Shown here: in pieces, positions 1 to 64,000 of the stretch
Layout: each line of letters starts with the position of its first letter
How positions within the stretch are numbered: position 1 is the stretch's first letter
Source of the DNA: Macrostomum lignano
Taxonomy: Eukaryota
Assembly: GCA_002269645.1 (NCBI GenBank)
Contig: NIVC01000472.1
Location: 27,879-91,878 of the forward strand
Length of the DNA: 64,000 nt
Direction of reading: 5' to 3'
Translations under genes and position numbers: made by a program
Notes under the pieces: model-generated
What the model saw: the letters and a program-made list of their open reading frames with translations, nothing else
Told to the model about the DNA's origin: nothing
Databases searched by the model: none

Positions 1-1918
1 TCCGGAAAATTGGACAATGACAGGCAGTTATGCAGATGGCTGGGCCAACAGTCTGATTCAGGTGAACGGCAGGACGGGAGCAGATTCCGACATTGACTGG
101 ACAATCATAATGCCCCAAGTGTTTCATCTGGCAGGCGGCTGCCACTGCGAGGAACTGCGAGGAAACAAGCGACTTCAAGTAGTTCAAGGTCACGCTCAAG
201 TGGAGGTCGGAACAGGTGATAGCCTCTGATCATGCTGATACCAGAAATTGAAGACGAAAACTTCGTTCCTCCCGGCATGGTCAGCAGGGCCAGCCATAGA
301 CTATGGCCATAGACATAGATCTCTAGTCGAGGATAGCTCTGCTGACCACGACCTTCGCACCTCGTCAATGTGCAGTCATAAAGTACAATTCAATACTTTT
401 CTCTCACTGTTATTCAGGAAATCAGCCAGCTGTGGCGGCGGCGGCCTGCGGAATGAGGCCAGCCCAGGACACCTGCTATGCCTTTGATTGCTGCAGCGGC
501 TACTGTAAACAGGCGCTGATGGATTTGCAGGAAATCACTCGAGAAGACAGCATCAGGGACTGTGTCCACCTTGTTAAAGCGACAAGACCGAACGCATCTA
601 ACGAGCTCAGAGTGAGCTTCAGCTTTGAAGAAAAGAAAATTCTACGTAAGATGAACTCCGTTCAGGGCCAGCTGTTTACTCTGTTAAAGTTCACGTTCAA
701 GCGGTACCTGCCGGGGAATCTGGACACACCTGGACTCAAGACCTACAATGCGAAGACAATCATGTTCTTCATGCTGAAGCGGCACCACAGAGAAGAGGAA
801 GCTGAGTGGCAGCCGAAGAATCTCATCAAGCTGCTCAAAGAATCGCTCGACATGATGCTGAGCTTCATCGAATCGAACAGCTCACCTGACGAGTGCATGC
901 CTCACTTCTTCATGCCTGACGCGCCGCTCTACTTCAAGAATGCTGGACTTGGCGGCGACTTTGACAACACTAAGTCAATGGTTCGAGACCGATTGAGGCA
1001 GGTGAGAAGCAGCACCGAGGACTTGTTTCAAGCTCTCCAGAAACTCATGCAACCACTGCAGTCGAAGAGCTTCTATTTCCATCCGTTCACTCTGCTCCCG
1101 TTGACTCAACCTTCAATTAAAAGAAAGATACACATCAGTGGTGGCTATCCACACTATGCGGATGTGTACGGTGTTATATGCTACTGTGTTAAGAAATTGC
1201 ATTCGAAGAGTTGCGACAAGGAGGACCTCTTGAGCCAACTAAAACTGCTCGAGAGCCTGCCTTGGTGCAAGTCCGCTGTTATCTGCCTGACTGCCATGGC
1301 CCACTTGAAATTCAAGGATATTACTTGTGCTGTCCAACTGATGAAGGAGCTCATTAGTCACAAAGTAATGAACGGACTCAAAATCGAGCACTGTGGACGG
1401 AGAAACAATTGCACAAAGTTTTTTCTTTGCTGCCAGTCTCACGGCTTGGACTGGGCGTGGAGGTTCTGCTTACCATGGACTGCAGTACCCGAGTTCCCTT
1501 TCCTGCCTGAGTTCACGAGTTCCCTGCTCACCGCCAGGATAGAGCACCCTCGCTCGTCTCACCTGTACCTGAACTTCCGCTGCCTGAGCTGGAGTCTGCA
1601 AGCTGAGCTGCTGGACAGGGGTTGACTGACACTGCCTCGTGGATGCCAGAGCTGCAGGACGACCCGGACTTGGAGGAGCTGCTCACTCTGGCTCACTACA
1701 GCGACAGTAGAGAGCAGGTGGAGTTCAGTCTACGCCAAATGGAAATGGTCCGAGACGAAAGACGCGTTGCCATGGAGAAGCAGGACTATGAGAAGATTGA
1801 AACGGTCAAAAATAAGTTAAAAAGCTTGACTGGCGACGAGAAGAATTCACCTGCTTGGAGCGCGACAAGCCAGAACAGCTCACAAGCTAGACCTGAGCGC
1901 TGTTGCTTTTGCTGTTGA
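1..1918 (+). CDS. cGAS-like receptor / Mab-21 family nucleotidyltransferase, 5'-truncated by the window edge; exon <2..215, intron 216..417, exon 418..1918 with a 1-nt frameshift at the G-run 1618-1621
   Basis: NTase motif TGSYADGW...DSDID in 17..229. The GT(216)..AG(417) phase-1 intron joins in frame to ORF 432..1625, which has the third Asp (QDTCYAF) and Mab-21 motifs ELRVSFSFEEKKIL and LKTYNAKTIMFFML. One extra G in the G-run fuses it to ORF 1622..1918. Confidence 0.85.
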
Positions 1919-2261
1919 TAAATAAAACTCCGGATTTTTACTGAAGGTGAAGAATGAAGAGTAACTGCAATTAATTCTCTGTTTGTATAGCGTTTGTAAA
2001 ATCCAATTATTGCATAATCAAACGTCACATTGTGTAGAGTAAGAGAGCCTCGTATAGCTATTTAAATTTTATGCTTAGCTATTGAAAATTTATACTCGTA
2101 TTTTTAAATAAAACATGATTATTTTGGAATAAAATATTTTTTCAAACTAATAACTAATAACTAATAACCAACTAATTGGCTTGTGCTTTTTAAGTGGTTA
2201 AATTTTGAGTCCCAAAATCAATAGGAATAGCCTCGCTAGTTTGGTAGCCGCATTTGGCGAA

Positions 2262-6536
<4,275 letters not shown>

Positions 6537-8411
6537 CTTCAATTTCTGTTGAAACAATTAGAATCTAAAAATTTTTAGTTCAAAAAATTGCCGCTAAAAA
6601 TCCTAAAAAAACTTTTTTTTTAGTTGGCTTACCTGATCAATGGACAGAATTTGTACCGATTAAAAACGTAGAGTAGGAATATTTGCTTTTTTGCAAGCCT
6701 AAATCTTATATACTAAAAATCTTAAGCCTAAAGGTCTTTCTTATCGAATGGACTAATGGACTTATACCCAGATAGACTGGACGATCTTCATTTGGCAGAG
6801 AAAGCAAATGTCAATTCCAGTACACACTCGGTGCTCTGAAAAACTTTAGTTAGCACGAGTTGAACGAGTGACACGACAGTGCCCACCGTTATCGCAATCA
6901 GGCAGCCGAAGCAACTGACTATAGCTTACCCAGTCCACACAGCACAGACACTGTACTGCCAGTTCACTTTGAGGCAAGAAGTGCAAGACAGTCAGTTATC
7001 GCAAATGTCAATCCTCGACTTGATTTAAAGTTCAAACTTATAGCTGGATAATTGCCTATGTCACGTGTGGTACGGCCGTTGTCTTGGAAAATACTTATTT
7101 TTGTGTTTGCACCAACGGCCAACGTCCATCTAGCTGATACGCGTGTTTTAGCTACTGTTGTTTAATGAGTACATCAATATTTAAAAGTAATTGAGAAGTT
7201 AGGCTATATTTTCTGACTAATTTAATGAATGTGCGTACCTCACGAATACGACAAAAACTATGCCAATCAAATAATTGCCAACGTGTTTTGATGCTCTTTT
7301 CCAGTCATGCAAAAATGAGTCTTCACAGTCACAGATCGTCTTTTTGGCCACTCATGTCCAATGCAACAAAATTTACTAAATTTAAAAACACCACACTCCC
7401 TCTGGAGTGAGACACCACAACTTTAAATTTGCGCACTCACCTCTCACTTACGTAAAAGAGGGGTGGGTGCTGAGCACACGCGTACATGACTCAAAACTGG
7501 GGGTTGGGCGCTACAAATGTACGGTACAAGATCGGTACAAAGCAAACAAAATATTCTAAATATTTTAAATAAAAGTAAATAAATATAACGTGTATTTTAT
7601 GTAGTACATGGGTCGATTCCAAGTGCAGTCAGATTAATTTGTAAATAAGTATATTTTTATTTATTTATTTAGTCAACTTGACATACCTTCCAATTCCGAA
7701 CTGCTTAAAAGTCAGGATTCCCGTCCGGAAAGCTAATTAAAAGAAACACTCATGTTAGTAACTTTTTGTGTATAATTATGCTCTAATTTTTTTAAAACTA
7801 CTCTTTGTCTACTGTGTTAGTAGTATTCTTCTGTTTTTATGGTAGAAGTCCAACATTAGTCATATTCAAATAAGAATTCAACAAAGCAAAGTACATGTCA
7901 ATTTGCAAAGACCAATTTTACTAAATTGGTACAAAAGTTTTATAGAAAAGTGGTGATTTTTTAAGAAAATCAGATTAGATAAATTTAAAAGTTGGTGTAT
8001 TTGTAGTTAAAAAATCGATAGGGTTTAAACTGCGTTTTAGTTAAAATAAAAAAACTGGGAATGAGAGGGTTAAGCAAAAAATATCTGGGTAAAATTCAAC
8101 ACGGTTTTGTGACAATGTCACCAGGGTTCTTATGTCGCCAAACAGCCCCCCCCCCTACATCTTTTGTTTAATTTTTTGTTGACTTTTTATTCGGCGCTGT
8201 AGTTTGTTATAATTAAAAAAATATTAGAAGCAAAATAATATGAATATGGCAATCATATAATATATTATTACTAATTATTTCAAGTTCTTTTATAGCTAAT
8301 ATTTCGGTTATAGCGTCAATTCTGTGAAGAAGTGTTAGCACACGGTACATTTAAATTTTGTAATCAGTCTCTAAATAAGCAAACAGGCAGGGCAGGATTG
8401 GCACATTTCGG

Positions 8412-11400
8412 TCACTCGTCCTTCCCATTGGCTAGAAAAGTACTCAATGAGTCATCCATGGCGCTCATGAAAGGCGTGGTTGGAGGTGCGGCCAGTTTCC
8501 CGGTGAACTTGCTGACATACTGACCGTCTCTGTAGGTGGTGATGTCCTCATCTCGACTATCGAACCACTTGTAGAACAGCTGGGACGCGTCAAGGTCGAA
8601 GCCATAATTAGCCTGTTTGGCCAGCCCAACCGTGTAATCCGTCTGAAGATCGACAGCTTCTTGGTGGCTTTTCAGCGCTGCCTCTCTGAAAAATGAAAGT
8701 TAACCAATTAAAATTCCAACAACTGAGCGCATAAAAACGGGTGGACGTGTTGTACCCAAGCACGCACTCATACACTTCCTTCATGCTCACCGCTCCAGCC
8801 AAGGTTTCGTGTCGGCGTCCATCTCGGCAGAACTTGGCAGCTGGATGCCGCCAGTCAGGTAACGAACTGTCCACAGCGCCTGTGCATCGAACATTGGGAA
8901 GCTGTAGAATTGGTTCTGAGCTCCCACATACATCAGGCGGTTGTTGCCACCAGCGAGCCAAATGATGCCTTTGTACAGTCCGGCCGGGTACAAAAGGTTC
9001 GGACCGCGAAGTCGCAGTTGCTCGGCCAGGTACGGGTAGTGATGCAGGTAGCCGGTGGCCAGAATGATGCAATCGATCTAAATTTAGGGGAACATGACAA
9101 TTAGAAGGTCAGACCATTCATTTTAGGAACCGATAGAATTCATTGATCATTTGTTCGAGTCCATTTCTCTGACACAATTTTTAGGAAGTTATATTTGAAA
9201 AGTGCATTATTTGTTATAGTGAAACAACAGAAGTACATATAATTATCAAATAATGTCTGAGCCACTTTTTCAACTGCAAAATAAGACAATACAAGACTTC
9301 CAAGAAGCATATTGACAACCTTTTCCACCGAGCCATCAGCGAATCGAGCCCAGCCTTCTGTGCCTCCGCCGTCGCTTGGACCGACCTCCGTCACCAGGGG
9401 TCGCTCGGACACGCTTTCCGGCCAGCGAAATCCTAGCGGGTTGGTGCGGTAGCTGCTGATCACCCTGGAGGCGCCGAACTTGACTGACTGCAGCACCGAG
9501 TCCTCAGCTGAGTAGCTGGAGCCGACAACCAGCACCCGCTTGCCGGCGAATTCTCGCCAGCTGCGCAGGTCGTGCGTGTGCACCACGCGTCCTGGGAAGC
9601 GCTCGATGCCTGGATTAGATGGTCAATTATAGATAATTGAGAGGTTTTCTACAGATTCTCCATTCTAATTAAGATAAAATGTACTTTTAAACTAATTGAG
9701 CTGGGTTGTTTCGCGACTGTTTTTTCCTGCAGCCGTTGCAGGTACCCTAGCCTGTAGGTCATTGCGCCAACTGTAGCTGGAGCCCCGCAAAAAGCTGGAG
9801 CACAATGGAAGATATTCAGGCCGCACATTCATTTACACTACTAGACCCAGGTGAGTTAGCCCAATGCTTACTGCAGCAGAAAAGTAAGTATTGCTTTCCG
9901 ATTTTTTTATTGCGTTGAGTTCCAACGCAGAGCTGCATATGGTGTAAGACTGTTTAGCTACTCACTGTGGCCGAGATCAGTAGCTAATAGACAAAGGCAC
10001 TTCTTTCATTTCACTTAGTCGTTGGCCAGAGCAAGACAACGCGGGGCCATAAATTATATTTTATTGTTGAACAAACAGCCCGCTATAGCTTCAAGTGTCA
10101 GCCTGAAGGTAGACAGCACAATAAAGCGTCTGAATAAAAAAATGAAATCATTCTTTGAAGGAGGGTTCGCTTACACAATCAAGTGAAGAGGCTGAGAGAT
10201 TTAAAGCTGAGCTCTACGCTAAAATGACGCGTGGACGAGGCGCCAGCACCAGGGGCTTTAGCACCAGGGGCTTTAGCACCAGGGGCTTTAGCACCAGGGG
10301 CTTTAGCACCAGGGGCTTTAGCACCAGGGGCTTTAGCACCAGGGGCTTTAGCACCAGGGGCTTTAGCACCAGGGGCTTTAGCACCAGGGGCTTTAGCACC
10401 AGGGGCTTTAGCACCAGGGGCTTTAGCACCAGGGGCTTTAGCACCAGGGGCTTTAGCACCAGGGGCTTTAGCACCAGGGGCTTTAGCACCAGGGGCTTTA
10501 GCACCAGGGGCTTTAGCACCAGGGGCTTTAGCACCAGGGGCTTTAGCACCAGGGGCTTTAGCACCAGGGGCTTTAGCACCAGGGGCTTTAGCACCAGGGG
10601 CTTTAGCACCAGGGGCTTTAGCACCAGGGGCTTTAGCACCAGGGGCTTTAGCACCAGGGGCTTTAGCACCAGGGGCTTTAGCACCAGGGGCTTTAGCACC
10701 AGGGGCTTTAGCACCAGGGGCTTTAGCACCAGGGGCTTTAGCATCAGGGGTGCCAGCACCAGGGGCTTTAGCATCAGGGGCTTTAGCATCAGGGGTGCCA
10801 GCACCAGGGGCGCCAGCACCAGGGGCGCCAGCACCAGGGGCGCCAGCACCAGGGGCACCAGCACCAGGGGCGCCAGCACCAGGGGCGCCAGCACCAGGGG
10901 CGCCAGCACCAAGGGGCGCCAGCACCAGGGGCGCCAGCACCAGGGGCGCCAGCACCAGGGGCGCCAGCACCAGGGGCGCCAGCACCAGGGGCGCCAGCAC
11001 CAGGGGCGCCAGCACCAGGGGCGCCAGCACCAGGGGCGCCAGCACCAGGGGCGCCAGCACCAGGGGCGCCAGCACCAGGGGCGCCAGCACCAGGGGCGCC
11101 AGCACCAGGGGCGCCAGCACCAGGGGCGCCAGCACCAGGGGCGCCAGCACCAGGGGCGCCAGCACCAGGGGCGCCAGCACCAGGGGCGCCAGCACCAGGG
11201 GCGCCAGCACCAGGGGCGCCAGCACCAGGGGCGCCAGCACCAGGGGCGCCAGCACCAGGGGCGCCAGCACCAGGGGCGCCAGCACCAGGGGCGCCAGCAC
11301 CAGGGGCGCCAGCACCAGGGGCGCCAGCACCAGGGGCGCCAGCACCAGGGGCGCCAGCACCAGGGGCGCCAGCACCAGGGGCGCCAGCACCAGGGGCGCC

Positions 11401-12502
11401 AGCACCAGGGGCGCCAGCACCAGGGGCGCCAGCACCAGGGGCGCCAGCACAGGTTAACTCGGGGATAAAATATTGTATCTGTTGGATTTCGAAGCGCACC
11501 CCAGAGACTAGAGTCATCCTACCTTTGAAGTAGGGCACATTAGGGTTGGAGAAGTGCCCGCTGCAGTTGACAACGTAGTCAAACTCTTTTGGATCAAGTA
11601 CACGGTTTTGCTCCAGGTCCTTCACCAGCACACTGAACTTCTCCTTGGCTGGGTCGAAAGTCACGCTTTGAACCGAGTGTAGCAGAGTCACCTTGGGCTT
11701 CAGGTTGTACTGGTTCCAGCGGCCTGAAATTTGACAAGAAATTTCAATTAATTTAGTGTGTAATAACGTTTAAAGGTGATCTTTTAATACGCTGATACTG
11801 AATGAGCTCCGATACTTTCTAGGGCTGTAGGGTAAATTTAAACAAAAAAGCTCTCAAACTTTAAGAGTAAAAATGTCTAAGTCACACCTGCCGCAGGAAA
11901 ATAACAATTATCATTAGATGGTTTAAACAAGCGCGCCAATACTGTACGCAGGCACGAACTCATACACACGCTCACACAGGGCGACCCAAAGCCAAACACG
12001 TCAGCGACTGAACTGCTTTGCCCCATTAACAAGTAGTAGAATACAAAATTGCAAAATTACAACCGGTTGAAAACCACTCAACTTCAACGTACCAGACAGA
12101 TAGTCCCTAATCGCTTCTCTCGGCAGAAACGATGGTGTCTTACGACCGAAGTGCTGCTCAAAAGTATAGTCGGGATATTCAATAGTCTCCTTGGGGTTGT
12201 TGGACCACAGGCTGCGGTACATGCTGCCGTGAACGGTTTCACCGTATTCGTCAGTGCCTGCAAAGGTTGAAACACTTGCGGTTGTATAGCACTGAAATAA
12301 AGTACATGTGGACCTACGCACCAGTTCTCCAGGTGTAGTTCCACAGACCGCTCCAGTCGTTCTGTTTCTCAAAGCAGGCCACCTGAGGCATTTCTCCAAC
12401 AGCCCTGCCGCCTTGAAGCCGCAGCTTCTCCAGGTGGTAGAGCACCGACATTCCCGAGGGTCCGGCCCCGATAACGCAAAGTGATCTTTTGGCTGCCTGC
12501 AT
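8412..12502 (-). CDS. Tmm-like flavin-containing monooxygenase, copy 2; exons 12502-12322, 12257-12093, 11723-11523, 9609-9320, 9077-8791, 8685-8412; 465 aa
   Basis: Same intron positions and phases as copy 1, and exons 2-6 have identical lengths (165/201/290/287/274). Exon sum is 1398 nt. Motifs GAGPSG, FPGRVVHTHDLR, GSSYSAED and ATGY are present. Confidence 0.93.
10241..11452. repeat. 15-bp minisatellite, two sub-arrays (GCACCAGGGGCTTTA then GCACCAGGGGCGCCA)
   Basis: Near-perfect tandem array in FMO copy 2 intron 3; source of the spurious RGFST/APGAL ORFs. Confidence 0.97.
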
Positions 12503-13998
12503 CTTCTCTTTGTCTTTTTCCGAAAATAACAAGCTTAAATGAAACCCGTGGCATTGTGTTTTATTTTTATCCCGATGCTGCACCAAAAAAGTTGATAAAA
12601 AGTTAACGAGACAATTTAATAATTTTTTTTTTCGATCAAGTCAAAAAACGCATTGTTTATCTTTTACAAAAAACGGAAGCAGCTTTTATATATCAAATTA
12701 AAATTAAAAACAAAAAATACAGTAAAAATTATTTTAGCAAAACTTATTGGTCAAAAATTGATTCGATGGTAGCTAAATTTTGCAGATAAAACAAAATTTA
12801 TATTAATGGTCTTTGGGTGTTTTTCTTAATACGACAAAATCTATCATACAAGCGTATTAACAGTAAACGATAAGAATATATAAGTAGTTTTCGCTGCATT
12901 AAGAATAAATATTTAAGTAGACTTATAACTGGAAAAGTAGAAAACGATTCATTCCATTGCATTAGAAAAATCGTGATATTTTATTTCAAAAAAATTATTT
13001 TAGAAAAAAATAATTTACCGCCATTTTTGCATGCGCAATTTAACGATCGTCGTCTTATTTTTACAATGTAAAATGCGCCGCCTACAGCGAACAATATACC
13101 AGCTGGTACAAGCACAACGTGTGCACACAGATCAGACCACACTTAAGGGATTTTTACATCTGAAGTTGCTGATTTATACAAATACACGTATATTATAGCT
13201 ACAGCTAAATTGAATAAATGGTACTTAATGAGTAAAGATCTAAAGGCCAAAGGTTTTTCTACTCAATAGTTTTTGTCCGAGACGGGCTTAAACAAAAAAA
13301 CGTTAAAAGTAAATTTTGTCAATTTTTTGCAAATCTATTGCATAAAACATTTGCTATTTTTTAGCTTCTACCATTCCTGCTAACCTATTTTTTACACTTA
13401 TCAGGTCAGTCTGACCCTGTGTGCTATCTGTGCATCGGCTTAGTATTTTTCGCTTAGCTAATTAAAATACGAGTTTGCGCAGTAAAGTGCTAATTAACTT
13501 TGCTAAATAAATTAAAGCCAACGCCTAAGGTTCTAGAAAAAGTGGATAAAATAAATGCCTTTAGATTATACAAGGGGCCTATAGAATTTGATATTTAGAC
13601 TTATTCAACATGAAAATAAAATCTAGCTTTAAAAAGTACGATCTATTGAATTTAATTCTCACGAGACTTTTCTCTCATGAACTAACCTGAACTCAGTTCA
13701 GCAGACTGCTACTAGTGTGTTCAGTTCAGCTTAGGTTTAAAATGCCACGTGACATTAAGACAATTTAAAAAAAAAATCTTGTCTTTTTCAAATTTATTGC
13801 ACTTAATTCTTACAATATAATAGTCAAATTTCATGCAGAACCCTGCAGTTGCTCAAAATGGCACCTGCAATGAGCTGCGCAGTTTCAATAAGGATAAGTC
13901 AATATATATGCAGCTTGTGTAGGGCCGAGCTAAGCAGCACTTCTAAACAGTTTAAAAAAATATTCAGTTAGTCTGTAGCCCTGTAATATAGCCTCTCG

Positions 13999-15261
13999 AT
14001 GATTCCGGTGAGTTTTCCTGCAGCTTATACAACCATTTTTAATAGCTAAAATTAGTTGCTTTGGCTAATTGAAAAGAAGCCAACGTCCAATTGACCCACT
14101 TATTGAGCCTCAAACTGGCTTGTATGTACATTCCGCAACATGTTCATGTGTGCACCCCGAAACTACAGTGACCAAAGAGTGGCAGCTTTTAATCCAACTC
14201 ATAGTCGTAATCTAACTTTCATTCAGTACAGCTCTTCTTGCGATACCTAGTGAAATCAGTAAACAAAGCCGATTGCAAACGTTACATTCAGACCGAGAAA
14301 AATGGATCGAGAGGGTGGGAGAGACTAGAAAGAGTGAATCGAGTGCACAAAAATACTCATAAAAATATTCATTGCTTGTCTACTCGGCTCTGTGAAATTG
14401 CAGTTACATGCACTGGCAGCAGGCGTCCTGTGCGCTGCCCTGGCACTATGCGCAAGCGCCAATGAAGACCTGATGCACCGGCGCTGCTCTGCCCAGTGGA
14501 CTCTGGTGGCCACGCACCAGAACTGGAGCCCGAAACCAACTGAGAAATCGTTTCACTATCAAGTGGGCGCGCACAAGCTTCAAAACTCCCGGAACTTACT
14601 GAAGTCCATTCTAGTGACAGTCAAAGACGATGGGATGCGATTCCCATCTACAGCTGCCGGCATAGGTACTCCGAGTACTAAATATGGCACTTTTAAAGTT
14701 CCAGCCTATGCGACCGTCAATGTTTGGCAGCTGGTTGCTCGAACAGGCAGCGAGGTTGCGAGCCTTGAGAAAACGATCGCTCTCAGAGATCAACGAAAGC
14801 CGTATTCAGTAGTATCTTGCCAAGTCACTTACCAGCTGCCGCAGCGCATCACTGGCAACACCTGGGTGCAGCTCAGGCACGACGGCACCGGAAAGTACTT
14901 GACAACCACCAACAGAAAGGGTTGGGACGCTGGGACGCTGAGCTCAAGCAAGAACAACAAGTTTAGATTCGAGGAGATCAGATCGGGTGTCTACAGAATA
15001 GTTGCCGACTCAGTCCGTTTCTCTGGATACAATTACCTGTACTCCTCCTTTGCCGGGGGCATCTATTTGGATGATAGCGACACCTCAAACGGGAAGCAGC
15101 TCTGGACGCTGAGCACCAGCGACCTGAGAGCCGGAGACTCCATCGCCATCGAGAATGTGTACTACCCCGGTGCCTACATGATCAGGTACGAAGGCTCAAC
15201 TACCAATGTGTTCTGCGAGTACACGAGCCACCCAGACTATTGGACTGTTGAACTGGCCTGA
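13999..15261 (+). CDS. Secreted lysenin-family protein (aerolysin-type N-domain plus C-terminal beta-trefoil), copy 1; exons 13999-14007 and 14404-15261; 288 aa
   Basis: ATGATTCCG|GTGAGT donor and TTGCAG| acceptor give the signal peptide MIPLHALAAGVLCAALALCASA. C-domain motifs NRKGWDAGTL, FSGYNYLYSSFAGGIYLD, TNVFC and DYWTVELA match recalled earthworm lysenin SRKSWPAATL, YSGYEYAYSSDQGGIYFD, TNVYC and DKWILEVV. Confidence 0.88.
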
Positions 15262-15804
15262 TCCAACAATTACTGAATTAACGAATTAACAATCGTACAC
15301 AACACGGGCTGAATTCTAATATGGTCGATTTTCCTAGATTTTTATTTTATAGAATCTTTAGGCAAAATAATTAGTAATATCTACAAAGACGTTCGAACCT
15401 TTTTCTGAAACTCTACCGGATTATTTTTGTTTCATCCAAATAGCATACGTTGCAGGTACAGAAATTATTTGCTTCACCCTCACTGTTCGAATAACCAAAT
15501 AAATGAGCAATTTAAAACCGCTATGGATGTTTGGCGTAACCGAAACAAAACGCTGCATGTCTTGTCTTCCACTTTTCAGTAGAGAGAATGGGAAATTTCC
15601 GTCAGATCCTACGGCGCAGCTGCATCAGCGGTTTCGCTCTTAAATGAGTCGCCATCTGAGAGTTTGACAGGCAATTTTGTTGCTGAGTTCGTTCGGCCTT
15701 CGTTAACTACTTTTCCCAGAAGTGCACCATGTGACACTGACTTCTCAAGACCCTGACGAGTATTTTTTTGTTGTTGTTGAAAGCAAGCTAAAACTCAGTC
15801 AACA

Positions 15805-16092
15805 AGGCTGTCAGGGCTGAGGTCAGTGTCGGGGCTGAGGGGTGTCAGGGCTGAAGTGTGTGGGGGCTGAGGGGTGTGGGGGCTGAGGGGTGTGGGGGCT
15901 GAGGGGTGTCGGGGCTGAGGGGTGTCAGGGCTGAGGTGTGTGGGGGCTGAGGCCGGTGTCAGGGCTGAGGTGTGTGGGGGCTGAGGGGTGTCGGGGCTGA
16001 GGCCGGTGTCGGGGCTGAGGGGTGTCAGGGCTGAGGGTTTCAGGGCTGAGGGGTGTCAGGGCTGAGGGTTTCAGGGCTGAGGGGTGTCAGGG
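15805..16092. repeat. G-rich ~16-bp minisatellite (GGGGCTGAGGGGTGTC variants)
   Basis: Tandem copies between the two lysenin-like genes. Confidence 0.9.
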
Positions 16093-16504
16093 CACAAATT
16101 TACTTATGTTTATTCTTAAGTCTGGTTAATGTGAGCTTAAAGATAGAGTACCAGAAACAAGTCAGTCGATTTTCGCGCAAAATTTTTAACCATTTAGAAA
16201 TCCGCATCTCAGAGCTGCAGAACTGCAGAACCAGAATTGACAGGTTCCAAACTAGTTTTAGTTATGAAAACTTGCTAATAATAAAATTTGTTGATCTGTT
16301 ATTAGTGTTATTCGATAGTCAGGGCCTCTCTTTAAACTGTTTACATTTAATTTAAATAAACTAATGTTAATATCTGAAACTAAGTTTAGTCAGCCCCAAG
16401 CCGATAATTCAATCTAAGATATAAATTCTTTAAATTCGTGCCTCTCCGGCTTTGGAGTTCCGCAAACTTTGTACCCAGCATCCGACGTTCTTCATCGCTC
16501 CGAA

Positions 16505-17798
16505 ATGGTTCGAGTAAGTGCGCTAACTTTTTGTTTGAATCATATAATACTCAGTTATATTTTATAGATAACAAATTATTAATGTTCAAGCATACCTGCA
16601 GTTAAAATTTGCATTCCTGTTCTTTTTAAATTTGTTTTAGTTTTGGAAGTCACGTTGTTAGCATTTTGCAGCAAAACAAGATCTGAGTTCATTCGATTTT
16701 GTTTGAATTTGTCAAATTAAACCATATTAAAAACTTGAGTATTAAAGAGTGACAAGGTTAAACTATTCTTAGATAAAAATGATAAAACAGAAAGTAAGAA
16801 AAGAAACCTATTTAACGTTGTGTGCCTTGAAGACGTGACTGAGTCATTGTAGCAAGATTAGAGGGGTGACCATATTTACCATTGCTTTTCATCATTTCAT
16901 ATTTACAAAAATTCTCCAGGCGCTCAGCCTCCTGGCCCTGTGCGCTCTGGCGATATGTACATCTGCCGAAGCCGCAGGCGACACGGTATCCAAATCGTGC
17001 AGTGCTCAATGGACGCTGGTTGCTACGCTGGAAAATTCTCAAAAACGAGCAGTTCTGCACAATTTTCACCACCATGTCGGGTTGCGCAGCCTGCACAATG
17101 CTCATAAAGTCCCTTGGGAGACTTTGATATCGATTTCGGTGACCACCCAGATCCTTGGCGACCCTCATGGAGTGTCGGAATTTATTTCCACCAATCTCGG
17201 ACGTCCGAGAGCGACACTCGGATCCGTGCTTGTCCCAGCAAAGTCGGTCGCCAAAATCTGGCAGCTTGTTGTCCGCACCCACGGCGAAGTCTTTAAATTC
17301 CGAAGAACGAAATCGGTCAGAGGGTCGCAGAGCCCGCCACCGATTCTGTCCTGCCACGCGTCTTACCAAGTGAAGAGACGCATCACGGAGCAATCTTGGG
17401 TGCACTTGAAGCACGAAAGCTCGAATATGTATTTGGTAACCACTAACAGAAGAGGCTGGGACGCCGGCACGCTGGGGTCCTCAGCTAGCAACAAGTTTCG
17501 CTTTCAACAAATCAGGCCAGGTACCTACAGGATCGTTGCCTACTCATACAGGTTCAGCGGGTACAGGTATCTTTACTCGTCCATGGCCGGTGGGATCTAC
17601 CTAGACGACAGCGACTTGTCGAATGAGAAGCAGCTGTGGACGCTGGATAGAACTGATCTGAGAGAGGGTGACTCGATCGCCATCCAGAATGTGTACTACC
17701 CCGGAGGATATATGATTAAATACGAAGGCTCAACTACCAATGTCTTCTGCGAGTACACTAACTACCCAGACCGTTGGATTGTTGAACTGGCTGACTGA
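16505..17798 (+). CDS. Secreted lysenin-family protein, copy 2; exons 16505-16513 and 16920-17798; 295 aa
   Basis: ATGGTTCGA|GTAAGT donor and CTCCAG| acceptor give the signal peptide MVRALSLLALCALAICTSAEA. Same 9-nt first coding exon structure as copy 1, and a C-domain closely similar to copy 1. Confidence 0.88.
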
Positions 17799-18205
17799 TA
17801 TACGAGTATTTAGTCTCTAAACTGGTAACTTATGACGTCAAATCAATGATTATAAGATTTTCTGTTTAAACCAGACACTTTCGACTTGTATGAATCAGAA
17901 TTTTAATAATAAATACGCACCCCACTCTTTACTTATAGAAAATCTTACAAAGCGTTAACTACAATTTATCTACAAATATTTCTGGACCTGAAACTACTAA
18001 CAGTAGCGTGAAAGCATATTTGTGTTGCCCCTTAAGCTAGGCCATATTATATTATCATAAAAATCGAAATACCAGCTTAGAGCTTCACATTTATTCAGTA
18101 TTTCAGTGTTCAATACAATATGCGCTCCATATGCCATTTACTTTAGAAACTTTACCTGCTTTGTTTAAATTAGTAAGTTTTTGCAAGACTACATAAATAT
18201 TATGA

Positions 18206-18430
18206 TGGGTTTCGGCCTTTCGGCCCCCTTGTGGGGAAGCCTTCGGGCCTCAGGTCTCAGAAATAAATCAATTAGAGTCCTGGCCCCCCACTCCTGTCAG
18301 ATGGTCAGCCCCATGGTAGCTTGATCGTGTGGCGAGCAGTCCAGGCCCTATAGCTAAGAGAGGGACAGCGAGAGACAAGCAGGGAGAATTTTGAAGGTAG
18401 AAATTAGTTAACCCGCAGGTTAGCCAACTC
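18206..18430 (-). repeat. Dispersed ~225-bp repeat with hairpin-rich end; second copy at 36045-36268 in the opposite orientation
   Basis: The reverse complement of 18206-18430 aligns by eye with 36045-36268. Confidence 0.85.
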
Positions 18431-19477
18431 GCTGCCACCAGCCCGTACGTCCTGGCTCACCACACCGGGACTCTCGAAATCGGGCTTCCGACTAGAAGGG
18501 GCTTCGCACTTACCTGCCAACCAGTGTCTTTTTGCTGTCAATCTCGAAGTCATAGCCGATGATAAGGGACACTGCTGGGACTAGATCGCATTGGCCATGC
18601 AGGTACAGAGGGGACTTGTGCAGGGGATTCTTGCAGTTGCGAGTCTATGGGGTAGCTACATGTACTATTACATTGCTAAATACGAAGATATGTACTTTTG
18701 GCCTTCAACGCGCCAACTAGCCTCTCATAGCGCTGATGATAGACTAACTCGAACATCAGAGACCTCATGATTCATTTACCCGAGCCGCTTGGCGAATCTA
18801 GAGTGCACAGAGTACATCTCCAGCGCCGATTTTGCACTATTGGCAGTTTTGCTCACTGATTTGATAGATTGATCGACTGAGGACTGCCTTGCCATTGGTC
18901 CACTGTGACCGGCGCCTACTAGCTTAGCTACTCATCTGAGCCATCGGCGAACAAAGAAATAAAACCGATAAAAATAACTGTCAGATTTATTAACCTTCTC
19001 CTTAGATCATTTCACACTTCAGATTGAATTGGAGTTTCAGACTACTAGCAGTATTATTGAATGACTTCTGCCTCAGCAACAGCACTACTGAACAAAATGA
19101 GCAAAAGTGTGCGCCTAATTCAGCTACTGAAATAGGGGGCAGATAAGGGACCAACCAATCAAGCAAGTCCAGGTAGCCTCTCACCCAACCAATCAGAAAC
19201 TCAACAGCCGGAGACCAGGTAATCCACAGTAACCGAATCGGCTTAGTGCTTCGCAGCTGTAGACTCGGGATGATGCTGTCACAGTCTTCGCAGATAGCTA
19301 GCAGGTGATGCTCTTCGCTTGATGCTTGCTGCTGATGACCGGGGGACTCGTCCTTGATGATGATGGGGGGGGGGTTGTCGCAATCCGGTGATCAAGAAAC
19401 GACGGTCGCGCTCCGGGAACCAGAAGTTGCGTGCTGGGCCCGAGCAAGTTGGAGTCCGAGCGGGCCAAAAACACCGG

Positions 19478-19608
19478 TTTAAATAGCCGCCAATTGGACC
19501 GCAGTTTGTTATAATGGAACACGTCGATTCTGATTGGCTGACCCGTTTTGTTAAAATGAGCGCCGAATTTTCTGATTGGCTAAGCTTGTTGCTACCCAGA
19601 ATCACGTG
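19478..19608 (-). promoter_or_regulatory. Putative Pol II promoter: three CCAAT boxes, a TATA-like box and an E-box
   Basis: ATTGG at 19493, 19533 and 19575 (40-42 bp spacing), TATTTAAA at 19485-19478 on the minus strand, CACGTG at 19603. No coding target identified. Confidence 0.5.
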
Positions 19609-20316
19609 ACCGGGAGATCCTATCAGTTCCCACAGGGTCGTAAAAAGATGACAGGTGCGGCCATAAATCAATCAAAATCGCAACAAAATGATTTATGACT
19701 TTTCGCGTAGGATTGACAGAAATTAATGAAAAAAATACACTAGAAAGCTCTTATTAAATAGAAGGTGAAGATAATGAAGAGAAATCGCTAATCGCTAATC
19801 CCAAAGTACTTTTAGGGGTAAAACGCATAGCTGTCAAAACTGTCACACGCTTGAGTGAACCCGAACCATAGGCTCTGACCTCATAAATCTTGATGGCCTG
19901 TCAAAATGATGAGAAAAAAGCTACCGCCCGCATCCTCTCAGACCATCTGGCGCCCGCCTCAACACTGAGTGAGGCGCAGGTGGCTGTCAGACCAGCTTCG
20001 AAAGCGATGATTTATGACCCAAAAAGCTGCGCCTACGTTATTATGACTACTAGTATGACCAAACATTATATCTAGTATAGATTCTATGACTATTCGCAGA
20101 AAAAGGATAAAAATGCCCACTGCCCACTGTTAGTAGGCTAGTAAGTTTAGAGCCCAGTGCTAGCGCGGGGTTTGGAAAAAAGTGCGTCCTCATCAATTAT
20201 TAAAAATTTTCTGCTACCATTTTATTTTTAATTAACTCTCCTATAGAAATAAATTTTCGTTCATGAGTTAAACTTGTCAGATGGAAATGATCGATCAGTA
20301 GTTTATTGTGCTGAGC

Positions 20317-21030
20317 GCCGAGTGTCGAATGTCGAGTGTCGAGCATCGAGTGTCGAGTGTCGAGTGTCGAGTGTCGAGTGTCGAGTGTCGAGTGTCGAGT
20401 GTCGAGTATCGAGTGTCGAGTATCGAGTGTCCAGTGTCCAGTGTCGAGTGTCGATTGTCGAGTGTCGAGTATCGAGTGTCGAGTGTCGAGTGTCGAGTGT
20501 CGAGTGTCGAGTATCGAGTGTCGAGTATCGAGTGTCCAGTGTCCAGTGTCGAGTGTTGATTGTCGAGTGTCGAGTATCGAGTGTCGAGTGTCGAGTGTCG
20601 AGTGTCGAGTGTCGAGTATCGAGTGTCGAGTGTCGATTATCGAGTGTCGAGTATCGATCGAGTGTCGAGTGTCGATTATCGAGTGTCGAGTATCGATCGA
20701 GTGTCGAGTGTCGAGTATCGAGTGTCGATTATCGAGTGTCGAGTATCGATCGAGTGTCGAGTGTCGAGCATCGTGTGTCGAGTGTCGAGTGTCGAGTATC
20801 GATCGAGTGTCGAGTGTCGAGTACCGAGTGTCGAGTGTCGATTATCGAGTGTCGAGTGTCGATTATCGAGTGTCGAGTGTCGAGTGTCGAGCATCGAGTG
20901 TCGAGTGTCGAGTATCGAGTGTCGAGTGTCTAGTATCGAGTTTCGAGTGTCGAGTGTCGAATGTCAAGCATCGAGTATCTAGTGTCGAGTGTCGAGTGTC
21001 GAGTGTCGAGTGTCGAGTGTCGAGTATCGA
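20317..21030. repeat. 7-bp CpG-rich satellite (TCGAGTG)
   Basis: Tandem array with variants; source of the SSVECRV ORFs. Confidence 0.97.
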
Positions 21031-21401
21031 GAATGCTCGTAGCTGGTATTTTGTTAACGCAATTCAACGCAGTAACTGCTTTGTGAATCAAACTAGGAGC
21101 ATATTTTCAAACTTTCACTAACACAGGTTTTGTTGGTAGTTACTCGTACTTCAGTTTTGAACCTACGCTCTGCGAACTCTGCGCATGCAGAGTGCACGGA
21201 GACAGAAAACCTGCCGGTTTTGATCAAAGATCAAAGCATACCTTCAACGAATTTAGTACACGATATAACTTTGTATTCGTTGGTGTGCATTAGAAATACA
21301 GATTTCATATTTTTGAAATTTTTTAATTGTCCATACATGCTAATAAAGCAGTCTGAACTGTGACCACTCCAGCACACACTGGTGTCTGACTCGGGATCCT
21401 T

Positions 21402-23420
21402 TATTCCCTATTCCTTATCCATTATCCCTTATCCCCTATCCTTTATCCCTTATCCATTATCCCCTATCCCTTATCCATTATCCACTATAACCTATTCCAT
21501 ATCCCTTATCCATTATCCCTTATCCCCTATCCTTTATCCCTTATCCATTATCCCCTATCCCTTATCCATTATCCACTATAACCTATTCCATATCCCTTAT
21601 CCTTTATCCCCTATCCCTTTCCCCTATCCCTTATCCTCCATCCCTTATCCTTTATCCCCTATCCCTTATCCTCTATCCCTTATCCTTTATCCCCTATCCT
21701 TTATCCCCTATCCCTTTCTCCTATCCCTTATCCTCCATCCATTATCCTTTATCCCCTATCCCTTTCCCCTATCCCTTATCCTCCATCCCTTATCCTTTAT
21801 CCCCTATCCCTTATCCTCTATCCCTTATCCTTTATCCCCTATCCTTTATCCCCTATCCCTTTCTCCTATCCCTTATCCTCCATCCATTATCCTTTATCCC
21901 CTATCCCTTTCCCCTATCCCTTATCCTCCATCCCTTATCCTTTATCCCCTATCCCTTATCCTCTATCCCTTATCCTTTATCCCCTATCCTTTATCCCCTA
22001 TCCCTTTCTCCTATCCCTTATCCTCCATCCATTATCCTTTATCCCCTATCCTTTATCCTCTATCCCTTATCCTTTATCCCCTATCCTTTATCCCCTATCC
22101 CTTTCTCCTATCCCTTATCCTCCATCCATTATCCTTTATCCCCTATCCTTTATCCCTTATCCATTATCCCCTATCCCTTATCCATTATCCACTATAACCT
22201 ATTCCATATCCCTTATCCTTTATCCCCTATCCCTTTCCCCTATCCCTTATCCTCCATCCCTTATCCTTTATCCCCTATCCCTTATCCTCTATCCCTTATC
22301 CTTTATCCCCTATCCCTTTCTCCTATCCCTTATCCTCCATCCATTATCCTTTATCCCCTATCCTTTATCCCCTATCCCTTATCCCCTATCCCTTATCCAT
22401 TATCCACTATAACCTATTCCATATCCCTTATCCTTTATCCCCTATCCCTTTCCCCTATCCCTTATCCTCCATCCCTTATCCTTTATCCCCTATCCCTTAT
22501 CCTCTATCCCTTATCCTTTATCCCCTATCCCTTTCTCCTATCCCTTATCCTCCATCCATTATCCTTTATCCCCTATCCTTTATCCCCTATCCCTTATCCC
22601 CTATCCCTTATCCCTTACTGAGTTGAACCAAAAGTCCGTGCGCTTTTTGTATGCACATTTTTAGGCGCTTATTATTTCTCTCATGAACAACATGCATAAT
22701 CAAGTGACGTCTCATTCGAAAGAGCATATTTTGCCGAACCAAACCACGCATGTTTTAATTCTGGTAAATATTTCCAGCCACTGTCAGCTCTACTGAAATG
22801 AGTGCTACCAGTCGCGATAATCTCGCTATTCTGCGACATTACTGGAAGCTCGGCTTCACAGCAACGGACGCAGCTCAAAAGATTCGCGAAACTGAAGGGC
22901 AGGATGCCCTTCAGGACAGAACAGCACAGAAGTGGTACCAGCGCTTTTCGAGTGGCGACACGAGCCTCGAAGTTCGGCCACGTTCTGGTCGACCTACCGA
23001 CCTATTCTGTCTATTTTAAGTCAGAAAAACGCACGAACTTTTGGTTCACCCTAATATCCCTTATCCCTTATCCCCTATCCCTTATCCCCTATCCCTTATC
23101 CCCTATCCCTTATCCCCTATCCCTTATCCTCTATCCCTTATACCCTATCCCTTATCCCCTATCCCTTATCCCCTATCCCTTATCCTCTATCCCTTATCCC
23201 CTATCCCTTATCTCCTATCCCTTATCCCCTATCCCTTATCCCCTATCCCTTATCCTCTATCCCTTATCCCCTATCCCTTATCTCCTATCCCTTTCTCCTA
23301 TCCCTTATCCCCTATCACTTATCCCCTATCCCTTATCCCCTATCCCTTATCCCCTATCCCTTATCTCCCTCTCTTTTCCCCATTCCTTATCCCCTAGCCT
23401 TATCGCTTATCCCTTTCCCA
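21402..23420. repeat. TATCCC/TTATCCCCTATCCC satellite, interrupted by a mariner element; further arrays at 28400-28448 and 30046-30567
   Basis: Tandem degenerate 6-7-bp units; source of the IPYPLS ORFs. Confidence 0.95.
22618..23054 (+). mobile_element. Internally deleted mariner (Tc1/mariner) element with N-terminal transposase HTH remnant
   Basis: TA flanks at 22616-17 and 23055-56. Imperfect ~30-bp TIRs (CTGAGTTGAACCAAAAGTCCGTGCG / CGCACGAACTTTTGGTTCACCCTAA). ORF 22798-23019 has the mariner HTH with WYQRFSSGDTSLEVRPRSGRP; no DDD catalytic domain. Confidence 0.9.
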
Positions 23421-23920
23421 TATTTTAAACTACCCGTACGACTTATTTGGTGAATAACAAAATTTTGACGCAAATATTTAAAGATATTAAAATCATGCAG
23501 TTTCTTAAGGTTCGCTCGAATACAATACTTATAAGGCGTTCGTTTCGTTAATTCGTTTGTCTAGCCATGAGTGCATTAGTGGTCAATGCCGAATTTCCCC
23601 ATAACCAATGCAGTAAGTGCCAAAATTTGCTACTGAAATGAAAAATGCTTTTTAGTCAGCAAACAAAGTGACTTTCTGAAGCATTGATTGCCACCAGTTA
23701 GACAGTGACTGAGCGAGCAGAAACCGAAAGATTAATAGAAAATAAAAAATTATACTTCTCAATCACCACGAAACTAAAGGACGCTGCAAAAGTTTCTTTC
23801 AAAAAGCTTATGTCAAATTCAAAATTGCTTTACCTGATTTAGCTTCCTCCTTTGTAAACCGTAGCGACACTTGTGAAGATCAAATGACAAAAGTTAGTTC
23901 GGTTTTTAGTTTATTCATGA

Positions 23921-24822
23921 GTTCACGAGTTCATGAGTTCACGAGTTCATGAGTTCACGAGTTCATGAGTTCACGAGTTCATGAGTTCACGAGTTCATGA
24001 GTTCACGAGTTCATGAGTTCACGAGTTCATGAGTTCACGAGTTCATGAGTTCACGAGTTCATGAGTTCACGAGTTCATGAGTTCACGAGTTCATGAGTTC
24101 ACGAGTTCATGAGTTCACGAGTTCATGAGTTCACGAGTTCATGAGTTCACGAGTTCATGAGTTCACGAGTTCATGAGTTCACGAGTTCATGAGTTCACGA
24201 GTTCATGAGTTCACGAGTTCATGAGTTCACGAGTTCATGAGTTCACGAGTTCATGAGTTCACGAGTTCATGAGTTCACGAGTTCATGAGTTCACGAGTTC
24301 ATGAGTTCACGAGTTCATGAGTTCACGAGTTCATGAGTTCACGAGTTCATGAGTTCACGAGTTCATGAGTTCACGAGTTCATGAGTTCACGAGTTCATGA
24401 GTTCACGAGTTCATGAGTTCACGAGTTCATGAGTTCACGAGTTCATGAGTTCACGAGTTCATGAGTTCACGAGTTCATGAGTTCACGAGTTCATGAGTTC
24501 ACGAGTTCATGAGTTCACGAGTTCATGAGTTCACGAGTTCATGAGTTCACGAGTTCATGAGTTCACGAGTTCATGAGTTCACGAGTTCATGAGTTCACGA
24601 GTTCATGAGTTCACGAGTTCATGAGTTCACGAGTTCATGAGTTCACGAGTTCATGAGTTCACGAGTTCATGAGTTCACGAGTTCATGAGTTCACGAGTTC
24701 ATGAGTTCACGAGTTCATGAGTTCACGAGTTCATGAGTTCACGAGTTCATGAGTTCACGAGTTCATGAGTTCATGAGTTCACCAGTTCACGAGTTCACGA
24801 GTTCACCAGTTCACCAGTTCAT
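23921..24822. repeat. 8/16-bp satellite (GAGTTCAC GAGTTCAT); paralogous shorter array at 37780-38066
   Basis: Near-perfect tandem array. Confidence 0.97.
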
Positions 24823-25212
24823 AAGTGAAGTACATGTAGACAACTGCGAGTACAACCAAGGGACAATTCTAAACTTCCAGCATCAGATATTTACTGAAGA
24901 ATAAATAACCAGTGACTGCATTAGCACGAGACAATGTCCCATGTTAAACGTCATGCTTGTATGTAAATTTGGCTTAAATTTATTTGCATAAAAATGCCAT
25001 AGATACTATCTGCCTACCGAATGGAGACAGAAGCTTTCAAATAATGTAATTGGCTGGTTTCACCCGCCTCAAATGTCAAACTAGCGGGACTGTGCCCAGA
25101 GCAAATACTAGATTGGGAGATAAAGGTTCTGAGTTTTCCTCAGTCATCATGCAGAATCCAGTTTGGAAAATATTACTCACGGGGATTCTGGGATTTGCAT
25201 TTTAACACTTCA

Positions 25213-25662
25213 ATGAAATTCGCCACCTTCGTGCAGGTAGGTGGATCTGTTTCTCTGATGTAATAAATTGTAATTAATGAAAGCTACTTACTGCTGACAT
25301 TAGCAACTACGAGCTAGAATGCTCTGTGAAACTTTCAGCTCTCCGTGCTGCTCACGGTGGCAGTTTTCGGTGTTCAAACTAGCGGCGACACTTCTGTCAG
25401 CTGCCAGAAGACCGAAAGCTTGCGCCAATGCAGCTTTGACACCAGCTGGAGAGATTTCCAATCTAGCGGGGAATCGAGCTTGGCGCACTTTGTCACCCGG
25501 TGCGAGCTGGCCGGCTGCCCCGACACCTCAGCGGTCACCAGCAACCGCGAAGTGTTTCGGCCAATGAAATCAACTACCACGGCAGCAACACTGCATGTGG
25601 CAGTAGAAAACCCGAAGGGCGATTCTGACCCAGTGTTGTCATCGGATGTGTCAGCCTCATAG
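25213..25662 (+). CDS. Orphan small secreted protein with 4 Cys, copy A; exons 25213-25236 and 25339-25662; 115 aa
   Basis: MKFATFVQ|GTAGGT donor and TTTCAG| acceptor give the signal peptide MKFATFVQLSVLLTVAVFGVQTSG. Same structure and length as the paralog, with frame-preserving indels. Confidence 0.8.
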
Positions 25663-26116
25663 AGTTGCTGCTGCAGATGGCACCGAATGGGTAAACTCAA
25701 TTTAAAGCAGTCACTAGTGATTGGCAACTCTCAAGTATGAGCCTGTATGACTATCAATCCAGTGTATGAATATTAATGAGCTCGATATATTTAGTCCAGA
25801 AGCCACATGGCTTTGTAAATTATTTGCCTCCGCAGGAGGTGAAGCGTCTATAGAAATAAATCGAAGTATATTCAAGAGAAAATAAGCTAATCCAGACGTC
25901 GTGTTTAGGCCCCTCTGGATGATGGTGAGCTTCTATACTTGTATGAGTCCTAAAGTGAAATTATTCCCTTATAACCATAATGACTAACTATAATTTAATC
26001 ATCTCAGTTCATGCATCCAGTTACTCTGCTATGTCTATTTAGGATCCCAGATGAACGGCTTGGAAGAAAATTTTAGGATATTATGATATTGCACGCACTG
26101 TACTTAACCATGTTCT

Positions 26117-26931
26117 GGGTTGGGTGCTCAGGGTGGTTGCTGGGTTGGGTGCTCAGGGTGGTTGCTGGGTTGGGTGCTCAGGGTGGTTGCTGGGTTGGGT
26201 GCTCAGGGTGCTTGCTGGGTTGGGTGCTCAGGGTGGTTGCTGGGTTGGGTGCTCAGGGTGCTTGCTGGGTTGGGTGCTCAGGGTGGTTACTGGGTTGGGT
26301 GCTCAGGGTGGTTGCTGGGTTGGGTGCTCAGGGTGGTTGCTGGGTTGGGTGCTCAGGGTGGTTGCTGGGTTGGGTGCTCAGGGTGCTTGCTGGGTTGGGT
26401 GCTCAGGGTGGTTGCTGGGTTGGGTGCTCAGGGTGGTTGCTGGGTTGGGTGCTCAGGGTGCTTGCTGGGTTGGGTGCTCAGGGTGGTTGCTGGGTTGGGT
26501 GCTCAGGGTGCTTGCTGGGTTGGGTGCTCAGGGTGCTTGGTGGGTTGGGTGCTCAGGGTGGTTGCTGGGTTGGGTGCTCAGGGTGCTTGCTGGGTTGGGT
26601 GCTCAGGGTGGTTGCTGGGTTGGGTGCTCAGGGTGCTTGCTGGGTTGGGTGCTCAGGGTGGTTGCTGGGTTGGGTGCTCAGGGTGGTTGCTGGGTTGGGT
26701 GCTCAGGGTGCTTGCTGGGTTGGGTGCTCAGGGTGGTTGCTGGGTTGGGTGCTCAGGGTGGTTGCTGGGTTGGGTGCTCAGGGTGGTTACTGGGTTGGGT
26801 GCTCAGGGTGGTTGCTGGTTGGGTGCTCAGGGTGGTTGCTGGGTTGGGTGCTCAGGGTGGTTGCTGGGTTGGGTGCTCAGGGTGCTTGCTGGGTTGGGTG
26901 CTCAGGGTGGTTGCTGGGTTGGGTGCTCAGG
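26117..26931. repeat. 25-bp G-rich minisatellite (TGGGTGCTCAGGGTGGTTGCTGGGT); paralogous array at 39465-40250
   Basis: Tandem copies; source of the GWVLRVVA ORFs. Confidence 0.96.
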
Positions 26932-26935
26932 CTGA

Positions 26936-27545
26936 AAGAGCGCTGAAAGAGGTTGAGAGTGCGGGGTTCACCGTCAGATAAGACGTGAAGCGCAGAGGTC
27001 GGCGTGGGGCAGAAGCTTGCGCTTAGCCATGGCCCTATGGGGCAGGATACGAATGTCAGCGTCAATCAGACGGCGGGAAGTCTTAGCCGCATACCTGCGG
27101 ACAAGATGTCCAGCGGAGGAATGTTGAGGAAGGCGTTGAGGCCATCGTAAGGAGCAGACGGAGGGGCGCTCATGATCATGCGACATGCGCGCCCTTGCGT
27201 TCTCCTGAGAGCCTCAAGGCAGGTCTTTATCTGCAGGGCGCCAGCCCAGATCAGGCCGCCATACGAGATAGCAGGCCTAACCATTGCAGTGTCGATCCAC
27301 CAGAGGCGCTTGGGGGTGAGACCCCAGGTGGTGCCGAAGGCTAGGTGCAGCTGCGCGAGGACTGCGAGGGCTTTCTTGGCTTTTGCTTCAACTTGGGGCG
27401 ACCAGTTGAGCCTGAGGTCCAGGGTAATACCGAGACATTTAGTCTGCTTGCAGAAGGGGATTTCCCTTCCGTAAAGCGTGAGCGGCCGAGTCTGCCACTT
27501 GGTCCTGCTGGTGAACATGATCGCTGCGGTCTTAGTCTCAGAGAG
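26936..27545 (-). mobile_element. Non-LTR retrotransposon fragment (R1/LOA-like reverse transcriptase C-terminal/thumb region)
   Basis: ORF 27066-27518 has KCLGITLDLRLNW, WGLTPKRLWW, VRPAISYGGLIW and LNIPPLD, typical of the R1/LOA group. Confidence 0.8.
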
Positions 27546-27582
27546 CCTTAATAGTGGATAAATAGTGGATAAATCCAGGCAC

Positions 27583-27685
27583 AGGGTGAGTGTTCAGGGT
27601 GAGTGTTCAGGGTGAGTGCTCAGGGTGAGTGCACAGGGTGAGTACACAGGGAGAGTGCACAGGGTGAGTGCTCAGGGTGAGTGCC
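27583..27685. repeat. 13-bp minisatellite (CACAGGGTGAGTG); larger array at 37363-37598
   Basis: Tandem copies. Confidence 0.88.
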
Positions 27686-28448
27686 CAGAGTTGGTGCCCG
27701 CTATGCGATGCGGAAAGGCTGCACAAACGTGGCGGGAAGAAATGACAGCAGACAAAGTCACCAGTCCTCAACAACACAAAGTGATCGATTACCTGATGCA
27801 TGCACCCTTGTGCCATTGGCGTATCAGACGTCTTCTTTGACAATAAATTGACGTTTTCTTTGCGATGCCACTCAATTTATTATAGACGAAATCCAAATAA
27901 TACACAGATACTACACAAATCTCTCAATGAAAATATAAAATTAAGCTATACTCGAATAGTTGGTAAACGGATTGTTCAAATTTGAAACTATGTTCCAATT
28001 ACTCTTAACTAAAGTCCATTTAGTGGCGCTTGCAATGTCCTTTGGCAGGTATACTTCCAATCTGATTGATTGGTAAATTCAAAATAAGCAATAACTGACG
28101 ACAACGATGGGGTTTGGGACATGCACAATCCGATAACAAAAGGATCTTTGAGCTACTCGAAAATCAGATAAATGATTCTAATTAGGCACGTATGTGATTG
28201 ATTTTTTAAATAAATTTTTAAACACCATAATCCTCAACATTTGTAAAGTTTTTTTCACTTTCAATGAAATACTCGTAAGCTGCACAATATTCAATCAACT
28301 AGCAATAGCGCACGCGGTTACAATAGTACGTGCTAGCAATTAAAAATAAGCAAGTTACCAATAAAAAGTTTGCAGCAAATAGCAATACAACTAGTGTCCC
28401 CCATTCCTTATCAATTATCCCATATCCCTTATCCCCTATCCCCTATCA

Positions 28449-30045
28449 CAGGGGGCGTGGCAATGGATTTTATGGGGGCTGGACAAAGCCAAGAATTCTA
28501 TATGTACATCTACACGACTAAATTCCTACATGTACATTCTTTTCAGAATCGGGTGTTGTCAGCACTAATTTTAGCGCCGCAGGCACTCATTTTAGCGCCG
28601 CAGGCACTCATTTTAGCGCTACAGGCACTCATTTTAGCGCCGCAGGCACTCATTTTAGCACCGCAGGCACTCATTTTAGCGCCGCAGGCACTCATTTTAG
28701 CGCTACAGGCACTAATTTTAGCGCCGCAGGCACTCATTTTAGCACCGCAGGCACTCATTTTAGCGCCGCAGGCACTCATTTTAGCGCCGCAGGCACTCAT
28801 TTTAGCGCCGCAGGCACTCATTTTAGCGCTACAGGCACTCATTTTAGCGCCGCAGGCACTCATTTTAGCGCTACAGGCACTCATTTTAGCGCCGCAGGCA
28901 CTCATTTTAGCGCCGCAGGCACTCATTTTAGCGCCGCAGGCACTCATTTTAGCGCCGCAGGCACTCATTTTAGCGCCGCAGGCACCATTTTAGCGCCACA
29001 GACACCATTTTAGCGCCACAGACACCATTTTAGCGCCACAGACACCATTTTAGCGCCACAGACACCATTTTAGCGCCACAGACACCATTTTAGCGCCACA
29101 GACACCATTTTAGCGCCACAGACACCATTTTAGCGCCACAGACACCATTTTAGCGCCACAGACACCATTTTAGCGCCACAGACACCATTTTAGCGCCACA
29201 GACACCATTTTAGCGCCACAGACACCATTTTAGCGCCACAGACACCATTTTAGCGCCACAGACACCATTTTAGCGCCACAGACACCATTTTAGCGCCACA
29301 GACACCATTTTAGCGCCACAGACACCATTTTAGCGCCACAGACACCATTTTAGCGCCACAGACACCATTTTAGCGCCACAGACACCATTTTAGCGCCACA
29401 GACACCATTTTAGCGCCACAGACACCATTTTAGCGCCACAGACACCATTTTAGCGCCACAGACACCATTTTAGCGCCACAGACACCATTTTAGCGCCACA
29501 GACACCATTTTAGCGCCACAGACACCATTTTAGCGCCACAGACACCATTTTAGCGCCACAGACACCATTTTAGCGCCACAGGCACCATTTTAGCGCCACA
29601 GACACCATTTTAGCGCCACAGACACCATTTTAGCGCCACAGACACCATTTTAGCGCCACAGACACCATTTTAGCGCCACAGACACCATTTTAGCGCCACA
29701 GACACCATTTTAGCGCCACAGACACCATTTTAGCGCCACAGGCACCATTTTAGCGCCACAGACACCATTTTAGCGCCACAGACACCATTTTAGCGCCACA
29801 GACACCATTTTAGCGCCACAGACACCATTTTAGCGCCACAGACACCATTTTAGCGCCACAGGCACCATTTCTGCGCCACAGGCACTCATTTTAGCGCTAC
29901 AAGCACTCATTTTAGCGCCGCAGGCACCATTTTAGCTCCGCAGGCACTGATTTTAGCGCCACAAGCACTGATTTTAGCGCCAAAAGCAGATCTTTTACTG
30001 GGGGGACATGTCCCCCCCCCCTGTCCCCCGTTGGCGACGCCCCTG
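28449..30045. mobile_element. hAT-type MITE inflated by internal 21-bp (GCACTCATTTTAGCGCCGCAG, 28555-28985) and 20-bp (ACACCATTTTAGCGCCACAG, 28985-29870) arrays
   Basis: Imperfect TIRs CAGGGGGCGTGGCAA / TTGGCGACGCCCCTG. Flanking 8-mers CCCTATCA and CCCTATCC (7/8 match) fit an 8-bp TSD within the TATCCC satellite. Confidence 0.78.
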
Positions 30046-30560
30046 CCCTATCCCTTATCCTCTATCCCCTATCCCTTATCGCCTATCCCCTATCCCTTAT
30101 CCCCTATCCCCTATCCCTTATCCCCTATCCCCTATCCCTTATCCCCTATCCCCTATCCCTTATCCCCTATCCCTTATCCCCTATCCCTTATCCCTTATCC
30201 CCTATCCCCTATCCCTTATCCCTTATCCCCTATCCTTTATCCCTTATCCCTTATCCCTTATTCCTATCTCTTATCCCTTATTTTTATCCCTTATCCCATA
30301 TTCCTATCTCTTATCCCTTATCTCCTATCCCTTATCCCTTATTCCTATCTTTTATCCCTTATCTCCTATCCCTTATCCCTTATTCCTATCCCCTATCCCT
30401 TATCCCCTATCCCCTATCACTTATCCCCTATCCCCTATCACTTATCCTCTATCCCCTATCTCTTATCCCCTATCCCCTATCCCTTATCCCCTATCCCCTA
30501 TCACTTATCCTCTATCCCCTATCTCTTATCCCCTATCCCCTATCCCTTATCCCTTTTCCC

Positions 30561-33353
30561 TTATCCTCCACCCCTGATAAATGAATGGAATTTGGCCCAG
30601 ACGGTGGCATTTAAAAAACAAAGAGCGCCGCCTCCTCGCTTTTTCTGTGGTATTTCTCGATTTAAATCGCCAATGCAAAAGTACTTTTTGGCAGCTGGTA
30701 CTGGCTCGTTCTGCTCGGCTTTCTTTTCGGAGACGCACCATTTTGAATGATCCGTTCCAGACTTTATATCAGTGTTAAAGTATTTTCTGTTGTTAACTCG
30801 GCTTACACTTAAAGAGGCAGGCAAATCATCATTTCTGCTCCGTAAATATGTCTGAACTCGCAGGCGCCCGGCGTCAATCAAATTTGAAACAAACTCGTAA
30901 ATATCGATGCCTTCATCGTCAAACTTTGATTTCGCAATGTGGATGAATTCCACTCCGCCATAGGATGTCAGCCTGGTGCTTGATATTTCTCCGTCTGCGT
31001 TGGACTGAAGAAGAACGTTGCCGATATATTTATGCACCTGCATTCTCGCTAACTGGTCTAGAATCACAGGCCGCTGAGACGTCGGTATGGTGACGCAAAA
31101 AAATATTTGCGCATTTTGAAGGTTGAATCCATCGTTCGCTCCGGGGGGCCAGGTGTAACTAGCTTCCGAAAAATTTGGAAACTTTGGCATTGAGTGCATC
31201 AGCCAGAATCCAGTTGATTCACCAAACATGACAACTCCCTTAGCGTGAGCACTACCACTTGGCGCACTTCCGATTGGAGGCTGGTCACTGTAAGAGTAAA
31301 TACTCGAACTACGTCCCGGGCCATTCCTGATTGGCAGAAGAAATTCTTGATCTAGTGTGGCCTTGAGAGGAATGTTATGGTTGATCCGACCGTTCTGACC
31401 TCTGATGTTCTGATTGTTTTCATGCCATTCATTATCCCGAGAGGACAAATATTTGTAAGCATGATTACCACTGTTCTTCACCATGACGAACCAGTCAACT
31501 GAGTTCCCCTCGTCAATCTTGCACGTGAAGCCATCTGCACCTGGCACATCCTGTCCTTGATTGGTCAGCTCGTTTCCAGCTGTTATGGTATCGTTCAGTA
31601 GGTTCCACAGCCCCACATTTTCCATGCACACCAGGCAGCCAGCTCGATCCTGATGTGCCTTCACCCGGTCCAAGTCGCCTGCGCACACAAATTTCCTGCT
31701 CTCCCCACCTTCCACTGGGATCTCTCCGATGCTCCACTTTGAGTTGTCCTGGCTGAACAGCATGCCAATAAATTCATTTCCAAGTTGAAACTTAACAGCA
31801 GGCACATTCGCTGCATCACCGTTTGATGGTAAAGGCCGAGAAGTGCCGAGACGGTGGGACTGGACTTGGACTTTTGTCAAGCTGCGACCATCTACCTGTA
31901 TTCCACTGTAAATATCCCTTGCACGGCGAGATGGCTTGATATTGACGTGCAATTTTTTACCGTCTTTCGTGCGCAGCTGTGTATACGAAATTTCGGCTGG
32001 AGGTTTGTCGTTTAGCAATTTTGTTACCATGCTTTCTACATTTTTAATTTCCGGCCTTTTCAGCGTCACGCAGAAGAATGACTGGCCATCGAGTTCCTCC
32101 CAATTGACATTCAAATTCATCTGCGGCACGCTGTGCATCATCCAGAATCCGGTGTCTTCACTGCTGGAGCCGTGAAGAATCACGCCCTTCATGTGAGCTC
32201 CTGAATTTCTGGCTGCTTGACGATCAGGAGGATGATCGTTGTATACAAACAGTTCTGATGCGGTTCTTCTGTATTTGGCTTGTTCAAAAGTTTTTAACAC
32301 AGGTCCAAGTTCTGGATCGGAAATCCATCCGCCTCCCTCTCCGTTGCTCGCCACATAAATGAGCCGCTTCGAGCGGTCCTGCTTGATGGCGAAGAACCAG
32401 TCCAATTTTTTGTTCTCGTGATCTCGACACGAAATTTTTGATGCGTCATCTGCTGCAGTGGATTCTGTCTTAGGTTCCTCACCATGCTTCACCGTTTCTG
32501 GTTTATTGTCACCAGTAGCAGCGACTGTGCTGTGCTTCTCAGCTGTTGCACCGGCTGCATCGCCTTTGCTCACCTCAGATTGCAAATATTTTGGGCCAGC
32601 TTCACCTGCTTCGCCATCCATGCACTTTCGTGGCTGCCACACTTTGGAGTTGCAGCTGCACTTGTCGAACTGCTCAGCCGCTGCGCCTCGCTCTAAAACT
32701 TGTTGCCATGGTTACTGGAGTGTTTGAACTTGTGGGCCAAATTACAAGTTGTTTGAGTCCTTCTAGAAAAAATGAGTCACTGACCTGATCCACTCCGATC
32801 CCAACAGTTCGGATACCTCGAATCACAAGTTTGGAGTTCTGGGCGGTGGCGCAGCTGCGAGTAGCAGAGGCCGCACTCGAAGGCCGCGGCAAGCAGCAGC
32901 AACCGCAGAATTGCTGCATCGAAAAAGAAGCGCTGAGCGTCTGAGTTTCCTTGCACAACTGGGTTATGCACTGATTGGCCTACTGTTAGTAGGATATAAA
33001 TTGTCTTTGGTGTCAGTTTATTAGTCGTTTGCTCTGACAGCACTATCGCATCGATACTGCCGTGAACAGAAAAGCCGTGAACAGTGACGAACATTTTTTC
33101 ACGGAAAATGCAGTGGAACTGAGTGCCTATAGTACCTAGTTCACTGGTGGAATGAAGGGTTTGCTCAATCCAGTGAGAATTATCTCGTAAAATAATATTT
33201 GCTCAATGTTTTGGGAATTTCAAAAATTTCCTCAGACTTTGCTTCGAATCGATTGTGTCTAACAGCTAGTAAATAGTTTAGAAAATAGAAAAATAGAAAA
33301 TAGAAACTAGTATCTTTATAGTACATACCTTTATCACTTTCGGTTAAGAACAT
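30561..33353 (-). CDS. Secreted DNase II (plancitoxin-like) with two tandem DNase II domains; proposed exons 33353-33329, 32940-32785, 32692-30561; ~770 aa
   Basis: ORF 30561-32642 has two full sets of DNase II motifs (DWF..K, HxKG, FWxxHSxP, DxSKW, C.GDL.R). Upstream phase-1 exons give a signal peptide (LRLLLLAAAFECG). The exon 2/3 junction is the least certain part. Confidence 0.88.
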
Positions 33354-34034
33354 GCCTTGTCTTTGCGATTTCCAATTGCTTACGAGCTTTCTCAACCGCA
33401 GCCATAATCCAAACAGACCAGCTCCAGACCAGCCGACCTCAATGCACAATGGCTGCTGAGGTTTAAAGGCAAAAGCCAGCAACCTACTGCGAGCGTGGGA
33501 CACAGAAGACTCGCAGCTGAGCAAAAGCTTGGGGGTGGGTTGTTGGTTGCCAAGCAACGGCGCAGGGACAAACTGATTTAGCGCTAACCCTACCCCCCTC
33601 AAACCATTGAATTTTTTCTTTCATTGAGCCTATGCGCTGTCGTTGACTATAAAATACAGCCGGTTTAAAAATTCTCACGAATTTTATGGCGTCCGTTAGA
33701 ACAGTTCATGTCCGACACTTTTCGTGTCCCGCGGATGCCTAAGTCGGGCTCAAAGGGACGAAAATCGGACTCAAAATTTTCATAAAAATGTTACTCTAAG
33801 CATAAAGTTTAACTTAGTACGTAAGTTTTAGTTTTTTTTTGGTTAAAAATGACAATTACTGTGGGATCATGACGATTACAGAGACAGTTTAATAATTTGT
33901 AGTGTTGCATTTACATGAAAACAGTTATACAATATCTCGCAGCAGTGCATTTGTATCAGTTGGCAGCACCATATCAGTCGAAAGAAAACACGCAAATGCA
34001 TAAATATTGCTTTCAAGGCACTCGGCTGCATGTC

Positions 34035-35200
34035 TATACTGTATTATACGGCTCGTACTGTCTATACTGTACTATACTGTACTATACTGTACTATACTGT
34101 CTATACTGTCTATACTGTCTATACTGTACTATACTGTACTATACTGTACTATACTGTACTATACTGTACTATACTGTACTATACTGTACTATACTGTACT
34201 ATACTGTACTATACTGTACTATACTGTACTATACTGTCTATACTGTACTATACTGTACTATACTGTACTATACTGTACTATACTGTACTATACTGTACTA
34301 TACTGTACTATACTGTACTATACTGTACTATACTGTACTATACTGTACTATACTGTCTATACTGTACTATACTGTACTATACTGTACTATACTGTCTATA
34401 CTGTCTATACTGTCTATACTGTACTATACTGTACTATACTGTACTATACTGTACTATACTGTACTATACTGTACTATACTGTACTATACTGTACTATACT
34501 GTACTATACTGTACTATACTGTACTATACTGTCTATACTGTACTATACTGTACTATACTGTACTATACTGTCTATACTGTCTATACTGTCTATACTGTCT
34601 ATACTGTCTATACTGTACTATATTATCTGTACTGTACTATACTGTCTGTACTGTACCATACTGTCTGTACTGTACTATAATGTCTGTACTGTACTATACT
34701 GTACTATACTGTCTATACTGTACTATACTGTCTGTACTGTACCATACTGTCTGTACTGTACTATACTGTCTGTACTGTACTATACTGTCTGTACTGTACC
34801 ATACTGTCTGTACTGTACTATACTGTCTGTACTGTACCATACTGTCTGTACTGTACCATACTGTCTGTACTGTACCATACTGTCTGTACTGTACTTTATT
34901 GTCTGTACTGTACTATACTCTCTGTACTGTACTTTATTGTCTGTACTGTACTATACTATCTGTACTGTACTATACTGTCTGTACTGTACCATACTGTCTG
35001 TACTGTACTATACTGTCTGTACTGTACTATACTGTCTATACTGTACTATACTGTACCATACTGTCTGTACTGTACTATACTATCTATACTCTCTGTACTG
35101 TACTTTATTGTCTGTACTGTACTATACTATCTGTACTGTACTATACTGTCTGTACTGTACTATACTGTACTATACTGTACTATACTGTACTATACTTTCT
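34035..35200. repeat. 10-bp satellite (TACTATACTG) with variants
   Basis: Tandem array; source of the YCTILYYTVL ORFs. Confidence 0.96.
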
Positions 35201-35230
35201 GTACCGTAATACGGTACGGCGAATTCTGAG

Positions 35231-35800
35231 ACAACAACAACAACAACAACAACAACAACAGAGTACGCTGCCAGTTCGCAAAAGCAGCGTCCAGATGGCG
35301 CGCTTCGAAGCTTGGGCGCGAACAAAGGCAGAGTCCGGGGCGCCGGCGTCAGCCAGCAGACAGTCGACGTAGCGCCGAGTCCTCGCCTCATCGCGAGGAC
35401 TCGGCATCGCGCGGATGACGTGGCCTGCCAGCTGGAGTCGCCGACGGCGCAGCAGATCGCTAGGACGGGCCAGGCCGGCGCGATGATAGAGCGCCGTGTT
35501 GGTGACTCGCTCGTTGCCGATCTTGAAGGCGGCGCGCAGCAGGCCAGCGTGCGCCGCGTCGACTTGAGCCTCGAGCGAGTCTGTCAGCGTCCAGGTCTCG
35601 GCGTTGTATAACAGGACGGTCTCGATCACCGCCTGGAACAGCGCCGCTCTCTGGCGGTCCGGTAGGGCCTCGGACTGCAGGACTGACCTTATAGAACGAA
35701 AGGCAGCCCAGGCAAGTCCTCGGCGACGCCGCAGATCCTCGCGGACGTCGGGAACCAGACCGCCGAGGTAGACGAACTGCTGACATCTTGGAAGCTCTGA
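35231..35800 (-). mobile_element. 5'-truncated RTE-like LINE 3' end with (GTT)n tail and internal deletions
   Basis: FVYLGG, LLYNAETWTLT and RRRRLQLAGHVIR motifs; (CAA)n on the + strand at 35231-35260; near-identical to 57211-57853 apart from deletions. Confidence 0.88.
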
Positions 35801-36269
35801 GACAACACTCATTATAGGGCCTTTAGAGACGCCAGTGTTTCGAAAATATTTCTGTCATTTGAGCAGCAGATAGCCGGAAAAGCAAACCTGTCAGCGCCAC
35901 TGCAAGTAAGGTTTTAGTAAAGCTTAAAGCAAGACTTCCGCTCTGCAAAACTGCAATGACTGGGACAACAAGATGAATCGCAATAATTTGCGTTAGTTAC
36001 AGCAATTCGATCGAAAATCATAGCTTTGAGATCTCCGAAAGGGTTAGTTAATCTGCGGATAAGCTAATCTCTACCTTCGTAATTCTCCCTGCCTGTCTCT
36101 CGCTCTCCCTCTCTTAGCTATAGGACTTAGACTGCTCGCCACAGATCAAGCTACCTTGGGGCTGACCATCTGACACGAGTGGGGGGCCAGCACTCTAATT
36201 GATTTATTTCTGAGACCTGAAGCCCGAAGGCTTCCCCAAAGGTGCCGAAAAGGCCGAAACCCATCAAGA

Positions 36270-37362
36270 TTATGAATGAGAATGGGATTATGAATGAGAA
36301 TGGGATTATGAATGAGAATGGGATTATGAATGAGAATGGGATTATAAATGAGAATGGGAATATGAATAAGAATGGGATTATGAATGAGAATGGGATTATG
36401 AATGAGAATGGGATTATGAATGAGAATGGGATTATGAATGAGAATGAGATTATGAATGAGAATGGGATTATGAATGAGAATGGGATTATGAATGAGAATG
36501 GGATTATGAATGAGAATGAGATTATGAATGAGAATGGGATTATGAATGAGAATGGGATTATGAATGAGAATGGGATTATGAATGAGAATGGGATTATGAA
36601 TTAGAATGGGATTATGAATGAGAATGGGATTATGAATGAGAATGGGATTATGAATGAGAATGGGATTATGAATGAGAATGGGATTATGAATGAGAATGGG
36701 ATTATGAATGAGAATGCGATTATTAATGAGAATGGGATTATAAATGAGAATGGGATTATTAATGAGAATGGGAATATGAATGAGAATGGGATTATGAATG
36801 AGAATGGGATTATGAATGAGAATGGGATTATGAATGAGAATGGGATTATGAATGAGAATGGGATTATGAATGAGAATGGGATTATGAATGAGAATGGGAT
36901 TATGAATGAGAATGGGATTATGAATGAGAATGGGATTATGAATGAGAATGGGAATATGAATGAGAATTGGATATGAATGAGAATGGGAATATGAATGAGA
37001 ATTGGATATGAATGAGAATGGGATTATGAATGAGAATGGGATTATGAATGAGAATGGGATTATAAATGAGAATGGGATTATTAATGAGAATGGGATTATA
37101 AATGAGAATGGGATTATTAATGAGAATGGGAATATGAATGAGAATGGGATTATGAATGAGAATGGGATTATGAATGAGAATGGGACTATGAATTAGAATG
37201 GGATTATGAATGAGAATGGGATTATGAATGAGAATGGGATTATGAATGAGAATGGGATTATGAATGAGAATGGGATTATGAATGAGAATGGGAATATGAA
37301 TGAGAATTGGATATGAATGAGAATGGGACTATAAATGAGAATGGGATTATAAATGAGAATGG
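36270..37362. repeat. 18-bp minisatellite (ATGAATGAGAATGGGATT); paralogous array at 45425-46110
   Basis: Tandem copies; source of the MNENGI ORFs. Confidence 0.97.
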
Positions 37363-38457
37363 GAGTGCACAAGGTGAGTGCACAGGGTGAGTGCACAGGG
37401 TGAGTGCTTAGGGTGAGTGCACAGGGTGAGTGCACAGGGTGAGTGCACAGGGTGAGTGCTTAGGGTGAGTGCACAGGGTGAGTGCACAGGGTGAGTGCTT
37501 AGGGTGAGTGCTCAGGGTGAGTGCTCAGGGTGAGTGCTCAGGGTGAGTGCACGGGGTGAGTGCTCAGGGTGAGTGCTCAGGGTGAGTGCACAGGGTGACT
37601 CGCGAGCTTTTTTGAGGATTAAAATACCTGCCTTTTTATCTGAAGGAAAAACCTAATAGTTATGTGCTATTCTCCAATAAAAAGTTAGAGGACCACGAAA
37701 CGCAAGGACACTGCAAAAAATTCCTTTTGGAAAGTTGTTGTCAACTTCAAAATAGCTTTACTTAATTCTGCATCCTCCGAGTTCTTGAGTTCTTGAGTTC
37801 ACGAGTTCACGAGTTCACGAGTTCACGAGTTCATGAGTTCATGAGTTCACGAGTTCACGAGTTCACGAGTTCACGAGTTTATGAGTTCACGAGTTCACGA
37901 GTTCATGAGTTCACGAGTTCACGAGTTCACGAGTTCCAGAGTTCATGAGTTCATGAGTTCCAGAGTTCACGAGTTCCAGAGTTCATGAGTTCACGAGTTC
38001 ACGAGTTCACGAGTTCACGAGTTCACGAGTTCATGAGTTCCAGAGTTCGAGTTCACGAGTTCACGAGTGAAGTACATGTAGACAAATGCGGGTACAACCA
38101 AAATGCTAAATGTATTCTAAACTACCAGCACTCAAATATTTACTGAAGAGTAAACAATTGACTGCATCAGCACAAGCTCAATGCCCGGTGTCAGCGGCAT
38201 GCTTGCGTGCAAATTAACTTAAATCTATTTGCAGAAAAATGCTATCGAAATTAACGCCTACCGAATGGAGACAGGAGGCTTTCAAATAATGTAATTGGCT
38301 GGTTTCACCTGCCTCAAATGGTCAAACAACAGGACTATGCCCAGAGCAAATATTAGACTGGGAGATAAAAGTCCCAAGTTGTCTCCAATCATCATGCAGA
38401 ATCCAGTTTGAAAAATATTACTCACAGAGATTCTGGATTTCGCATTCCAACGCTCGA

Positions 38458-38898
38458 ATGAATATCGTCACCTTCATGCAGGTAGGTGACCCTTTTTTGC
38501 TGATGTGATAAACTGTAATGAAGGAAATTTATTCTGCTCATATTGCCAGCCAGAATGCTCTGTACAACTTTCAGCTCTCCCTGCTGCTCACGGTGGCAGT
38601 TGTCGGCCTTCAAACTAGCAGCGGCACTTCTGTCAGCTGTCACGAGATGGAGAACTTGCGTCAATGCAGCTTTGACTCCAGCTGGGGAGATTTCCAATCT
38701 GGCGGCGAATCGAGCTTGGCGCACTTTGTCACCCAGTGCGAGCTGGCCCGCTGCACCGACGACTCGGTCACCATCAACCGCGAAGTGCCTTGGCCAATCG
38801 ACTCGACCGCGGCTACACTGCATGTGGCAGTAGATGAACCGAATACTGTTTCAAATGATTCTGACCCAGTGTCTCCATCGGACGTGTCAGACTCATAA
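38458..38898 (+). CDS. Orphan small secreted protein with 4 Cys, copy B; exons 38458-38481 and 38575-38898; 115 aa
   Basis: MNIVTFMQ|GTAGGT donor, TTTCAG| acceptor, signal peptide, and conserved SC-x8-CSFD...C-x4-C core. Confidence 0.8.
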
Positions 38899-41204
38899 AG
38901 TGCTGCTGCGGATGGCACCGACTTTGGAAATCCAATTTAAAGCAGTCATTTATGATTGGCAACTCTTAAGTATGACCCTCTATGACTATGAACCCAGTCT
39001 ATGAATATCAATGAGCATGGCTTTGTACGGCAAAACTCTTACAGAATCGGCGTTACTGCCTCTGTGACGACACAGCTCTGTGACTTCTCTGCCTCCGCAG
39101 GAGTTGCAGCCTCTATAGAAAAGATGCTAAATATACTCAACAGAAAATTAGCTAATCCTGATCTCGTGTTAGGCACCTCTGGATGATGATGCGAGCCTCT
39201 GTATGCGTTCTAAATTGAAACTGTTGTCTTATAACCAGTATGACTATAACTATAATTTAATCATCTCAGTTCTCACTGCATGAAATTTTCTGCTTGCATA
39301 TAGTGGATGCATTCAGGTACTCTGCTATATCTATCCAGAATCCCAGAGAAACGGCTGGAAAAAACTTTTAGGTTATTATTATACTGCATGTACATAACCA
39401 TGCTCGGGGTTGGGTGATCAGAGGTGAATGCTCTGGGTTGGGTGATCAGAGGTGAATGCTCGGGGAGGGTGCTCAGGGTGGTTGCCGGGGTGGGTGCTTA
39501 GGGGTGGTTGCCGGGGGTGGGTGCTCAGGGTAGTTGCCGGGGGTGGGTGCTCAGGGTGGTTGCAGGGGGTGGGTGCTCAGGGTGGTTGCAGGGGTGAGTG
39601 CTCAGGGTGGTTGCGGGGGTGGGTGCTCAGGGTGGTTGCAGGGGTGAGTGCTCAGGGTGGTTGCGGGGGTGGGTGCTCAGGGTAGTTGCCGGGGGTGGGT
39701 GCTCAGGGTGGTTGCCGGGGGTGGGTGCTCAGGGTGGTTGCCGCGGTGGGTGCTCAGGGTGGTTGCCGGGGTGGGTGCTCAGGGTGGTTGCCGGGGGTGG
39801 GTGCTCAGGGTGGTTGCCGCGGTGGGTGCTCAGGGTGGTTGCCGGGGTGGGTGCTCAGGGTGGTTGCCGCGGTGGGTGCTCAGGGTGGTTGCCGCGGTGG
39901 GTGCTCAGGGTGGTTGCCGCGGTGGGTGCTCAGGGTGGTTGCCGCGGTGGGTGCTCAGGGTGGTTGCCGGGGTGGGTGCTCAGGGTGGTTGCCGCGGTGG
40001 GTGCTCAGGGTGGTTGCCGGGGTGGGTGCTCAGGGTGGTTGCCGCGGTGGGTGCTCAGGGTGGTTGCCGCGGTGGGTGCTCAGGGTGGTTGCCGCGGTGG
40101 GTGCTCAGGGTGGTTGCCAGGGTGGGTGCTCAGGGTGGTTGCCGCGGTGGGTGCTCAGGGTGGTTGCCGCGGTGGGTGCTCAGGATGGTTGCCGGGGGTG
40201 GGTGCTCAGGGTGGTTGCCGGGGTGGGTGCTCAGGGGGCTCAGGGGTGGTTTCCCGCGTATCGCGGTCTCTAATTGCTATGCGATGCAATACAGTTAATA
40301 AGTTGATTATTGGAGACTTGTTTTTCGAAATTACAATAAAACTAATCTTTTACGAGTCATATTAGGACTTTTATTATTCTTTTATAATCTTATTAAGTCT
40401 TAATAAGATGGCGCTTGCAATGTCCAATGACAGACTTACTTTTAACCAGATTGATAGGTAAACTAACGGTAAGTAATATCCACTGTTGGGCACCGTTAAT
40501 GACAAAGGCATTAAATTAATTAAAACAAAAAATCTTAACTTACTAACTTTCGAATTTGTTGAATTGACCGAAAGTTAACTGATAATCAATAATAAATCGT
40601 TAATCCGTTAGCCTTATCGCAGAAAATACCGGATCGAATTCTGCAGTTTTTTAACAAAAAACAGACTTCATATAATGCAATACATGTACAAGGATATCAT
40701 CCAGGGATTAAGAGAATAATAACAAACACGCTCGAGATAAGTAAAACCTAAATGTAAAAGACTACTAAAAGTAAGTATAACAAAGTAAGAAAAAAGTCAA
40801 TCAAATGGTCACGTTCAGGCAAAAAAGTTCATCATTTTATTGATAAAGGCAGTAAGTAACAAGTTGGTGCATTGAATGATCAATGATCATAATTATAAAA
40901 GACATTAACTAGGCATACAGGTAAAATTATGTGGCAGGTGTAATTTTACTTATTTGTTCGATCTCGCAAATCTTACTAAATGTCACCAAGTTGTAGCAGG
41001 CTTATAGCGTCTGTTTCTAAGATTGCCCTAATTCACTCGATTTCCTGGAAATCTTGTGGTAGCGATTGGTGCCCAAGCGGTAAGACACTGTCTAAAGGCC
41101 TAAACTAAGTCCGAAGGTATTCCGTTTTCCGGGGATCCAGCGTCAGCTTCTAAGCTTCCTAATGCCTACTATTATTAGCCTAAACAGCTTCCTTAATATG
41201 CCTA

Positions 41205-42452
41205 TTCTAGGTCTCCACGACCTCAGTTTCCCTATTCCAGACTCCTACTTTGGGTCTCCACGACCTCAGTTTCCCTATTCCAGACTCCTACTCTGGGTCT
41301 CCACGACCTCAGTTTCCCTATTCCAGACTCCTATTCTGGGTCTCCACGACCTCAGTTTCCCTATTCCAGACTCCTATTCTGGGTCTCCACGACCTCAGTT
41401 TTCCCTATTCCAGACTCCTATTCTGGGTCTCCACGACCTCAGTTTTCCCTAATCCAGACTCCTACTCTGTGTCTCCACGACCTCAGTTTTCCCTATTCCA
41501 GACTCCTATTCTGGGTCTCCACGACCTCAGTTTTCCCTATTCCAGACTCCTACTCTGTGTCTCCACGACCTCAGTTTTCCCTATTCCAGACTCCTATTCT
41601 GGGTCTCCACGACCTCAGTTTTGCCTATTCCAGACTCCTACTCTGGGTCTCCACGACCTCAGTTTTCCCTATTCCAGACTCCTACTCTGGGTCTCCACGA
41701 CCTCAGTTTCCCTATTCCAGACTCCTACTCTGGGTCTCCACGACCTCAGTTTCCCTAATCTAGACTCCTGTTCTGGGTCTCCACGACCTCAGTTTCCCTA
41801 TTCCAGACTCCTACTCTGGGTCTCCACGACCTCAGTTTCCCTAATCTAGACTCCTGTTCTGGGTCTCCACGACCTCAGTTTTCCCTAATCCAGACTCCTA
41901 CTCTGGGTCTCCACGATCTCAGTTTCCCTATTCCAGACTCCTGTTCTGGGTCTCCACGACCTCAGTTTTCCCTATTCCAGACTCCTACTCTGGGTCTCCA
42001 CGATCTCAGTTTCCCTATTCCAGACTCCTATTCTGGGTGTCCACGACCTCAGTTTCCCTATTCCAGACTCCTATTCTGGGTGTCCACGACCTCAGTTTCC
42101 CTATTCCAGACTCCTATTCTGGGTGTCCTCGACCTCAGTTTCCCTATTCCAGACTCCTATTCTGGGTCTCCACGACCTCAGTTTCCCTATTCCAGACTCC
42201 TACTCTGGGTCTCCACGACCTCAGTTTCCCTATTCCAGACTCCTATTCTGGGTGTCCACGACCTCAGTTTCCCTATTCCAGACTCCTATTCTGGGTGTCC
42301 TCGACCTCAGTTTCCCTATTCCAGACTCCTATTCTGGGTCTCCACGACCTCAGTTTCCCTATTCCAGACTCCTACTCTGGGTCTCCACGACCTCAGTTTC
42401 CCTATTCCAGACTCCTATTCTGGGTCTCCACGACCTCAGTTTCCCTATTCCA
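41205..42452. repeat. 43-44-bp minisatellite (TCCACGACCTCAGTTTCCCTATTCCAGACTCCTATTCTGGGTC)
   Basis: Head-to-tail units with no unique spacers. Confidence 0.95.
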
Positions 42453-43045
42453 GCAAAGAACTAACGATATAAGTCTTTTAGCAGAGATTTTCTTCTAGGC
42501 TAAAAGCATGCGAAATAATGTCTTCGTAGCAAAGGGAGACGGTCGCACAGGTTGATTTTATTTCGGCTTAGCTCGGCTGTATATATAGTAATTTCGGAGG
42601 AGGCTAGGTGCGCTATTAATGGTTGGTGCTCATTAAAACAATTATTTGGAAAGATTTTAAGCAAACGAAAATGAAAACAAAATGATACTTATTAAAAGGA
42701 AAACCTAGAAATAGGTTCGGTGAATAAAATGTGCATCTGACTACTACTAGTAATATAAATTGAAAATACCCTGCCTCAATTAAATTCACGCGGTTACAGC
42801 AGTACCAGCTAGCAACTAAAAATTACTAACAATAGAGTACGCAGCAAATAGCAATACAAATGGTGTTTCCTTCCCTTCACTTCTTCTCATATCTCTTGTA
42901 CGAGCTACTTTATTAACTATCCATTATATCCTATACTTTATACCTGATTTTTTATACAGAAACAATACATGTACGCAGGGCTTTCACTGAGGCTTTCACT
43001 TTTTAATCGTTAAGAAATATTGTTTTAGTGAGTGACGGATAAAAT

Positions 43046-44856
43046 TTAATTCCTAGTGTACACTTCGAATACCAAGGCGTTGAAGGCACGCCAGACATCA
43101 GGATCTTTGATACAGACAGCGGCTCCACCCTGGGTCAGGTGATCATCCAGTCGGTTTAGGTCAGAGAGGCAGACTATGTTCGATTGCTTTGAGACGCACC
43201 ACTTTGAGTGATCTGTTGTGGTGTTCCATTCATTATTAACTGACATTCCGATTTTTTTAATATTTTTAACTAAGCTGTTGCCATGGTCAATCCTGTCTTT
43301 GTCGGAAATCGTTCTGAGCCAGGACTGAACCCGGAATTCTCCTACGTTGTAGGACTCTCTAATTTTCTGATATATGCAACCTCTGCTGTTCTTTCCTTTT
43401 ACAAACAAATCGAATGCGACCCTGTTAAACGATGTAAAACTGTGCATTGAAACCGTTCGATCTTCGATCCCTTGAGACTGTTGCCGTGGATGATGGTACC
43501 TTGGCTTCGCCTTTTCAAGCCATCCAGAGAGAGCTTTAATAGTTTCGCTCGCTACGCTGATGCAGATGAACGATTGGGCATTCGTATCATCTTGACTGAA
43601 CTCGTTTCGATCAGCAAAGTTGGGGAAATGTCTCGCCGAGAACATCATCCAGAATCCGGGATTCCCAATCATGAACAGTCCTTTCAGATGGCCGAAACCA
43701 GAAGTCCAGGTTTCATTTGGAGGAGGCTTGTCACTGTAAGCAAAAACTGCGTCTCTATTTTGTCTAGCCTGCTCCAGTGTTTCGCGCACCGGTCCTTGTG
43801 TTCGAATATCTTCAACGTATTTCCAATTTACCTTATTCATTGATGACAAGTAAGCATATTCATGCGAACCTGGCTTTTTAATCGCAATGAACCAGTCTCT
43901 GTAATTTCCATTAACTTTGCAGCTGTAGCTTTTAAGATTGTTTCCTTCATCAATCATTGTCTTGATTGCATCAGCAGCAGTTCGAGCCGCTTCCCGCTGG
44001 CTGCGCCCACCTCCCCTTGCCTCGCCGCCTCCACCGGATGCCTGAGGAGAGGCTGAGCTTCCCGAGGCTGCAGGATATCCAGCGCCCTTGCCTTTGTTAC
44101 CGTTTGGGGCCACCAGCATCGGAGGGGTGCCGTCCACCGGCCTCCTGAAAGCTGAACACTTCGGGCACTCGCCACTCAAGTTGCCGACGAGACAGAAGTT
44201 GGAGCCTTCATCAGATCCCATTGTTGCTGCAGCAATGCAACACAACAGAAGCAGCCTTAGGTAGTTCGAAGCCATGTCTGAAACCGAAGGACGGAGGAAA
44301 GCCACATCATTATATAAGAGTTTAACCAATCTAAACAGACTTTGCTAGGAATGCGAGGAACCCTTTTGTTCAACAATAGGAAATAGGCGATGAATCTTAG
44401 ACTTTCAAAATTGAGGCTTTGTTAATGCTCCAAATACTTCTTACTGCATGGGTTCAATCCATATTTGCTTACTCAACACAAGAGTACGCTATATAATCTA
44501 ATAGTACATTTATGCCCAGAAATAGCAGCGTAAAAAGCTAGCTCAGCAGAGTTTTAGAGGTCCACTACACCAGAGCACCCCACACACCACTCCGCAGCAC
44601 GCACCACTTCAGAACACACAACACTCCACAGCAATGCGCTGGAACTGAATGTCTATAGTACCTAGCTCACTGGTGGCATGAAGGATTTCCTCGAATCAGA
44701 CCTGAGTGAAATTTCTCATAAACTACGATTTTGCTAAATGTTTCTTGAGAATTCGAAATGTCGTCAGATTTTTGCTTCTAACATACGTCGCTAACAGCTG
44801 AAATTGAAACTAGTATCTTCATACTACATACCTTTATCGCTTTCCTTTAAGAACAT
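43046..44856 (-). CDS. Secreted single-domain DNase II (plancitoxin-like); exons 44856-44832 and 44277-43046; 418 aa
   Basis: GHLKG and DHSKW HxK motifs, DWFIAIK, SDLNR. Signal peptide MASNYLRLLLLCCIAAATMG. The phase-1 GT-AG join is in frame (1257 nt). Confidence 0.9.
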
Positions 44857-46499
44857 GCCTTGTCTTTGCGATTTCCAATTGCTTTCGCGCTTACAGCGAA
44901 GCGGAGAAACTTTGACTTTTATGTGTTTCGACCGCAGCTATAATCCAAACGGACCAGCTCCAGACCAGCCGGCCTCAATTCCCTATGGCTGCTGAGGTTT
45001 GAGGGCAAAAGCCAGCAACCTACTACGAGCGCGGGACACAGAAGACTCGCAGCTGAGAAAAAGCTTGGAGTGGGGTTGTTGGTTGCCTAACAACTGCGCT
45101 GGGACAAACTGGTTAAGCGCTAACCCTAACCCCCTCAAACCATTAATTGCTTTGCATTGAGCCTTTGCATTCTCGTTGACTATGAAATACACTGCCTTGA
45201 ATAATTTTGGATACTCATAACACTCATAAAAGCTACCATTGGCATTAGAGAGCCAGTGTGTTTGAAATATTTCTATAGTATAAGCAGAATATATCGCAGT
45301 ATGGCAAGTAAGGTTTTATTATAGCATGAAGCCAGACAGCCCGCTCCGCACGCTGCTATAAAAGCCGCACCGGTAATTCTCAAACTGGGTGCATAAGTTC
45401 GACCTGTGCCTTATGAAAAGGAAAATGGGATTATGAATGAGAATGGGATTATGAATGAGAATGGGATTGTGAATGAGAATGAGATTATGAATGAGAATGG
45501 GATTATGAATGAGAATGGGATTATGAATGAGAATGGGATTATGAATAAGAATGGGATTGTGAATGGGAATGGGATTATGAATGAGAATGGGATTATGAAT
45601 GAGAATGGGATTATGAATGAGAATGGGATTATGAATGAGAATGGGATTATGAATGACAATGGGATTATGAATGAGAATTGGATTATGAATGAGAATGGGA
45701 TTATCAATGGGAATGGGATTATGAATGAGAATGGGATTATGAATGAGAATGGGATTATGAATGAGAATGGGATTATGAATGAGAATGGGATTATCAATGG
45801 GAATGGGATTATGAATGAGAATGGGATTATGAATGAGAATGGGATTATGAATGAGAATGGGATTATGAATGAGAATGGGATTGTGAATGAGAATGGGATT
45901 GTGAATGAGAATGGGATTGTGAATGACAATGGGATTTATGAATGAGAATGGGATTATGAATGGGAATGGGATTATGAATGAGAATGGGATTATGAATGAG
46001 AATGGGATTATGAATGAGAATGGGATTATGAATGAAAATAGGATTATAAATGAGAATGGGATGATGGATGAGAATGGGATTATGAATGAGAATGGGATTT
46101 TGCATGACAATGGGTCAACAATGAGAATATAATACGAATAAAACGTCCGAAATAATTTCCGCGCCCCAATACCTATTTACACTACTTGTGGCAGTAGACA
46201 GCACAGGGCACAAAGGTAGAGTTTTTTTGAAAAGCACTACTCAACTTTATGCATTCCATTCACATGGCTTAGGCGTGGCTCACGAACGAACCCTTATAAG
46301 CTATTTTAAACGATCGCTTTTCTTAGCACTGGCAAAAAATCAATCAAACCGTTAAACAAAGAGAGCTTTTTACTTTGTTGCTTGAAAAAAGGATATTAAT
46401 AATCTTGCAATCGAACTCTGGGTTACCACCTCTTCTGATGAGATGCAGCAGTCTTTTACCTCGAGCCTTTTCGCTGCAATGATGCTTCGAAAACAACCC

Positions 46500-47225
<726 letters not shown>

Positions 47226-47531
47226 CACGTACACAGATTGCTCAAATATGCAGTATTATTTTGCAAGGTTCGGCTTTCTCATAAGCTTTTGTTAATTTAA
47301 AGAGCTCAGTAGTCCCAGATTATGCAAGGCTTTATCAGGATAGGCAAATTCTTATTGTCTGAAGATCAAAGTTCTCAGAGTTTCTGGCAGCTTTTATATT
47401 TTAAAAGATTTTTATTTTAAAGAGTGATTTCGTTAGTTTTGAAATTTAACATTGCTTATAAAAGAAACTTGTTGCTAGGGGCGGCGTTGCCATGGAAACA
47501 GCAAGCGCTATCGCGACAGTCAGGTAGATTT

Positions 47532-54660
<7,129 letters not shown>

Positions 54661-55934
54661 GAGTTCGCGGATCTCTAGTAGTTGCTTTTTCTTGTCTTGT
54701 TTCGCCAGCAAGCGTGGAGCAGGGCAGCGAATTCCGCGCTAGTGGCAGCTGAGCTCGAATTTATAAGCGAATTTCTCGCAGCCAATCAGAGCCCGCGGAG
54801 GTCTCGTGTTGCGGAGCAATGCTTTCGCTGTTTTCTGTTTAGCTTTTTAGTGCTTTGGCGTGTCGCCGGACAAGGACCTTTAGAGACCTGGATTCGACAC
54901 CAATTTTCTGTGGAATCTTGGCACACCGATCTTTTAGCACGAAATAAAACTTACCTTTTAGTCGATGGACGCGCTTTGTTATAATGCACAGAGAAAAATA
55001 CATGGTTGAAGCATTTTGTCAGCCACTCCAGACCAGATGTATTCAAACGTCCTTGCTTTTCACTGTCTGGGAAATCCTCCCCATCAACTGCAGCAGGCGC
55101 CTCCCACGCAAGTTTGTGGGAAATTTCTGAGAGAAAAAAAGTCTTGAAACTGCATATTCAGCGTCTTGTTCAAGAGCGATTTCCAATTTTGGAAGTCTGC
55201 GTCTTATCGATAGGCTGCACTTTTCCCTTGGCTCAGTTTTGTCAAGGCGTCTCGAAATTATTGACAATTTTACTTGGGAAATTTCCTCTCTGTCTCCATG
55301 TATTTTTGGTTTTCACTTTGGTTTCCTTGTTTTTCAATGTCTGTAAGGCTACAATGCGATAAATAGGAAATGCGAAATGCTAATAATGGCCCGATTCGCG
55401 CCAGAAGTCTTCATAGAAATTGCACAGGCCTGATTTTGTCTAATTGCGAATCAGAAACAGACTGAGGGTACCCAGTGAGCATCAGCTCTGGCAACTACTC
55501 AGGAACCCCCTTTAGTTCAATAGAAGAGAATTTCTAACGAAAATCATGCCCCAAACCAAAATAGAGATGGAGGGCGGTAAAAAGGCTACCAGAGAGGTGT
55601 GAGGGTTGAAAGCAGCTGAAAGGATCGATGGAAAAAAAGCTTTTAGAGTTCAGGTAGGCCTATTCAGCTGTTCTGCTCAACATGTTGTGACAAAACGATA
55701 TGGAGCTTAATGGTAGACTCAAATACTTGCTCAAGCATGACAAAGCAAACACTTTTTACTGACAACAAACAGTGGAAATGTAACAATGTAGCATAACCAT
55801 TGTTTTAGGCAAATATGTCTCTGATGTGAGCATCTAAATGTACTTTTACATAGTGCTGTTATTTTCCAACAAGATACCCCAAATTTTTTGACACTGATGG
55901 CAACACATGATGCTTACATAGCTTAAACCATTGC

Positions 55935-56970
55935 AATCAGCCAGTAACCACAATCATAACAGATTGCAATCAGCCAGTAACCACAATCATAACAGATTGC
56001 AATCAGCCAGTCACCACAATCATAACAGATTGCAATCAGCCAGTCACCACAATCATAACAGATTGCAATCAAACAGTAACCACAATCATAACAGATTGCA
56101 ATCAGCCAGTAACCACAATCATAACAGATTGCAATCAACCAGTAACCACAATCATAACAGATTGCAATCAAACAGTAACCAGAATCATAACAGATTGCAA
56201 TCAGCCAGTAACCACAGTCATAACAGATTGCAATCAGCCAGTAACCACAGTCATAACAGATTGCAATCAGCCAGTAACCACAATCATAACAGATTGCAAT
56301 CAAACAATAACCAGAATCATAACAGATTGCAATCAAACAATAACCAGAATCATAACAGATTGCAATCAAACAGTAACCAGAATCATAACAGATTGCAATC
56401 AGCCAGTAACCACAGTCATAACAGATTGCAATCAGCCAGTAACCACAGTCATAACAGATTGCAATCAGCCAGTAACCACAATCATAACAGATTGCAATCA
56501 AACAATAACCAGAATCATAACAGATTGCAATCAAACAGTAACCACAATCATAACAGATTGCAATCAAACAGTAACCACAATCATAACAGATTGCAATCAG
56601 CCAGTAACCACAATCATAACAGATTGCAATCAACCAGTAACCACAATCATAACAGATTGCAATCAAACAGTAACCAGAATCATAACAGATTGCAATCAGC
56701 CAGTAACCACAGTCATAACAGATTGCAATCAGCCAGTAACCACAATCATAACAGATTGCAATCAAACAATAACCAGAATCATAACAGATTGCAATCAAAC
56801 AGTAACCAGAATCATAACAGATTGCAATCAGCCAGTAACCACAGTCATAACAGATTGCAATCAGCCAGTAACCACAATCATAACAGATTGCAATCAAACA
56901 ATAACCAGAATCATAACAGATTGCAATCAAACAGTAACCAATATCATAACAGTTTGCAATCAACCGCAAT
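55935..56970. repeat. 33-bp minisatellite (GATTGCAATCAGCCAGTAACCACAATCATAACA)
   Basis: Tandem copies; open in two frames only because the unit is a multiple of 3. Confidence 0.96.
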
Positions 56971-57210
56971 TAATTAATCAAATAAATATTGAAAAGCCGA
57001 AGACCAAAATAAATTTATAAGGATGCACTGTGGCTTGTGAATCATAAAAAAGCTGGTTGTGTTTTCAATGCAACGATGAACTTATACACTTGCTTGATAT
57101 CCAAGGGACGTATTTCAAGGAATTTTGCTTCGCCAAAAATCAATGTGTACTTTTTTTTACAAGCTTTTGATTTTCAAAATTGATTGATTGATTTGATTTG
57201 ATTGATTTGA

Positions 57211-57853
57211 GGCGCTGACGGACAGGCGAGTGAGCTTCCAAGATGTCAGCAGTTCGTCTACCTCGGCGGTCTGGTTCCCGACGTCCGCGAGGATCTGCGG
57301 CGTCGCCGAGGACTTGCCTGGGCTGCCTTTCGTTCTATAAGGTCAGTCCTGCAGTCCGAGGCCCTACCGGACCGCCAGAGGGCGGCGCTGTTCCAGGCGG
57401 TGATCGAGACCGTCCTGTTATACAACGCCGAGACCTGGACGCTGACAGACTCGCTCGAGGCTCAAGTCGACGCGGCGCACGCTGGCCTGCTGCGCGCCGC
57501 CTTCAAGATCGGCAACGAGCGAGTCACCAACACGGCGCTCTATCATCGCGCCGGCCTGGCCCGTCCTAGCGATCTGCTGCGCCGTCGGCGACTCCAGCTG
57601 GCAGGCCACGTCATCCGCGCCGAGGCCTACTGTCCAGAGCCGGTGCAGGAGGTGCTGCTACTTACGTTGCAGGCACCCTACCGGCGGGGACAGGCGAGGA
57701 CACGGCGCTACGTCGACTGTCTGCTGGCTGACGCCGGCGCCCCGGACCCTGCCGGCGGTGCGGCCTTTGTTCGCGCCCAAGCCTTGAAGCGTGCCATCTG
57801 ACGCTGCTTTTGCGATCCGGCAGCGTACTCTGTTGTTGTTGTTGTTGTTGTTG
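57211..57853 (+). mobile_element. 5'-truncated RTE-like LINE 3' end with (GTT)n tail
   Basis: ELPRCQQFVYLGG, ETVLLYNAETWTLT and RRRRLQLAGHVIR; tail at 57830-57853. Confidence 0.9.
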
Positions 57854-58337
57854 ATTTTCAGCAGCTCAAGCAACACTTCCTGGATGAGGTTTTTTGAGCC
57901 ATTCTTCGCGATCATGTGAGAACCTTCTGATTGAGTTTCTTCTATTGAGCAGCAAAAAATGCAGGATAAAACCGAAGACAGGTGTTCTTGTATTCAAAGA
58001 TAACAAACCAAAACAATGGACCTGTAGCAAAGTGCCCTTTTGTTATTTGGCACAAGGTCAAAATGCAACTTTCTTTTCTTCTCTAGATTCCAAGGATATG
58101 CGGTTTACTTTGATGAAGGGTCTGTTTTTTATTCTTAGTTTGCTTCCTAACTGAGTCTTTAGAGTGCATCAGCTGATGGAAGCTTTTTGCGAAGTCCCCT
58201 GATGTGCATCACTATATTGTAAGCATTGGGAAGTCAATTCAGGTGTTTAGGTGTGTCTTTGGGTATCTGCATCAGTGTCCATTTAGGTGTCAGGGTGTGT
58301 GTCTTTTGGTATCTGCAGTGGTATCCATTCAGGAGTC

Positions 58338-58697
58338 TTATTTATTAGAGGCAGGGGGTTGTGTGCACCCTGGCGCACTTTAAGCGACATGGGCACACAA
58401 CCGGCGAGAGGCATTACTGCCCATTCCGCCGACTCCCCTGAGCAGGCATACAAGCGCGCGGATACGTACGCAGGCACACACTCACACAGGAGTGTACAGC
58501 GGCCCTAACTTTATATTATCGTTAGGCATGTACACTTCACTGCGCCTTGGGGGTTGGCTCTCAAGGCCGTTAATTGCACGAGCAGAGCCAAGCCGAGATT
58601 CCAATTCAGCCCCAAATTAATGTGACTGCACTTGGAATCGAGCCTGGGCCGCTGGCACACCAGAGCCTGCGCTAGACCGCTGGGCTACGGCCCCCCT
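58338..58697 (-). mobile_element. tRNA-derived SINE; a short fragment also at ~7611-7645 (+)
   Basis: Minus strand starts GGCCGTAGCCCAGCGGTCTAGCGC (A-box-like) and has GGCTCGATTCC (B-box-like), ending in an AATAAATAA tail. Flanked by TCCATTCAGGAGTC (58324-37 and 58698-711), a TSD that is also part of the host satellite unit. Confidence 0.8.
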
Positions 58698-58761
58698 TCC
58701 ATTCAGGAGTCAGGGTATGTGTCTTTTGGTATCTGCAGAGGTGTCTATTTAGGTGTCAGGG

Positions 58762-59021
58762 TGTGGAGTTATGGGTTCTGCGAGGCAAAGTGCTTGCTAT
58801 GTGAAGCGTGAAAAGTAAAGCCCTTTGGCTTGCGACAGAGTCCATATATTTATATTGTTTAGTGCAGCACATTTATTGAGTCGCACGCAGGAGTGAGATG
58901 GGGTGGTGGGTACTACAATAAATATGATTGGCTAGGCACGCATAAGAGTGGGGGCGGGGTCAGAGGGCTTGCACGTTGACTGAGAAAGTGAATAACACAA
59001 GTTTACAGTAACAATCCGACA
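58762..59021. mobile_element. Solo LTR (260 bp), copy 1
   Basis: TG...CA termini, CAGGG 5-bp TSD, and TATA-like, AATAAA, CCAAT and GC-box motifs. Confidence 0.75.
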
Positions 59022-59346
59022 CAGGGTGTGTGTCTTTTGGTATCTGCAGAGGTGTCCATTCAGGAGTCAGGGTGTGTGTCTTTTGGTATCTGCAGTGGTG
59101 TCCATTTAAGAGTCAGGATGTGTGTCTTTTGGTATCTGCAGTGGGGTCCATTTAAAAGTCAGGATGTGTGTCTTTTGGTATCTGCAGAGGTGTCCATTCA
59201 GGAGTCAGGGTGTGTGTCTTTTGGTATCTGCAGTGGTGTCCATTCAGGAGTCAGGTTGTGTGTCTTTTGGTATCTGCAGTGGTGTCCATTTAAGAGTCAG
59301 GATGTGTCTTTTGGTATCTGCAGAGGTGTCTATTTAGGTGTCAGGG

Positions 59347-59606
59347 TGTGGAGTTATGGGTTCTGCGAGGCAAAGTGCTTGCTATGTGAAGCGTGAAAAG
59401 TAAAGCCCTTTGGCTTGCGACAGAGTCCATATATTTATATTGTTTAGTGCAGCACATTTATTGAGTCGCACGCAGGAGTGAGATGGGGTGGTGGGTACTA
59501 CAATAAATATGATTGGCTAGGCACGCATAAGAGTGGGGGCGGGGTCAGAGGGCTTGCACGTTGACTGAGAAAGTGAATAACACAAGTTTACAGTAACAAT
59601 CCGACA
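59347..59606. mobile_element. Solo LTR, copy 2 (apparently identical; part of the 585-bp tandem duplication)
   Basis: Same sequence and same TSD at +585. Confidence 0.75.
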
Positions 59607-60366
59607 CAGGGTGTGTGTCTTTTGGTATCTGCAGAGGTGTCCATTCAGGAGTCAGGGTGTGTGTCTTTTGGTATCTGCAGTGGTGTCCATTTAAGAGTCA
59701 GGATGTGTGTCTTTTGGTATCTGCAGTGGGGTCCATTTAAAAGTCAGGATGTGTGTCTTTTGGTATCTGCAGAGGTGTCCATTCAGGAGTCAGGTTGTGT
59801 GTCTTTTGGTATCTGCAGAGGTGTCCATTCAGGAGTCAGGTTGTGTGTCTTTTGGTATCTGCAGTGGTGTCCATTTAAGAGTCAGGATGTGTCTTTTGGT
59901 ATCTGCAGTAGTGTCGATTCAGGAGTCAGGGTGTGTGTCTTTTGGTATCTGCAGTGGTGTCCATTCAGGAGTCAGGGTGTGTGTCTTTTGGTATCTGCTG
60001 TATTGTCAATTTAGGGTATGTCTTTTGGTATCTTTGCAGTAGTCCATTTGAGGTCAGGGTGCCTTTGGGTATCTGCATCAGTGTCCATTCAGGTGTCAGC
60101 GGATTCCACCAGCAAAAGTGCAAAGTTGCTTTCTAATTTATTTAACACTAGCTGTGCAGTTGAGCTGTCTCAGCAAACAAATGCAGGACTGAGTGGTCTC
60201 AGGTTGACAGTGAAAGTCTTGAATATTCACGCGGGGTCTTTGAGCAGCCTGAGCATATTGATTTTAGTCAGCGCGGCTCTTCTGTCTAACCAAGACATCT
60301 ATATAGACGAGTGCGCTGCTTAGTGGGCTGACAGCTTGAGCTGCAGTGGCTGAAAACTGTCTGTCC

Positions 60367-60498
<132 letters not shown>

Positions 60499-60541
60499 GC
60501 CTGCTTGCCTGCCTACCTGCCTGCCTGCCTGCCTGCCTGCC

Positions 60542-60638
<97 letters not shown>

Positions 60639-61018
60639 GGCTGTCTGTCAACAGTTCGCATTCACTTTAATAAGCATTCACTATCCTGCACAAAAGCAGG
60701 CACGCAAGATAAATTAGTGCTGTACAACAGAGCCCACGTACTTTTTTAAAACTCGAATGGACGTCTCTCAGTGGAGAGAGGGGTAGAAGCGCAGCGATGG
60801 ACTCATCAGGGTTAAGCTAATAGCGTTTCAGCCTGTACTTACGAGATTGCAGGCCAGCTGTGCGCACTGCAATGATGCAAATTTAATACCTTGTTATCTA
60901 TCCGTTGGGGCCATGCAGCTACAGAACTAGCAGCATTTCTTAATATTTATTAGCATACGCCACTAAAGTTTGATGAAGTTTCGTTTGAAGCTCACCTGTT
61001 TGCTTAATCACAATTGAC

Positions 61019-64000: not shown

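Follow-up and report, generated by a model that had tools for sequence, protein, structure and literature searches.

A Macrostomum lignano gene combining a canonical DNase II module with a predicted catalytically inactive one

Lysosomes clear DNA chiefly by means of DNase II, and failure of this enzyme sets off innate DNA sensing; the quaternary structure of the eukaryotic enzymes and the roles of the two catalytic histidines are still debated. Here we consider a gene from a 64,000-nucleotide stretch of Macrostomum lignano DNA (the window), which raises the following question: does it encode a single chain comprising a working DNase II and a copy that no longer cuts DNA, and what could such a copy do? 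An intact and a half-degenerate module in one chain make a test case for whether the DNase II clamp needs two working sites, for the job of each catalytic His, and for the role of the His-less DNase II-like proteins of Trichinella and amphioxus. The gene's practical importance is limited, tandems of an enzyme and a pseudo-enzyme being well known already.

The gene is located on the minus strand, in an uninterrupted frame bounded upstream by an in-frame stop at 32712-32714 and terminated by a TAA at 30563-30561 (Table 1). A sequence-only reading of the same DNA had described one uninterrupted exon with two complete DNase II modules, and the open frame together with the Pfam matches of both halves confirms this; all eight motifs listed there are found at the positions given, on the minus strand. 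The end coordinate in that reading, 32692, stated without a strand, is the first base past a possible ttttAG acceptor. Between the modules there is no stop, no leader-bearing start codon and no signal peptide, and hence, at the level of sequence, the two modules belong to one polypeptide. The identity of the modules is 26%, which, together with the absence of an intervening stop, start or leader, rules out a collapse in the assembly or a fusion of gene models. As the modules are so dissimilar, their duplication is judged to be old rather than recent.

Table 1. Coordinates of the two-module DNase II gene and of neighbouring features; positions are those of the window.
Feature	Position	Strand	Details
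Two-module DNase II CDS, first ATG to stop	30561..32621	-	686 aa; frame open upstream to 32711
Candidate upstream exon	32817..32919	-	ATG 32919, GT donor 32816-32815, AG acceptor 32694-32693
N-terminal 60 residues	32442..32621	-	Low-complexity acidic stretch (pI 4.5), predicted to be disordered; no signal peptide
Module 1 (aa 61-340), complete DNase II fold with degenerate second half-site	31602..32441	-	Pfam, HMM, AF2, Foldseek
First HxK of module 1 (His143-Met-Lys145)	32187..32195	-	Intact
HSVP of module 1 (His163, equivalent of porcine His132)	32124..32135	-	Intact
His256 replacing conserved Trp (Bth W239)	31854..31856	-	Alignment of conserved positions
Asn293 codon AAC replacing second-motif catalytic His (DNSKW)	31743..31745	-	His in 127/130 homologues
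Asp318 codon replacing Asn of GDxNR	31668..31670	-	Asn in 127/130 homologues
His323 replacing conserved Gln of SQxKRGGG loop	31653..31655	-	Loop is AHQDRAGC in module 1
Linker, 24 residues	31530..31601	-	Acidic, Lys/Arg absent, one N-x-T sequon
Module 2 (aa 365-686), canonical DNase II	30564..31529	-	His459-x-Lys461, His476, His625-x-Lys627, Asn654 present
Microsatellite (CCCTATC)n	30046..30566	.	Abuts 3' end of the two-module DNase II gene
Neighbouring single-module DNase II paralogue	43046..44275	-	Signal peptide; HSxP His replaced by Phe212

Each half of the protein was scanned separately with the Pfam DNase_II profile (PF03265, cut-off 23 bits), a check that had been named beforehand, and yielded one significant match: 111.8 bits (E 4.9e-32) for the N-terminal half and 191.2 bits (E 3.5e-56) for the C-terminal one. 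Our own HMM covers profile positions 22-344 in module 2; in module 1 it matches positions 19-174 and 210-348, so that about 35 positions (175-209) are missing. Both modules have the family fold. For module 1 modelled alone, AF2 gives pLDDT 90.4 and pTM 0.90, and Foldseek aligns the model with the Burkholderia thailandensis (Bth) structure 5i3e at TM 0.74 (probability 1.00, E 2.8e-14). Module 2 has pLDDT of about 90 in the full-length run; its sequence matches 5i3e with E 1.8e-12, and the structural match of the full-length model, carried by this module, has E 1.2e-16 and TM 0.68-0.69 normalised to 5i3e.

DNase II enzymes cut DNA internally at acid pH, independently of metal, and leave 3'-phosphate ends. 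The full DNase II signature consists of HxKG, HSxP, DHSKW, GDxNR and KRGGG. The reference residues for the first HxK are human H113, porcine H115 and Bth H100 and K102; those for the second are human H295, porcine H297 and Bth H279 and K281, the third crucial His being porcine His132. Module 2 has the motifs AHAKG (31250-31236), HSMP (31196-31185), DHSKW (30752-30738) and GDLNR (30671-30657), with the complete second HxK, Asn654 and QKKRGGG. Of the 51 family positions with a conservation of 80% or more, it retains 44, all six catalytic ones among them; it also has the four conserved Cys and a pI of 8.9.

The corresponding motifs of module 1 are AHMKG (32198-32184), HSVP (32135-32124), DNSKW (31748-31734) and GDLDR (31679-31665). 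Here 35 of the same 51 positions are kept, as are two conserved disulfide pairs (all four conserved Cys), at pI 9.0. The losses are clustered in the second half-site, where His is replaced by Asn293, Asn by Asp318, Trp by His256, Gln by His323, and KRGGG by DRAGC. Thus, the second HxK is broken at Asn293, its Lys (Lys295) being kept, and the GDxNR Asn and the SQxKRGGG loop are lost as well (Asp318, HQDRAGC). The Trp corresponding to the His256 position, Bth W239, aids alignment of the second HxK motif (PMC5449587). The AAC codon, reported earlier as Asn, is indeed read at 31745-31743; a base-calling error as its sole cause is unlikely, since at least eight neighbouring conserved positions are also changed.

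The sequence-only reading had treated the DHSKW His as essential, and the literature on human H295 and porcine His297 upholds this: PMC5449587 describes human H113 and H295 as essential, and PMC11430429 says the same of porcine His297. By sequence, module 1 has the family fold without the complete catalytic signature; as in a pseudo-enzyme, the fold of the enzyme is retained and residues needed for catalysis are gone. The earlier description of module 1 as catalytically dead therefore stands as to the loss of catalytic residues, and its inactivity remains a prediction; the roles suggested there for the dead domain, such as processivity, targeting or a decoy, are hypothetical. Since the essential His is lost in module 1 and all residues are kept in module 2, a tandem of an enzyme and a predicted pseudo-enzyme is a sound prediction.

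To our knowledge, a single DNase II structure has been solved; it shows a U-shaped homodimeric clamp in which both active sites face the DNA channel. Given this geometry, the reading that we lean towards, at somewhat better than even confidence, is that an old duplication and fusion united two DNase II modules of the PLD superfamily in one chain, the fused modules probably acting as a single-chain, asymmetric version of the homodimeric clamp. Module 2 would be the working acid endonuclease and would alone cut, and module 1 would supply the other wall and grip the DNA, so that one strand would be cut per binding event. Module 1 would most likely be unable to finish phosphodiester hydrolysis, yet able to hold the DNA backbone, because the fold, the basic surface, the first HxK, the HSxP His and the second Lys are kept, and the second His, the Asn and the loop are lost. 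In the Bth homodimer both HxK sites lie in a cavity of 16-17 A (PMC5449587), and H295 mutants of the human enzyme still bind DNA according to the same article; by analogy, module 1 probably still binds DNA. Taken together, we infer that module 1 is inactive and DNA-binding, and that the two modules are packed as a clamp within the chain.

Several observations bear on this single-chain clamp. Of the basic residues lining the Bth cavity (K20, K123 and K243), module 1 keeps only the first, with Gln167 and Thr260 at the other two positions, and this replacement of two out of three weakens the idea of a DNA grip. The bacterial mode of dimerisation is not known to be shared by eukaryotic DNase II. 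The full-length AF2 run (pTM 0.58) is uninformative about packing, as the MAFFT alignment placed all homologues on module 2 and module 1 was left unmodelled; pLDDT was below 50 at residues 6-61 and low at linker residues 347-357. Eukaryotic DNase II depends on glycosylation and disulfides as well as on a leader peptide (MacLea 2003, as cited in PMC5449587). The protein has three N-x-S/T sequons, and no signal peptide is found either from the first ATG or in the candidate upstream exon, which splices in frame and is unlike a signal peptide. A search for a leader exon upstream as far as 40000 gave nothing convincing, with one weak hit at 38395. The earlier allusion to secreted effectors and venom is thus not supported, and the lack of a convincing leader also counts against our own reading.

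The lack of a signal peptide recurs when the alternatives are considered. Cleavage of the finished chain within its linker could set free a pseudo-DNase (a decoy, a DNA binder or an inhibitor) and an active DNase II that act separately. The linker has 24 residues, is acidic and is modelled at low confidence, mammalian DNase II undergoes proteolytic processing in lysosomes (PMC3596287), and stand-alone, secreted, His-less single-module DNase II-like proteins occur in Trichinella and Branchiostoma; nevertheless, we consider this unlikely, as the absence of Lys and Arg leaves no dibasic convertase site in the linker and no signal peptide was found. A lineage-specific duplicate that is unexpressed or becoming a pseudogene, with the fusion and module 1 having no function, would be consistent with the same missing signal peptide, with the (CCCTATC)n microsatellite extending into the stop codon (the TAA falls inside the first unit), with tandem repeats constituting 31% of the region, with the lack of an orthologue in the collections searched, and with the similarly odd active-site changes in the neighbouring paralogue. 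However, without selection a stop-free 2.1-kb frame would hardly be expected in a region so rich in repeats (the calculated chance probability is about 1e-15 for the 716-codon open frame and about 1e-7 for module 1 alone), module 1 has retained its 35 conserved positions, all four Cys and a confident fold, and module 2 is fully canonical, which makes decay improbable.

Module 1 might also not be dead, either because a relocated residue (His323 or His256) serves in catalysis, or because the chemistry is altered, yielding a covalent phospho-histidyl DNA trap or a changed substrate. The core site has six residues, of which five are kept (His143, Lys145, His163, Lys295 and Arg319/Arg326), and His has appeared at two conserved positions close to the site that otherwise hold other residues. 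In TDP1, the H493R substitution removes the second His and makes the covalent intermediate more stable. For Bth DNase II a PLD-type mechanism was proposed, with the first-motif His as the nucleophile and the second one as the acid/base (PMC5449587), and a trap is conceivable because module 1 retains the first-motif His143. On the porcine assignment it would be excluded: there the nucleophile is His297 (Cheng 2006, as cited in PMC11430429), that is, exactly the His lost in module 1. Degeneration also affects the Asn partner and the KRGGG loop, and a catalytic module 1 seems to us improbable.

How unusual is this architecture? The sequence-only reading was not aware of it as a standard one; it is indeed rare, and it is not unique, since three-module gene models exist in Trichinella zimbabwensis. 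Among the best 150 clusters, from which rarity was judged, these His-less Trichinella models are the only other true multi-module proteins. Two further candidates were rejected as tandems: an eel protein (P0006) comprises two near-identical truncated copies, and the reading of an amphioxus protein (P0189) passes through a minisatellite. Our literature searches returned no paper describing tandem DNase II domains. An exhaustive search of 1.84 billion cluster representatives revealed no relative above 35% identity, the nearest ones, at about 35%, being scattered among Dugesia, Bigelowiella and Ptychodera; word-indexed searches for homologues, whether queried with the full protein or with module 1, gave no match, and neither did an exact look-up of three window proteins in public assemblies.

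Within the window, tblastn found no further DNase II pieces beyond the two modules and the paralogue, and Rfam at the gathering threshold gave no match. Exact searches with the satellite patterns gave nothing in metagenome contigs or in prokaryote genome contigs. Among the RT homologues, which stem from ENA assemblies, Macrostomum lignano is the only named source. The three DNase II modules of the window group together in the tree and not with Trichinella, and the third conserved disulfide pair is missing from all of them. The HSxP His is present in both module 1 (His163) and module 2 (His476), and is absent from the paralogue.

Compared with canonical DNase II (human DNase II alpha, C. elegans NUC-1 and the B. 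thailandensis enzyme, 5i3e), module 2 shares the full signature and the four Cys, whereas module 1 has the same fold but lacks the second-motif His and the Asn of these single-module proteins. The gene further differs from them in having two modules per chain, no leader found, and identity of at most 35%. Though rare, it can be understood as a variant of an enzyme already known.

The DNase II-like expansion of Trichinella (T. zimbabwensis KRZ17526.1 and its cluster mates) likewise combines more than one module per protein with loss of the catalytic His. There, however, all modules are His-less in both motifs (TSKG, DKSQW), leaving no active partner in the chain, whereas module 1 retains the first HxK. 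The Trichinella proteins are secreted parasite proteins with leaders, and the similarity is distant (29% identity, E 6e-17); the present gene does not belong to this secreted family. One Trichinella protein without the typical active site, DNase II-8, has no nuclease activity (PMC11287892).

A closer parallel to the changes in module 1 is provided by a Branchiostoma paralogue (annotated at NCBI as 'plancitoxin-1-like', cluster of P0015) and an ENA protein (P0105). In both, the second-motif His is replaced by Lys or Asn and the GDxNR Asn by Asp, with the first HxK, the HSxP His and the second Lys kept. These proteins are single-module and have signal peptides, their SQxKRGGG loop and Trp are intact and not eroded as in module 1, and they are not close to module 1 in the tree. 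Repeated loss of the His with the Asn-to-Asp change in two other lineages suggests, judging by sequence, that a non-cleaving state has recurred and that the changes are not simply random decay. More tentatively, and with considerable doubt, we propose a natural asymmetric clamp whose backbone-gripping jaw is module 1, and which would nick a single strand at each encounter rather than produce double-strand breaks, the equivalent change having arisen independently in amphioxus and another lineage. If true, the recurrence would point to a distinct state of the DNase II fold, as yet undescribed, that binds DNA and does not cleave it.

In the D1-D2 receptor tyrosine phosphatases and the JH1-JH2 JAK kinases, one catalytic copy is active and the other keeps the fold and the ligand pocket. 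These tandems offer an analogy for an enzyme joined to a pseudo-enzyme; their folds and chemistry are unrelated, and the regulatory role of the dead domain has been shown experimentally in both families, whereas for module 1 such a role is conjectural.

Finally, in the PLD superfamily the active site is formed by two HxK half-sites via duplication and fusion (PMC5449587), and the two-module DNase II repeats this history one level up. Nuc has one HKD per chain and is a homodimer; PLD, TDP1 and DNase II have two per chain; and the present protein has four half-sites per chain, the second round of fusion having united two whole active sites, with one of the four half-sites degenerated.

The two DNase II modules are encoded in one open frame on the minus strand, which runs from 32711 to a TAA stop at 30563-30561 and from its first ATG (32621) yields a protein of 686 residues. 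All eight DNase II motifs are situated where the sequence-only reading had placed them, as is the Asn codon of module 1, the N-terminal unit (AAC, 31745-31743). The suggested Pfam DNase_II scan, run on the two halves one at a time with a cut-off of 23 bits, gave 111.8 bits (E 4.9e-32) for the N-terminal half and 191.2 bits (E 3.5e-56) for the C-terminal half. The frame between the modules contains neither a stop nor a signal peptide, nor a start codon followed by a leader, hence module 2 is produced only within the fusion. The modules are 26% identical; thus the duplication is old, and a collapse of the assembly is ruled out. We conclude that this is a genuine, well-formed two-module DNase II gene, with a canonical module 2 and a module 1 predicted to be catalytically impaired. 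A (CCCTATC)n microsatellite occupies 30046-30566, and the stop codon falls inside its first unit.

Features of the two-module protein and of the window (residue numbers where indicated)
Feature	Position	Strand	Remarks
N-terminal segment	residues 1-60		acidic, low complexity, predicted disordered
Module 1	about residues 61-340		
Linker	24 residues between modules		acidic, no Lys or Arg
Module 2	residues 365-686		
Upstream ORF	32677-32709	-	11 codons (MATSFRARRSG), ccATGG start, just 5' of main ATG, other frame
Candidate upstream exon	32919-32817	-	in-frame join via 124-nt GT-AG intron to 32692
Single-module DNase II paralogue	43046-44275	-	clear signal peptide, same strand as two-module gene
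Two tandem flavin-monooxygenase-like genes, exons	2265-4193 and 8415-12640	-	Pfam FMO-like
Two paralogous intronless ORFs	14392-15261 and 16866-17798	+	about 290-310 aa, signal-peptide-like starts
ORF, weak Mab-21 C-terminal domain match	432-1625	+	24.4 bits, cut-off 24.1
ORF, weak Mab-21 C-terminal domain match	61534-62229	+	18.3 bits, cut-off 24.1
LTR-retrotransposon pol region	48303-50731	+	aspartic protease, RT, RNase H
Repeat-element ORF fragment, two copies	35183-35854; 57211-57798	-; +	opposite orientation
LINE-like fragment	27069-27593		

Both modules and the paralogue were aligned with 130 single-module homologues from an exhaustive search, and the 51 positions at least 80% conserved were scored. 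Module 2 keeps 44 of them, and its catalytic residues are all present (His459-x-Lys461, His476, His625-x-Lys627, Asn654). Module 1 keeps 35, retaining the first HxK motif (His143, Lys145), the HSxP His163, Lys295, Trp296, Arg319, Arg326 and all four conserved Cys, and its losses are concentrated in the second half-site (the second HxK motif with its surroundings). Asn293 replaces the second-motif His and Asp318 the Asn of GDxNR, each found in 127 of the 130 homologues; furthermore, His256 stands for the aligning Trp, His323 for a conserved Gln, DRAGC for KRGGG, and Q-M-N for K/R-F-P after HSxP. Since so many positions are altered, a lone base-calling error cannot explain the changes. This pattern supports the earlier proposal of a probably dead first domain followed by an intact second one, and we infer from it that module 1 is inactive. 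A C-terminal Cys present in 96% of homologues is absent, with its partner, from all three modules of the locus.

The second-motif His is absent from only three of the 130 homologues, two of which also carry Asp for the GDxNR Asn, as in module 1 (31668-31745), with the remaining site kept: P0015, whose cluster is conserved among species of Branchiostoma (DKSKW / GDMDR), and P0105, an ENA protein (DNSKM / GDIDR). The chance of both Asp cases falling among three His-less sequences is about 4e-4, as calculated by hand from the 130-homologue counts. Thus, the His loss and the Asn to Asp change look like a recurrent coupled substitution, a hint that the fold has a defined state in which it does not cleave and that the site is not simply eroding at random.

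The lost His is required whichever role it is assigned, the identity of the nucleophile being disputed: in the bacterial structure paper the nucleophile is proposed to be the first-motif His, with the second-motif His as acid/base (PMC5449587), while the roles are reversed in porcine work as quoted in PMC11430429. In the human enzyme, according to PMC5449587, H113 and H295 are essential, and DNA binding persists in H295 mutants.

The model of module 1, built with a homologue alignment (mean pLDDT 90.4, pTM 0.90), matches 5i3e, the Burkholderia thailandensis enzyme and the only solved DNase II, with TM 0.74 and probability 1.00; by this prediction module 1 is not junk. The alignment for the single full-length run covered module 2 only, so that run did not address module packing; its model, confident over module 2 only, gave a target-normalised TM of 0.68-0.69 to 5i3e.

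Bacterial DNase II is a homodimeric U-shaped clamp with 3070 square angstroms buried at the interface, where both HxK sites face a basic cavity of 16-17 A that fits duplex DNA (PMC5449587). As the solved enzyme is a two-protomer clamp, the simplest reading of the fusion, by analogy, would be a single-chain asymmetric clamp. Module 2 would be a functioning acid endonuclease; module 1, which is basic (pI 9.0), would be a folded module with most of the phosphate-binding pocket left that does not complete hydrolysis. It would bind DNA, pack against module 2 within the chain and form the second wall, with cutting by module 2 alone, so that nicking is predicted to precede linearisation. Several observations count against the clamp: of the three basic residues of the bacterial cavity module 1 has one (Lys80), the others being Gln167 and Thr260; it is short of about 35 profile positions; and the clamp dimer, proven for bacterial DNase II, is unproven for the eukaryotic one.

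Alternatively, the chain could be cleaved in the linker and the modules could then work separately, which is unlikely, as the lack of basic residues there argues against convertase cleavage. More doubtful is a live module 1, in which either His323 or His256 serves as a relocated catalytic His or a covalent intermediate is trapped, since its degenerate Asn and loop speak against residual catalysis. The poorest candidate is a decaying gene: the frame is long and intact, the Cys are kept, and module 1 is predicted to fold with confidence.

A secreted effector, as the sequence-only reading had envisaged, is not supported, as no convincing leader was found: there is no signal peptide from the first ATG, the candidate exon, which would join at the boundary given in that reading, encodes a Cys-rich peptide that is not leader-like, and the minus strand scanned to 40000 contains one weak leader-like ORF only (38395). 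Eukaryotic DNase II requires a leader peptide, disulfides and N-glycans, according to PMC5449587; the retained disulfide Cys and sequons hint at a secretory route for the two-module protein.

By tblastn, the window contains one further DNase II gene only, the paralogue. At the HSxP His, which 126 of the 130 homologues possess, the paralogue has Phe212; an invariant Pro is changed to Arg, the Arg of KRGGG to Gln and a loop Gln to His; hence module 2 alone of the three modules has all three crucial histidines (first HxK, HSxP, second HxK). In a neighbour-joining tree of the 130 homologues the three modules cluster together on long branches, which would fit a lineage-specific expansion, long-branch attraction being another possible cause.

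Elsewhere in the window, 26 micro- and minisatellite arrays occupy 31% of the 64 kb, and many long ORFs are merely translated repeats; one minisatellite (10239-11450) lies inside the second flavin-monooxygenase-like gene. The two paralogous intronless ORFs match no Pfam family. The two Mab-21-like ORFs flank the region and may be cGAS-like genes close to DNA-degrading ones. The pol region, whose RT has a Macrostomum lignano RT as its closest named relative, is spread over three frames and hence broken. ELPRCQQFVYLGGLVPDVREDLRRRRGLAWAAFRSIRSVLQSEALPDRQRAAL is present in both copies of the repeat-element ORF.

When 1.84 billion cluster representatives were searched exhaustively, 1315 matched, the best at 35% identity (E 2e-31), with scattered nearest named relatives (Dugesia, Bigelowiella, Ptychodera); no orthologue of the two-module gene was found in the collections searched, and our literature search found no paper describing tandem DNase II domains. 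Two further long models proved to be artefacts: eel P0006 (near-identical shortened copies) and amphioxus P0189 (read through a minisatellite). Among the best 150 of the 1315 matches, the architecture is rare but not unique, the only other true multi-module proteins being three-module gene models of Trichinella zimbabwensis. The gene offers a clean experimental handle on the DNase II mechanism; on the other hand, enzyme/pseudo-enzyme tandems are a familiar theme. In Trichinella, nuclease activity is absent from a DNase II-like protein that lacks the usual active site, but present in the sole family member that has the three histidines complete (PMC11287892); every module of the T. zimbabwensis models is His-less, whereas module 2 here is canonical.
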